DNA of 64,000 nucleotides, from positions 416,001 through 480,000 of the forward strand of contig OY970166.1 of assembly GCA_963706595.1 (NCBI GenBank). The letters are read 5' to 3'. Shown here in pieces: positions 1 to 64,000 of this stretch. The stretch's first letter is position 1; each line of letters begins with the position of its first letter. The notes under the pieces are model-generated. The model was not told the origin of the DNA and did not search any database. It saw only the letters and a program-made list of their open reading frames with translations. Source of the DNA: an uncultured cyanobacterium (GTDB taxonomy: Bacteria; Cyanobacteriota; Cyanobacteriia; Cyanobacteriales; Nostocaceae). A program made the position numbers and the translations under genes.

Positions 1-1798
1 CGATCGCTTCCGCAGTTTTGCGATTGTCTCCAGTCAACATTACTACTTCTAATCCTAGCTTTTGCAGTATTTTTACTGCTGCTGCTGACGATGATTTCAG
101 GGCATCAGCAATCCCCATAACTCCTTGGATTTCGCCATCTACAGCCATGAAAATCACTGTTTTAGCCGCAGTTTCCCAAGTATCTTTATATTCGTGGAGA
201 CTGTCAGTATTGATTCCCAGTTCTGACATCCAGCGTTGTGTCCCAATCTGCACCAAGCAATCTGAAACCACAGCTTGCACACCACTACCTGCGATCGCTG
301 CAAAATTATCAGCTTCAGTTAAACTCACCTCTTGAGATTGGGCATATCTTACCACAGCTTCAGCCAAGGGATGCTCAGAATTGCGTTCCACAGTAGCAGC
401 CAACTGTAAAAGCTGGAGTTCATTATGATTAGCCGTACCTTTGACAGAAACAAAATCTGTCACTGTGGGTTTTCCTTGAGTTAAAGTCCCAGTTTTATCG
501 AGAACAATAATTTGAATTTTGTGTGCTAGTTCTAAGCTTTGGGCATCTTTAATTAAAATACCATTTTCCGCCCCTTTGCCAGTGCCAACCATAATTGAAG
601 TCGGAGTAGCTAGACCTAAAGCACAAGGACAGGCGATAATTAATACACCCACCGTGGTCATGATGGCTAGGGTAAAGTTACCCATAAAATTAAACCAAAT
701 CACAAAAGTGGCGATCGCGATCGCAATTACAACAGGTACAAACCATCCCGTAACCTGATCTGCTAATCGTTGAATTGGCGCTTTAGAACCTTGGGCTTGC
801 TGCACAAGTTTGACAATTTGCGCCAAAAACGTATCATTTCCCACTCTTGTCGCCCGAAACTGAAAACTACCAGTTTTGTTAATCGTCGCCCCAATCACCT
901 CATCCCCAGGATGCTTCTGCACAGGTAAACTTTCACCAGTTACCATCGCCTCATCAACCGTAGAAGTACCAGTAATCACCTCACCATCTACCGGAATCTT
1001 TTCCCCAGGGCGCACCAAAATCACATCATTGATTCTGACTTCCGTAATCGGAATATCCATTTCCACGCCATCACGGATGACTCTAGCATTTCTCGGTTGT
1101 AGTCCCATGAGTTTGTGAATAGCTTCAGAAGTTTTTCCCCTGGCGCGATGTTCTAACAACCGCCCCAGCAAAATTAAAGCAATCACAATCACTGAAACTT
1201 CATAATACACATGAGGTATCAAACCCTGAGCCATAAAAAATCCAGGGAAGAGAGTCACAAATACAGAATAGAGAAATGCTGCACTTGTACCCACAGCCAT
1301 CAAAGTATCCATTGTTGCTGTATGGTGTTTCAGGGCTTTCCAACCATTCACATAAAAACTCCATCCACACCAGAATTGTACAGGTATAGTCAACACTAAC
1401 TGCACCCAATAATTATGGAGAAATGCGGGAATAAACGGCACATTTAACCCAGTCATCATGGGTATGGAACCGACAAACATGATCATCCCAATCACACCCC
1501 CCACAATCACCTTGCGGGTAATTTCTCGGTCTTGGGCTAACTTACTGGCTTTCTCAGTTTCATCTTCTCCAGCCAGAATGTCTTTTTGCGGTAAATAAGA
1601 AGAGTATCCCGCAGCATCGATAGCGGCTTGAATTGTCTTTAAATCAGTACGTTTTCGGTCATAATTAATTGTGGCTTGCTCAAAACCAAAGTTAACGTTA
1701 CAGTCAGTCACCCCTGGAACCGAGCGAATTGCTTGGTCGATATTATTCGCACAGGAGGCGCAACTCATACCTTTGAGTTTGAGTGTGAGAGTATCCAT
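1..1798 (-). CDS. pacS: Copper-translocating P1B-type ATPase (3' end outside window)
   Basis: ATG at 1798 reads [16 protein letters not shown] (metal-binding domain). Downstream are ACPCALG, DKTGTLT, SEHPLA and TGES motifs. Absent from the ORF track because the stop lies outside the window. Confidence 0.93.
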
Positions 1799-1992
1799 AT
1801 TAAGTAAACCACTGTGACTGATGTCGGGTGTTGAAGCAGCAGTTGCATCCATCAGATGAATGCAACATAAACGTTAGCGTAGCTTGCCGAAGGCTACCAC
1901 AGAGGCGCAGAGGAAACGGAGTTAAGAGGGTTTGAGAGGTTTTTGGCGTTTAGTGGTTGAGTATTTTTTTATTTGTCAGTCCCTGTTCAGCT

Positions 1993-2187
1993 TTAAGCCA
2001 CTGGATAGCCAGCAGCCGCTAACGCCTCCTTAATTGCTGTTTCTGACGCTTGAGTTTCTACGCTCACAAATTTGGTTTGTGGATCAGCCTGAATGGTAGC
2101 ATTGGCATCAACTGTTTTCACTGCATTGGTAATGTTGGTTGCACAAGCAGAACAAGCCATATTGGGAACTGTCAGTTTGAGTATCAT
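1993..2187 (-). CDS. atx1: Copper chaperone (HMA domain, Atx1/CopZ-like), 64 aa
   Basis: MILKLTVPNMACSAC...AAAGYPVA with MxCxxC motif, directly upstream of the Cu ATPase. Confidence 0.9.
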   Translation of the reverse strand: MILKLTVPNMACSACATNITNAVKTVDANATIQADPQTKFVSVETQASETAIKEALAAAGYPVA

Positions 2188-2315
2188 AAATTTACGGTAT
2201 GGAATAAAAGAACGATCAAAACCAAGCTTGTATCTGCCCAATTGCAGCCTGCAAAGCTAACTCAGCCATGCAATTTGGCTTTTACTGATGACTAGCGGAG
2301 ATTTACCTTATATTC

Positions 2316-2347
2316 ATCCTAAACTCTCTAGCCAACTAGAGAGTCTA
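2316..2347 (-). promoter_or_regulatory. MerR/CueR-type promoter-operator for the atx1-ATPase operon
   Basis: Perfect inverted repeat ACTCTCTAG-ccaa-CTAGAGAGT (2323-2344) spanning the spacer between TAGACT (-35) and TAGGAT (-10). The 20-bp spacer is typical of MerR-family promoters. Confidence 0.75.
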
Positions 2348-2488
2348 TCAGAATTTACAAATCTTCAAAATTAAGATCATGTTCATGCGAACTAGAGATA
2401 AAACCTGAAAAAGGCTTTGCAGCGTGAGGGAGTTAACAAAGCACAATTTGGTCATAAATTCACAAATTTCAGCAGATCAAGTATATGT

Positions 2489-2624
2489 CAATACGCTTGG
2501 TGTTAAGAAAATTGTAGGTTGGGTAGAACGAAGTGAAACCCAACAAAGTCATGCAAATGTTGGGTTTCGTTCCTCAACCCAACCTACTTAGACGTTGACT
2601 TTTAGGCTTAACTGAACTGTATTG
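2489..2624. mobile_element. MITE with 10-bp target-site duplication
   Basis: TIRs CAATAC...TTAAG / CTTAA...GTATTG, flanked by AAGTATATGT at 2479-2488 and 2625-2634. Internal GTAGGTTGGGT..ACCCAACCTAC palindrome. Confidence 0.85.
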
Positions 2625-2682
2625 AAGTATATGTATAGCAACCGCCAAGGAAGGTTAAGACATAAACGGATAATCAAATTTA

Positions 2683-2854
2683 GAGGATATTTGAAAAGTT
2701 TTGGGCGAATATAATTCGCTACTACACAAGCAAAGTCCACCTGCGTGGACTAATGAAAAATTCAGGTTTTTAACCCGCGCAGGCGGGTTTTGTTTGTATA
2801 GCCGCGACTTCTAGTCGCCAGGGCTGTAATAAATTAGACTTTTCAAACAACCTC
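2683..2854. mobile_element. MITE (GAGG..AAAAGT TIR family)
   Basis: TIRs GAGGATATTTGAAAAGT / ACTTTTCAAACAACCTC with TA flanks. Same TIR family as 3374-3536. Confidence 0.75.
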
Positions 2855-3096
2855 TAAAGAGGTTTTGACTTCAAATCAGCAACGCCTGATTTCTGATAGC
2901 TTGTGTATTTCATCAACATCAAGAACTCCGAAGAATGCAATTCAACGGGGATCTAAGACTCTCGGTGTTGGCAAAGTATGAAGGATTAGATACATTCAAA
3001 AAGTCTACTACTGCTCATCAAAATTGCAGTCTTCGCCATAGCTAAACTTGTATGGACATATCTGAAAGTTGAGAGAAATTGACCCAAACTTTCAAG

Positions 3097-3149
3097 AAAA
3101 AAGGCTTGGATAAACCAAGCCCTTATGTATACCAAGCATTTACTACACC
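3097..3149 (-). ncRNA. Putative sRNA, array cassette A
   Basis: GATGA (3181-3185)-N19-TAAATT (3156-3161) promoter. Body GGTGTAGTAAATGCTTGGTATA, then terminator GGCTTGG-tttat-CCAAGCC-T6. Confidence 0.7.
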
Positions 3150-3249
3150 AATAATAATTTAATCTTTCTATGCCTTTAGTTCATCCTCCTATAGGATGTG
3201 TGCAAATAGCCGAAAACCTGATAAGTCAATAAATGGTTTATTTAACCAT

Positions 3250-3305
3250 AAAAAAAGGTTTGGCTATGAACCAAACCCTGATTATTGCTGTGCTTAACAA
3301 CGTAC
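3250..3305 (-). ncRNA. Putative sRNA, array cassette B
   Basis: GATGA (3339-3343)-N18-TACAAT, with TATAAT adjacent. Terminator GGTTTGG-N7-CCAAACC-T7. Upstream box split by a MITE. Confidence 0.65.
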
Positions 3306-3373
3306 TAAATTATAATTGTAAATTACTCTTTTTAAAATTCATCTTCCTTTAGTCAGTGGTCAAATATTATTAA

Positions 3374-3536
3374 GAGGTTGTTTTAAAAGTAGTTGGCTGT
3401 AATGTTAAGCACGATTTGATCCCCCCTAGCCCCCCTTTTTAAGGGGGGAACTAGAATCAAAGTCCCCCTTTTCAAGGGGGATTTAGGGGGATCTATAATA
3501 TTTTGCTACCGACAATAAGACTTTTAAAACATCCTC
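3374..3536. mobile_element. MITE inserted in the cassette B promoter
   Basis: TIRs GAGGTTGTTTTAAAAGT / ACTTTTAAAACATCCTC, TAA duplicated at 3371-3373 and 3537-3539. Internal CCCCC/GGGGG hairpins. Confidence 0.85.
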
Positions 3537-3592
3537 TAAGACTAATATGTGATTTTCTCTTGTGTTAATTCCATTCATCTATCAAAAGTATG

Positions 3593-3643
3593 AAAAAGGC
3601 TTGAACAAGAGCCAAGCCTTTATATACCAGGTGTTTACCATAT
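3593..3643 (-). ncRNA. Putative sRNA, array cassette C
   Basis: GATGA (3675-3679)-N19-TAAATT (3650-3655). Body ATATGGTAAACACCTGGTATA, terminator GGCTTG..CAAGCC-T5. Confidence 0.7.
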
Positions 3644-3845
3644 TCAGCTAATTTATAGATAAACTTATCTCATTTCATCTGTCTTAAAGTTGTGTACAAA
3701 TACTCTTAAATGTGATACTAAGCCTTGTATAGCTATAAACAAAATTTTACAAAAAATCTATACATATTGCTAATAAATTTATTCATCCTCTGGTAATATG
3801 TCATCTGATTTTAATCAAAATCTCATGAAAATTAGTTTTTCTCAC

Positions 3846-3900
3846 AAAGAAAACCCTGGCGTTGATTCCAGGGTAGATATATGTTTTTCAGGCATTAATG
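3846..3900 (-). ncRNA. Putative sRNA, array cassette G (divergent)
   Basis: Degenerate motif at 3932-3936, N19, TAGTAT (3907-3912), TATCA box at 3971-3975. Terminator ACCCTGG-N8-CCAGGGT-TTTCTTT. Confidence 0.55.
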
Positions 3901-4039
3901 AACTGAATACTAACACGAACAAAAAGTTATTTACCCTACCTATCGATATACAGGAAATGAATCTTATCTATGATAGGGTGACAAGATATTTTTTTTCCAT
4001 TAACTAAAAACTTGAGTAAGGCTCTCAGTTAAAACACAC

Positions 4040-4092
4040 AAAATAGGCTTGACTTTCGAGCCAAGCCTATATATACCAAGAGTTTACCATAT
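4040..4092 (-). ncRNA. Putative sRNA, array cassette D
   Basis: GATGA (4124-4128)-N19-TAAACT (4099-4104). Body ATATGGTAAACTCTTGGTATA, terminator TAGGCTTG..CAAGCCTA-TTTT. Confidence 0.7.
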
Positions 4093-4259
4093 TGTATTAG
4101 TTTAATTATGATTATACTAAATTTCATCTATCTATAGGTCATATCTAAATTTCTGGAAATATGATAATAATTTAGATTTATACAAGAAATTATTTTGGTA
4201 TTATTTAAACATCCATGATACTAATGGCAATTCATCAATTAGTGATTACATAGATTATA

Positions 4260-4420
4260 TATAGGACTCATATTTGATTTATGAAACACACGTAGGATGT
4301 GTTATCGAGGAGATTACGACACCAAGACTCAGAAGACGGTGCGTTAGGTTAAAGCCATAACACACCCTACATATACTACATATACTTAGATTTTTTCAAT
4401 AATCAAATCGGAGTCCTATA
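4260..4420. mobile_element. MITE (TATAGGACTC TIR family) containing a REP-like palindrome
   Basis: TATAGGACTCATATTTGATT ... AATCAAATCGGAGTCCTATA. Related copy at about 18612-18738. Confidence 0.75.
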
Positions 4421-4494
4421 CATACGAAATTTTATCTTGATGAAGAAATACATTTTATTATAAGTATTCATGCGAACATGATATGATTTTATAT

Positions 4495-4541
4495 AAGAAA
4501 GGCTTGGTTTACTGCCAAGCCTCAGTAGAAGTAGAATCTAT
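4495..4541 (-). ncRNA. Putative sRNA, array cassette E
   Basis: GATGA (4573-4577)-N19-TAAATT (4548-4553). Body ATAGATTCTACTTCTACTG, terminator AGGCTTGG-N7-CCAAGCCT-TTCTT. Confidence 0.68.
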
Positions 4542-4635
4542 CAAAATAATTTAGCTATTTGAATGGCATTATTCATCATCCAATAGGAAGTTTACAAATA
4601 TTTTACAAGGTGATATGGCTCGAATCTGTGAGCAT

Positions 4636-4689
4636 AAAAAGGTTTAGCATTTAGCTAAACCTCCATAGAAAGCAGTTATTCGACACACC
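4636..4689 (-). ncRNA. Putative sRNA, array cassette F
   Basis: GATGA (4721-4725)-N19-TAAATT (4696-4701). Terminator GGTTTAGC-N5-GCTAAACC-T5. Confidence 0.68.
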
Positions 4690-4899
4690 AAGATTAATTT
4701 AAACCTACCGTTTATTAGGGTCATCTTGCTACGGGATGTGTTTAACTATGTTGTAATATGATATGACGTTACTTGAACAAAGCTTATAGCCCATAAATCC
4801 TCTGGTAATTTTCTTAATACCAAGTTAAAATTACTTTTGAATTGCGTCCATAAAACCCCAGTTCATCCTCACCAAGATGGTAAATTATACACAACTACA

Positions 4900-6426
4900 C
4901 TAACTTGCAGGAACTAAATCAGTTAATATGAGCCTAAATGTTGTCCATCCCTCACTGCTTTCAACTTGAATAGTTCCTTGGAGTTTTTCAACTAACTTCT
5001 GCACTATAGATAACCCTAATCCTGTACCACCTTGATTCCAAATGTCAGCATTAGGGAGGCGATAAAATTTATCAAAAATTCGCGATAATTCGGCTGTGGG
5101 AATTTCTAAGGAATTACTAATAGTAATGATAGTTTTGGCGGGTATTTCCGAGGAATTATGATCTATACTCAGGATGATTTCGCCACCAGCCGGAGTATAT
5201 TTGCAGGCGTTATTGAGTAATTCTGCTAAAATTCTCTCTAAGCTAGTACCGTCTGAGAACAGCGATGGCAGATTTGAGGGCAGATTTAATTGTAAAATTT
5301 GCTGATGTTCTTGAACACGGACTTGAAACGGCTCAATTACCCAAGGTATCCATTGTTCTAAGAGTAAGACATCTGGAGTAATCAACGGACGGACTTCAGA
5401 TTCTAAGCGTTGTAAGTCTAGTAAATCATTAATTAGTGCCATTTCGCGATCGCACTCAATTTCCAACATTTCCAAATAGCGCTGATTTTCTTCAGGTGTG
5501 ATAGACAGTTGTAACATTTGAATCATCACCTTCATATTGCTCAGAGGCGATCGCAACTCGTGAGACAATAAATTCAAGAACTCATTTTTGAGTTCATTGA
5601 TTTCTGCCAATTGTTCTAAAAGTTGCTCTTGCTCAACTTGCTTTTGACGAGCCTCCATCGCCTGTTTGCGCTCAGTCACATCTCGGAAAATTAATACAGC
5701 ACCCGTAATCCGATCTTGATCATCTTTAATGGGTGCAGCACTGTCATCAATGGGAATCTCTGCACCATTTCGCGAAATCAGAATTGTTTCTGCTGGTAAA
5801 CCAACGACAGTCCCCTGTTGCAGGACTTTTGTGATCGGACTTTCTATAGGCTCGTGAGTTTCTCCATGAGCAATATTGAATACTTCTGATGAATTTTTCC
5901 CACAAGCTTCTTCCTGTTTCCAACCAGTGAGACTTTCAGCCACAGGATTCATAAAAGTGATCAATTCCTCAAAGTCGCTAGAAATTACTCCATCACTGAT
6001 ACTATTCAAAAGTGTAGTTAACCATTTTTGATGCGTTTTTAATTGTTTTTCTAAGTGATGTTTAGTCAGCGCTATTTCAATATTTATTTGTAGCTCTCTT
6101 TCTTTAAAAGGTTTTAGTAAATAGCCAAAAGGCTCAGTTACTTTGGCTCGATCTAAAGTTTTATCATCAGCATAAGCCGTGAGATAAATTATGGGAATAT
6201 CCAAATATTTGTGAATTTCATGAGCTGCTTCTATCCCATCCATTATCCCTTTTAATCTAATATCCATTAGCACTAAATCTGGACAAAATTCTAGAGATTT
6301 ATTAATTGCTTCTTGTCCTGAAGAAGCAATACCAGAAACTATGTAACCAAATTTTTGTAGCCGATTACGTAAATCTTTAGCAACAATAGCCTCATCTTCT
6401 ACTATGACAATTTTTACGTTTTTCAT
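4900..6426 (-). CDS. Hybrid response regulator-PAS-histidine kinase
   Basis: N-terminal receiver (VEDE, DLVLMD, KPF), PAS domain, HisKA (SHELRSPL), HATPase (NNACKY, GGTGLGL). Confidence 0.93.
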   Translation of the reverse strand: MKNVKIVIVEDEAIVAKDLRNRLQKFGYIVSGIASSGQEAINKSLEFCPDLVLMDIRLKGIMDGIEAAHEIHKYLDIPIIYLTAYADDKTLDRAKVTEPFGYLLKPFKERELQINIEIALTKHHLEKQLKTHQKWLTTLLNSISDGVISSDFEELITFMNPVAESLTGWKQEEACGKNSSEVFNIAHGETHEPIESPITKVLQQGTVVGLPAETILISRNGAEIPIDDSAAPIKDDQDRITGAVLIFRDVTERKQAMEARQKQVEQEQLLEQLAEINELKNEFLNLLSHELRSPLSNMKVMIQMLQLSITPEENQRYLEMLEIECDREMALINDLLDLQRLESEVRPLITPDVLLLEQWIPWVIEPFQVRVQEHQQILQLNLPSNLPSLFSDGTSLERILAELLNNACKYTPAGGEIILSIDHNSSEIPAKTIITISNSLEIPTAELSRIFDKFYRLPNADIWNQGGTGLGLSIVQKLVEKLQGTIQVESSEGWTTFRLILTDLVPAS

Positions 6427-6440
6427 GATGCAACCAGTAT

Positions 6441-8371
6441 TTATACTAGGGGAAAATCGATTTGAAATTCTACTCCGATATCGCTATTAATAGTGATATC
6501 TCCTGAGAGTTGACTACTTAAAGCATCGATTAGTTGCCAGCCTAATGATGCTATATTGTTAAAATCAAACTTGGGTGGTAAACCAATGCCATTGTCCCTA
6601 ACTATAAGTGAAATCTCATTCAGCGAAATATTTTGGATTTCAATGTTAATTTTACCCGACCTACCTCCAGGAAAAGCATATTTTAGAGCATTAGAGACAA
6701 GTTCATGAATAATTAAACTACAAGGAATTGCTGTATCTAAACCCAGCGAAATGCCATCATCAACCTGAATATATACATCAATCAAATCTGTATTTAATTC
6801 GTAGGAAGTGCATAAACTTGAGACTAAATCTTGGACATATTCATTTAAATTGATTTTGGCTAAATCTGGTGATTGATACATCTTTTCATGAACTAAAGCC
6901 ATTGAGGCGATGCGCTGCTGACTTTGCTGAAATATTGCCATATCTTTGGCATCTTCGATATATGCAGATTGCAAGTTTAGTAGGCTAGAAATAACTTGTA
7001 AATTGTTTTTAACTCGATGGTAAATCTCTTTTAACAGCACTTCTTTTTCTAGAAGTGATGCTTGAATTTGCTCATTTGACTGCTTGCGATCGCTAATATC
7101 TTCGACAACAGAAATAAAGTAATTTGGCTTACCAGAAGGTTCGCGCATTAAAGACACTGTGAGATTAATCCAGACGATGGAACCGTTTTTACGGAAATAG
7201 CGTTTTTCCAGAGAATAATTTGAAATCTCACCTGCTAACATCTGATTAATATGATCAATATCAATCTCCAGATCATCTGGGTGGGTAATATCCTGGAAAG
7301 TGAGAAACTGTAGTTCTTGGGATGTGTACCCAACAATATCACAAAGCTTCTGGTTAACCAATTGCCACTGTCCATTCGTGCCTACATGAGCAATCCCAAC
7401 AGCCGCTTGATGAAATGCTGCGCGAAATTGCTGTTCGCTTTCTCTTAATGCATTCTCAATTCGCTGGCGTTCGGTGATTTCTATTTGTAGTGAATCGTTG
7501 ATTTTTGTTAACTCAACTGTTCGTTGTTCAACTATATTTTCTAGTTGATCTAGTAGATTACTTAAAGCCACCTCTGCTTGCTTGCGCTCAGTAATATCAG
7601 TATGTGAACCTACCATCCGAACTACATTACCATTTTCATCCCACAGCCCTTGACCCCGATCCAAAATCCATTTGTAAGTCCCGTCTTTACATAAAACTCG
7701 ATGCTCGTTAGTGTAAAACGGTGTGATCTTAGAAAAATGATTTTGAACTGCTGTCAGCACCATGTCACGGTCATCTGGATGCACCCGCGTCATACGTTCA
7801 TTTAAGTAATTGGCAATCTCATGTTCTTCATAACCGAGCATTTCTTTCCAGCGCGTCGAAAAGAAAACCTCACTGGTCTTCACATTCCAATCCCAAATAC
7901 CATCATTATTACCACGTAAAGCTAACTGCCAGCGTTGCTCAGTTTCTCTTAGCACCTCTTCTGTGCGTTTGCGTTCAGCAATCTCCTTTGCTAGTTGGGC
8001 ATGACTGGGAAGGCTCAGGGCTTTAGGTATTAATGGGAACAATTCTATAGCTGTCAAAACAGACACAAAAGCCGTGATAGCTTTGATTAACCCAGATAGC
8101 CAATAAGTAGGATGCCAAAGCGTCCACACATCCATAACATGGGTTGTACCGCAAGCAACAATAAATGTGCTAAACATGAGCAATATCCCCCGAAAAGGAA
8201 TATCTCTTCGTTTGCGGACAAAATAGACCAGCATGACTGGAATAGAATAGTAAGCAAGGGCAGTTAAGGAATCAGAAATAACGTGTAACCAGACTAATCC
8301 CGGTTTCCAGAGATAGCAATGTCCGTGAGGAATAAACTGGGTAGGAAAAAAAAATTATCTAGAAGTTCCAT
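6441..8371 (-). CDS. Sensor histidine kinase with ethylene-receptor-like (ETR1-type) transmembrane domain, 2 PAS and HisKA_2; 1-nt frameshift near the 5' end
   Basis: The frame upstream of ORF-track Met 8234 reads [13 protein letters not shown]...[14 protein letters not shown], then ACGTTH; later [11 protein letters not shown]. The natural ATG at 8371 is out of frame at an A9 run (8346-8354). Confidence 0.85.
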
Positions 8372-8651
8372 GAAAAAACCTACTTACGGTGAGCATTCGC
8401 TGAAAAACGAAATTTAAACAGAGCTTATGGTGGAGTTCTCTGATGATGCTGATATTCCTTAATTCTGGGTACTTTTTAGTTTTCGACTAATTGTGTCATA
8501 TTTATTGTGATTAATATGACTTGTTACCATAATTGTGATTATGCTAATTTACTTTGTTAATTGTTCTAAAAAATACGGAATTTTTCAATAGTGAATTTAC
8601 TTAATTTTTCAGCACAGCATATTTTCGATTATTAATATTTTTTATGTTTTT

Positions 8652-9434
8652 TTAAGTTTTAAAATGTCTGGCTAACATATTCAATAGAATTTTGCGTGGT
8701 ACTAATCGAGCCAATGTACTTCTAATTTGAGTTTTAATATCACCCATAACAAGTGTTGGTTGAGAGTTTGCTAAAGCCTTTAATGATTCACGCACAACTT
8801 CCTCAGAAGAATAAGCCTTATCTGTATTTCCTGCTAAAGTTGTCGGAAAGTTAGCTTCTACAAAAAAGTTGGTTTCTATGGGACCTGGACAAGTAGCTAG
8901 AACCCGAACACCATAGGGACGATTTTCTGCCCAAAGTGCTTCACTAAAACTGAGAATAAAAGCTTTACTAGCAGCATACACAGAAAGATAGGGTATTGGT
9001 TGAAATGCTGTAATCGAAGATACGTTAATAATGCCTCCTGAATGACGTTGCCGCATGAGAGGCAGAAATTTATGGGTTAAATCTACCAACGCCAAAACGT
9101 TAAGTTGAATAATTTTTATTTGCCGTTCTCTGTCACTTGCGGCAAAATCACCATAGTCACCAAAACCAGCATTATTGATTAATAAATCAATCGTTAATCC
9201 TTGACTTTTAGTAGCATCAAACACAGCCGCAGGTGCATCAAGCTCTGTTAAATCTTTAACTATAACATCTACTTGAATTTGGTATTGGTCTTGTAATTGT
9301 TTTGCTAGTTGATTAAGCTTTTCTGCGGAACGAGAAACTAAAACTAGGTTTGTCTGCCGTGCGGCTAATTCCTCAGCAAAGGCTTTACCTATCCCACTAG
9401 ATGCACCTGTTATTAAAGCAGTTAGCATTCTCAA
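8652..9434 (-). CDS. Short-chain dehydrogenase/reductase (SDR)
   Basis: TGASSGIG, NNAG and YAASK motifs. Likely start at 9428. Confidence 0.93.
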   Translation of the reverse strand: MRMLTALITGASSGIGKAFAEELAARQTNLVLVSRSAEKLNQLAKQLQDQYQIQVDVIVKDLTELDAPAAVFDATKSQGLTIDLLINNAGFGDYGDFAASDRERQIKIIQLNVLALVDLTHKFLPLMRQRHSGGIINVSSITAFQPIPYLSVYAASKAFILSFSEALWAENRPYGVRVLATCPGPIETNFFVEANFPTTLAGNTDKAYSSEEVVRESLKALANSQPTLVMGDIKTQIRSTLARLVPRKILLNMLARHFKT

Positions 9435-9757
9435 TATTGAAGAATTTATTATTAATATTATAATTTTTTAAAATAGTTTCTACAAGTTTTAACTATTCAA
9501 ATTTATTGAAGAATGAAGATAAAAAATAGACTCAGTATTCAGTTGGGGCTGACACACACGTAACAAAATAACGCACAGCAAAAAAGAACGCATACACCAA
9601 AAAATCGGAGTTTATGAAAGTTTTTGAGTCAGTCTTGCTAGTGTATTTTTTGGGGAAGGCTGGGAAATCCTCACCTCAGCAGAGGTACAAATAATACTTT
9701 TAGCACCACAGAACAGCCCGCCGTGCATCTATGGACTGACGGCATGAAAATTAATAT

Positions 9758-9786
9758 TTGCTTTCCTGTGAAATATATGTTATCTT
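9758..9786 (+). promoter_or_regulatory. Sigma70-type promoter of tRNA-Val
   Basis: TTGCTT-N17-TATCTT with extended TGn, 18 nt before the tRNA. Confidence 0.55.
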
Positions 9787-9804
9787 AGGTTTTCGTGTGG
9801 TTAA

Positions 9805-9879
9805 GGACGTATAGCTCAGTTGGTTAGAGCGCTACGTTGACATCGTAGAGGTTCCTCGGTTCGAGTCCGAGTACGTCCA
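9805..9879 (+). tRNA. trnV: tRNA-Val(GAC), CCA not encoded, atypical 6-nt variable loop
   Basis: Acceptor GGACGTA/TACGTCC, D-arm GCTC/GAGC, anticodon arm CTACG-TTGACAT-CGTAG, T-arm CTCGG-TTCGAGT-CCGAG. Confidence 0.96.
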
Positions 9880-9991
9880 TTAATAACCCTCTAGTACACA
9901 GCTTGGGGGTCTTACTTTTCCCTGTATTGGCTTAGGTTTAACTCTAGGTTAACCCTGCTGTATGATGCCATAATCACTCATCAGAGAACCA

Positions 9992-10624
9992 ATGAAAACC
10001 GGGATATATTTAATATCAAACTCAGACAGAGGCATGGGTTACATTGGTAGTAGCCAGAACATAGATAAACGCTGGGGTCAGCACAAAAGCTTTTTAAACC
10101 TGGATAAACACCACTGCAAGGCACTACAGGCGGCTTGGAACTATTATGGTAGGTCTGCGTTTCAGTTGGTAGTTCTAGAACTCTGCGAGGTTACAGAGTT
10201 GGCAGGGTTAGAGCAGATATATCTCAATACTGCGAACTGGGCAACTCTGTACAATACCTCCCGATGTACAGATTCACCTATGAGAGGGTTAAAAGGGCAT
10301 AAATGGACTGAGGAAGAGAAAAAGCGACTTTCAGAGATGTTTAGAGGTGAACTTAACCCCATGTACGGCATAAAGGGCGATTTACACCCCTCGTCCAAAA
10401 TACGGGGTCAACTACATCCCGGATATGGCAAACCTAGACCGCCTGAATCCGTCGCCAAAAGACATCGCAAATATGTCGTAACTTCCCCAGGTGGCGAGGT
10501 GTTCCAAGTATCTGGCTTACGTCCTTTCTGTGTTACCCACGCCCTAAACCAAGGAAATTTAACTAAAGTTGCACAGGGTAAACGCAAGACATACAAAGGC
10601 TGGAATTGCCAATATTTAGACTAG
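9992..10624 (+). CDS. Free-standing GIY-YIG homing-type endonuclease with NUMOD-like DNA-binding repeats
   Basis: GIYLI...YIGSS...KRWGQH and catalytic EQ.Y. Middle region HKWTEEEKKRLSEM..GELNPMYG and GxLHP repeats; C-terminal ...RKTYKGW module. Own promoter TTAACT-N17-TATGAT at 9938-9966. Confidence 0.88.
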   Translation: MKTGIYLISNSDRGMGYIGSSQNIDKRWGQHKSFLNLDKHHCKALQAAWNYYGRSAFQLVVLELCEVTELAGLEQIYLNTANWATLYNTSRCTDSPMRGLKGHKWTEEEKKRLSEMFRGELNPMYGIKGDLHPSSKIRGQLHPGYGKPRPPESVAKRHRKYVVTSPGGEVFQVSGLRPFCVTHALNQGNLTKVAQGKRKTYKGWNCQYLD

Positions 10625-10773
10625 GTTGACATCATCGTTAAAGGTGCTAGAGTATTGCAAATATCTGAAAGTCAAGTCATTATTTTGTAACCAGATAAAA
10701 ACCTTGATATTTTGAATACTGCCATAAATTGCGCGATCGCCAAAAGCAAGGCGTAGCTAATCATATTTTATAC

Positions 10774-10980
10774 TTAATGTCTCAGTAAAAATCTATCCGT
10801 ACTGACGAGAACCACAATTAATATCACTAGCTGAAATTGCCAAGGGGCTAATACTAAACTCAAAATTAAACTGATAATTGTAAATAAACTAATCAGATAA
10901 GCTATTTCCCCATCACATTTTTTCGATACATAGTCGGTAGCTAAAGCGGTACAGAGGGGAATCAAAAAAGACAAATGCAT
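10774..10980 (-). CDS. Small hypothetical membrane protein
   Basis: MHLSFLIPL...LSLVLAPWQFQL, hydrophobic, RBS GAGGATAGG upstream. Confidence 0.65.
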   Translation of the reverse strand: MHLSFLIPLCTALATDYVSKKCDGEIAYLISLFTIISLILSLVLAPWQFQLVILIVVLVSTDRFLLRH

Positions 10981-11121
10981 TTTTCCTATCCTCGTAACTA
11001 AAATTTCAAAATAGATCAAAGCAGATGAACACTGTGTTTATTTATAATTGTGGTTGATTCTAGCAAAAAACTGGGGCATCACGACTCACACCGAATAGCG
11101 ATCGCCACATCATCGAATTTA

Positions 11122-13872
11122 TTAACTATCTTTTTTCTTGCTTCGCTTTTTCTTCTCAACTTTGAGCAATGGCGTACTCAGTGCTTCATAGAGGCTAAAT
11201 AAATATTCGATGCGATTTAGTTCGCTAACAAAAGGCTGGGGACGATAGCAAAGGTCTACGGCTTTGTCTAGGGCTTTATGTGCTTTTACCAAGTCGGGCG
11301 GCATGGTGAGAGGATCGTAAAGATCAGCGAGACTGCTATCGGGATATTTTGCTCTTGTGTCTAATACTGCTTGTGCGGCGGTTTCGATTTTTTGCTTTTG
11401 TTTGTCGCTGACATTTTCAGGGAATGGATAATTGTTGTAAACGATTGTGTTTGAATAGCGAAAACGACTTTCTAATCTTCCACAAACATACTTAACCCAA
11501 GTCATGTGCATTTCTGAAGTGAGAATACCAAATAGATATAGAGTTGCATTAGGTAAACCAAATGCAAGATTACTAACGATTGTATCTTTACTCAGAAACC
11601 CTATTGGAATATATTTTCGATTTTCAGAAGAAACACTTGGAATTAATAAGTAATCAGAATTAGGCTGTCTATTCTCAGTAAATAATGTTGGAAATTCTGC
11701 CCATTTTATTGTTGAGGTCTTTGTACTAGCTAACCTCATTTTTTTTACTAATTCTACTTTTTTTAATAAGTGAGGAAGTTTCTTAAGTTCTTCTGGTTTA
11801 ATAGTTATTAGCCAGAAGCACCAACGATAGACGTTATTGATAAATTCCTCTGAACCAACAAATCTTCTAATAAACTTTTCTGCTTTTGGCTCTTTTTGCA
11901 AAAAAAGATTCTTTTCTTCATCTGAAAGCAGTAAATTTCCTCCATCTGTAGGTTGGCTACCTTTGACCATTTCAGGCACATTAGAAATTGGCTTAACTCT
12001 TTTTAAAATGATTAGATCATTTCCTTCGGTCAAGTATGGATTAATATTTTTCGCTTTTCTCTCTGTTGATTCACCTTTAATATTTATATACTCAAAGAGC
12101 CTCTTATTTTCAATATCTTGCAACCCAAAGCCAATAATCACACAATGTACAGCCGCATTACCTTTTGCCTCATTACTCCAACTAAAAGTACGATGGGCAA
12201 AATGAATCTTGATTTTATATTTACTATAAAGTTCTTGCCAAAGAATCCCAACTTGCTCACCTTGAGAAATTGAACTTGTACTAACAAAAGCACAACGAAT
12301 ATCAGTATTTTGAATAGTCTGACTTGCTCTAATATACCAAGCAGTTACATAGTCTAATAAACCTGAACTTTTTACATTCCCAAAAACACTTTGCATATCA
12401 GACTTCTGTTGTGAATCTTGGTATGTTTTACCGACAAATGGAGGATTACCCAAAATAAAATTTAACTTCTCTTTTGCAACAACAGACTCCCAATCAATCC
12501 GCAACGAATTACCATGCACAATCTTCGCGGATTTCTTCAAAGGCAACCGCACAAAATACTGTCCAAACTCATTACTCACCTTCACATTCATCTGATGATC
12601 AATTAACCACATCGCCACTTCAGCCACCCGCACCGCAAACTCATCATACTCAATCCCCGCAAACTGATCGACATCCACCTGAATAAACAACCGGACATCA
12701 AGGAAACTTTTGTGCTTCCTATACAATTCTTTTAAAATTTCAAGCTCTAAATCTCGCAACTCTCGATAAGTGATAATTAAGAAATTGCCACAACCACAAG
12801 CAGGATCGAGAAAATGTAAATTTGCAATCTTTTTATGTAATGCTTCTAATTTTCCCTTACTACCCTTAGCCTTCTCAAATTCAATATAAAGATCATCCAA
12901 AAAAAGCGGCTTAATCAACTTTTGAATATTCTTCTCAGAGGTGTAATGCGCCCCTAAATTGCGCCGTTCCGTCTGATTCATCACCGCCTGAAACATTGAT
13001 CCAAAAATTGCAGGAGAAATTTTACCCCAATCAAAGGCACAAGCCTTTAACAACATTTCACGCATCTGCTTATCAAAAGCAGCAGGTTGTACAGTCTCTT
13101 CAAATAACTTCCCATTTACATAGGGAAACTGTACTGAATTCTCATCTAAATTTTTGAACCGCTTCTCGTTTGGGGTATTTAAAGTATGGAAAATCCAAGC
13201 AATGTGCATCGCCAAATCACTGCCATCTTCCTTCGTATGCAAATCAATATATTCCCAAAAAATCCCCTTATTAAAAATGCCTGTATCATCAGCAAACATA
13301 CAGAACAATAGCCGCACTAGATATACTTCTAGATCATGCCCTATGTAACCAATTTCTTTGAGGCGATCATGCAGATCCCCCATCAATTCAGCCGCCGCAA
13401 TATTGACAGGATCTTCATCCTTATAAACCCTTTTTTCATATCCCGCTATAAAGCCGAATAGATGCACATGATTTACAAAATCTTGTAGCTCAAACTCTTT
13501 GGTTTCGTTCGTATCTAAATCATAAAGCCTGAATTTTTGGAAATCCGACACCAAAATATATTTCGGTAACTCATGCTCCTTTAAATTTGGAAAATAATCT
13601 TTTGCTTGTTGTGTAGCCTTATCTAAGTCCTTGCCCCTAGACTTATGCTCCACCAAAATCATTCCTTTCCACAAAAGATCGATAAAACCCTGTTTATTGT
13701 CCGCCTTTTTGATTGGTAACTCAAAACTCCCCACTCGCCGCCGTGAAATGCCAAACACATTAAAAAAGTCATTCCAGAAGGATTGCGACTCTGACTTCTC
13801 TGAAGTTTCACTTTCCCATTCCTTAGAAAAAGCGATCGCCCTTTGCTTAATTTCATTCCAACTTAGAGGCAT
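11122..13872 (-). CDS. MmeI-like Type IIL/IIG restriction-modification fusion enzyme
   Basis: N-terminal PD-(D/E)XK (FIDLLW..VEHKS), GAHYT, LDPACGCGNFL, GNPPF (m6A), C-terminal TRD and LADLYDP tail. Confidence 0.92.
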   Translation of the reverse strand: MPLSWNEIKQRAIAFSKEWESETSEKSESQSFWNDFFNVFGISRRRVGSFELPIKKADNKQGFIDLLWKGMILVEHKSRGKDLDKATQQAKDYFPNLKEHELPKYILVSDFQKFRLYDLDTNETKEFELQDFVNHVHLFGFIAGYEKRVYKDEDPVNIAAAELMGDLHDRLKEIGYIGHDLEVYLVRLLFCMFADDTGIFNKGIFWEYIDLHTKEDGSDLAMHIAWIFHTLNTPNEKRFKNLDENSVQFPYVNGKLFEETVQPAAFDKQMREMLLKACAFDWGKISPAIFGSMFQAVMNQTERRNLGAHYTSEKNIQKLIKPLFLDDLYIEFEKAKGSKGKLEALHKKIANLHFLDPACGCGNFLIITYRELRDLELEILKELYRKHKSFLDVRLFIQVDVDQFAGIEYDEFAVRVAEVAMWLIDHQMNVKVSNEFGQYFVRLPLKKSAKIVHGNSLRIDWESVVAKEKLNFILGNPPFVGKTYQDSQQKSDMQSVFGNVKSSGLLDYVTAWYIRASQTIQNTDIRCAFVSTSSISQGEQVGILWQELYSKYKIKIHFAHRTFSWSNEAKGNAAVHCVIIGFGLQDIENKRLFEYINIKGESTERKAKNINPYLTEGNDLIILKRVKPISNVPEMVKGSQPTDGGNLLLSDEEKNLFLQKEPKAEKFIRRFVGSEEFINNVYRWCFWLITIKPEELKKLPHLLKKVELVKKMRLASTKTSTIKWAEFPTLFTENRQPNSDYLLIPSVSSENRKYIPIGFLSKDTIVSNLAFGLPNATLYLFGILTSEMHMTWVKYVCGRLESRFRYSNTIVYNNYPFPENVSDKQKQKIETAAQAVLDTRAKYPDSSLADLYDPLTMPPDLVKAHKALDKAVDLCYRPQPFVSELNRIEYLFSLYEALSTPLLKVEKKKRSKKKDS

Positions 13873-14085
13873 ATCTGTAAATATTAAGGTATAATTTTAG
13901 ACAATCTTTATAATATCATTCAGTTCCTAAAAGTAGTGCGATCTTGTAGGGTGCGTTCCCTAGTGCAACTTCTTCTACTCAGACAATAGATTATTGGGAA
14001 CGCAGATAAATATCTTGGAGTAAAATACTGAGCAGACGATCTAGCATATTACATTTAGAAGGAACTTTTTTAAATTAAACACCCG

Positions 14086-16245
14086 ATGCTGAATATTCCT
14101 CAACTACTGGCGACTGAATTAAACCTCAAACCTCATCAAATCGAAAACGCGTTAGAACTTTTAGCCGAAGGTGCGACGGTTCCCTTTATTGCACGTTACC
14201 GCAAAGAGCGCACTGGCGAAATGAATGAAGTCCAACTGCGTGACTTGTTTGAGCGCTATGCTTATTTAACAGAGTTGCAAGAACGGAAAACGGTAATTTT
14301 AAATGCGATCGCGGAACAAGGTAAACTCACAGATGAACTCAAAGCCAAAATTACCGCCTGTTTACAAAAAACTGAACTCGAAGATTTATATCTCCCCTAT
14401 CGACCAAAACGCCGTACCCGCGCCACCATAGCCAGAGAAAAAGGTTTGGAACCCTTAGCAAATTTCATCAAGTCGCTAAATGTCCCAAATGCTGCAACAG
14501 CCTCGCTGGAAGAGGAAGCAGCAAAGTATGTTTCTGAGAATCAGGGAGTTAAAACAGCACAAGAAGCGCTCAAAGGTGCTGGGGATATTTTAGCAGAAGA
14601 AGTAGCAGAAAAAGCCGAATTGCGTGCATATCTGCGTGATTACTTCCTAGCTGAGGGGGTATTTGTCTCTGATATCAAAAAGGAGCATCCCGAAGGTACA
14701 ACCAAGTTTGAGATGTACCGCAACTATCAAATTCGGGTGAGAAATATTGCACCTCATAATCTGCTGGCGTTGTGTCGCGGTGAAGCGGAGGGAGTGTTAA
14801 ACTATGAAGTTACTTTTGATGAAGATTTGGTACTTGATTATTTAGAATCAAAGGTAATTAAGGCGAAAGTGCGGATAATTCGTGATTTTTATCAGGGGAT
14901 GCTCAAAGACGCATTTAATCGGCTGATGAAAACTTCCATTATCGGTGAGGTGATTTCTCAGAAAAAAACCTACGCTGATATGGAATCTATTAAAACCTTT
15001 GAAGCAAATCTGCGAGAATTACTCTTATCTGCACCAGCCGGAATGAAACCGACATTAGCTATAGACCCAGGGTTTAGAACTGGGTGTAAAGTGGCGGTAC
15101 TCGACCAAACAGGACAATTTTTAGAATATCAGGCGGTGTTTCCTCACCAAGCGGCTGAACAACGCGCCAAAGCTGCACAAACTATCAAAAATTTGATTGA
15201 GAAATATCAGATTTCCTTAATTGCAATTGGTAACGGTACAGCTTCCCGTGAGACAGATGAGTTTGTAACGCAGATATTACAAGCCATCGACCGCAAACCG
15301 GTTAAAGTCATGGTAAATGAGTCTGGCGCATCGATATATTCTGCGAGTAAAGTGGCGTTAGAAGAGTTTCCCCACTTAGATATTACCGTGCGTGGTGCGA
15401 TTAGTATCGGTCGCCGTTTACAAGATCCTCTAGCGGAATTGGTGAAAATTGACCCGAAATCTATCGGTGTGGGACAATATCAGCATGACGTTGACCAAAA
15501 GTTGCTGAAAAAGAAGCTAGATGAGACTGTAGAAAGTTGCGTGAATTACGTCGGTGTGGACTTAAACACGGCTTCTAAGGAACTTTTGACCTTTGTTTCG
15601 GGAATTACGGCTACGGTGGCTAATAACATTGTTGCTTATCGGAATGAGCATGGAGTTTTTAAGAACCGCCGACAATTGTTAAAAGTGGCTAAATTGGGGC
15701 CGAAGGCGTTTGAACAAGCGGCGGGTTTTCTGCGAATTCGTGGCGGTGATAACCCTTTAGATAATACAGCAGTGCATCCCGAAAGTTATGCTCTCGTGCA
15801 GGCGATCGCAGCTGATTTAGATGTATCCTTAAATCAAGTCACCGAAATAGCCGAAAAACTCAAAAAAACCAACCTCAAAAAATACGTCACCGATAGCATA
15901 GGCGAACCCACACTGCGCGACATCATCAGCGAACTAGACAAACCAGGAAGAGACCCCCGTGCAGAATTTAAATATGCCACATTTAGAGAAGGAATCAAAG
16001 AAATTAGAGATTTAGAAGTAGGAATGGAATTAGAAGGAATTGTCACAAACGTAGCTAACTTTGGTGCATTTGTAGATATTGGCGTACATCAAGATGGCTT
16101 AGTACATATATCCCAACTAGCTGATAGATTCGTAGATGATCCTCAAAAAATTGTTAAAGTTGGACAAGTTGTAAAAATCCGAGTGTTAGAAATTAACGAA
16201 AAATTGAAACGAATTAGTTTATCAATGAAAGCCGTAAAACAATAA
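14086..16245 (+). CDS. tex: Tex family RNA-binding transcriptional accessory protein
   Basis: TVPFIARYRKE, DPGFRTGCK, HhH motifs, C-terminal S1 domain. Confidence 0.95.
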   Translation: MLNIPQLLATELNLKPHQIENALELLAEGATVPFIARYRKERTGEMNEVQLRDLFERYAYLTELQERKTVILNAIAEQGKLTDELKAKITACLQKTELEDLYLPYRPKRRTRATIAREKGLEPLANFIKSLNVPNAATASLEEEAAKYVSENQGVKTAQEALKGAGDILAEEVAEKAELRAYLRDYFLAEGVFVSDIKKEHPEGTTKFEMYRNYQIRVRNIAPHNLLALCRGEAEGVLNYEVTFDEDLVLDYLESKVIKAKVRIIRDFYQGMLKDAFNRLMKTSIIGEVISQKKTYADMESIKTFEANLRELLLSAPAGMKPTLAIDPGFRTGCKVAVLDQTGQFLEYQAVFPHQAAEQRAKAAQTIKNLIEKYQISLIAIGNGTASRETDEFVTQILQAIDRKPVKVMVNESGASIYSASKVALEEFPHLDITVRGAISIGRRLQDPLAELVKIDPKSIGVGQYQHDVDQKLLKKKLDETVESCVNYVGVDLNTASKELLTFVSGITATVANNIVAYRNEHGVFKNRRQLLKVAKLGPKAFEQAAGFLRIRGGDNPLDNTAVHPESYALVQAIAADLDVSLNQVTEIAEKLKKTNLKKYVTDSIGEPTLRDIISELDKPGRDPRAEFKYATFREGIKEIRDLEVGMELEGIVTNVANFGAFVDIGVHQDGLVHISQLADRFVDDPQKIVKVGQVVKIRVLEINEKLKRISLSMKAVKQ

Positions 16246-16272
16246 CAGAACTTTTCTATCTGAGTGGTAATA

Positions 16273-16376
16273 TATAGCGTTTCCTAGTTTAGTGAGGTAT
16301 AAGAACCCCACCCCCAACCCCCTCCGGTGCAAGCGAGGAGGGGGCTATGATATTTATATGATTAGGAAAGGCTATA
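16273..16376. mobile_element. MITE with CCCCAACCCC..GGAGGGG hairpin repeat
   Basis: TIRs TATAGCGTTTCCTA / TAGGAAAGGCTATA. The inner hairpin also occurs near 16647, 21830, 21990, 37000 and 61342. Confidence 0.7.
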
Positions 16377-16746
16377 GCAATCCTCAATCAGAGATAAACA
16401 ATTCTCTGTTTTCTCTTCCTCTGTGGTCTCTGCGCCTCTGTGGTTCGTTAAAGATCCGGAATACCTTAAGCAAGGAGAGCGAACACAAATTAAATAAGAT
16501 TACCATAGCATGAATTTAATTAACCACCAAGACAGCAAGAAATAAATATTAAACCCAAAAACAAACCAAACCTGTGCTTTATCGCAACCGCCGAAGTCGT
16601 TAGGGTATGGGAACAGCAAGTCTTTTATTTTTGACTTTTGCTATATCTCCCCTCCTCGCTTGCGGGGAGGGGCTGGGGGTGGGGTCTAATTATTTGAGTA
16701 ATCGTAATTACAGACTGGAAACAATCAGCCCAATGGTATAACCAAA

Positions 16747-16791
16747 ATCTATCTTTCAAGAGATGTAAAATCCCAGGATTTATTTAAAAAT
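16747..16791 (+). promoter_or_regulatory. Promoter with the array-type motif
   Basis: CTATCTTTCAAGAGATGT-N19-AAAAAT, same spacing as the sRNA cassette promoters. Confidence 0.5.
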
Positions 16792-16832
16792 AGTAAAAGA
16801 CTCGTAAAGAATCTATTTGTTATTTTTAGTAG

Positions 16833-17243
16833 GTGAACACCATGTTAGGAACATTTTTAACTGCCATAGCTACAGCTTTGAGCTTGTTAATTGTCGATTT
16901 AGTTGTACCTGGTGTCAACATTGCTAATTTTCCAGCAGCCATGATTGCGGCTTTAGTAATTGGGTTGATTAACGGTTCAGTGAAACCAGTGCTTTCTGCT
17001 CTTTCTTTACCGCTTAACTTCGTGACATTAGGGGCATTTTCGCTAATAATTAACGGTTTTTGTTTTTGGTTAGCAGCAGTACTGGTTCCTGGGTTCGCAG
17101 TTCGTGGACTTATAGCATTTCTATTGGGTCCAGTGATTCTATCTTTTGCTAGCACCTTCATTAACAATTATTTTGCCGAAAAAAACCCTGCTTTAAACAG
17201 CAGTGGTGACGTAAATACCCAAGGTGAATTACCTTCCAGATAG
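16833..17243 (+). CDS. YvlD-like / phage holin superfamily IV membrane protein
   Basis: Four hydrophobic segments with GLING.VKP.L..LSLPL..VTLG.F motif. Confidence 0.85.
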   Translation: MNTMLGTFLTAIATALSLLIVDLVVPGVNIANFPAAMIAALVIGLINGSVKPVLSALSLPLNFVTLGAFSLIINGFCFWLAAVLVPGFAVRGLIAFLLGPVILSFASTFINNYFAEKNPALNSSGDVNTQGELPSR

Positions 17244-17312
17244 ATATTAAGTAGCTGAATTATCTTAATTCAGCATTCTCACAAAAACGTAATTAAACAA
17301 AATCACAAAATC

Positions 17313-17504
17313 ATGAAAATAGTGCGTTTACTTTTAGGTTTAGTTTTGCCTCCTTTAGGTGTATTTCTCACCGTGGGCGCTGGTCCAACTTTGTTGATTA
17401 ACATTTTACTGACACTTTTAGGTTGGCTTCCCGGTAGCATCCACGCAGTTTGGGTAATTGCTAAACATGAAGAACAAATGAATACAGAAAGAGGTAGTTA
17501 CTAA
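17313..17504 (+). CDS. YqaE/Pmp3 family membrane proteolipid
   Basis: LPPLGVFL...NILLTLLGWLPGSIHA. Confidence 0.9.
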   Translation: MKIVRLLLGLVLPPLGVFLTVGAGPTLLINILLTLLGWLPGSIHAVWVIAKHEEQMNTERGSY

Positions 17505-17604
17505 AATTGTCTAGGTAAATAAAGTTTGTAGTGAGGACTTTAGTCCTCTAAAAAAAAGGTAAAACCCTTACTACAAGCTTATTTAACTTTTCCCTAGAAC
17601 ACAC

Positions 17605-18405
17605 CTACTTCTTAGTAAGTTCCTGATGTTTATCAGCAGGTTCTTTCTCTTTGAACATATCAGCCGTTGATAGCAGCAACTCCCGTAAAGTTTGTTTAAT
17701 TTGACGCTCTTTTCTAGCTATAGCCGAACCAGCTTCACCTAGTTTATCTTCTAGTTGCGATCGCTTCTCGTCTACTTGTGTCGCCACAGCTTCAGCTTGT
17801 GGACGAGCTTGATCATACCAGTGTTTTGCCTCATCGATATAATCCTTCACTTCACCGTCCCGTCCGCCGTAACGCGCCGCCAAATTCGCTCTGACAATAG
17901 AGAGTTGCGCTTGTAATTGAGCGTAACGTTTCTTTAACAAAGAAACCTCTTCACTATCCCTAATAGCATTAATCGCAGAGGCGATCGCATTTTTAGTCGC
18001 ATCAGTTTCGCCCTTGCCAGTATCTTCAATTTCTGCTAAAATACCATCAACTTCCTGCTGAATTTGTTCCTCTTCATTATCCAATTGAGCTTGTAGCTTT
18101 TTCAGTTCCGCCTGAGTTTGGACTATAGAGTTGTGTCTTTTACTGTTAACACCTTCCAGCGCCCCTTCAATTGAAGCAGTCACCTCTTCTCTGATTTCCG
18201 CACCCTTGTCTTGAAAGTTTTCAATCACAGCAGAAACCGCATCTTTTACCAGATAACGAATATCACTAGAACCTGCTTTCAACTCCGAACTTAGCTGGGA
18301 AACAGCAGACTTAACAATTTCGCGAATGCGCTCAGTTCTTAACTGTCCAGTTTCTTTAACCTGTTGCAAGTCAGTTTGAATTTGCTCTTTAATATTGTTA
18401 GGCAT
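17605..18405 (-). CDS. Coiled-coil hydrophilic hypothetical protein
   Basis: 266-aa helical E/K/Q/A-rich ORF with RBS AGGAAAGG. Confidence 0.8.
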   Translation of the reverse strand: MPNNIKEQIQTDLQQVKETGQLRTERIREIVKSAVSQLSSELKAGSSDIRYLVKDAVSAVIENFQDKGAEIREEVTASIEGALEGVNSKRHNSIVQTQAELKKLQAQLDNEEEQIQQEVDGILAEIEDTGKGETDATKNAIASAINAIRDSEEVSLLKKRYAQLQAQLSIVRANLAARYGGRDGEVKDYIDEAKHWYDQARPQAEAVATQVDEKRSQLEDKLGEAGSAIARKERQIKQTLRELLLSTADMFKEKEPADKHQELTKK

Positions 18406-18465
18406 TTTTAACCTTTCCTATTTAGCTAATGGGATAAAATTTTCCAGACATTATCTTCCATCTAC

Positions 18466-18510
18466 ATTATGATAGAGGGTTTGAGAAATAGACACCTCCT
18501 ATAGATAGAA
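18466..18510 (-). promoter_or_regulatory. Promoter with the array-type motif
   Basis: CTATCTATAGGAGGTGTC-N19-CATAAT on the minus strand. Confidence 0.55.
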
Positions 18511-18802
18511 AAGCGAGATAATTCCCTATTACAGCAGATGACTTCTTTCATTTGAGTTAAATAGACAAAGGCGGGCAGGATGCTCACCCCACAAGATTTA
18601 CAATTTAAAACATAGGACTCCTATTTGATTTCTGTTGGCGTAGCCTGCGCTTTGCGCTTACAACTCAATACAACTCAAAATGGCTTTTTCCCACTCCCCA
18701 CCTACGCAAGCTATCAAAAATCAAAGCGGATTACTATATCTAAAAACTTGGTGTACCCTTTGTGAGATAATCAGTATTAATAGCTAGTAAACGAGATCAA
18801 TT

Positions 18803-19027
18803 ATGTGGCGGGTTAATGTGACTTGTTCCGGTGATGCTTGGAAACAACACGGTGCTAACTTCAAATCGATGTCAGACAAGTATCAAGGCGAGTGTATTTC
18901 TTCCAAGAAAATGCCAGATGGCACGCGGATTATGGGATATAAAATCGAAGATGTCAGCGATGCTGAGGCTTTTCAAGAAGACTGTGCAAACTTGTCTGGA
19001 TTTACCGCCGACTTTGAAGCTTTGTAA
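18803..19027 (+). CDS. Small hypothetical protein
   Basis: 74-aa ORF with ATG start and plausible composition, upstream of leuS. Confidence 0.65.
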   Translation: MWRVNVTCSGDAWKQHGANFKSMSDKYQGECISSKKMPDGTRIMGYKIEDVSDAEAFQEDCANLSGFTADFEAL

Positions 19028-19180
19028 CTTAGCTGTCACATTAGTATCAAGAGTTATTAACTGGGATAATTCACAGGGTTTGAACCTACCCACAGGAAAT
19101 ATTGTTTTTGATCAACTCAATACAGTATCTAGCATCTACAATATGTAAGCAGACACGATTACAGTCCCGTAGGAGAATTT

Positions 19181-21805
19181 TTGGTGGATTCCCGATATAA
19201 CCCAGCAGACATTGAGGAAAAATGGCAACAAACATGGGCAGAACTTGGCTTAGATAAGACACCTGCAAATAGTCACAAGCCCAAATTCTACGCTCTTTCC
19301 ATGTTCCCTTACCCATCGGGCAGCCTCCACATGGGTCACGTCCGTAATTACACAATTACCGATGTGATTGCACGCCTCAAGCGAATGCAAGGGTATAAAG
19401 TGCTGCATCCAATGGGTTGGGATGCCTTTGGTTTACCAGCAGAAAACGCCGCCATTGACCGAGGAGTTCCCCCAGCCAAGTGGACTTATCAAAATATCGC
19501 TCAAATGCGGCAGCAATTAAAACGTTTGGGTTTGGCTATCGACTGGGAAAGCGAACTTGCGACTTGTTCACCAGATTATTATAAGTGGACACAATGGATT
19601 TTCTTGCAATTCTGGCAAGCCGGATTAGCTTATCAAAAAGAAGCCGCAGTCAACTGGGACCCCATCGACCAAACTGTAATCGCCAATGAACAAGTTGATA
19701 ACGAAGGACGTTCTTGGCGCAGTGGCGCAAAAGTTGAACGCAAACTGTTACGGCAGTGGTTTTTAAAGATTACCGACTACGCCGAAGAATTACTGAATGA
19801 TTTAGATAAATTAACAGGTTGGCCGGAACGGGTCAAATTAATGCAGGCTAATTGGATTGGTAAATCCACAGGCGCTTATTTAGAATTTCCTGTAGTGGGG
19901 ATGGATGAAAAAATCGCTGTTTACACCACCCGCCCAGATACAGTATATGGTGTCAGCTATTTGGTACTAGCACCAGAACATCCTTTAACCCAAGTTGTCA
20001 CTACCCCAGAACAAAAAGCCGCCGTAGCCGCATTTATTCAAGAAGTTTCTCAGCAAAGCGAATTAGAACGTACAGCCGAAGACAAACCCAAGCGGGGTAT
20101 CCCCACCGGTGGTAAAGTTTTCAACCCCTTTACAGGGGAAGAAGTACCCATCTGGATTGCCGATTATGTACTGTATGAATATGGTACGGGTGCAGTCATG
20201 GGTGTACCTGCTCATGATGTGCGAGATTTTAAATTTGCCCGCGTTTATAATTTACCTATTGAGTTTGTGATTGCTGCGCCTGAAGATGTAGCAGATTTTG
20301 ACTTAACGCCAACATCAGAAACAGAAGAAATCACAAAACTGATTAAAATTGAATATAACGAAGCATATACAGAACCAGGAATTTTAATTAATTCTGGCTC
20401 TTTTACAGGCATGAATTCCCCAGATGCCAAAGCTGCAATTATTAAATATGCTGAAGAACAAAATTTTGGCAAACTACGAATTCAGTACCGCTTGCGCGAT
20501 TGGTTAATTTCCCGACAACGGTATTGGGGCGCACCCATCCCAGTCATTCACTGCCCAAATTGTGGCATAGTTCCAGTCCCAGATGAGGATTTGCCAGTTA
20601 AATTACCCGAAGAAGTGGAATTAACTGGACGTGGTGGTTCACCTTTGACTCAGTTAGAAAGCTGGGTAAATGTCCCTTGTCCCACTTGCGGCACTCCAGC
20701 CAAGCGAGAAACCGATACAATGGATACCTTCATTGATTCCTCGTGGTATTTCTTGCGCTATCCTGATGCACAAAATGAACAACAGGTATTTGACCCTGCT
20801 AAAACTAATGAGTGGATGCCTGTAGACCAGTATGTGGGTGGCATTGAACACGCCATTTTACATTTATTATATTCCAGATTCTTTACTAAGGTACTGCGCG
20901 ATCGCGGCTTATTAAACTTTGATGAACCCTTTCAACGCCTGTTAACTCAAGGTATGGTACAGGGTTTAACTTACATGAATCCGAATAAGGGCGGTAAAGA
21001 TAAATGGGTTCCTTCTAATTTGGTGAATGCAGCCGACCCCCGCGACCCCCAGACAGGTGAACCATTGCAACGCCTGTATGCCACCATGTCTAAGTCTAAG
21101 GGTAATGGTGTAGCACCAGAAGACGTAATTAGTAAGTATGGTGTTGATACGGCGCGGATGTTTATTTTATTCAAAGCACCCCCAGAAAAAGACCTAGAAT
21201 GGGATGAAGCCGATGTCGAAGGGCAATTTCGCTTTTTAAATCGGGTATGGCGCTTGGTGACAGATTATGCTGCGCCTGGGGTATCACGGAAGAAAGCCGA
21301 TATTGCTAATTTAAGTAAGCCAGAAAAGGAATTACGGCGAGCAATTCATACGGCTATTCAAGCTGTCACAGAAGATTTGGAAGACGACTATCAATTCAAT
21401 ACAGCCGTTTCGGAATTGATGAAGTTAAGTAATGCCCTAAGTGATGCCGACTGCAAAAATTCACCAATTTATGCTGAAGGTATTCAGACTTTAGTGATTA
21501 TGTTAGCGCCTTTTGCCCCACACATTGCTGATGAATTGTGGCAGTCATTGGGTAATACTAATTCCATCCACACTCAAACTTGGCCATCTTTTGACCCGGC
21601 GGCTTTGGTAGCTGACGAAATTACTTTGGTAATTCAAATTAACGGTAAAAAACGTGCTGATATTGAAGTTCCTGCACAAGCTGATAAAGCAGAGTTGGAG
21701 AAGTACGCCCGTGAATCGGAATTAGTTCAGCGCTACATTGAAGGGAAGGAAATTAAAAAGGTGATTGTGGTTCCTGGAAGGTTGGTGAATTTTGTAGTCG
21801 TTTAA
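19181..21805 (+). CDS. leuS: Leucine--tRNA ligase
   Basis: MFPYPSG.LHMGH (HIGH), TMSKSKGN (KMSKS), CP1 editing domain. Confidence 0.98.
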
Positions 21806-21947
21806 ACAGAATAGGGATTTAATAAAAGAACCTCACCCCCAACCCCTCTCCTTAGCAAGGAGAGGGGAGATTAAGTGAAAATAAATCAAATAAAACAATT
21901 CAACATCCTAATTTATTGGCGTTTATTGGCGGTTAATTATTCTGACC

Positions 21948-22102
21948 TACAGCAGTTTTTATGTATTTGAACCACAATTATTAGACCTAACCCCCAGCCC
22001 CTTCCCTACAAGGGAAGGGGGGTCAATCAAAGCCTCTCTCCTTGCAGGAGAGAGGTTTGGAGAGAGGTCGGTTTGTGGTCTATTTACCTGAAAATAGCTG
22101 TA
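21948..22102. mobile_element. MITE (TACAGC..GCTGTA family)
   Basis: Ends TACAGCAGTTTTTATGTA / TACCTGAAAATAGCTGTA. Near-identical ends at 39262-39355. Confidence 0.7.
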
Positions 22103-22127
22103 AACGAAGGAAATATAAATTTTAAGC

Positions 22128-23129
22128 ATGAAGGTTCCAGAAGATAAGGCACGAAAGATAGCAAGTAAAGAGCATAATAGTTATCTTTCTGAAATAATTG
22201 CACCGCACAAAGCTACCCAGTCGGCTCCATCTTCACTATTACAAACTTTTTCGGAAGATTTAAAATATAATCTCTCTGTTAAACAAAAAGTTTTAGAAAC
22301 AGAATTATTTAAAGTTTTAGGTAATCCATTTTATGCTGACAATGGATTTATTCTTTATCACGGTGATTCAACGGATTTTTTACATAAACTAAGTTCAACA
22401 AATATAAATATTGATTTAACTGTTACGTCTCCGCCCTATAACATTGGCAAAGAATATGAAGCACGAATTTCTGTAGATGAGTATGTTGAAAGTTGTTCAC
22501 AATGGATGTCTCAAATTTATAAAATTACCAAACCTGATGGGGCATTTTGGTTAAATGTGGGGCATTTTGAAGTTCCCGACAAAGGTTTATGTGTACCTAT
22601 ACCTTATTTATTATGGGATAAGTCACTGTTCTATTTACTCCAAGAGGTGGTTTGGCAATATGGCGCTGGTGTTTCCACAAAATATCGTCTCAGTCCACGT
22701 AATGAAAAATGGCTTTTTTATATTAAGAACTCTCAGAAGTATACTTTCAATTTAGATGAAATTCGTGACCCAAATGTGAAATATCCTAATCAGAAAAAAA
22801 AAGGTAAATTTAGATGTAATCCTCTGGGTAAAAATCCCTCTGATGTTTGGGAGTTTCCTAAAATAACTACGGGTGAAAAACGCAGTTCTAAGGAGCGCAC
22901 TGGACATCCGGCACAGTTTCCTTTAGGTATTGTGGAAAGAGTTGTCAAAGCTTCTTCAAATCAACTGGAAGTGGTGCTTGACCCTTTTGCTGGTTCTGGT
23001 TCTACTGGGATTGCAGCAGCAGGTTTAGGACGGATATTTTTAGGTTTTGAAATTAAGTCTGATTACTGCAAAATGGCGGTGGATAGATTTAAGGCTTTTC
23101 AGGTTGAAAGGGAGAGTTTTTCTGAATAG
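22128..23129 (+). CDS. Orphan beta-class amino DNA methyltransferase (probably m4C)
   Basis: TSPPYN precedes HPAQFP and LDPFAGSG (beta motif order). No adjacent endonuclease gene. Confidence 0.9.
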   Translation: MKVPEDKARKIASKEHNSYLSEIIAPHKATQSAPSSLLQTFSEDLKYNLSVKQKVLETELFKVLGNPFYADNGFILYHGDSTDFLHKLSSTNINIDLTVTSPPYNIGKEYEARISVDEYVESCSQWMSQIYKITKPDGAFWLNVGHFEVPDKGLCVPIPYLLWDKSLFYLLQEVVWQYGAGVSTKYRLSPRNEKWLFYIKNSQKYTFNLDEIRDPNVKYPNQKKKGKFRCNPLGKNPSDVWEFPKITTGEKRSSKERTGHPAQFPLGIVERVVKASSNQLEVVLDPFAGSGSTGIAAAGLGRIFLGFEIKSDYCKMAVDRFKAFQVERESFSE

Positions 23130-23264
23130 AAATAACTATAAAGATATGAATTTGTATCACTCAGAGGCGCAGAGGCGCAGAGAGGAGGAATTAGAGAAAT
23201 GTAATTTTAATTTTTTTATACTTATAACATGATTATGACAAGTTTTAACTTAATTTTACAATTT

Positions 23265-23858
23265 TTATTCATCTATTTCGTTTTCGGTGGTTTCGGGTTC
23301 AAACTGCACTTGTCGGTACAAATGAGCGATCGCTATTTCTACATCTACTGATTCTAGTCGCAATCTATCGTTTAAATTATACTCTGATAGTACCCATTGC
23401 CCCTGTTGGTTGCGCCGAAATACTTCTACTAATGGTGGCGCTACTTGGACTAAGACATATTCTTCTAAGGTGGGCGATTGGCGATATTTGGCAAACTTCT
23501 TTCCCCTATCGGCTGCTTCGGTGGAAGGTGATAGCACTTCGATGATTAAGCAGGGAAATTGTATCAATTGTGGATCGCGATCGCGCTGATCGCAAGTCAC
23601 CACCACATCGGGATAAAAATACTTCTGCCCTGGTTCTACCTGCACCTTCACATCTACAATGTAGACTTCACAGGAACGCTCTGCTAAGGCATCATCTAGA
23701 AGCTTTGAGAAATTAAGAGAAACCCGATTATGGTTGCGTGTACCACCACTCATGGCCACAACTTCGCCATCCCAATACTCGTAGCGTTGCTCTTGGGTGG
23801 GTTCCCACAGCAGATATTCTTCTGCGCTCATTGAAATATAATCGGGTAAAGCAACCAT
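23265..23858 (-). CDS. Uma2 family endonuclease
   Basis: RYEYWDGEVVAM, YPDVVV, IEVLSPST...DRGKKF..Y. Confidence 0.92.
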   Translation of the reverse strand: MVALPDYISMSAEEYLLWEPTQEQRYEYWDGEVVAMSGGTRNHNRVSLNFSKLLDDALAERSCEVYIVDVKVQVEPGQKYFYPDVVVTCDQRDRDPQLIQFPCLIIEVLSPSTEAADRGKKFAKYRQSPTLEEYVLVQVAPPLVEVFRRNQQGQWVLSEYNLNDRLRLESVDVEIAIAHLYRQVQFEPETTENEIDE

Positions 23859-24221
23859 CGGCGTGATTGGGGAATGATTTACTTTTCTAGGATAGCGAAA
23901 ACGGGGCAGTATCTACGGTAAGCTACGCTAACACAACACAAGTCTTTCGTGAAATGGTTGATCGGATAAATTATGTTTAAGGTTTTGTTACTAAAAATAC
24001 TCCCATAGCAATCATTACACAGCCAGCAGCAATAGTTTCTACTAAAAACTAAAAATGGGTAGTTATAGAATACACACCCACTTTTTTCAAAACTTTTGTA
24101 AATTAAAGTCTAGTGTACTCCAGCAATTGCAGTTACACCTGCTACACCGCTAACTCCACCAAGTGTAGCTCCGATAGCAGGACACATTGGAGCCAAATAA
24201 GCTTATCTTAGCTGAGTGTGA

Positions 24222-24431
24222 CTACTCCAAATTTTTCTCCGTCAACCCAGCATCCTTCAAGATGCTTTTTAAAGTCCCTTTCGGCAAATCACGATTACTA
24301 TGAACTGGAATAGAAAGGATGACCTCAACACCCGTTTTTGCATAAATGTGATGGCTGCCAGTAATTCGTTTTACCTCCCAGCCATGTCTTTCCACAATCT
24401 TGCAAAGTTCCTTACCAGAAACAGCTTTCAT
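24222..24431 (-). CDS. hicA: HicA family toxin (mRNase)
   Basis: GW..KRITGSHHIY...IPVH...GTLKSILKDAG. Confidence 0.92.
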   Translation of the reverse strand: MKAVSGKELCKIVERHGWEVKRITGSHHIYAKTGVEVILSIPVHSNRDLPKGTLKSILKDAGLTEKNLE

Positions 24432-24628
24432 AGAGATAGCTCAACCAATTGTTTTTCTGGTTCACTCGTCTCTCGCTCACTGGCAACATCCAACCAACCT
24501 TGAACAGCATCTTGCAGCATTTCCAATAGATGTTCGTAGCTGTCTCCCCAAGTGTGACAACCTGGTAAAGCAGGCACAGAACCACACCAAACACCATCTT
24601 CCTGCCAAATCAAAGCTTTGATTTTCAT
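24428..24628 (-). CDS. hicB: HicB family antitoxin (short, no DNA-binding domain)
   Basis: VPALPGCHTWGDS.E; stop overlaps the hicA start (ATGA). Confidence 0.9.
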   Translation of the reverse strand: MKIKALIWQEDGVWCGSVPALPGCHTWGDSYEHLLEMLQDAVQGWLDVASERETSEPEKQLVELSL

Positions 24629-24696
24629 AACTGATGCTCAAAATATTGTCATGTCTACATTTTAATAGATTTGACAGGTTTACAATATTGAAAACA

Positions 24697-26694
24697 CTAA
24701 CGTCCTAGCATTTTATCTCGCAGATGCTTGATGCGATCGCGCAATTTTCCCGCCTCTTCAAATTCTAATTTCTTCGCTGCATCTTTCATCTGTGCTTCTA
24801 ACTTGCCAATCAACCCTGGAATTTCTTCTAAAGGCAGTTCATCTATATGTTCATCAACCACTTTTAAATCAGTTGCATTTAATCGCCGAGAAACATCTAA
24901 AAAAGATAAAATGGCATTACTTGATCTTTTAATAATCGGTTGTGGTGTAATCCCATGCGTCCGGTTATATGCCATCTGAATGCCCCGCCTTCGATCGGTT
25001 TCATCAATGGCTCTAATCATGCTGCCTGTCATATTATCAGCATACATAATTGCTTGTCCCCGGATGTGCCGCGCAGCTCTCCCAATAGTTTGAATTAAAG
25101 AACGCTCGGCGCGTAAAAAGCCTTCTTTATCTGCATCCATAATTACGACTAAGGAAACCTCCGGTAAATCTAAGCCTTCCCGTAACAAGTTCACACCCAC
25201 CAAAACATCAAATTTACCCGCACGTAAATCTTGCAAAATCTCAATGCGCTCAATGGAATTAATCTCTGAATGCAAATAACGGACTTTTATACTATGGTCT
25301 TGCAGATACTCAGTCAAATCTTCCGCCATGCGCTTGGTTAATGTGGTAATTAACACTCGTTCTTGACGGTCAACTCTATCTTTAATTTCCCCTAATAAAT
25401 CATCAATTTGTCCTTCTGTGGGACGCACGGAAATTTCTGGATCAATTACTCCAGTTGGTCGAATTATTTGGTCAGCAATATGACCTTCAGATATTTCTAA
25501 TTCCCAATTTCCTGGTGTGGCGGAAACAAAAATGCACTGATTTACTTTTTGCCAAAATTCTTCTGCTTGTAACGGTCTGTTATCAGCAGCACTGGGAAGG
25601 CGAAATCCATGCTCAATTAAAACTCTTTTTCTGGCTTGGTCGCCGTTATACATCCCGCGAATTTGGGGTACGGTAACGTGAGATTCATCGATAACTAACA
25701 GCCAATCTTTGGGGAAATAATCAATTAAACACTCTGGTGGTGCGCCGGCTTGTCTTCCTGCTAAGTGGCGAGAATAGTTCTCTACACCGTTACAGAAACC
25801 AACTTCGCGCAACATTTCCAAGTCATAACGTGTGCGTTGGTCGATGCGTTGTGCTTCTAATAATTTCCCCGCTTGTTCTAGTTGTGCTTGTTGTTGCTTT
25901 AATTCGGCGGCAATTTCATCACAAGCTATCTCTAAGCGTTCCTGTGGGGTGACAAAGTGACGCGCTGGGTAAACGTTGACAGCTTCTAAACTGCGGATAA
26001 TTTCCCCTGTCACCGGGTCAATATAGCGAATCGCGTCTATTTCATCGCCAAAGAATTCTACACGGATAATTCGGTCTTCGTAGGCAGGACCAATTTCTAA
26101 AACATCACCCCGGACGCGAAAACGTCCCCGACCCATTTCTATGTCGTTGCGGCTATACTGCACTGATGCCAAATCTCGTAAAATTTGGCGCTGGTTGACT
26201 TCCATCCCGATTTGGAAAGGAATGGCGGCTTTGAGATATTCTGAGGGAATCCCCAAACCGTAGATGCAGCTAATGGAAGCAACTACAATTACGTCACGGC
26301 GTTCAAAGAGCGATCGCGTCGCTGAATGCCGTAACATATCTATTTCATCATTAATCGAAGATGTTTTTTCAATATAAGTATCGCTCACCGGAATATAGGC
26401 TTCTGGCTGATAGTAATCGTAATAGCTGACAAAATACTCAACGGCGTTATGAGGGAAGAATTCCCGTAATTCATTACACAGTTGTGCCGCCAAAGTTTTA
26501 TTATGGGCTAGTACCAAAGTCGGTCTACCCACTTTTTCAATGACTGCGGCGATGGAAAATGTTTTACCGGTTCCCGTCGCGCCGAGTAAAGTTTGGTAAC
26601 GATTGCCAGATTGGATACTGCTGGTTAGCTGTGCGATCGCCTGTGGTTGGTCGCCTGTGGGAATAAAGGGAGCTTGAAGACAAAATCCTGTCAT
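24697..26694 (-). CDS. uvrB: Excinuclease ABC subunit B
   Basis: [23 protein letters not shown]-terminal UVR motif. Confidence 0.98.
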
Positions 26695-26954
26695 ACAGTT
26701 GTTTTCAATCTGTTGAAAATACCATATCTCATGGTAACGATACTGTTGCGCCCCTGCTGAAGTTAGGTAATCAAACTAATAAATAGCAATATTATTTTAC
26801 AAAATTTTACAATTTAAATTTACTTATGTATCAGTTTTAAATATACTTATATATTTACAAGCTTTTTTCAGGTTACACTCTTGATGCATGGAAAAAAAAT
26901 TAATTTTTCCTTCATTATTGTAAAATTCAGTTAATAAACCAGAGGTATCGGTTT

Positions 26955-27422
26955 ATGAGTATCAGCAGTACTGGCAAAGAAATCGATCCTCAACAACAGG
27001 ATACCAAGCTAAAGGGAGAAAATACAGTGGAAGTTGAAAATAAGCAGGATAATAGTTTGAATCCAGATAAAACCGAAAAAAGCTCTGATCTCCCAGTGAA
27101 GAAAGACGAAGGGAAGCTAGCCGTTGCAGGAGTTCGTCCCATAGGTAGCAGTGGTCTGCAAATTGCTGGGACAGTTCAAATTTCTGGAATCCGCCCTATT
27201 GGTGTCAGTACTTTGGTAGTAGCGGATACAGTTAATATTATGGGAATTCGCCCCATTGGCGGTCATACATTTGACATTGTTGACACGATGAACTTATCTG
27301 GTATTCGTCCCATTGGTTCGAGTACACTAGCAATTTCTGATAGCTATTCCTCCTTCGGGAACCGTCCCACAGCACCCAATGATGTTGATGAGTCGGAAGT
27401 TCTGATGGGTTTTCTCGATTAG
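26955..27422 (+). CDS. Hypothetical protein with five ~20-aa G(I/V)RPIG repeats
   Basis: Repeats GVRPIG, GIRPIG x3 and GNRPTA. RBS AGAGG upstream, terminator downstream. Confidence 0.8.
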   Translation: MSISSTGKEIDPQQQDTKLKGENTVEVENKQDNSLNPDKTEKSSDLPVKKDEGKLAVAGVRPIGSSGLQIAGTVQISGIRPIGVSTLVVADTVNIMGIRPIGGHTFDIVDTMNLSGIRPIGSSTLAISDSYSSFGNRPTAPNDVDESEVLMGFLD

Positions 27423-27448
27423 TCTCTCAAAATACTATAGCTACCATT

Positions 27449-27478
27449 ACCCGGTTTGATAACATGACCGGGTTTTTT
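27449..27478 (+). terminator. Intrinsic terminator
   Basis: ACCCGGT-N11-ACCGGGT followed by a T run. Confidence 0.75.
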
Positions 27479-27535
27479 AATCAAATAAAATATGCAACTT
27501 ACTTTTGTAATCATCCTTTTTATATAGATAACTAA

Positions 27536-27579
27536 TGTACCCTATGGCGGAAGATAGTCATGCAAAATTTAACTACAGT
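27536..27579 (+). promoter_or_regulatory. Promoter with the array-type motif upstream of csbD
   Basis: GTACCCTATGGCGGAAGA-N19-TACAGT. Confidence 0.55.
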
Positions 27580-27656
27580 ATAAAGGTAAGAAAAAACAGT
27601 TTTTCAAGCTAAATCATAGTTGAAAAGCTAGTTGTTGATCTAATTAGGAGTGCAAC

Positions 27657-27839
27657 ATGAGCATAGAAGATCGCGCTAAAGCTACTGGCAAAAATATTGA
27701 AGGGAAAGCTCAAGAAGCACTGGGCAATGTTACTGGAGATCCAGAAGATAAAGCCAAAGGTAAAGCCAAACAAGCCGAAAGTCAAGTGCGTCACGGAATA
27801 GAAGACGCGAAAGATAATGTCAAAGAAAAACTAAATTAG
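27657..27839 (+). CDS. csbD: CsbD family stress protein
   Basis: EGKAQEALGNVTGD...GKAKQAE, RBS AGGAG. Confidence 0.92.
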   Translation: MSIEDRAKATGKNIEGKAQEALGNVTGDPEDKAKGKAKQAESQVRHGIEDAKDNVKEKLN

Positions 27840-28149
27840 ATATTGTATCTTTTGGCAAATATCTAGCGATATTACCGGGTTAAATCTGATTCTGCCAAGA
27901 TGAAAATAGTGGAAAAATCTTGGCTAAATCATTTTTCTTGGTGATTAAAGAGAATTTAGAAGTTATTAATCGTTACCTTGCTTTTTTACTGGCGCAGAGA
28001 ATGTAGTAGTAACGAGTTTTTTGTAATTCAGCGACAAAATATTTTTTATAGTTATATCTACACCAAACCCCGTTAATCAATTAAGTTTTTTTTGGTTCGT
28101 TGGAATCAAATTGCATAGTTGCTAATTATTTTACTATGAGAGGTAAGAA

Positions 28150-28587
28150 ATGAATCTGCTTGAGCAAGGTCGTAAAATTGCTACGGCTTTCATATTAGTT
28201 TTAGTGTTAACAATCACTACTGCTTGTGGTGGTGGGACTATAACCGAAGTTGACCGCACAGCTACCCCACCCATTGGCCGTGATGTCACTTATGCACAGC
28301 TAGAGCGAGGTAATACCCCATCCGGGCAAAATTTTGGTGACTGGGTTGTAGAAACATCTGGCGGATTAATTAAGGATGCTTATGTCCGCGATAACAATAA
28401 GCTAGGTGTGGTCATTTCTCCTGAAGTTAGCCCTAAAGAGGTGCGACCTCTAGCAAAATCTTTAGTTCAAGGTTTTGAAAAAAACTTTCCAGGGCAGAAT
28501 TTAAGTGTTTTGGTATATAGTCCAGACAAAAAGTTAATTTTAACTACTCAGTATGACAGGGCGACTAATCAAATTCAGTATAGCTAA
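28150..28587 (+). CDS. Hypothetical lipoprotein
   Basis: Signal peptide ending TTAC (lipobox-like), RBS GAGG. Confidence 0.75.
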   Translation: MNLLEQGRKIATAFILVLVLTITTACGGGTITEVDRTATPPIGRDVTYAQLERGNTPSGQNFGDWVVETSGGLIKDAYVRDNNKLGVVISPEVSPKEVRPLAKSLVQGFEKNFPGQNLSVLVYSPDKKLILTTQYDRATNQIQYS

Positions 28588-28639
28588 TTTGATTCGGACT
28601 CAATCTTTCAGGTGATGGAAAAAAAAGGAGTTAAGTAAA

Positions 28640-29143
28640 GTGACAAGTAGTGAAGAGTACAGACGACAAGTTATGCAAGACTTGTCTGGGGGGAATGTAG
28701 AATCTCTTGATGATGCTTCCTATGACAACTTTGATGATTTTGCTCAGAGAACAACACCTGATCAACGTCGTCAGTTATTTGGTAAGTCTGCAAGTCCTGA
28801 ACGGATACCTGCTAGCCAAATGGAGCCAGAATTACAAAAAGCGATCGCGCAAATCAAACCCAATGAACGGGATGATGTCGCCAAGGCTTTTTTCAAAGAA
28901 TTTAAATCTAGAAATTTAGACGACAAACGCTTAGAACAACAATTAAATCTTTCCACTCGCAACCCTAACCGCATGACTGCTGATGATGTGAGTAAACTTG
29001 CATCTTTTGCTTATCACAATCACCCTGATATTTTCCGGGATGTACTGGCGGAACAACCAGCAATTATGAAGTTTCTCAGCAATCCCATTGTCGCCGGCTT
29101 GATTGGAGTTGCAGCAGCGAAGTGGTTCGGTAGTCGCAAGTAA
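28640..29143 (+). CDS. Hypothetical protein with C-terminal membrane anchor
   Basis: GTG start with RBS AAGGAG; 167 aa. Confidence 0.75.
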   Translation: MTSSEEYRRQVMQDLSGGNVESLDDASYDNFDDFAQRTTPDQRRQLFGKSASPERIPASQMEPELQKAIAQIKPNERDDVAKAFFKEFKSRNLDDKRLEQQLNLSTRNPNRMTADDVSKLASFAYHNHPDIFRDVLAEQPAIMKFLSNPIVAGLIGVAAAKWFGSRK

Positions 29144-29327
29144 GTGGGAAAGGTGGGTTACGCTGCGCTTTAGCAGAGCCAACCCCCCACACCCTTGTTT
29201 TTGACAATACCGATAGAGTTGTGCTGATTCCAATGATAGAAACTGGTTATCCTGCAATCTAGTTGAATCTGATATTCTGGAATTATTAAGCAATTCTTCA
29301 CACTTCTCAGAATTAAGGAGTTAAATC

Positions 29328-29627
29328 ATGAAATTAACTGCCACAAGATTCCTATTTGTCGGTGTTGTCATTTTGGCATCTGTACCAGCAATTGCTCAAA
29401 ATCAAGGTAACTCCTTTTCTGGTAGAGTTCAGCGAGTTTGGGAAGATGGATTTCGCTTAAACACCAGTGGTCGTTCCATCACAGTTGATACTTATGATAT
29501 CTGTGGAGATAATACTACCCAGTCCATATCGGCTGGTGATCAAGTAACCGTGACCGGCGAATTTGAGGTAGGCGAATTTGATGCCTTCTCTGTTACTAAA
29601 GCTAATGGTAAAAGTGTTTGCCAGTAG
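29328..29627 (+). CDS. Small secreted OB-fold-like protein
   Basis: Signal peptide, SG.V.RV..DGF.L and GD.VTVTGEF pattern, RBS AAGGAG. Confidence 0.7.
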   Translation: MKLTATRFLFVGVVILASVPAIAQNQGNSFSGRVQRVWEDGFRLNTSGRSITVDTYDICGDNTTQSISAGDQVTVTGEFEVGEFDAFSVTKANGKSVCQ

Positions 29628-29962
29628 TTCAAATTACAATTTATGTTAGCCTTACACACCTGTTTTAGCTTAACGGGTGACAACATAGCTAGACAGCTTG
29701 TTGAATAATAGATTTTTGAGAAAATTGAGATAAATCAATGTTTTCTTCTTTTCTCTAATGCGCTACTTTAAGCTTGCTACACTACTACTGCACTGACAAG
29801 CCTAAAACAGTGCATAAGCATAAATATTGTGGGGTGGGCTTCTAGCCCGCCCAGAACAGGCAAGATGCCTATTCCACAAGAGAAACATTTTGGATAAAAT
29901 AATAGAACCTCCCGAATTTAATTGGGGAGGTTTTCAAGGTACTTATTTAGATGGCGAAACAA

Positions 29963-30671
29963 TTAAACCTTTGCCAATTCTGGTGCAGGACGCTTACTGT
30001 TACGAATAGATGAAACAGCTTCAGCGTAATCTGGGGCTTTAAATACAGCCTGAACCAGCCACAATCGCATTAGCGCCCGCTTCCAAAACCTGCCAAGTAT
30101 TATTAGCCTTCAGTCCCCCATCCACTTCAATCCAGGGGTCTAAACCGCGTTCATCACACATTTGGCGCAATTGACGAATTTTTGGCAACACACCGGGGAT
30201 AAAGCTTTGACCGCCAAAACCGGGGTTAACGCTCATAATCAGGATTAAATCGCACAATTCTAAAACGTGTTCAATTAGGACTAAAGGAGTACCAGGGTTA
30301 AGCACAACGCCAGCTTGCTTCCCTAGTTCCTTGATTTGTCCCAATGTCCGGTGCAGGTGGGGTGAAGCGTTATGCTCGCAATGTACAGAGATAATATCAG
30401 CACCCGCCTTGGCAAAATCTTCTACATACTTTTCTGGTTCCACAATCATTAAGTGGACATCCAGTAGTTTGGTTGTCACTGGGCGAATCGCCTCCACAAC
30501 CAGAGGACCGATTGTAATGTTAGGTACGAAGCGGCCATCCATTACATCAACATGAATCCAATCTGCTCCTGCGGTATCTACAGCCCGAATCTCGTCGCCT
30601 AGACGACTAAAATCGGCTGATAAGATAGATGGAGAGATCACAATGGGCTTTTGAGATGGTTTTTGGGTCAT
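29963..30671 (-). CDS. rpe: Ribulose-phosphate 3-epimerase (one extra base at 30049-30050)
   Basis: [31 protein letters not shown]. Removing one base restores [30 protein letters not shown] ending at 29963. Confidence 0.95.
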
Positions 30672-30849
30672 GGTTAGTGGGTTTTAAAGCGTTCTCGTCT
30701 GTAAGCATTGTAACAAAATATTGACCAAATGCTGATAACTTTGATCCCGTCCTGTTTAGGCTGCAAGAGAAATACTCCTGAACAGAGAAGCAAAAAAAAT
30801 TATCTTGATAAACAATAAGTAATAACAACTAATTACTACAAACTCAACA

Positions 30850-32454
30850 ATGGGCAAAAAACTAAGCTGGATAGTTTGGGGGTTGAGTGCTTCTTGTTTA
30901 AGTGCGCCTGTATTGGCTTCAGCTTTACAAAGTTCTTTAGGCACTAATGGTATTGATGCTCTGAGATTACACCAACCTCCTTATAATTTACTGGGACGCA
31001 AGATTGCTATTGGTCAGGTGGAAATGGGTCGTCCGGCGATGTTTGGGTGGGATAAAGCCGTATCTAAAAACCGTGCCATATCATTAGCTGCTGTGTTTAT
31101 GCGCGATGGTCCAGCTAAATCCAATACTGGTGTTGACTCCCACGCTTACAATGTTGCTGGTGTGATGGTTAGTCAAGACAAAGCTCTACCAGGAGTTGCG
31201 CCCAAGGCGCGATTGTATTCGTCTGCGGTGGGTTCTACCAAAAATATGGGACAGCCAGAAGAGTGTTTGACGGCACAACACATAGCTTTACAAAATGGTC
31301 ATGATGTCCGTGCGATTAATTTTAGCTTTGGTGAACCTCTGGGTCGTGATCCGCGTCCGAATCCTGTTTTAGACGGTAATGCTTTACTAACTTTATGTCT
31401 TGACTGGTCTAGTCGCGTTCATGATGTTTTGTATGTGATCGCGGGCAACCAAGGTAGGGGAGGTATTCCTATTCCTACAGACAATTATAACGGACTCAAC
31501 GTTGCTTTTTCATCCCCCAGAGGAGGTGTTTTTAATAAAGTTGACGTTGCTAATCTGGCGGCGACTAACCAGGGAGCTACGGCTCGGTTAGCTGGTAAGG
31601 AGTTTAATATTGATGGTCGTCCTTCCATCGGTTTGGTTGCACCGGGAAGTAATATTCCCATGCTGAATCCTGATGGTAAGTTGAATAAGGTGACAGGGAC
31701 AAGTTTTGCGGCTCCTCAAGTGACGGCGACTGTGGCCTTGTTGCAAGAGTTTGGGGACCGACAACTACAGAATCAACCACAAAATTGGAGTATTGATGCT
31801 CGCCGTCATCAAGTGACGAAGGCTGTATTGTTGAATTCCGCCGACAAGCTGCAAGATAGTGGTGATGGCTTGCGCCTGGGAATGACTCGGACGCTGATTG
31901 ATAAACAAAATCAAAACTGGCTGAAATCTGATGCTTATCAAGACCCCCAAATTCCTTTGGATGCTCAAATGGGAACGGGTCATTTAAATGCTTTTCGGGC
32001 TTATCAGCAATTGAGCGCTGGTCAATGGCGACCATCAACTACAGTCCCTGCTATTGGTTGGGATTATGGCACAGTGAATGTGGGATCTACTGTGGACTAT
32101 GCTTTAGATAAACCTTTAAAACAAGGAAGTTATGCGAGTATTACTTTGAGTTGGAATCGGTTGGTTGAGCTAAATGATGCTAATAAAAACCAACTATATG
32201 ATGTGAGTGAAACTTTTAGCGATCGCGGATTGAATAACCTCGATTTATACTTAATGAAGACAGACGCTCAAAATTCCGATGCTGGTGTTGCTTGTGCCTC
32301 ATTCAGTGACATTGACAGTGTAGAGCATATATTCTGTCCCGTTCCGGCTTCTGGCAATTATAAAATCCGTGTCCAATTTCGCCAACAGGTCAACGAAGCC
32401 ACTCAGCCTTATGCTTTAGCTTGGTGGAGTGTAGCCACATCTGCCTCACATTAA
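30850..32454 (+). CDS. S8 family (subtilisin-like) serine peptidase
   Basis: Signal peptide, H in SHAYNVAG, AGNQG, GTSFAAP, C-terminal PPC-like domain. Confidence 0.88.
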   Translation: MGKKLSWIVWGLSASCLSAPVLASALQSSLGTNGIDALRLHQPPYNLLGRKIAIGQVEMGRPAMFGWDKAVSKNRAISLAAVFMRDGPAKSNTGVDSHAYNVAGVMVSQDKALPGVAPKARLYSSAVGSTKNMGQPEECLTAQHIALQNGHDVRAINFSFGEPLGRDPRPNPVLDGNALLTLCLDWSSRVHDVLYVIAGNQGRGGIPIPTDNYNGLNVAFSSPRGGVFNKVDVANLAATNQGATARLAGKEFNIDGRPSIGLVAPGSNIPMLNPDGKLNKVTGTSFAAPQVTATVALLQEFGDRQLQNQPQNWSIDARRHQVTKAVLLNSADKLQDSGDGLRLGMTRTLIDKQNQNWLKSDAYQDPQIPLDAQMGTGHLNAFRAYQQLSAGQWRPSTTVPAIGWDYGTVNVGSTVDYALDKPLKQGSYASITLSWNRLVELNDANKNQLYDVSETFSDRGLNNLDLYLMKTDAQNSDAGVACASFSDIDSVEHIFCPVPASGNYKIRVQFRQQVNEATQPYALAWWSVATSASH

Positions 32455-32471
32455 AATGGGACTAATGTCAG

Positions 32472-32572
32472 TAGTGGACTGACACAGCTAATTTTGTGCA
32501 TGATTGCGGGATTCTAGGCAGCCCAGCACTGGGAACATCTTTATGTACTATTTTAGTCTGGTCAGACTACTA
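32472..32572. mobile_element. MITE related to IS630-type ends
   Basis: AGTGGACTGAC.AGCTAA...TGTGCA and TGTACTATTTTAGTCTGGTCAGACTACTA, similar to the ends at 56212-57830. Confidence 0.55.
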
Positions 32573-32760
32573 CTGACTACCGGGTAAGGTTTGGCGTGAT
32601 GAGATCATTTGTGTCTACAGGGTAGCTCTGACACAAGCAGAGTACAGTTTTAATGGCTACTAAGCACAGTGCATTATTTATAACTAAGGTCAGTTCATAA
32701 ACTGTCACGAAGAAAATGTTCGATTTTATCCTAGAGGAGCTACTATTGATATAGTGCAAG

Positions 32761-32918
32761 GAGTGTCTACCACTTCATACACTGTTTGTTACAAGTAATT
32801 CTGGCAATGCTGATCGTCAAAAAATCTTGCCGTTTTCCAATGTGGCATCAAACAAGTGAAGTGGTATATACTTTTACAAGAAAGTACTTGAGCAATTCAA
32901 ATTCTCAAGTGCTTTTTT
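32761..32918 (+). ncRNA. Putative structured small RNA with terminator
   Basis: Closing stem 32761-32777 / 32857-32873 with inner stems, then hairpin AAGTACTTGAG / CTCAAGTGCTT and a T run. TATAGT -10 just upstream. Confidence 0.55.
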
Positions 32919-33049
32919 GTGTATAAAAACTCAAATAAAAACATTTGTTATTGTTTGTAGGTGGCTTTTATATCCACTGTTTCAACGCAAACCAAGTATT
33001 GCGAAAAAACCCATTTGACCGGGAATAATGGGATACAAGCCCCGTCCTT

Positions 33050-33448
33050 CTAGGACGGCTTTTCTTGATTTCTGATATATTCTTTCAAAACATCTAATGG
33101 CGCACCTCCAACAGATACAGCGAAATAACTGGGACTCCACAAAGATTCCTTATGGGGCTTTTTGTATCCAGCTTGCCCATATCGACGACTAGAAACACCT
33201 TTCAAGATATTAACAATTTGGGAAATGGACAACTTAGGAGGATATTCAATAAGTGCGTGAACATGATTATTCTCGCCATTGAATTCAATTATTTCAAAAT
33301 CCATTTTTCTGGCTACTTCTCTAAAGGTTTTATCAACCAGTTCAAGGCTCTCCTTTGTGAATACAGACCTGCGGTATTTGGTAACGCAGACCAAATGAAT
33401 TTTTAAGTCTGTAACACTATGTCTCTGTTTGCGAAACTGGCTTGTCAT
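33050..33448 (-). CDS. tnpA: IS200-type Y1 transposase
   Basis: HLVCVTKYRR, HVH (HUH), WSPSYF, YIRNQ. Confidence 0.95.
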   Translation of the reverse strand: MTSQFRKQRHSVTDLKIHLVCVTKYRRSVFTKESLELVDKTFREVARKMDFEIIEFNGENNHVHALIEYPPKLSISQIVNILKGVSSRRYGQAGYKKPHKESLWSPSYFAVSVGGAPLDVLKEYIRNQEKPS

Positions 33449-33493
33449 TTTCTGTAGACCAATGTATAGTTTTAATTACAGACCAATTATACA

Positions 33494-34717
33494 TTGTCGA
33501 TGAAAGCTAGGTATCAATTTCGTTTCTACCCAACAGACCAGCAGCAACAGCTTTTAGCTCAATTGTTTGGCTGTGTGCGAGTAGTTTGGAATGATGCACT
33601 CGCTATTTGCAAGCAATCTGTTAGCGTAGCGGGCGAGGGTACCCGCTCGACGAAACTGCCAAGTAATAATGACTTGCAAAAGTTAGTGATTACACAAGCT
33701 AAAAAGACTGATGAGCGTTCATGGTTGTCTGATGTTTCCAATATTCCATTGCAACAATCTGTTGCTGATTTAGGAGTTGCCTATAAAAACTTTTTTGATT
33801 CTCTCAAGGGTAAGCGAAAAGGTAAGAAGGTAAATAGTCCTAAGTTTAAGAGAAAGACTTCTCGACAATCAGCACGGTTTAGAATCGGCGGATTTTCAAT
33901 CAAAGGAGATGAGGTATATCTAGCTAAAATAGGCAATGTTAAGCCCATTTGGTCTAGAGGTTTACCGTCATCTCCGTCAAGTGTAACGGTCATCAAAGAC
34001 TGTGCTAATCGTTATTCCCTCAGCTTTGTTGTGGAAATTGAACCTATCCAAATTGATGCGAAAAACCAAAGCATCGGTATTGATATGGGGTTAAAAACTT
34101 TTGCTGTAATGAGTAATGGTGATCAAGCTATTAGTCCTAATTACTCAATATTAGCTCAACGAATTCGGCGAAAACAGCGCCAACTGGCTCGACAGCAGAA
34201 GGAATCAAAGCGTAGAGATAAAACACGTCTTCAAATTGCTAAACTGCATAACCAAATCGCAGATACTCGGAAAGACTTTCTGCACAAACTATCAACTAAA
34301 GTAGTTAGCGAAAACCAAGTAATTGTTTTAGAAGATTTGAATGTCTCCGGCATGGTCAAAAATCGTAAACTAGCAAGAGCAATTAGTTTGCAGGGATGGC
34401 GAGAATTCCGGGTATTTTGCGAGGCTAAATCTGAAAAACTTCATCGTGATTTCAGAGTCATTAGCCGATGGGAACCCACAAGCCAAGTTTGTTCCTGTTG
34501 TGGGTATAGGTGGGGCAAGGTGGATCTTTCTATTCGTTCAGTGCTGTGTCTAAATTGCAATACTGAACACGACAGAGATCAAAATGCTTCTAAGAATATA
34601 GAAATGGTCGGCATGGGGCATCGGCACGACCTTAAACGGACGAGGAGCGACTGTCAGACTACCCCGGTAGCTAGTTGCAGTGAGTCGTCAAGAATCACCG
34701 ACGTTCTACGTCGGTGA
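33494..34717 (+). CDS. tnpB: RNA-guided endonuclease TnpB
   Basis: RuvC residues GIDMG, LEDLNV and DRDQNA intact; Zn finger CSCC...CLNC. Confidence 0.95.
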   Translation: MSMKARYQFRFYPTDQQQQLLAQLFGCVRVVWNDALAICKQSVSVAGEGTRSTKLPSNNDLQKLVITQAKKTDERSWLSDVSNIPLQQSVADLGVAYKNFFDSLKGKRKGKKVNSPKFKRKTSRQSARFRIGGFSIKGDEVYLAKIGNVKPIWSRGLPSSPSSVTVIKDCANRYSLSFVVEIEPIQIDAKNQSIGIDMGLKTFAVMSNGDQAISPNYSILAQRIRRKQRQLARQQKESKRRDKTRLQIAKLHNQIADTRKDFLHKLSTKVVSENQVIVLEDLNVSGMVKNRKLARAISLQGWREFRVFCEAKSEKLHRDFRVISRWEPTSQVCSCCGYRWGKVDLSIRSVLCLNCNTEHDRDQNASKNIEMVGMGHRHDLKRTRSDCQTTPVASCSESSRITDVLRR

Positions 34718-34781
34718 GTATGTCAAATCCAATATCATTCCAACGTCAGCGTACTAATATATTTAAACTAATTTAAAAAAC

Positions 34782-35411
34782 ATGGGTGGCAAATTAATTG
34801 TATTTGAAGGGGTGGAAGGCTGCGGAAAAACTAGCCAAATGCAGCTTTGTTGTGAATGGTTGCAAAATTTAGGTGTCTCCGTGGTGATGACGCGTGAACC
34901 GGGGGGAACAGAGTTAGGCTTACATCTGCGCCGTCTTTTATTAGATAAGGTCGAAAATGAACCAATTGCTGAGGTGACAGAATTATTATTGTATGCTGCT
35001 GACCGGGCGCACCACGTGGAACAAGAACTTAAACCCAATTTAGCAGATGGAAAATATATATTGTGCGATCGCTACACTGATTCTACCACTGCCTACCAAG
35101 GTTACGGTCGGGGTTTGAACATGAACTTAATCGAACAACTCAATTATATTGCCACGGCTGGGTTAGAAAGCGACTTAACCATTTGGCTAGATGTGGATGT
35201 GGAAGTGGGACTAGCCAGAAAACAAGGCGATGGAGTAGGATTTGACCGCATTGAGCAAGAAACAATCGCTTTTCATCGGCGTGTTCAGCAAGGTTACTCA
35301 GAGTTAGCCACATCTTACCCATCTCGAATTGTGCGGGTAGATGGTAGCTTCACTCAAGCAGCAGTGCAAGAAATTATTCAGGAAATTCTGCGGGAAAAGT
35401 TGGAATTATGA
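34782..35411 (+). CDS. tmk: Thymidylate (dTMP) kinase
   Basis: FEGVEGCGKT, TREPGGT, CDRYTDS..AYQG. Confidence 0.97.
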   Translation: MGGKLIVFEGVEGCGKTSQMQLCCEWLQNLGVSVVMTREPGGTELGLHLRRLLLDKVENEPIAEVTELLLYAADRAHHVEQELKPNLADGKYILCDRYTDSTTAYQGYGRGLNMNLIEQLNYIATAGLESDLTIWLDVDVEVGLARKQGDGVGFDRIEQETIAFHRRVQQGYSELATSYPSRIVRVDGSFTQAAVQEIIQEILREKLEL

Positions 35412-35464
35412 GTTGATATCACGCACCAGGCGCAGAGGCGCACCAGAGGAAGAGGTGAGGAGAT

Positions 35465-36934
35465 TTAACAGCGCTGTAATTGTGTTAGTAAAACGACAAT
35501 TTCATCCATTGATTGGCGGATAACTCTCGCGGGTTGTTCAGAATAATTGACAATTATACTAAAAGCTAAGGGCTGATAATTAGGGGAATTTACATATCCT
35601 GAGAGGGAAACTACACCTGTCATCGTGCCTGTTTTTGCTTGGACAATTCCCTCCGCAGACGTATCACGCAAGCGATTTCTGAGAGTTCCACTTACACCCG
35701 CAACAGGTAAAGAAGCCCGAAAAAGTTGAGCTTGTGGTGATTTTGTCATGGCTTCTAAAGTTTGTACCAAAGCTTGGGGACTAATTAAGTTTTTGCGAGA
35801 TAACCCAGAAGCATCTACTAATATGTAACTCGTGGGATCTACTCCTAATTGAGTTAAAGTAGTCTTGACAACTTCTAAACCTGCATCAGCTGTAGTTTGA
35901 TGATTTTTTACTGGTTGTTTAATCGCTAAACTTCTCAATAAAGCTTCAGCATACAAATTATTACTATTAATATTTGTCTCTTTTAACAACTCAGATAAAG
36001 GCGGTGATTCAATTGCTGCAAGTTCTGTTTCATTTTTTTCACTAGCACCGTATGACATCTGACTCACAGAAATTCCTGATTTCACCAAAGTTTGGCGGAA
36101 GTGACGCAAGAAATTTTGAACGGGGTCAAAAACAGCTATGGCGGTAATATTAGGGGTGGAATTTACAGCCATCTGTCCTTGAATTTGCAGCACTGGCCCT
36201 TTTAAACCACGGCTAACTCCAACAAAACCCGATTCATCTTTTTGAGTAGTTACAGAATTATTTTCCACTAGCCACTGATAGGCTTCCACCGGTTCATTCC
36301 ATGTCAGTTGTAATGGTTTTCCTATAGTTTGGGGGGAAACTGTAAATAGAGAAGCATTTTCATTGACAATTAAACTGTTAACTGGTGCGCCATAATAAGC
36401 GGCTAAGTCTTCCCATTCCCAACTGGGATGAACAATATCTCCTTGAAAATAACTATCATCCGCAATTAACTGGTTAATTTGCGTAATTCCTTGTTGCTGT
36501 AATTGCTGGGCTAATTCTTGCAGTTGTGGTACTTTTAAACTGGGGTCTCCCCTACCGACTACCCGCAAAACACCATCACCATCTTGATAAACAGAAGTAC
36601 GAATGCGAAAATCTGCACCCAATTGTTGTAAAGCTGCGGCTGTTGTCAATAATTTGGTGTTAGAAGCTGGATTAAAGTATTTTTCAGCATCTCTATCATA
36701 AAGAGTTTGTTCATCAGCCAGATTTTTGACTAAAATCCCCCAACGCATCCGACTAAATTCCGGACTATTTGTGATGCTGTCCACTGCTGACTTGAGTTGG
36801 GCGGGACAAATTGTTTTTGTGGTGGTTGTCGGTGTGACTGGTGTTTGTATTTGTGCTTTGGCTGTTTGTTGAGTGACCGCAATTTGAGTACTCAGAAATA
36901 GCGACAATAAGCCAATGGTAATTTTTTTAGACAT
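35465..36934 (-). CDS. dacB: D-Ala-D-Ala carboxypeptidase/endopeptidase (PBP4, S13)
   Basis: PASNTK, SNN and AKTGT motifs; signal peptide. Confidence 0.93.
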   Translation of the reverse strand: MSKKITIGLLSLFLSTQIAVTQQTAKAQIQTPVTPTTTTKTICPAQLKSAVDSITNSPEFSRMRWGILVKNLADEQTLYDRDAEKYFNPASNTKLLTTAAALQQLGADFRIRTSVYQDGDGVLRVVGRGDPSLKVPQLQELAQQLQQQGITQINQLIADDSYFQGDIVHPSWEWEDLAAYYGAPVNSLIVNENASLFTVSPQTIGKPLQLTWNEPVEAYQWLVENNSVTTQKDESGFVGVSRGLKGPVLQIQGQMAVNSTPNITAIAVFDPVQNFLRHFRQTLVKSGISVSQMSYGASEKNETELAAIESPPLSELLKETNINSNNLYAEALLRSLAIKQPVKNHQTTADAGLEVVKTTLTQLGVDPTSYILVDASGLSRKNLISPQALVQTLEAMTKSPQAQLFRASLPVAGVSGTLRNRLRDTSAEGIVQAKTGTMTGVVSLSGYVNSPNYQPLAFSIIVNYSEQPARVIRQSMDEIVVLLTQLQRC

Positions 36935-37202
36935 TAATTTAATTCGTAATTCGTAATATGATGTCAGGTTAATTAGTGGCGATTACTATAATCATTGAAC
37001 CCCACCCCCAACCCCTCCCCGCAAGCGAGGAGGGGAGTAAAGTACAGGTTTCGCAGGTCTCCGGGTTTAATAAATTGTAATTTTTTCCTATGACAAAAAA
37101 GTAGAATATTTGTTCCTATGCTGATATCTTTATAGATAGATCCCCGACTTCTCTAAGAAGTCGGGGATCTGAACCTCTGCTCAATTATTTTCTGGAAATC
37201 CC

Positions 37203-39107
37203 CTACAACTTAGTTCCACACTCAGAACAGAAGTTGTGTGTAGGAGGGTTTGTTGTCCCGCAATGGCTGCAAGAAACTGGTTCGACTACGGCTTTTGGTG
37301 GCTGTATCGGCAAACCAATCATTTGAGCATTGCTTTTGCCTGGGGCTACCATTGGGTAACAGTTTTCGTCTTTGGTGACTCGGACATCAACCACAACTGG
37401 TCCATTATGTGCTAGCATTTCGGCGATCGCACCTTGTAATTCCTCACGAGTCCGAACTACCATGCCCTTAATGCCGTAGGCTTTTGTCAAATGCTCAATG
37501 TCTGGCATCCCTACTTCCATATTTGAGGATGAATAACGCTCACCATAAAAGGCTTGTTGCCACTGGCGCACCATTCCCTGCCAGCCGTTATTCATAATTA
37601 CGGTCTTGACATTAATGCCATATTGTGCAAGCGTTCCCAATTCTTGCAAACACATCTGGAAACTAGCATCACCACTGATACAGATAACTTCCTCATCAGG
37701 GAAGGCTACTTTTGCACCCATCGCCGCCGGGACACCAAAACCCATTGTTCCTAAACCAGCACTAGAAATCCAGCGTCTGGGTCCATTTTTCAGGAATTGT
37801 GCCGCCCACATTTGATGTTGACCCACGTCTGTAGTGTAAAAAGCGTGGGGGGCTTGGCGACCAACTTCCACAATTACCTCTTGGGGTGAAATGCTGTCAG
37901 CATAGTGAGGCACTTCTAAGGGGTAGTCTTGTCGCCAACGGTTAATTAAATGCAACCACTCTTGATTTTTGTGTGGGATGTTTTTAATGCCTGTTTCCTG
38001 ACAGCGACGCAACAAGTCAACTAACACCTGACGCACATCACCAACGATGGGAACTTCAGGAACTCGGTTTTTACCAACTTCTGCGGGGTCGATGTCGATG
38101 TGAATTACTTTAGCATGAGAAGCGAATTCATCTAATTTACCAGTTACGCGATCGTCAAATCTCGCCCCAACGCAGATTAATAAATCGCAATCTGTCACCG
38201 CAAAGTTAGCGTAAGCAGTACCGTGCATTCCCAACATTCCTACAGACAGGGGATGATGTTCGTCGAATGCACCGATACCCATTAAGGTTGTGGTGACGGG
38301 GATATTAAATAACTCAGCTAGTTCTTTAACTTCTGCGTGGGCGTTAGATGCGATCGCCCCACCACCGACATACAATAAAGGACGGCTACTGTTACGAATT
38401 AACTTCATTGCGGCGTTGATTTGCCGAGGATTTCCCTTAACAGTGGGACGATAACCCCTTAATTTCACACTTCCCGGTGCAACCGGTACATAGTCACATT
38501 CTTCTAAAGCCACATCTTTAGGCACATCAATCAAAACTGGCCCTGGTCGTCCAGTGCTGGCAATGTGGAAAGCTTCAGCCACAATGCGCGCCATGTCTTT
38601 GGGGTCGCGCACTACATAAGAGTGTTTGACTATTGGTAGGGTAATTCCGTAAATATCGGTTTCTTGAAACGCATCCGTACCAATCGAAGCCCGTGGCACT
38701 TGTCCTGTCACCACAATCATGGGAATTGAGTCCATGTAGGCTGTAGCGATGCCTGTGACTAAATTCGTTGCCCCAGGGCCGGAAGTGCCAAAGCACACTC
38801 CTACCTTGCCAGTAGCACGAGCATAGCCATCGGCGGCGTGAGCTGCGCCTTGTTCGTGCCGGACTAAAATGTGTTTAATAGCACCAGTTGATTCTACCTT
38901 GTAGAGGTCATCGTAAATTGGCAGGATTGCCCCACCAGGATAACCAAAAATATATTCAACTTCATGGCGTACAAGACTGTCAAGCAGGGCAAAACCACCA
39001 GTTTCACGCTTGGGCGCGACGACTGGCGATTGAGTGACACCAGACTGATTGTGATTCTCGGTATGTGGGGGACTAGTTATGGATGGCAAGCGCACGGTCA
39101 CGGTCAA
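37203..39107 (-). CDS. ilvB: Acetolactate synthase large subunit, with C-terminal Zn ribbon
   Basis: [33 protein letters not shown] motif. Confidence 0.97.
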
Positions 39108-39261
39108 ACCTCAGACGATAGCTAAGTTAACGCGTCAATTCTGTATTTAGTATTCCATTTTAATGGAAAAATTGAATTTAATTCCGCTATTAAAATATAA
39201 AGTTTGACATAAACAAAGAATTGCTGTGATTTCGCAATGCAATTGCCTAAGAAAACCAAGT

Positions 39262-39355
39262 TACAGCACTTTTCATGTATTTGAAGCACATCTGTCGTAG
39301 GGGCGCAAGGCCTTGCGCCCCTACAGCGTGGTCTATTTGCCTGAAAATAGCTGTA
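39262..39355. mobile_element. MITE (TACAGC..GCTGTA family)
   Basis: Same ends as 21948-22102; internal GTAGGGGCGCAAGG-CCTTGCGCCCCTAC palindrome. Confidence 0.7.
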
Positions 39356-39380
39356 ATCCAATCATAGCTAATTATCATCC

Positions 39381-40241
39381 ATGTCTTTCGACAATCTTTG
39401 CAAGCTGCTATCAGAAAAACATCCTGAAACATTTGCCAGTTGGGTATTAGGGACACCGCAAACAGGTGCTACAGCCCTGAAAACCGAATTGAGTATTGAA
39501 CCCATCCGCGCCGATTACGTCACCTTTTTACAACTAGAAGGCAGGATTTTACACTTAGAATTTCAAACCAAATTAGAATCCACACCACCCCTACCTCTGC
39601 GAATGTTAGATTATTGGGTGCGGTTGTATCGGTTGTATCGTTTACCAATCACACAAGTGGTAGTTTTACTACTCCCACCCAAAGATGACATTGAAATTGC
39701 TACAGCCTTTACAGTGGAAAACACTAGACACGAATATCGGGTAATTAAGATGTGGGAGGAAAACCCCGAACCGTTTCTCCAGGATTCAGCATTATTACCT
39801 CTAGCATCGTTAACAGCCACCAATCAACCCCCAGTCTTGCTAGAACAAATTGTGCAGCGAGTCAACCAAGTGGAGACAACACAACGACCGGAAATTTCCG
39901 CTTACACCCAAATCTTGGCAGGGTTAAAATTTAAGAAGGATTTAATTAGAAGATTATTTCGGGAGGGTATGATGCGCGAGTCAGTAATTTACCAAGAAAT
40001 TCTCGAAGAAGGCGAACAGCGAGGGGAACAACGAGGACGACAAGAAGGGCGACAAGAAGGGCGACAAGAAGGGGAACGAAGTCTGGTTTTGCGTCTACTC
40101 ACTCGCAAAGTAGGAGAATTACCCCCAGGGATGCGTGAACAATTGGAAACTCTGTCGTTGGAACAATTAGAAAATCTGGGTGAGGCTTTATTGGACTTTA
40201 ACACTTTGTTGGATTTGGAGGCATGGTTAACCAATAAGTAG
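39381..40241 (+). CDS. Rpn family / DUF4351 PD-(D/E)XK protein, copy 1
   Basis: IRAD...ILHLEFQT, MRESVIYQEI, EGRQ repeats, LENLGEALLDF...LEAWL tail. Confidence 0.9.
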   Translation: MSFDNLCKLLSEKHPETFASWVLGTPQTGATALKTELSIEPIRADYVTFLQLEGRILHLEFQTKLESTPPLPLRMLDYWVRLYRLYRLPITQVVVLLLPPKDDIEIATAFTVENTRHEYRVIKMWEENPEPFLQDSALLPLASLTATNQPPVLLEQIVQRVNQVETTQRPEISAYTQILAGLKFKKDLIRRLFREGMMRESVIYQEILEEGEQRGEQRGRQEGRQEGRQEGERSLVLRLLTRKVGELPPGMREQLETLSLEQLENLGEALLDFNTLLDLEAWLTNK

Positions 40242-40411
40242 AAATCCAACCCCAGGAGAAGCAAGGATTCTTGGGGTTCAAACAGTAATTGAGCATAAAA
40301 TTTTGTATAAAGGACGACAATAAGGTTATAAAGCCAGCGCGCTGCTCCCTTGCTTATATATTAAAGATGTACCCAAAAAAGGTAAGATAAAGTAACTAAA
40401 ATGTACCTATC

Positions 40412-42559
40412 ATGCCAAAACGTCTTTTAGTAGTTGAATCCCCCGGTAAAGTCAAGAAACTCAGTCAGATTTTGGGTACGGATTGGATTGTTCGTGCTAG
40501 TTGCGGTCACATCCGCGAACTGAGTAATGAGGGTGATGATTCTCTGGGATTCAATATTGATGGCGGCGTGGTAAAGTGTCATTATGTGCCGCGTGATCAA
40601 CGGGCAAAAGAAACTATCCAAAAACTTAAGTCTGCGGTCAAACAGGTTGATGAGGTGATTCTAGCAACTGACCCAGATAGAGAGGGAGAAACCATTGCTT
40701 GGCATCTCAAAGAAGTGCTGGGATTGAAAGAACCCAAACGTGTGGTTTATACAGAGATTACGGCATCGGCGGTGAAAAGTGCGATCGCTCATTCTAGAAA
40801 ACTTGATTTGAACTTGATAGGTGCGGGATTATGCAGAGATTGTCTAGATAAATTGGTGGGTTACAAAGGCAGTCCTCTGGTTTGGGCATTAAATAACGGT
40901 GCTAAAAGTGTTGGGAGAGTCCAAAGCGCTACATTACATTTAATTTGTCAACGAGAAAGGGAAATTCAAGCTTTTGTTCCCCAGGACTACTGGAATGTTT
41001 GGGTAGATTACGCAGAAGGATTTCGGGCTTTTTACAAAGGTACGGCTAATTCTCCCTCAGAGGTTCCACAGCCAGAAACAGAAACTAATGATGATGCAGC
41101 TACGGCTAATAGCAAAGAAAAACCAGAATCTAAACGTGTTTTATCGGAAGCTGAAGCGACACGATTAGTTGAAGAAGCCCGGCTTTATCCGCACAAAATT
41201 ATTCAGGTGGAAGGAAAAACCGTCAATCGTCAACCACCTCCCCCTTTTATTACTTCCACACTCCAACAAGCTGCCGGTTCCAAGCTGCGGTTGTCTCCAG
41301 ATAAAACGATGCAGGTTGCCCAAAAGCTTTATGAAGCTGGGTTAATCACATATATGCGAACCGATTCGGTGATGTTGAGTCCGGAATTTTGCGCTAGTGC
41401 GCGTCAATGGTTAGAGCAAAATGACCCGCAGAATGTCCCGCAGCAACTAGCCAAACATCGGAGTAGTAAATCGGCTCAAGAAGCCCATGAAGCTATCCGT
41501 CCTACAGATGTTTTTCGCCCCTCAGTGGAATTGCGCGCAGAATTGCCATCTGATGAGTTTAACTTGTATGTGATGATTTGGAAACGGGCGATCGCATCTC
41601 AATGTAAAGCCGCCCAACTCCGCAAAACTCAAATCATTACCCAGTCAGGAAACCTGTTATGGCAAGCTAGAGGACAGGTAATTGAGTTCTACGGTTACGC
41701 TCGTTACTGGAACAATCTCAGTAAAGATTCAGATTTACCTGCGGTAAAACAGGGACAGGTGCTGACGCTAGAAAATGCTGGACATGAGCAAAAGCAAACT
41801 CAGCCACCACCACGCTACAGCGAACCCAAGCTAGTACAGGTAATGGAACGCAAAGGTATTGGTCGCCCCAGTACCTACGCCCCCACTGTCGCCACGCTCA
41901 AAAAACGGGATTATGTGCAGTTAATCAAAGACAACCTACAGCCGACAGCTTTGGGGTTAGAGGTTGATGATTTTTTACAAAAGGCTTTACCCGATTTACT
42001 AGAGGCAGAATTTACAGCTAAGATGGAAGATGCTTTAGATGCGATCGCTGATGGAAAACAAGGTTGGCAGCAATATCTCAGTGGTTGGAATCAGGATTAT
42101 TTTATACCCGCATTATCCAAAGCCAAGACTCTGATTACAGGTGCATCAAATAATAAAGCGTTTCCCCAGCGTCAGTTTGAAGTTTCTAGAACTCGTTGCC
42201 CTGAGTGCAACAATTGTATGTCGAAAATTCCTAGCACTAAGGTAAAGAAGAAATATTTTCTTAAGTGTACCAGTGGCTGTGAAAATGTGGTCATGTTTTG
42301 GAGCGATCGCTCTAAATCTTGGTCAGCACCCTGCAATCAAGATAGTGAACAAAAGCCGCCAGCCAAGATAAGTTCACATCCCTGCCCTGTATGTAAAAAG
42401 CCTTTGGAAGAATACAGTTATACAAAGGATGGACAACAGAAAACAATGCTGCGATGTTCAAATCCTCAATCTCGCCAGGATAACAAACATAAGGATGTAG
42501 CTTACTTTAACACAGCCAAAGGGTGGTGGAGTCCAAAGTTCGGCGACTTAAAAAGCTAG
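40412..42559 (+). CDS. topA: Type IA DNA topoisomerase (accessory, TopA-like)
   Basis: VVESPGK, ATDPDREGE, GRVQS, ITYMRTD (catalytic Tyr), C-terminal Zn ribbons. Confidence 0.93.
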   Translation: MPKRLLVVESPGKVKKLSQILGTDWIVRASCGHIRELSNEGDDSLGFNIDGGVVKCHYVPRDQRAKETIQKLKSAVKQVDEVILATDPDREGETIAWHLKEVLGLKEPKRVVYTEITASAVKSAIAHSRKLDLNLIGAGLCRDCLDKLVGYKGSPLVWALNNGAKSVGRVQSATLHLICQREREIQAFVPQDYWNVWVDYAEGFRAFYKGTANSPSEVPQPETETNDDAATANSKEKPESKRVLSEAEATRLVEEARLYPHKIIQVEGKTVNRQPPPPFITSTLQQAAGSKLRLSPDKTMQVAQKLYEAGLITYMRTDSVMLSPEFCASARQWLEQNDPQNVPQQLAKHRSSKSAQEAHEAIRPTDVFRPSVELRAELPSDEFNLYVMIWKRAIASQCKAAQLRKTQIITQSGNLLWQARGQVIEFYGYARYWNNLSKDSDLPAVKQGQVLTLENAGHEQKQTQPPPRYSEPKLVQVMERKGIGRPSTYAPTVATLKKRDYVQLIKDNLQPTALGLEVDDFLQKALPDLLEAEFTAKMEDALDAIADGKQGWQQYLSGWNQDYFIPALSKAKTLITGASNNKAFPQRQFEVSRTRCPECNNCMSKIPSTKVKKKYFLKCTSGCENVVMFWSDRSKSWSAPCNQDSEQKPPAKISSHPCPVCKKPLEEYSYTKDGQQKTMLRCSNPQSRQDNKHKDVAYFNTAKGWWSPKFGDLKS

Positions 42560-42648
42560 ATATATAGAAAATAGTTGCTGAGAGTAATTATATTTATGAC
42601 TCTCTACGAGATAATAACAATGCTTAATGAAATAGCGATGTATTATCC

Positions 42649-43470
42649 ATGTCCTTCGACAATCTCTGCAAGCTGCTATCAGAAAAACACCCTGAAAAAT
42701 TCGCCAGTTGGGTATTAGGGACACCCCAAACAAGTGCTACAGTCCTAAAAACCGAATTGAGTATTGAACCCATCCGCGCCGATTACGTCACCTTTTTACA
42801 ACTAGAAGGCAGGATTTTACATTTAGAATTTCAAACCAAATTGGAATCTACACCACCCCTTCCTCTGCGAATGTTAGATTATTGGGTGCGGTTGTATCGG
42901 TTGTATCGCTTACCAATCACACAAGTGGTAGTCTTATTACTGCCCCCCAAAGATGATATTGAAATTCCTACAGCCTTTACAGTGGAAAATACTCGTCACG
43001 AATATCGGGTAATTAAGATGTGGGAGGAAAACCCGGAACCGTTTCTTCAAGACTCAGCCTTGTTACCTCTAGCATCGTTAACAGCCACAAATCAACCCCA
43101 AACCTTGCTAGAACAAATTGTGCAACGAGTCAACCAAGTGGAGACAACACAACGACCGGAAATTTCCGCTTACACCCAAATCTTGGCAGGGTTAAAATTT
43201 AAGAAGGATTTAATTAGAAGATTATTTCGGGAGGGTATGATGCGCGAGTCAGTAATTTACCAAGAAATTCTCGAAGAAGGCGAACAGCGTGGGGAACAGC
43301 GAGGACGAAATCTGGTTTTGCGTCAACTCACTCGCAAAGTGGGAGAATTACCCCCAGGGATGCGTAAACAATTTGAAACTCTGACTTTGGAACAATTGGA
43401 AAATCTGGGTGAGGCTTTATTGGACTTTACCAGTTTGTTAGATTTGGAGGCATGGTTAGTCAATAAATAA
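42649..43470 (+). CDS. Rpn family / DUF4351 protein, copy 2
   Basis: Near-identical to 39381-40241 except for a shorter EGRQ tract and C-terminal changes. Confidence 0.9.
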   Translation: MSFDNLCKLLSEKHPEKFASWVLGTPQTSATVLKTELSIEPIRADYVTFLQLEGRILHLEFQTKLESTPPLPLRMLDYWVRLYRLYRLPITQVVVLLLPPKDDIEIPTAFTVENTRHEYRVIKMWEENPEPFLQDSALLPLASLTATNQPQTLLEQIVQRVNQVETTQRPEISAYTQILAGLKFKKDLIRRLFREGMMRESVIYQEILEEGEQRGEQRGRNLVLRQLTRKVGELPPGMRKQFETLTLEQLENLGEALLDFTSLLDLEAWLVNK

Positions 43471-43538
43471 TTTGGTGTTGCTGAATTAAGTGATGAATTT
43501 ACCGATTCAAAAAAATTCAGCAACGCTGATAATTTTGG

Positions 43539-44807
43539 CTAAATCAGGTCTTGGAGAACTCCGCGAGTGTTTTTCCAAGCCCAAATACCAACAGTTGCTA
43601 CTACTATACTCATTCCTACCAAAACAGTTCGTAAGCCGAGAACATCTGTTAAAGGACCAGTAATCGCCAAGGGTGCAGATAAGGCAATATTGACGATATG
43701 ATTTTGAAAGCCAAATACTTTCCCGTGCATGGCGGGTGGTGTGTGCTGTTGAATTAAAGTTTGCATGGGTACGCCAATTAAAGCCGCACCTATGCCTAAA
43801 AAGGCACTTAGTCCTAAAGCTAGAATGAGATTATGGGTGAAAGTGAACACTCCTAAAACTAGGGACATAATTAAAAATCCCATCAGGGGTAAAGGCTTGT
43901 GATGCAATTTATCTCCCCAGTGTCCCAAAATTGCTGCCCCAAATACCATCCCTACTCCAGCTGCGGCTAAGAAAAAGCCAAATTGTTTTTCTTTTAAACC
44001 AAAGTCTGCGGCTAATCTAATCGTCAACACCATCAAGGCGGCAAACACACAGTATAAAGTGGTGAGTTGCAACATGGCATTTAATATCAAACGATTTTTA
44101 GTGAGGTAGCGCAAGCCTGCTTTAAAGTCAATCCAAGGATTAATTCTTGGACAGGAATCATCGCCAGATAATTTGTTTTCAGTACCGAAGTTAATCGGCT
44201 GTACGGCTAATCCAGAGAATAGGTATAGTACACCAACCACCACTTCTTGACCATAACCTGCTCCTAACCAAGATTTTGCTAAACTTAATATTGGCTCTCC
44301 AATGGCAAAACCGACAATTAACGCGCCCATCATTGTACTGCTATACACCGCATTAGCTGCCATAAAATTCTCTCGTTTCACTAAAACGGGAATAGCAGCC
44401 TGTTGAGCCGGAGTAAAAAACTGGGCTAAGGTGGAAATACCAAAAGTCAGCACCAATAACATGAAAAAATCCCTGGGTAAAAATGCCAGCAAGAGCATTA
44501 ATACAGTTTGAATGTAGTTGGAAACAGTTAAAACCAACTTTTTAGAGAAGCGGTCAACAAATATACCACCCGCAGAACCGAACAAAATTGCCGGTAATGT
44601 GAAAGACAGCATCAAAATTGAGTACATGGAGTTTTGAGCTAACCCCGCAGGCGGTTGATAATTCTCCAGTAGAGCAACCATTAACACAAAGAAAATTTTA
44701 TCTCCCAACTGGGAGAACAGCTGCCCAATCCACAGGAGCATAAAGCCACGATTTTTTAGCAGGGCGCTAAATCCGTTATTGACAGCAGCTGGTTCAGTGG
44801 GAAACAT
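43539..44807 (-). CDS. MFS transporter
   Basis: About 12 hydrophobic segments with GGIFVDRFSKK motif A. Confidence 0.9.
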   Translation of the reverse strand: MFPTEPAAVNNGFSALLKNRGFMLLWIGQLFSQLGDKIFFVLMVALLENYQPPAGLAQNSMYSILMLSFTLPAILFGSAGGIFVDRFSKKLVLTVSNYIQTVLMLLLAFLPRDFFMLLVLTFGISTLAQFFTPAQQAAIPVLVKRENFMAANAVYSSTMMGALIVGFAIGEPILSLAKSWLGAGYGQEVVVGVLYLFSGLAVQPINFGTENKLSGDDSCPRINPWIDFKAGLRYLTKNRLILNAMLQLTTLYCVFAALMVLTIRLAADFGLKEKQFGFFLAAAGVGMVFGAAILGHWGDKLHHKPLPLMGFLIMSLVLGVFTFTHNLILALGLSAFLGIGAALIGVPMQTLIQQHTPPAMHGKVFGFQNHIVNIALSAPLAITGPLTDVLGLRTVLVGMSIVVATVGIWAWKNTRGVLQDLI

Positions 44808-44815
44808 TTAGATAC

Positions 44816-44934
<119 letters not shown>

Positions 44935-45047
44935 TAAGGAAATTAATATTTTCTCTGATCCTCCTCATCTTCTGATGTTCATAATTTGGAATTTGGAATT
45001 TTGAATTGTTTAATCTTCACTCCTGCTGACTGATTCTGTTTTCCGGA

Positions 45048-45620
45048 CTAATTTTGTTCATAACGTTTTAGTAGTAGATGCAAAAATTCGGTTGCAGTCA
45101 GGCGAACTGGAGGTTGAGAAACTTCTACAGATGGATCTACCCACCAACCTTTGACTGTTTGGGGCGATCGCCATATTGATAAATGCTCAACTGCTGGTTC
45201 TGCGTAAAAATTATCATCTCCACCACCCAACAAGGAAGAACTCCAATGGGTGAAATAATCATGACTCATGCGATGTATGGGAAAGTTTCCCGCCAGTGGT
45301 ACTCCCCAGCCATCGATCGCAATAAAGGCTTTAATATTACCTCCTAAAAGTTGCCAGGAACAGGCTGCACCGATTGCGCCGACGACACCAGCACTAAAGC
45401 TAATGAATATCACTGGCGATTTTAGATCATTTTGCAAGCGATCGCTTAAAAACTGCAAAATATGAAGTGATGATAAAGCCAATAAACTGTCACCGGGAAA
45501 AATCAGGATTTCGCCCCAACTGTGGGCATTTAAGTTCTCAAACCCTGGAGATAAGCATTCTGATCTAAAGCTTTCAGTTAGCGCTGACTCATGAATTCCA
45601 GGACAAATAATTATACTCAT
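45048..45620 (-). CDS. Hypothetical alpha/beta-hydrolase-like protein
   Basis: SFSAGVVG nucleophile-elbow-like motif and IAIDGWGVP. Confidence 0.75.
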   Translation of the reverse strand: MSIIICPGIHESALTESFRSECLSPGFENLNAHSWGEILIFPGDSLLALSSLHILQFLSDRLQNDLKSPVIFISFSAGVVGAIGAACSWQLLGGNIKAFIAIDGWGVPLAGNFPIHRMSHDYFTHWSSSLLGGGDDNFYAEPAVEHLSIWRSPQTVKGWWVDPSVEVSQPPVRLTATEFLHLLLKRYEQN

Positions 45621-45999
45621 TAGTTTTCAGGACTAACAGTTTTCCCTTGTTCTATAACAACTTTTGTATTTAATCAGACATGGTTAACAGTAATTTAGAG
45701 TAAATACAGTGCCAACATAAATTTACTCAATTACTCAACCCTGCCTTATAGGATATATGAAAATTTCCCCGCAACACAAATTAAGATGTAAAATCCAAAT
45801 TACTCTCCAATTAATTTTTCAATACTCAGTAGCGAGTAATAACCCCAGTATGCCTTTTGATATATTATTGTTAATTTCGTAACGAACCTATCCCCCTGGA
45901 TGGGATAATAAACTACGAGTTAGCAGACAAATTGAGTTATTCCTTAACTTAATTAGTTCTCAACTCTGGTTTATATAGATTTATATTGAGGAAATCATT

Positions 46000-47118
46000 G
46001 TGGTTGCCACCCCAGAAAAACAGCAACACACTCACGAGCAGTTATCAGGTAAAGACAGAGTTGCCGTCTTGCTGATGGGCTACGGTGAAGTCGAAAGCTA
46101 TGAAGATTTTGCTAACTATAACGAACAGGCTTTAAATTTACTGACTGCCAAATTCGCACCAGTACCAACCTGGATTTATCCCCCTTTAGCAAAGCTATTG
46201 GCGTTATTTGACCGCCATGAATGGGGACATACGCACCATGATTTTATTTCCCCACACAATGCCATCTTTGAACAGCAACGCGCTGGTATAGAAAAGAACT
46301 TGCAAGCCAAATGGGGCGATCGCATCCAAGTATTCAAAGCCTTTAACTTCTGTGCGCCTTACCTACCGGATCAAGTTTTAGCAGAAATTAAAAACCAAGG
46401 CTTCGAGAAAATCCTGATTTACCCCTTATTGGTAGTTGATTCCATCTTTACCAGTGGAATTGCCGTTGAGCAAGTTAATAATGCTTTAGCTGAGATTCCT
46501 GATGGAGAAGAACATTGGGTAAAAGCACAGCGTTACATCCCCTCGTTCTATAACGAACCAGCCTACATTAATTTGATGGCTAATCTCGTTGAGGAGAAGA
46601 TTAGCGCCGAGATAGGTGCAGCATACCTACCTTCTCAAATCGGCATTATCTTGATGAATCATGGCTGTCCCCACAAAGCCAAAGGATTCACCTCTGGAAT
46701 TACCGAAAGTCAGACACTATATGATTTAGTCCGGGATAAGTTAATTAATCGTTATCCTTTAATTTCCGTGGGTTGGCTGAACCACGACACACCTTTAATT
46801 GAATGGACATTGCCAAACGCCGAACAAGCTGCTAATAACTTGATTCAATTGGGTGCAAAAGCCATCATCTTTATGCCCATTGGCTTTGCGACAGAAAACC
46901 ACGAAACTCTATTAGATGTACACCACATCATTCATGATTTGGCGAAAAAGCATCCCAATGTGAGTTATGTGCAAATGGCTTGTGTTAACGACAATCCAGA
47001 ATTTCTGGAAATGGCTGCTGAATGGGCAAATGATCATATTGCTAAGTTAATGAATCAGGAAGCTATGGCGGTTAATCCCCAGTTGGCGGGACATCACCAT
47101 CACCATCACCATCATTAG
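46000..47118 (+). CDS. hemH: Ferrochelatase-like protein with C-terminal His7
   Basis: VAVLLMGYG, NHG, W..P, PIGFATENHETL.D chelatase motifs. No CAB domain. Confidence 0.85.
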   Translation: MVATPEKQQHTHEQLSGKDRVAVLLMGYGEVESYEDFANYNEQALNLLTAKFAPVPTWIYPPLAKLLALFDRHEWGHTHHDFISPHNAIFEQQRAGIEKNLQAKWGDRIQVFKAFNFCAPYLPDQVLAEIKNQGFEKILIYPLLVVDSIFTSGIAVEQVNNALAEIPDGEEHWVKAQRYIPSFYNEPAYINLMANLVEEKISAEIGAAYLPSQIGIILMNHGCPHKAKGFTSGITESQTLYDLVRDKLINRYPLISVGWLNHDTPLIEWTLPNAEQAANNLIQLGAKAIIFMPIGFATENHETLLDVHHIIHDLAKKHPNVSYVQMACVNDNPEFLEMAAEWANDHIAKLMNQEAMAVNPQLAGHHHHHHHH

Positions 47119-47274
47119 GGAACACCAGAAAATAAATTATTCCATCTAGTGGGATGGGCATTCTGCCCGTCCTTGCTAAACTGTGTAGAGACGTTGTAAC
47201 GCCGCTACATTTTTTTTCACCAGATGTCTATTAGCTAACTTTCGTTTAGTGATCAGAAACCATTTTTTGATAAA

Positions 47275-48324
47275 GTGATGCTTTGTCGATCGCTGTTCAT
47301 CTCTATGTCCCTGGTATCACTGCCTCAATCGCTGCAAAAAGACCTACCCCTCACCGCTCTTGCGCCCATGCAGGATGTGACAAATCTCTGGTTTATGAAG
47401 GTTATTGCCCACTACGGCAGTCCTGACTACTTTTTCACGGAGTATTTCCGCGTCAATGATACCTCACGGCTCAATCGTAGCATTCTGTCAGCAATCACCG
47501 AAAACGACACTGGTCGCCCCGTTTTTGCTCAAATGATTGGCGAAAGCATTCCAGATTTAGTCAGAACAGCACAGGAACTCTGCGGCTATAATATTGCTGG
47601 AGTTGACTTGAACATGGGGTGTCCAGCACCGAGAATCTATCGCAAAAATGTTGGGGGTGGATTGCTGCTTTCACCAGAAAAAGTAGATCGGATTTTGGCA
47701 GAACTGCGACAGGTAGTCAATGATCGACCTTTGACTGTTAAGATGCGCTTAGGCTTTGAAAATACAGATACCTTTTACGAAATTCTAGATGTGATCAATC
47801 GCCACAGTATTGATTTGCTGAGTGTGCATGGTCGCACGGTCAAAGATATGTACCACGGGACAGTGAAATATGATTTGATTGCTCAAGCAGTCAGACGGGT
47901 CGATTGTCCAGTGCTGGCCAATGGCAATATCTACTCAGCGAAAACTGCTCTAGAAGTGCTTTCTCAAACGGGCGCGGCGGGTGTGATGGTGGGACGCTGG
48001 GCGATTGGGAATCCTTGGCTTTTTCATCAAATTCGGCAAGCTTTGCGCTTCGAGCCGATTACGCCGGTTCCTTTAGTGGAGGTACGCAACTATATTGATC
48101 GTTTATGGCAAACCCCAGCTGCCGCAACTATGCCTTCGCGAGCGCGCATCGGCTACCTCAAAAGATTCCTCAACTACATTGCTCTGAGTGTGGACGCTGA
48201 AGGTGAGTTTCTGCGACAGATGCGACAGACGCAAACCGAGGTAGAGCTGCTTAACCTGTGCGATCGCGTTCTCCTTGCTGAAGAAACAAAAACTTTAGCC
48301 CTCACACCCTACTCAGGCGTATAA
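47275..48324 (+). CDS. tRNA-dihydrouridine synthase family protein
   Basis: LAPMQD, DLNMGCP, VKMRLG, VHGRT, ANGNI. True start probably about 47305. Confidence 0.93.
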   Translation: MMLCRSLFISMSLVSLPQSLQKDLPLTALAPMQDVTNLWFMKVIAHYGSPDYFFTEYFRVNDTSRLNRSILSAITENDTGRPVFAQMIGESIPDLVRTAQELCGYNIAGVDLNMGCPAPRIYRKNVGGGLLLSPEKVDRILAELRQVVNDRPLTVKMRLGFENTDTFYEILDVINRHSIDLLSVHGRTVKDMYHGTVKYDLIAQAVRRVDCPVLANGNIYSAKTALEVLSQTGAAGVMVGRWAIGNPWLFHQIRQALRFEPITPVPLVEVRNYIDRLWQTPAAATMPSRARIGYLKRFLNYIALSVDAEGEFLRQMRQTQTEVELLNLCDRVLLAEETKTLALTPYSGV

Positions 48325-48396
48325 CTAGCTTCTGGCTTGACATCAGGTTTTCAGTCTGAGCGTAACTATCTCTACGATTGCTGATCAAACCTGACT

Positions 48397-48534
48397 GGAT
48401 TTCCTGGGACGCATTCTCAAGGTGAGACTTTGGATGAATTGCAGCAAAATTTACGTGAAGTTATTTAAATATTGCTTGAAGATACGGGATCTATTTTTGA
48501 GACAGAGTTTAGAGAAGTTGCTGAATTTTATTGA
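48397..48534 (+). pseudogene. hicB-like antitoxin remnant
   Basis: Reads GFPGTHSQGETLDELQQNLREVI*ILLED..ETEF, with an internal stop and no start. Confidence 0.7.
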
Positions 48535-48724
48535 CTGCATTGATAATCAGAGAAGATGTCTTTTCTATTTCTGCTTTGCTTGTAAATTTACCAATACCAA
48601 TTCTTAACGATCCTTCAATCAGATTTTGAGAAAGATTCATCGCTTGTAAAACGTGAGATGGCTCCCAAAAATCAAAACAAGACTATCCATGAGAGTTACA
48701 CTACATAGGTCTGTACCAAAAGCA

Positions 48725-48952
48725 TTACTTGTTTTTTAACTTACGCTTCATTTCTAAGTATTGCTGGAACGTGGAATCAGAAATGCACTCATCAATAAAC
48801 TTCTCCAGTTCATTCCTCATTGTGCTGTCAATAAATTGACAGTAATCCTTAAACAGTTCCCTCTTACCCTCTGGAAGATAGAAACCAAGATATTCTTGTC
48901 CTTGACGCTTCTCTGTCACAAACAAATTTTGCACATCATCAATACCCATCAT
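48725..48952 (-). CDS. Small protein, possibly ribbon-helix-helix DNA-binding
   Basis: LGFYLPEGKRELFKDYC...MRNELEKFIDE strand-helix-helix pattern. Start uncertain. Confidence 0.55.
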   Translation of the reverse strand: MMGIDDVQNLFVTEKRQGQEYLGFYLPEGKRELFKDYCQFIDSTMRNELEKFIDECISDSTFQQYLEMKRKLKNK

Positions 48953-49470
48953 AAAACGTGAAGTTTCACTATACATATTGTACCGTACATAATTGCGTAT
49001 GGTACAATGGGATATAAAATGAATTAATCCGACTTGACAATATTGAATTAGGTGAATTATGAATGACACGCTTTATACATGACAAATTTGCTAAAGACTA
49101 TCTCGAAGAAATACTCAAAGATTATGGAGAAGTCAAGTCATCAGAAAAAGTCTCAGGAGAGATTAAGGAAATAGATGTTTTATTCACTCCTGACAAACAG
49201 GAAAATTCTAATTTACAAATACTGGGTTTACTAGGAAGATTTGCTCAAAATCCTGCAATATTGGAACCATTTCGCAATCCAGCCTCTAACGATGAAATCT
49301 GCGACTGTATTCTCAAATTATTAGAAATCAAGGCTTGTTTGCGGCGAGAAGCTAAAGCAAATAAAACCAAACTTCAAGACTCAGAAATTCCCCAATTGTG
49401 GGTTCTGACACCTACCGTATCTGAAACTAGATTGTCTAGCTTTGGAACAAGGCAAAAAGAAGGTTGGTTA

Positions 49471-51054
49471 GGGACTTCCAAATAATAAATTACCCAAAAA
49501 ACTTAAGAGAAAATGTTTTTTGGAGAATGATAATCATTGCTAGGGGAAGAGAAAGTGCTTGCCGTCGGCAAGCACTTTCTCTGAAAAAATCAGCATGAAA
49601 AATATCTACACTCTAAGGGCTGTAGGGTGCAGTGAAAATCAATTTATCAAAGTAATAATTTAACTATTCCTTGACCAACATTAAGTTGGCGCGCAACAGA
49701 TATCAATAAACCACTTACCTAAATTCGGGAAGTGTTCAGAGTTAGAATTGGTGAGTCGCTCGATTTGTTTCTCAATTTCTGACATAGCTTGTTTAGTAAG
49801 CTTAACTCCGTTTTCGTAAGTTCGAGTTACTAATTTAACAAGAGGATGCTTACCTTTCCATGTCATATTTTGAGCAAAATTTAACGCCGTTTCTACTTCA
49901 TCCAAAATACTACCATTCCAATAGTTCTCTAGGACTGCCCAAGTTCTTTCAATTGGATTGTACTTACTATGATAGGGTGGATAATAAGCTAAACGTATGT
50001 TTAACTGATATTCCTGAGCAAACTCAATTATACGTTTCATGAACTGGGTACGTCGAGAACTGTTCTCTCCACCGTTATCTTGATTAAGAATAAGTGTTTT
50101 AATTAGAGGAAATCGCTTACTCTGTGTTTTCCAAAAGTCTACTAATACATCAACAATAAAATCACTCGTTACTTTGGATTCGGTAAAATATAAAAATAGC
50201 TCATCTAGTTCTGGAAGGAATATCCCATAAGGAGTCACAGTTGTTTTCGGATGATAATCATGGTCTTCAGTTTCAGTTGGAGTCCTGTTTTTACCACCTC
50301 GGTCAAAAGCGCCAATATTGACACGAGCTTTGGCATCAAGACTTAAACGTAAAATGCTCTTGTCATTCAAAGCCGATTGATTAACTATTGCTAATTGCTC
50401 AAAAATTGCATCCGTTTCGGGGATTTTTTTTGAGGAAGTACTTTTGCTACCCGTTTAAGTCGATAACCTAAATAATTCAATTTGATGCGAATTGTTTCTG
50501 ATGTGGGTAATTCTTCATCACTATAACTAAATTTCTCTATCAACAGCTTTCTTACTTGACTTGCTGTGAGGCGTGTATATAGTCTTTGGCTTTTAAAACT
50601 TGGGTCAGTTTGGCTTTGGGAATCAACTAATTTTTTGATATCCTCTAAAAGGTTTGGTAAATGTTCTTCTGCTTTGTAACGCCCTTTCGCCGAATAATTA
50701 TCGATACAGGTCATCCCACTAGTTAATTCTTTAATACCTTTGCGAATAGTTTTTCTATCCCATCCTAATTCTTTTTGAGCTAGTAGTTGTCCTCCGTAGC
50801 CTAAAGACATCACAGTTTGCGCTTGGAAACGCCGTCTGGCTGCACCTTTCAATTGAGTTGCTGTTTCTTTAAGCAAACTTGAGAGCGAATCAGTTAATTC
50901 AATTGACACTCTTAGCTCCTCGAAAAATTGTACCTAACATCATTGAATTTACTACAAAAAGGGAAGTCAGGGCTACCGAACGGTAGCCCTGACTTCTCCC
51001 CTCTACAATGATTATCATTATTAGTAGTTGGGGATTTTATTCCTTGGAAGTCCC
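49471..51054 (-). mobile_element. ISAzo13 family insertion sequence
   Basis: TIRs GGGACTTCCAA / TTGGAAGTCCC, TTA duplicated at 49468-49470 and 51055-51057. Confidence 0.92.
49681..50909 (-). CDS. ISAzo13 transposase in two ORFs joined at an A8 slippery site
   Basis: ORFs 50391-50909 and 49681-50370 (SLDAK, DNGGEN, YPPYHSKYNPIE). CAAAAAAAATCCCC at about 50421-50434. Confidence 0.88.
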
Positions 51055-51737
51055 TTATCGGGAGTACATTTTCTACCAGATGCTTTGCGAACAGCAATTG
51101 TGGCGATACATCAACTACCGCAAACGCCGGAAACATTATGGTTAAGACTTTTGGGTAGAGGAAATGTACAATCACAAGCGATTATAGAGTTGCAGGCGTT
51201 ACCATTAAATCATCCATACCAGAAAGCAACTTTAGAATTAGTTTACAACTTGCGTGAAAACTTGAAAGTAAATCAAGAATTAGAAGCAGATGATAGGGAG
51301 TTAGTTATGCGATTAGAACCACTGTATCAAAGAGACAGAGAACAAGCTGTACAGTCAGGAGAACAACGTTTAGTTCTACGCTTACTCAATCGCCGTATTG
51401 GGGAAATTAATGAATCATTAATCGAGAAAATTAAAGGATTATCCATTGAACAATTAGAAAATCTAGGAGAAGCTTTACTAGATTTTTCTAGTGTGGGTGA
51501 TTTAGAAACTTGGTTAAACCAACAACAAAGATAAAACTTAATCAGGAGAGTAATTCATAACCTAGTCGGGGATCAATTCTCCGACTATTTTAAACAAATT
51601 GTGTTAGTATGATTTTGTTGTTAATCATACCAAAATAATCTAAATGCTAGTTTGTTATCACAGCATTTCTATGGACTAAAATAATTCAACCCGATTAAAG
51701 CAGTAATAAGATTTATTCTTAGAGGAAAATTACCATA

Positions 51738-54700
51738 ATGAATCCCCAAAATTCTCATAGTCAAGAATTAATTCATCAGCTAGAAAAACTTCGACAAGAT
51801 TCTAGATTAACTAGAGTTATCAGTAATGATACAAATAATCATTGTTCTCTTAATTTATGGCTTCTTGAAATAACACAATCCAATTTAACAGAATATAGAT
51901 TGCTATACGGATTGATTATTGCTTCTACTTATTATGATCCCGATAAATGGTCTTGTGCTGATGGAAGTAAAACAACAAAGCCATTCGGAAAAGGAGAGAA
52001 ACAAAATCCCTACAAAGTTCGTATAGCTAAATTAACTCTTTACCATAACAGTGATGTGATTTTTTGTCTTATTAAAGAATTGTGTCAAGGTTTAACCTTA
52101 GCACAAGCTTGTCAAAAGATTAATATAGTTACTCCCACACATAAAAATGATTATGGGAGACTAGAACTTGCTTTAAACCAACAAATTTTAAGTAAGAATT
52201 TTGCTATTCGACCTACAATTTTATTAGAAACTCGAAATAGCAATATAAAGCTATTTCAAGAATTAAAACCTATCACCAGTCCTCTTGATCAAATATCGGG
52301 ATTTTCAGCTTCTCTATGGAATTGTGATAAGCTATCTTTATTTAACCAGCAAAATCAAAATGCTTATTTATCTGATACTGAATTAATTAAACATTGCTTA
52401 TCTCATTTAACACAAGAAACTGGATTAGACTTTTGTCAGGTAGATAGTAAGCGTTTAGGAAATATTGAATGGTTGTGCTTTCCTCTTACAGATGATTATG
52501 AACAAGAAAAAGTTAGCTTTGAGCTAGTAGATAATCATACTATTAAGTTAAAGATATTAACAGATACTTTTAACCCTAATACTGATTTATTAATACGTTG
52601 TCGCTGCTGGAATCAAGAAGAGGTTATTTTAGATAAGTGTAAAAATAGTCATGTTGATACTCAGCAATTAATAGAATTAGACTTTACTAGTAATCAAAAA
52701 TTAGAAGCAGTTATGATAATTGTTTGGGTTAGAGTAGAAGAAAAAGAATTGTGGGAAATTGTTTATGAAAATTTCATCAGTTTAGTAAATGAAATAAATA
52801 CAAGTATAGGTGTAGAAAATCCTAAGATTCAATTACCATTTCCTTCGTTAAAAAGATGGAAGACGGGTAATGTAAAAGCAATCATTGAGAAGAATGAATT
52901 GATTCAACCAGTATATTATGAAAATGTAACTATTAATCAAAACCAACTTTCTCCTTGGAAATCAGCCAATCAAGATATTCGTCAATTAACCAGTAAACTT
53001 TATCCTCAGTCTTCTGGAGGTCAATTTTTTCAAAAAGGTTGGAAAGGAAAAGATTCAAATAGTGATCCAGGTCGGTTAAGCTTTTTAGAATGGCTTAAAT
53101 CTATCACTAAAAATCCTCAATTCAGCAAAGTGTTATTTCTTGATCCTTATTTCGATGCTACTGATATTTTTGAAGTAATCGCCAGAGCAGAAGCCATTCA
53201 AACAGAATATGTAGTTGTTACGAATACACAACATATCTCACAAGACAAATCTTTAGAATTAAAAGCAGCTTGTGAAAAAAATTCACTTTTATTAAAAAAT
53301 TTGAAATTTAAATTATTGGATATCAGAAGTAAGAAAGGAGAAACAGGAAAAAGCAAACAACTATTCCATGATCGTTATATTTTAATTTTTGATCAACAAG
53401 GTAAAGTCAAAACGGGTTATCATCTATCCAACTCTCTTCAAGGTGCAACCAAGGATCATCCTTTACTGATTACTCCAATACCTGATGACATTATCAATAA
53501 TGTTGAATTATATGTTGCTGATTTACTTGAAGAGAATGACCAGCGAGAGGTGAAAACTCTTTTTTCATCTGTTGAACATCAACAAATATCTCGTTCAGCA
53601 CCAAGATCAACTGGACTATCTGCTATTCCTTACAATAATTTATTCTTTGCCGCATTACTGAATGAACATAGTTTGGTTTATCTTAGTCAATCAGATTTAA
53701 TGAATCAACTTCAAAGCAAAGGCATTTTAAAAGAAGATGATAGTTTTATAACTACCCAAGAGATTAATAGTAATATTAATTATTTTAGTCAGTTTATCAA
53801 TCAAGCTAGTCACGAGAATTTCACAAAATTATGGATATCTTTATCATCATTTTTATCAACATTTGATAATGTAGAATACTTGAATGATTTAGTAAGTCAA
53901 CTCAATACAAATCTTTATGTAAAAATTAAAGATTTTTTATTATATTCCTCAAGTTTAGCTCATGAAGAAGTAATTAATACATTAGAATTATCTCAAAATG
54001 GATATGTGAGAGAAGCTATAAATTTAGTTGACAAAGATTTTAAAGATGTACTTAAATATACAAAAATATTTATACAACAATGTGGAACTAACAAGTACAG
54101 TTCTCCTAATAATTGGAGTATCCAATATGGGGGTAAAGTTTTAATTGAAAATTCTCCTCAAGATTTTCTAGACGTGATATCTCATCTATATACGAATTTA
54201 AAAGCTGATCATGAAATCAATTGGCTGAATGCAAGTATTTTATTTTATCTCATCAAACAGTTAGTACAAGAGATTACATACATTTCTATTGGAAATAATA
54301 GAAATGAAAGATTATTAAATTTATTACCTACCAGCAACATTCCCTTAATTAGAGCAATGGGTACACAAAGCTTATGGTTTTCTTTAAACTATAAAAAGAT
54401 TAATTTAAAATTCGCATTGTCTATTGTTAGTCAATTACGGAGTATAGAAGAACAAGTATATTCTTTAGCTGAATGGGTTTACGATTTAAGAATTCAACTT
54501 AATCAAAATTACCCTTTGGAAAAATCTGCCCCAGAAATACTAGGAAAACAGATTTTTGCTCATATTTGTCAATTATGGCAATCTGATTTTTCGCAAACAA
54601 CTTTGCGTAATATTATTGCTCGGTTAAGTGGTCCTATAGACGGTAGTTCGGCTGTTTCTAATAACCGGGACTTCTTATTACCTTTACTCAATGCAGAAAA

Positions 54701-55160
54701 ATTAAATCTCGATAATATTTTGGAATTGTGGTTTGAAATATTATTAGAGCGTTTAAAAATTAATCTAGGTCAAAAAAGCTCAATAGATATTCAACCCTTG
54801 ATTTATCCATACGATTTAGAAATGATAGAAGTTTGTAGTTGGGCGCTTATAAATACCAATGCTGAGAATAGAGATAAATATTTAAAAAATATAACTAAAA
54901 TTTTTAAAGAATGTAAGCATATTTTACAAAAACCTTTTTCCCGTTCTCATAATTATGGTGCTTGGTTTGACGCTTTTGTGCTTATATTGTGGCTTGGTAT
55001 TTTTTATAAATTATGTTTAAAAAATAGTGATTTTGGAGCAGATAATGAATTAAAACAAAATATTCAATATATTGACAACTCAATTGAAAAGATAAATCCT
55101 CATGCAATTAATCCTAACGATTTAACTCAAGATATCCAAAATTATTATTTAATGATGTAG
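51738..55160 (+). CDS. Large AT-rich protein with central PLD-like nuclease motif (VPA1262-like)
   Basis: 1140-aa intact ORF with LDPYF, FHDRYILI and GYHLSNSLQG. Family assignment is from recall, not a search. Confidence 0.7.
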   Translation: MNPQNSHSQELIHQLEKLRQDSRLTRVISNDTNNHCSLNLWLLEITQSNLTEYRLLYGLIIASTYYDPDKWSCADGSKTTKPFGKGEKQNPYKVRIAKLTLYHNSDVIFCLIKELCQGLTLAQACQKINIVTPTHKNDYGRLELALNQQILSKNFAIRPTILLETRNSNIKLFQELKPITSPLDQISGFSASLWNCDKLSLFNQQNQNAYLSDTELIKHCLSHLTQETGLDFCQVDSKRLGNIEWLCFPLTDDYEQEKVSFELVDNHTIKLKILTDTFNPNTDLLIRCRCWNQEEVILDKCKNSHVDTQQLIELDFTSNQKLEAVMIIVWVRVEEKELWEIVYENFISLVNEINTSIGVENPKIQLPFPSLKRWKTGNVKAIIEKNELIQPVYYENVTINQNQLSPWKSANQDIRQLTSKLYPQSSGGQFFQKGWKGKDSNSDPGRLSFLEWLKSITKNPQFSKVLFLDPYFDATDIFEVIARAEAIQTEYVVVTNTQHISQDKSLELKAACEKNSLLLKNLKFKLLDIRSKKGETGKSKQLFHDRYILIFDQQGKVKTGYHLSNSLQGATKDHPLLITPIPDDIINNVELYVADLLEENDQREVKTLFSSVEHQQISRSAPRSTGLSAIPYNNLFFAALLNEHSLVYLSQSDLMNQLQSKGILKEDDSFITTQEINSNINYFSQFINQASHENFTKLWISLSSFLSTFDNVEYLNDLVSQLNTNLYVKIKDFLLYSSSLAHEEVINTLELSQNGYVREAINLVDKDFKDVLKYTKIFIQQCGTNKYSSPNNWSIQYGGKVLIENSPQDFLDVISHLYTNLKADHEINWLNASILFYLIKQLVQEITYISIGNNRNERLLNLLPTSNIPLIRAMGTQSLWFSLNYKKINLKFALSIVSQLRSIEEQVYSLAEWVYDLRIQLNQNYPLEKSAPEILGKQIFAHICQLWQSDFSQTTLRNIIARLSGPIDGSSAVSNNRDFLLPLLNAEKLNLDNILELWFEILLERLKINLGQKSSIDIQPLIYPYDLEMIEVCSWALINTNAENRDKYLKNITKIFKECKHILQKPFSRSHNYGAWFDAFVLILWLGIFYKLCLKNSDFGADNELKQNIQYIDNSIEKINPHAINPNDLTQDIQNYYLMM

Positions 55161-55369
55161 GCACGAATAGACCTAACAATGACGAAACTACAGTTCGATA
55201 TGAGTTTGATAATTGGACATATTTCCTTAAATTCGTAAAAAACTGTAGGCTAAGTACGCGAAATATCTAAATTTAAATATAGTGATACTAAATTGAGTTA
55301 CGAACCCAAATAAAGATCCCCGACTTCTTCAAGAAATCGGGGATTTGAGTCTCTCGGTGTTGACAGTAT

Positions 55370-55915
55370 CTAATCAACTCCGCGCAATTTACGAGTATTG
55401 TCTACTAAACTCTGAGCAAAATTATCAAACCTTTCCGAGAGCTTTTCATCTAGCAACTTCCCTTCAGGACTAAAAGCACTCCAGGCTTTTCCAATAGCAA
55501 TTTGCTCTGGTATGACCCAGCCATGTACCGCTCTGACAATGATCCGCAGGTCATTGAGTGCATTACTATTAGACTGACCTCCCAATATACTAATCAGTCC
55601 GGTGACTTTATCAGAGAGTTCATCAAAACTCATCAAATCCAAAGTATTTTTTAAAACACCACTCACACCGCCATGATATTCTGGTGTCGCTAAAATTAAC
55701 CCATCAGCATTACTCACGGTATCACGCAACCGTTGAACGTCTGGGTATGCTGAATAATCTTTTCCACCATGACACAATGGTAAATTCAATTGGCGCAAAT
55801 CTAAAATTTCTACTTCTGCACCCAGGGCTTCTACCCGTTGTGCTGCTACTTTTAAAGCTATTTGGGTGTAGGAATCAGGTCTTAAACTACCACCAAGTCC
55901 AACAATTTTTACCAT
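55370..55915 (-). CDS. NADPH-dependent FMN reductase
   Basis: GSLRPDS, TPEYHGGVSGVLKN.LD. Confidence 0.93.
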   Translation of the reverse strand: MVKIVGLGGSLRPDSYTQIALKVAAQRVEALGAEVEILDLRQLNLPLCHGGKDYSAYPDVQRLRDTVSNADGLILATPEYHGGVSGVLKNTLDLMSFDELSDKVTGLISILGGQSNSNALNDLRIIVRAVHGWVIPEQIAIGKAWSAFSPEGKLLDEKLSERFDNFAQSLVDNTRKLRGVD

Positions 55916-56211
55916 AATTCACCCATCAACTCAATATTTTGTTACACCACCAGGATATTTAAAAGGCGGAGTCATTACGATTTTATATTAGCGAGTTATA
56001 TTTTTATCGTCAATCAAGATTATTATCTGTAGTTGTGTATCTTAGCACTTAATCTCCCCATCTCCCCTCTCTCTTGGCGATCTACGGTGTACACACAAGT
56101 TGGAAAATATGACCTGCACTCATTTTCTTTTGGTAGGGTGCGTTATGGACTTTAGTCCTAACGCACCGAAAATCTGGGATGGTGCGTTAGCCTTTGGCAT
56201 AACACACCCTA

Positions 56212-56423
56212 CTAGCGTGGCAAGCTTAAAATAGTGCATTAGGAAAAAGCCGAAAACATTGATTTATCTGAATTTTCTCAAAAATCTATTGCAACATTTT
56301 AGCCTTGCCACGCTACTACTGGACTGACAAGCTTAAAATAGTGCATTAGATAAAAGCAGAAAACATTGATTTATCTCAATTTTGTCAAAAATCTATTGCA
56401 ACATTTTAGCCTTGTCACCCCAC
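56212..56423. mobile_element. Two tandem 105-bp MITEs derived from the adjacent IS630
   Basis: 56212-56316 and 56319-56423 share CAAGCTTAAAATAGTGCATTAG / TGCAACATTTTAGCCTTG ends with the IS and are separated by TA. Confidence 0.85.
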
Positions 56424-56425
56424 TA

Positions 56426-57674
56426 CTGGCATGGCAAGCTTAAAATAGTGCATTAGAATGGAGGAAAAAAAAGGAGAAATTGATGGGGAGAGGTCGTAGA
56501 GATAAAGTCATATTAGATACAGAGAAAAGAAAAAGATTAGAAGCGATCGCTCGCAACGGACAGGCCCCAGCCAAAAAAATATTGCACGCACAGGTGTTGT
56601 TAATGTGCGATGAGGGAGAGGGTGCAAGGAAAAAATGGACAGATGAAGAAATAAGTATAGGGTTAAGGGTTCATCGCAATACGGTGGCAAGAATCAGGAA
56701 GAGGTTCCTCGAACAGGGAGAAGAACCTGCCTTAAATCGTCATCAGAGGTTAAAACCACCAAATGTCAGCAAGATAGATGGTCAGACTGAAGCCCAAATC
56801 ATTGCATTATGTTGTTCTGAACCTCCCACGGGGCAAGCACACTGGAGTCTCAGATTACTGACGCAAGAAATTCAAAACCGAAAAATTATCATAGAAATTT
56901 CTAGGGAGACGATTAGAAAGACATTAAAAAAAACAAATTACGCCCCTGGAAAACAGAAAGATTTTGTATTCCCGAACGGGATATAGCACGTTTTGTCTCT
57001 CAAATGGAAGTAGTTTTAGACCTCTACAGCCAAGAACATAGTGATTTGGAACCTTTAATCTGTATGGATGAAGCTTCTAGACAATTAACAGGGCATCTTT
57101 ATGAGCCAAAACCAATGGAACCGGGTGAAGATGCAAAAGAAGATTATCACTATACTCGCGAAGGAGTCCAAGCTTTGTTCATGTTTTTTGACCCGATCAG
57201 AGGTTGGCGACGTGTCAGCAATCGCGCTCATCGGACTCGTGTTGATTGGGCCGAAGAAGTCCGTCAACTATTAGATGAAGACTATCCCCAAGCCACCAAG
57301 GTCAAATTGCTATGTGACAACCTCAACACTCATAGCATTACATCACTTTACGAAGCTTTTCCCGCACCAGAAGCTCACCGCTTGGCTAGGAGACTGGAGA
57401 TTTATTACACTCCTCGCAATGGAAGCTGGCTCAACGTTGCCGAAATTGAATTAAGCGTTTTAAGCCAACAGTGCCTAGACCGACGAATTCCTAGTATTTG
57501 TCAACTATCTAGAGAATTGACCGCTTGGCAAAACGAACGTAACCGCACCGCAGGTAAAGTTATTTGGCGTTTTACTACTGATGATGCTCGTATCAAACTT
57601 AAACATCTTTACCCAGTGTTTGAAACTCACAAAATCGTTGATTCTAATGCAACATTTTAAGCTTGTCACGCCAC
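56426..57674 (+). mobile_element. IS630 family insertion sequence
   Basis: TIRs GGCATGGCAAGCTTAAAATAGTGCATTAGAA / TTCTAATGCAACATTTTAAGCTTGTCACGCC with TA flanks. Confidence 0.92.
56480..57660 (+). CDS. IS630 transposase (HTH and DDE ORFs, frameshift at an A8 run)
   Basis: ORFs 56480-56986 and 57004-57660 (CMDE, DNLNTH, SWLNVAEIE). TTAAAAAAAAC at about 56924-56934. Confidence 0.9.
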
Positions 57675-57676
57675 TA

Positions 57677-57830
57677 CTGGCGTGACAAGCTTAAAATGTT
57701 GCAAAAAATTGTAGGTTGGGTTGACGTAAGGAAACCCAACATCATTGGTCGCGTTGGGTTGCGCTACGCTTAACCCAACCTACGTTTAATGCACTACGTT
57801 TAATGCACTATTTTAGCCTTGCCACGCTAC
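57677..57830. mobile_element. Third IS630-derived MITE (inverted, with REP-like core)
   Basis: Same TIRs in reverse orientation; internal GTAGGTTGGGTT..AACCCAACCTAC. Confidence 0.75.
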
Positions 57831-58032
57831 GGATATTTGATTTTTTCAGAGTGAGTTAAGTAAACAAATGCGTATCCCGAAATACAAGGATAATTTTGAG
57901 GTAAAAAATTCATCTTAAATTCATATTTTTAGGCAAATTGTTATTATTTAGTAAAGGACATTCCCTTGATACAGTAATATTACAGTCACTGTGATATTTG
58001 TTGATTGCTATCTCGCAATCATCATGGGTTGA

Positions 58033-58506
58033 ATGTTTCACCGTTTATTAATTACCTCTTCTTTGCTCTTCACCAGTACCTTCAGTTTTCTCCCATCTGC
58101 ATTAGCTCAAAGCGTTGATATTATCTTCAGTGGTGTTGTTCAAGATTACGCTGTTTTCAGTCCTCCCAGTTGGGGAAAAATAGAAGAATTTGCCTCTACT
58201 AGTCACAAAAGTACAAGAGATTCTAGGACAGTAATTACCGCAGGTTTAAGTATCCAGTCAAGTACATCTACTAATATCACAGTTTCCTCTCTTCAGCCCA
58301 TCTCTGAATCTAAAACTCAAACTAAGTCTTTGGGGACTAGAGATACAGCAGCTTTCAGATTAGGTTCGACTGTAGACAGGAGTGAGTATATCAGCTTAAC
58401 TGCGGGTAAATCTAATTTAGAGATGGATATGTTGATAGAAAAATTAGACGAGTTAAAGGTTGGGGTTGAAACTTATTTAGTCACCGTCACCATCACTGCT
58501 GAATAA
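58033..58506 (+). CDS. Secreted pilin-like subunit
   Basis: Signal peptide ALA|Q, VDIIFSG, C-terminal YLVTVTIT beta strand. Confidence 0.7.
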   Translation: MFHRLLITSSLLFTSTFSFLPSALAQSVDIIFSGVVQDYAVFSPPSWGKIEEFASTSHKSTRDSRTVITAGLSIQSSTSTNITVSSLQPISESKTQTKSLGTRDTAAFRLGSTVDRSEYISLTAGKSNLEMDMLIEKLDELKVGVETYLVTVTITAE

Positions 58507-59212
58507 CATAAACATTCTGGCATTGCTGAAACCAAGTATAAATTTAAATGTAGAGACGTTCCATGGAACGTCTCTACAGGGGTTTTGACATCATCATAAA
58601 TCGTGTTCATACTTCAAATCAGCAACGCCAACATTCGTAATTTGTCCTTTGAACTACAAATTACGAATTACAAACTCGTGAAAAACCTTATGGTTATCAT
58701 TGTATATATTAATATACGGTTTTTTTATCCGTAGGATCAAGTGTTTTATCATATAAGTGCAATTGGACTATCAGAAATTACTAACGCTTTTATCGGGTTT
58801 TTAGTCATACGGCTAGCATTGTAAGTAGCTTTTATTACGAAAAAATCTTTTTCCCCTAGCTTCCAGCACTTTTCATTAGCCTAAAATAGTTAAGTGTTGA
58901 TACTGAGGTAATTGTATTTTTTGCTGGTTATTGTGTATGGAGGTTAGTCGTTCAACCAGTGTGTGTCGCTGATTATTTGGTAATTCAAACTAATTCAACA
59001 CATTGCATAGATTAATTTCATTGATTACTCAATCTGAGAAATTAATTGAAAATGCACATTTGCTGTTTTGGCAACAGCAAATGCACGTATAAAATACAGG
59101 TTGCGTGTAGAAGTGGATAGCTACACGTTGATCTCAATTTGGCTATTGAAACCTAACCTGTTTACTTTTTCGGTTTTTACTACAAAACCATCTACTTTGT
59201 AAGGATATCACT

Positions 59213-59689
59213 ATGTTGCGTCGTTCTTTGTGCGTTTCTGCTTTGATTTTGGCTGGTACTTTGGGTTTTGCTTCTAGCGCTAAAGCACAAACTGCTGATG
59301 TCCCCTTTGCTGGGATTGTCGGTACTTCATGTATTTTAATTCCTACGCCAGGTGTTTTGGTTCCTAATGCAGGCGACACTGCTCTCAGCTCTAGTGAAGG
59401 TACTGGTGCTACTAGTGGTACAGTCACTATTAATTGCAGTGGTAATACTGATGTTAGTGTTGCTCAACCTGTTATCGTTACTGTTCCCACAGACGCAGAT
59501 AGTGCAGTATTAGCGTCAACATTAACAGTTGGCGGTAACAGTATTTCCGGTATTGCTGCTGACATTCTGACATTAGTCTTTCCTGGCTTACCAGTAGTCG
59601 CTGATGTAGATATGACAGCAACTCTTGCAGGCGGCTTGCCAGCTGGTGCTTACAGTTATTCTGTGACTGTAACTGCTGTACCCGATTAG
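59213..59689 (+). CDS. Secreted pilin-like subunit (probable major subunit)
   Basis: AKA|QTADVPFAG.V..SC..C pair, C-terminal LPAGAYSYSVTVT, followed by a hairpin at 59731-59760. Confidence 0.78.
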   Translation: MLRRSLCVSALILAGTLGFASSAKAQTADVPFAGIVGTSCILIPTPGVLVPNAGDTALSSSEGTGATSGTVTINCSGNTDVSVAQPVIVTVPTDADSAVLASTLTVGGNSISGIAADILTLVFPGLPVVADVDMTATLAGGLPAGAYSYSVTVTAVPD

Positions 59690-59849
59690 AATCTTACTCT
59701 GAGGTAAGTTCAAGAATATTCCCTGATCTCTTGCCGCTATCATATCTCATCTGGCGGCAAGAAATTTTCCCCCTGTGGTAATAGAGAAGATTAATTACCA
59801 GATACCCCACCTACACTTCTTTATCTGGGCAATATTGAAAATTTTGCAT

Positions 59850-60004
59850 GGGAGTATCCCAAATGTGCAAGTTTAATTTATGGGATTTTGGCTGACAGAA
59901 GAATGAAAAAACGAACCGCCAAGACGCAAAGAACGCCAAGGAAAGAGGATTTAATCGGTTTTTTGCCTCGGTTTTCTATATTTTTACCAAATTGGAATGC
60001 CCCC
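59850..60004. mobile_element. MITE
   Basis: Imperfect TIRs GGGAGTATCCCAAATG / CAAATTGGAATGCCCCC. Confidence 0.55.
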
Positions 60005-60049
60005 GATAGCAGTAATCTATTTAGCAAAAACATTAATAATGGTCATGTC

Positions 60050-60484
60050 TTGCACAGATTAGGCAAAATGCTATTAGTTACCGGGGGAATTTTAGCAGCT
60101 AATCTGATTTTAGCTCCCCGTGCGTTAGCAGCTTGCACTTTTGAAGAATTTAACTCTGGTCAATTAGTCAGCGTCGGCTCACCTCTAGCAACAAGTTTAG
60201 TCAGTTCTGGGGAGTCTGGAAGTTCTTCTGTGGAGGTTGCTGTTAACTGTGATATTTTGGGCGGTCAATTAACCGTTTTACCTCCAATTCAAAATGAAGG
60301 AATTACCACTGTACCTGCTTTAGCAACTGTCACAAATTTATCTAATGGTCAATCTACTACTAATCTCGTTCCTTTGATTTTGTCTCCTGGTAAAACGGTG
60401 CTTAAGGTTGATATGTCTGTAAATAACGTTGTTCCTTTGAGAGCAGGTACTTATAAATATACTGTTCGACTACAAATACTTTAG
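60050..60484 (+). CDS. Secreted pilin-like subunit
   Basis: TTG at 60050 (or ATG at 60068), signal ALA|, two Cys, C-terminal LRAGTYKYTVRLQ. Confidence 0.7.
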   Translation: MHRLGKMLLVTGGILAANLILAPRALAACTFEEFNSGQLVSVGSPLATSLVSSGESGSSSVEVAVNCDILGGQLTVLPPIQNEGITTVPALATVTNLSNGQSTTNLVPLILSPGKTVLKVDMSVNNVVPLRAGTYKYTVRLQIL

Positions 60485-60494
60485 TTCACTAAAA

Positions 60495-61322
60495 ATGAAT
60501 TTATTAAAGAAGAGAGTTAATCAAGTTTCTGGCGTTTCACAAGCTGCTTTTGGCTTGGCTTTATCGGCGTTGTTGTTATTTCCTAGTGTTGCAAAAGCAC
60601 AAGTAAAGGTTTCACCGTTAGTCATTGAAACTCAAGCACAACGGGGACAAGCTCAAGGTATGGTTTCTATTACTAATATGAGTGATAGTCCATCTCGTGT
60701 TCGTGTTTATGCTGAACCTTTCACTTACAACCCTAATACAGGTTTTGAAACTTTACCTGCTGATACTCCCAATAACCTCACGCCATATCTGCAATTCTCG
60801 CCTCGTGAGTTAACTATTCAACCCAGACAAACTCGACGGGTGCGGATAATTTCTCGCTTGGCTCCTAATTTACCCGATGGTGAATATCGGGCAGCTGTAT
60901 TTAATGAAACTTTAACTGAACAAAAAGATAGTAGTGGCGCAACGGTTACTTTAGCAACTCGTGTGGGTGTAACTGTTTACGTAACTAAAGGTAATGCGTC
61001 TCCTAAGTTAACGGTGGATAATGCTAGTTTTGACTCGAAGCAAGAGATGGTGACACTCAATATTCGTAATACTGGTAAAGCATCGGCTCGTCCTAGTGTT
61101 TCTTGGAAGTTGCAGCGTGGAAATACGGTGGTGAAAACGGGAGAAATAGAATCTATTTCTATTATTGCAGAAAATGAACGTAATTTGTCATTAGATTATC
61201 GCAGTAAAGATGATGCATCTCTGATTCCTGGTAATTATCAACTGAGTGGTGAATTGGTTTGGGATGAAGGTAAAAGTAGAAGTCAATTGCCTTTTAAGTT
61301 AAATTTTACCGTTCCTCGATAA
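60495..61322 (+). CDS. PapD-like periplasmic pilus chaperone
   Basis: Signal AKA|QVKVSPL, LQFSPRELTI.P..TRRVRI, DGEYRA; two Ig-like halves. Confidence 0.82.
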   Translation: MNLLKKRVNQVSGVSQAAFGLALSALLLFPSVAKAQVKVSPLVIETQAQRGQAQGMVSITNMSDSPSRVRVYAEPFTYNPNTGFETLPADTPNNLTPYLQFSPRELTIQPRQTRRVRIISRLAPNLPDGEYRAAVFNETLTEQKDSSGATVTLATRVGVTVYVTKGNASPKLTVDNASFDSKQEMVTLNIRNTGKASARPSVSWKLQRGNTVVKTGEIESISIIAENERNLSLDYRSKDDASLIPGNYQLSGELVWDEGKSRSQLPFKLNFTVPR

Positions 61323-61588
61323 ATGGTCTAAATAAAGTTTAGAACCCCACCCCCAACCCCTCCCCGCAGGCGAGGAGGGGGTATGATATGGCTGATAGAA
61401 TTAGAAAATTTATAGTAACCGTCAATCAGTTGCTAATCCCAAAATACTTTAATTTTACCAGGAATTAGGAATATACATTTATCAATTTTTAGAGTCAATG
61501 TTATTAATATAATTTTTGTTTTAAAAATTGTATTTTTATAGTTATTTAGAAAAAATAGATATTTAAATTTTTGCACCTTTGTAGCAAT

Positions 61589-64000
61589 ATGAAAAACAAA
61601 ATATGCCAAATCGGCGGCTATTTTCTAATAGCGATCGCCTACATTTGTCCAATTAGCATAAACCCAGTCAATGCTAATAGTAACCCAACAGACATTACTG
61701 CCCAATTGCCTGAGAAATTTGAGGAATTTACGACATTTCCTGTGGGGATAAATGTCGGTAATCGTAATGTTATTTCTGGGGTTTTAGTTCGGGGCAAAGA
61801 AGATGGTTCTCAGGCGATTAATTTTGAAAATTGGCTATTACCTTACGATACAGTTATTCAGGTTTTAAGATTAAATGTTACGACTTTAGCTGATGGTCAA
61901 TTAGAAGTGCGATCGCCTGGAATTGTTACGCGCATAAATCCCCAAACATTGCTGAATGATCCTGAATTAGGTTTAGTCTTTTCTGTTGCTGATTTACGAA
62001 ATTTATTTGGGGTAGATGCCACTTTTGATATTGTTGAATATGCGGTTGTTTTAGAAGTTCCCTGGTTAAACTTCTCTAGGCGGAATATTGGCGACTCAGA
62101 ACTACCTTTAATCTTCGATGGGTTAACAGAAATCAACCCAGAAAAATTCAATATTGCAGCAGCAGAACAAAGAATATTTGCTAGTGGTTCCGCCAACACA
62201 TCCACAGATTTTTCCGGGGATTTTTTGGCTGTGGGGACGATTTTTGATGGTTCTTGGTTTATTCGCACAAATCAACCACAACTTGGTAGTTTTGAGCAAT
62301 GGAGCATTTCCGAGGCGCAGTTTCTCCGACAAACTAATCAAGCTGATTTATTTCTGGGTTCACAACCGACTTTTTGGCAAAGTTCAGGAACCAGTGACTA
62401 TTGGGGATTCACCTACATTCAACGCCAAGGTTTTACACCACCACAAAACTTTTATGCTGGAAGTTCTGACCCGCGCCAAAGGTTACAATCATCCCAAATT
62501 GGGCGGACAATTACCGGGAGAACTGAACCAGGTAGTTTAGTACAATTACTCCAAGGTTTTGGTAATAGAATTCTTGGCGAAATTTTTGTTGATTCTTCGG
62601 GAATTTACCGCTTTGAAGATGTTAAAAATAATGACATTTCTTTTAACTCTAATTACCAAGTTTTGATTTATCCTGAAGGCAGATTGACAGCAGCACCAGA
62701 AATTCGTGATGCTAGTTTTTCCACAGTACCGGGACAAATTCCGGCTGGTGCTTCTGCTTGGATTGTTTCTGGTGGTTTGCGGCGCGAAGTTACTAGTGCT
62801 TTAAATACCAGTTTATTGGGTGATTTTTCGGAATTTCGCGGTGGTGTAGCCGGACGTTGGGGTTTATCAGAAAACCTGACATTGGGTTTGGGTGGTGTGT
62901 ATGATGAATCGTTTCAAGGTTTAGCAGAATTATTCTATCGTCCCGATAATTTTCCCTTAGAGGTTGCTGTTTCCGCCCTCGGTGGTGAGGATTTAGATTT
63001 AATTGCTAATATTCGTTATGAACCCACTAAAAATTTAAGAGCGACATTTAGCAGTGACCGCTTTTCTAATCGTTTTAATGTTAACTGGAATGTTGTCCGT
63101 GGTTTGAGCTTATTTGCAACTACTGACAGTCGTAACCCCACATCTGCGGGTTTTCAAGCTAATTATAGTCGGAGAAATTTCTTTGCCTTCGTTCGTGCTA
63201 GTCTAGATACTGAAAGTAATTTTCGCTGGAATTTACTGCAACGTTTCGGTCAACTGGAACTGAACCAGCGAGGTAATGAGGTTGGGACTTTTTCCGAACT
63301 GAGTTATAACTTGTCTCGGAGCAGGTTCTTTAATTTGGGACATTCGTTGTTGTTAAATTACGAAACCCGCGCTCAAAATAGCGGTGACAATTTATTAACT
63401 ATGGGTTGGCGATATCGTTCTGATGATAGAGCTAGTGATGGTAACTATTTCTGGGAAGCACAAGCAGGTTACGGTATGGGTTCACAGGGTAACGGCTTAG
63501 TGGCTTCTTTGGGAACGACAGTCATACCGGGTGTGTTATTACGGGGACGTTATCAGGGCGTATCGTTAACTTCTGATGAATCCAGTTTCAGTATTGATTT
63601 GGTTTCTAGTTTAAACTTTCAAGGGGGTATTAGTCCAGGCGATCGCCGTTCTAATTATTTACGTACCCAAGGCGGTTTATTAATTAAGACATTTCTGGAT
63701 AAAAATAACAACGGTAAACAGGACCCAGGGGAAGAATATTATACAGACCCAGAAGGGGCAATGGTGTCAGTCAATAACCAACCTGTTAAAAGTTTACGGG
63801 CAGAAGTGGGAAGCGATCGCACTAAATTACGCCTGACCCCAGGAAAATATCGTATTGACATTGACCCGGCTGGTTTTCCTCCCGACTGGCGCGCCGAAAC
63901 TGATGCTTTTGCAGTCAATGTAGTGGCTGGTAGTTATACTCGTGTAATGATACCCTTAACTCAGTCTTACAGTTTTTCTGGTGTAGCGACAGATGCTGAA
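61589..64000 (+). CDS. Usher-like outer-membrane protein with carboxypeptidase-regulatory/SdrD-like domains (3' end outside window)
   Basis: Frame starts at ATG 61589 (MKNKICQIGG...) and is in register at the window end. Beta-rich, with FLDKNNNGKQDPGE motif, downstream of the chaperone. Confidence 0.75.
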   Translation, partial: MKNKICQIGGYFLIAIAYICPISINPVNANSNPTDITAQLPEKFEEFTTFPVGINVGNRNVISGVLVRGKEDGSQAINFENWLLPYDTVIQVLRLNVTTLADGQLEVRSPGIVTRINPQTLLNDPELGLVFSVADLRNLFGVDATFDIVEYAVVLEVPWLNFSRRNIGDSELPLIFDGLTEINPEKFNIAAAEQRIFASGSANTSTDFSGDFLAVGTIFDGSWFIRTNQPQLGSFEQWSISEAQFLRQTNQADLFLGSQPTFWQSSGTSDYWGFTYIQRQGFTPPQNFYAGSSDPRQRLQSSQIGRTITGRTEPGSLVQLLQGFGNRILGEIFVDSSGIYRFEDVKNNDISFNSNYQVLIYPEGRLTAAPEIRDASFSTVPGQIPAGASAWIVSGGLRREVTSALNTSLLGDFSEFRGGVAGRWGLSENLTLGLGGVYDESFQGLAELFYRPDNFPLEVAVSALGGEDLDLIANIRYEPTKNLRATFSSDRFSNRFNVNWNVVRGLSLFATTDSRNPTSAGFQANYSRRNFFAFVRASLDTESNFRWNLLQRFGQLELNQRGNEVGTFSELSYNLSRSRFFNLGHSLLLNYETRAQNSGDNLLTMGWRYRSDDRASDGNYFWEAQAGYGMGSQGNGLVASLGTTVIPGVLLRGRYQGVSLTSDESSFSIDLVSSLNFQGGISPGDRRSNYLRTQGGLLIKTFLDKNNNGKQDPGEEYYTDPEGAMVSVNNQPVKSLRAEVGSDRTKLRLTPGKYRIDIDPAGFPPDWRAETDAFAVNVVAGSYTRVMIPLTQSYSFSGVATDAE

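Follow-up and report, generated by a model that had tools for sequence, protein, structure and literature searches.

We report that a gene-free stretch of a Nodularia-type genome probably constitutes a conserved island of seven separate small-RNA genes, each with its own predicted transcription, six of which (cassettes A to F) are old paralogs of the sRNA family RF02596. The seventh, unit G, is a real, conserved, and unrelated sRNA-like gene lodged in the island. Positions refer to the window, by which we mean the whole 64,000-nucleotide stretch of DNA that was analysed; no open reading frame of at least 40 aa was found on its minus strand within 3136-4899. The island is conserved but of a known kind: its parent family is catalogued in Rfam, and tandem sibling sRNAs are known.

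Anatomy of the island

The composite pattern TATCA-N33-GATGA-N19-TAAAYT occurred five times in the 64-kb window, always on the minus strand (3156-3223, 3650-3717, 4099-4166, 4548-4615, and 4696-4763), and was absent from each of 100 dinucleotide-preserving shuffles. A scripted check of these five units (A, C, D, E, and F) gave a start-to-start distance of 38 nt from TATCA to GATGA and placed an ATTTG-like box 22 nt upstream of GATGA. The spacings, together with the low ends of the GATGA boxes at 3181, 3675, 4124, 4573, and 4721, agree with an earlier note on this DNA, which had described repeated minus-strand promoter units. Its description held, with five copies on the minus strand against zero expected; a short body and then an intrinsic terminator come after each copy.

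The promoter common to all six cassettes consists of a -10 TAAATT and a near-invariant (A/G)GATGA in the place of the -35, with a partly palindromic CC-TATA-GG element directly upstream of GATGA and the ATTTG and TATCA boxes higher up. Searching the whole genome with a profile of this promoter yielded no further significant site beyond the cassettes. A small-peptide reading, in which the ATG of GATGA serves as a start codon, was rejected: the frames that it opens span 2-32 codons, are unconserved, and lie upstream of the -10.

All units are encoded on the minus strand, and the cassettes run in the order F, E, D, C, B, A, corresponding to types T1-T6. Cassette F (type T1, 4631-4767) carries TATCA at 4763-4759, GATGA at 4725-4721, and a -10 TAAATT; its predicted sRNA of ~57 nt (~4689-4633) includes the terminator, and the RF02596 model scored 27.8 bits at 4637-4689. 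For cassette E (type T2, 4491-4619), the predicted sRNA measures ~53 nt (~4545-4493), with an RF02596 score of 22.4 bits (4497-4552). Cassette D (type T3, 4036-4170) has a -10 TAAACT and a predicted sRNA of ~55 nt (~4092-4038), and scored 17.1 bits (4042-4088), as did cassette C (type T4, 3588-3721; predicted sRNA ~54 nt, ~3643-3590; match at 3594-3639). Cassette B (type T5, 3247-3385, core promoter included; predicted sRNA ~57 nt, ~3305-3249) is the closest of the six to canonical RF02596, at 28.5 bits (3253-3305). The last member, cassette A (type T6, 3093-3227), contains a perfect TCCTATAGGA palindrome in its promoter and a predicted sRNA of ~55 nt (~3149-3095), and scored 17.2 bits (3099-3149).

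Unit G (3846-3990) lies between cassettes D and C. It has its own promoter, without GATGA, and a body longer than those of the cassettes (~75 nt, ~3920-3846). A core of 16 nt in it is invariant, and its terminator occupies 3874-3853. Homologs were present in 11 of 16 related loci, and an Rfam scan of 2700-5000 at E up to 10 returned no match to G.

Cassette B lacks a TATCA box because a 167-bp MITE (about 3372-3538) is inserted in its upstream promoter, between the upstream box and the ATTTG box (GATGA of B at 3343-3339). The terminal inverted repeats of the element (3373-3390 and 3520-3537) are 94% complementary and are accompanied by a TTA duplication, and the genome contains 30 related pieces. 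Excision in silico gave back a sequence that resembles the type-5 cassettes found in relatives, in line with the earlier proposal that B fits the array once the MITE is removed. The insertion may have silenced cassette B.

Terminator-like hairpins were enriched in 2000-5500, where 12 were found and 1.7 ± 1.7 would be expected. Five of the 12 belong to units A, B, D, E, and G on the minus strand, and a sixth belongs to the MITE; the hairpins of cassettes C and F were visible in folds. RNA folding gave a terminator hairpin in 8/8 RNAs, with z-scores of -2.3 to -4.1. Stem pairing is retained through compensatory changes, as the earlier note had noticed: 96.2% of terminator-helix cells are paired, and six of nine pairs show changes on both sides. 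The observed covariation was reached in 0/500 shuffles, a significance that is overstated by the relatedness of the sequences. Types T3, T4, and T6 have invariant GTAAA and TGGTAT blocks in common, with a possible 5' hairpin. This hairpin is predicted, but its changes were one-sided and included no compensatory pair.

Upstream of the array lie two kinase genes, both on the minus strand: a hybrid REC-PAS histidine kinase (4900-6426) and an ETR1_N-PAS-HisKA_2 kinase (6441-8234). Downstream, on the same strand, are genes for a CopZ-like HMA protein (1993-2241) and a copper P-type ATPase (2-1852), the latter running off the window. The kinase-kinase-array order was shared by the other 10 genomes of the genus, and the kinases are syntenic in three further genera. 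Adjacency to copZ/copA was seen within the genus only. Elsewhere, the gene downstream differs from genus to genus, and the cassettes occur next to RtcB, GNAT, beta-lactamase-type, and NmrA-like genes.

Kinship with RF02596 and conservation of the cassette types

The six cassettes aligned over positions 1-56 of the 56 in the RF02596 model, at 17.1-28.5 bits, and all have the architecture of that family, a 5' region followed by a terminator hairpin and a U-tract. None reached the gathering threshold of 35.7 bits (28.5, 27.8, 22.4, 17.2, 17.1, and 17.1), and a canonical copy elsewhere in the genome scored 80.8 bits. For a non-circular test, we took the canonical gene, present in single copy, from 15 genomes and built a profile on it, leaving the array cassettes out. 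With this profile, the six window cassettes were the six best non-self matches in the 5.57-Mb genome (E 9e-11, for cassette A, to 0.015). A profile of the promoter only (80 nt upstream) recovered three of the six (E 7e-9 to 3e-3). By sequence comparison, then, the six cassettes and the canonical gene are of common descent, promoter included. A family profile found only seven cassettes in the whole genome, six of them at one locus. At its 5' end the canonical RNA has the same sequence in 15/15 genomes. This sequence is not kept in the window cassettes; a recognisable part is retained only in B/T5.

Of 121 Nostocaceae genomes, 61 had one strong RF02596 match each. A further copy exceeded the cut-off in 17 other genomes, and the three of these copies that were checked by coordinates are array members. 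As the island shows, the Rfam threshold for RF02596 conceals most of the family. In the genome studied here, the canonical gene lies 218 nt downstream of NsiR8 (RF02593). Excerpts of Brenes-Alvarez et al. 2016 (PMC4734099) describe the sRNA 4547237r of Nostoc sp. PCC 7120, of ~51 nt, and an arrangement of 4547556r and 4547237r that equals the canonical gene/NsiR8 layout seen here. From this context and from the naming, we infer that RF02596 (cyano_het_sRNA) corresponds to 4547237r. We found no description of an RF02596-type tandem array in the literature text searched on cyanobacterial sRNAs; some of the genes could already appear in Table S3 of PMC4734099 or in the annotated TSS file of N. 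spumigena CCY9414 (PMC3610870).

Cassettes were found in 74 of 141 Nostocaceae genomes, 72 of which carry 3-11 each, and orthologs were present in 35 of the 68 genera sampled. We sorted 79 cassettes from 17 sources into types T1-T7, whose order was collinear in 17/17. Across 64 of the 79, identity within types fell from 0.87 in the body to 0.60 in the promoter spacer and 0.49 in the terminator loop; between types, the body identity was 0.44. The 87% identity within types versus 44% between them, together with the fixed order, indicates that the divergence is old and maintained by purifying selection, rather than ongoing.

These results bear unevenly on the interpretation given in the earlier note. 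Its autonomous promoter-sRNA-terminator units were supported, with a promoter in common and type-specific 5' regions. Homologous cassettes, whose absence the note had named as speaking against its reading, do occur in related genomes, and synteny is kept across the genus. The suggestion that the family had not been described is weakened, since the six GATGA cassettes match RF02596 over their full length, albeit below threshold, and their promoter is homologous to that of the canonical gene; a match to an Rfam family was the very observation that the note had named as speaking against itself. Nor is the array currently diversifying, as had been thought: each 5' region represents an old ortholog type, near-invariant among genera and fixed in order. 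Unit G, previously counted as a divergent seventh copy, is a different gene in view of its missing GATGA, other promoter, and longer body.

Proposed function and rival explanations

Transcription of each cassette is predicted to start ~6 nt after the -10 and to stop at the intrinsic terminator, which would yield RNAs of ~52-57 nt. Each RNA would begin with 25-30 nt that are specific to its type and under purifying selection; this part may serve to recognise targets, such that the RNAs would act in trans as base-pairing regulators. The canonical gene has this promoter too, and the genome has it at no other place, so that a single signal would be expected to switch on all seven genes (the six plus the canonical one). 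If 4547237r is a guide, this signal could be prolonged nitrogen starvation or stationary phase. Transcription, co-regulation, and base-pairing are what we infer from these features, and the best reading of the six cassettes is that of co-regulated sibling sRNAs with distinct seeds. Among 21 sequencing runs listed in a search with this DNA, no RNA run contained the stretch, and the best-matching DNA run had 0.31 of its words.

It is possible, although we would not favour it at present, that the locus forms the core of an sRNA-only regulon, in which one promoter type and an activator or sigma factor would drive seven sibling sRNAs with different conserved seeds, plus G. Together they would serve as a post-transcriptional hub during late nitrogen starvation, in stationary phase, or in cell differentiation. 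If so, about half of the Nostocaceae genera would possess a hub that has been overlooked. Searches for targets gave words of 11-16 nt perfectly complementary to the sRNAs at about chance level, with no convincing target, and the seven matches of 13-15 nt that we inspected (T1, T2, and G) seem to fall within coding sequence rather than at translation starts. Pairing of the sRNAs with the translation starts of neighbouring genes was not significant in any of 36 tests (all |z| ≤ 2.5), and no sRNA-sRNA pair had a z-score below -2.5.

The gross architecture of the island resembles that of the NsiR1 array, which likewise occurs in a heterocyst-forming cyanobacterium and consists of tandem ~55-nt genes that all have a promoter and a terminator of their own (excerpts of PMC9045159 and PMC4030482). 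The island might accordingly be the Nodularia version of that array, heterocyst-specific and HetR-dependent, with DIF1 promoters. We regard this explanation as refuted. The NsiR1 model, RF02399, was not among the 21 Rfam matches that 2700-5000 gave with E values of up to 10, and the DIF1 motif TCCGGA is absent from 3050-4900, so that the distinction from NsiR1 drawn in the earlier note stands. The genuine NsiR1 array of this genome (~18 copies) lies elsewhere, 276 kb away: RF02399 gave 18 matches above the cut-off in the rest of the genome, of which 17, at 39.5-75 bits, form one array from C1:695805 to 697961, with two more below the cut-off, and the promoters there are DIF1-like, with TTCCGG at -35. 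In Nostoc sp. PCC 7120, the NsiR1 array is said to have been placed upstream of hetF by Ionescu et al. in 2010. A CHAT-domain ORF at C1:698484 adjoins the NsiR1 array found here, in opposite orientation, and is taken for hetF; HetF has an N-terminal CHAT domain (excerpt of bioRxiv 10.1101/2020.09.09.290692). The nearest CHAT-domain match to the cassette array is at least ~94 kb off, and the array is thus not positioned next to hetF. The 778-aa ORF beside the canonical RF02596 copy was also considered as HetF and rejected: it had no Pfam or NCBIfam match, and the named ones among the 120 relatives listed are all 'hypothetical'.

If the RNAs worked through a protein partner, either by titrating it as decoys or as guide-like RNAs with the common 3' hairpin as a handle, the failure to find a clear mRNA target would be explained, and the GTAAA and TGGTAT blocks with the possible 5' hairpin of T3, T4, and T6 could be a protein-binding motif. 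The handle, however, which the earlier note had also proposed, finds no support, as the constant 3' hairpin and U-tract make up an ordinary intrinsic terminator whose stem positions covary. The 5' hairpin shows one-sided changes only, and apart from the kinase pair no protein gene is consistently linked, the array neighbours in other genera being unrelated; we therefore consider a protein partner unlikely. Its position between two co-directional operons throughout the genus could suggest that the array acts in cis, as serial terminators insulating the kinases from copZ-copA, or as promoter decoys for a transcription factor. Yet other genera have these cassettes next to quite different genes, the canonical copy is solitary near NsiR8, and insulation needs no type-specific conserved bodies, which makes a cis role very improbable. 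Also very improbable is an origin as functionless relics of a mobile or tandem, MITE-like repeat, even though MITEs abound in the surrounding spacer and hairpin repeats are common in cyanobacterial intergenic regions. In place of the many dispersed copies of a MITE, there are seven in 5.57 Mb, six at one locus; the syntenic place and type order are the same across genera; and the putatively transcribed bodies have changed less than the spacers and loops, the opposite of decay. Co-regulated sibling sRNAs with distinct seeds remain our preferred reading.

Comparison with known sRNA arrays

Heterocyst-forming cyanobacteria are a model for bacterial multicellular development, and to our knowledge roles are known for only a handful of their sRNAs. 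The island represents no new class of system; it adds six conserved paralogs of a validated, functionally blank sRNA and one unrelated sRNA candidate. The orthologs and the shared promoter, as a common input, provide material for comparative target prediction, promoter-reporter work, and clean deletion.

The cassettes share with the RF02596 gene the length class, the two-part build of a 5' region and an AGGYTTGG/CCAARCCT terminator, and a homologous promoter, in which the boxes TATCA, ATTTG, CC-ATAG-G, and GATGA recur together with a -10. Whereas the canonical gene is single-copy and lies beside NsiR8, there are six tandem paralogs here, at another locus and with conserved 5' sequences of their own.

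As in NsiR1, the sRNA genes stand in tandem, measure ~55-60 nt, and have individual promoters and terminators, and the NsiR1 copies are described as 'sibling' sRNAs with partly different targets (excerpts of PMC9045159 and PMC4030482). Unlike NsiR1, whose copies are identical or nearly so, lie at hetF, and use DIF1, the cassettes are unrelated to it in sequence, and their copies are deeply diverged ortholog types. Multicopy sibling sRNAs of other bacteria are reviewed in the discussion of PMC9045159. Like those, the cassettes are paralogs with a common promoter logic and partly shared sequence. Examples of multicopy sibling sRNAs are Qrr1-5 and OmrA/B. Sibling families elsewhere mostly have one seed and act redundantly; here, the putative seeds differ from paralog to paralog, each is conserved, and the genes stand head to tail.

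Architecture and conservation of the cassettes

The array is flanked by a hybrid histidine-kinase gene (4900–6426, minus strand) and a copZ-like gene encoding a CopZ-like HMA protein (1993–2241, minus strand), and no minus-strand ORF of at least 40 aa was found in 3136–4899. The pattern TATCA-N33-GATGA-N19-TAAAYT occurred in five minus-strand copies and in 0 of 100 shuffles, confirming the repeated promoter–body–terminator units claimed in an earlier note, whose box spacings agreed exactly with ours. Unit B is a sixth unit with a core identical in design. Its upstream box is separated by a 167-bp MITE (3372–3538; TTA duplication; 18-nt TIRs at 3373–3390 and 3520–3537), which sits in the promoter with the ATTTG box on its other side. 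All units terminate with a GC hairpin and a T-run, and a terminator scan detected 12 terminator-like sites in 2000–5500, against 1.7 expected. In each fold, the predicted RNAs comprise 25–30 nt followed by the terminator hairpin. The array consists of autonomous cassettes that have a promoter design in common, end in standard terminators and carry 5′ regions conserved within each type.

Several repeats share this spacer. About 30 pieces related to the MITE occur in the genome. A 47-nt inverted repeat between cassettes E and D (4256–4302 and 4378–4424, 74% complementary) is probably part of another MITE; the stretch around it gave 41 BLAST hits in the genome. The paired GC hairpins at 2721–2802 scored 33 bits on both strands with the CRISPR-DR28 model, near its cut-off of 35, and are probably a palindromic repeat element rather than a CRISPR array. 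The segment 1853–3092 gave 156 BLAST hits in the genome.

An alignment of 79 cassettes from 17 sources resolved seven types in the invariable order T1 to T7, with losses now and then; cassettes F, E, D, C, B and A of the window represent T1–T6. Among 64 of these cassettes, the identity of the transcribed 5′ body was 0.87 within and 0.44 between types, compared with 0.60 and 0.42 for the promoter spacer and 0.49 and 0.30 for the terminator loop. This pattern marks purifying selection acting on the 5′ sequence particular to each RNA. The copies therefore diverged long ago and are no longer diverging, and the earlier description of the array as diversifying does not hold. In the terminator helix, 96.2% of cells were paired and six of nine pairs had changed on both sides; two-sided changes affected 61 cells versus 22 in shuffles, and none of 500 shuffles reached the observed value, although relatedness inflates this control. 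The T7 cassette (L055:9356–9494, L056:9679–9817 and L128:4479–4616, loci from relatives) lies at the array end in three other genera, and its body falls between T5 and the canonical RNA in sequence. It was absent from every Nodularia array examined.

Kinship with RF02596 and distribution

All six GATGA cassettes covered positions 1–56 of the RF02596 model, with scores of 17.1–28.5 bits that fall short of its gathering score (35.7). The genome contains one canonical RF02596 gene (80.8 bits; C1:3603474–3603529, on the contig of the window), with NsiR8 (RF02593, 87.4 bits) 218 nt upstream on the same strand. In the fetched locus L001, this tandem pair occupies 1501–1556 and 1775–1948 of the minus strand, respectively; in the genus, it has an acyltransferase gene on one side and, on the other, a conserved hypothetical membrane protein of 778 aa. 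For Nostoc PCC 7120, passages of PMC4734099 place the NsiR8 start at 4547556r and that of a validated ~51-nt sRNA at 4547237r. Because this arrangement matches ours, we infer that RF02596 corresponds to sRNA 4547237r.

The promoter boxes of the window cassettes recur at the canonical gene. In a whole-genome search with a non-circular profile, to which only canonical cassettes (15 genomes) contributed, the window cassettes took the first six places among non-self matches (E 9e-11 to 0.015), and a profile of the 80 nt upstream alone recovered three of them. By sequence comparison, the cassettes and the canonical RF02596 gene are paralogous, promoter included.

The kinase–kinase–array order was retained in 10/10 other genomes of the genus, with the copper P-type ATPase gene (2–1852, minus strand) downstream in eight; in the remaining two, the retrieved segment stops there because the contig does. 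The same kinase followed by the array also occurs in Amazonocrinis nigriterrae, Nostoc minutum NIES-26 and one further genus (G014), and the array is missing at about 70 other loci with the kinase ortholog, mostly in Nostoc. When 141 Nostocaceae genomes were surveyed with R1, a covariance model of the cassette, 74 of them had matches (35 of 68 genera), and 72 of these 74 carried 3–11 each; the listed matches were visibly clustered. With RF02596 itself, 61 of 121 genomes, from the same 35 genera, each had a single strong match. A second match just over the cut-off appeared in 17 genomes, and the three checked by coordinates (G057, G065 and G086) were all array members.

The copper genes and the neighboring histidine kinase (6441–8234, minus strand), whose ETR1_N domain resembles that of ethylene receptors, remain adjacent throughout the genus. 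Plant ethylene receptors depend on copper supplied by such an ATPase, so the linkage may be functional.

Proposed mode of action and unit G

The promoter design is common to the cassettes and otherwise unique in the genome according to a promoter profile search, and their −35 position lacks a sigma-70-like hexamer. Each cassette would produce an RNA of 52–57 nt, and a single factor that reads the invariant (A/G)GATGA with its flanks would switch on all cassettes together with the canonical gene. Each RNA would then pair with different mRNAs through its own 5′ region. Searches of complementary words, neighbors' translation starts and sRNA–sRNA pairs returned no convincing target. According to passages of PMC4734099, prolonged nitrogen deficiency and advanced growth stages were the conditions in which the parent sRNA was detected; by analogy, our best guess is that these conditions also induce the cassettes.

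Unit G (terminator at 3853–3874) had been regarded as a seventh copy, an assignment contradicted by its lack of GATGA and by the family profile, which misses it. It had no Rfam match. Homologs were detected by blastn at 11 of 16 related loci, between T3 and T4 wherever both occur, and a 16-nt core and the terminator arms were invariant in 12/12 aligned sequences. We interpret unit G as a conserved sRNA-like gene in its own right, ~75 nt long.

Alternative readings and comparison with known systems

Interpreting the cassettes as repeat relics conflicts with their copy number, synteny and conservation pattern, and a role as cis-insulators conflicts with the variable neighbors in other genera. 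The suggestion that the RNAs are guide-like, or act via a protein partner, appears improbable, as it found neither a linked protein gene nor other positive evidence. Identity with the NsiR1 array is refuted, as the earlier note had held: RF02399 (NsiR1) had no match in the window array at E up to 10, TCCGGA is absent, and a true NsiR1 array lies 276 kb away. The genome has 18 RF02399 matches above the cut-off, 17 of which (39.5–75 bits) fall with two below it at C1:695805–697961 (minus strand). A CHAT-domain ORF that we take for hetF, at C1:698484, is oriented the opposite way, with this array immediately upstream of it, and TTCCGG stands at about −35 in the array's units. The arrangement is the one published for NsiR1, as described in parts of PMC9045159, PMC4030482 and bioRxiv 10.1101/2020.09.09.290692. 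The copies in this NsiR1 array (17 over the cut-off and two weaker) exceed the 12 that have been reported in each of PCC 7120 and N. spumigena.

Our literature search, which covered the main text of accessible papers, found no account of the window array. Rfam already lists the parent family of the paralogous cassettes, which has been validated, and sibling sRNAs arranged in tandem have precedents. The apparently undescribed part is an array of six sub-threshold paralogs, with conserved types in a fixed order in half of the Nostocaceae genera surveyed, together with gene G.
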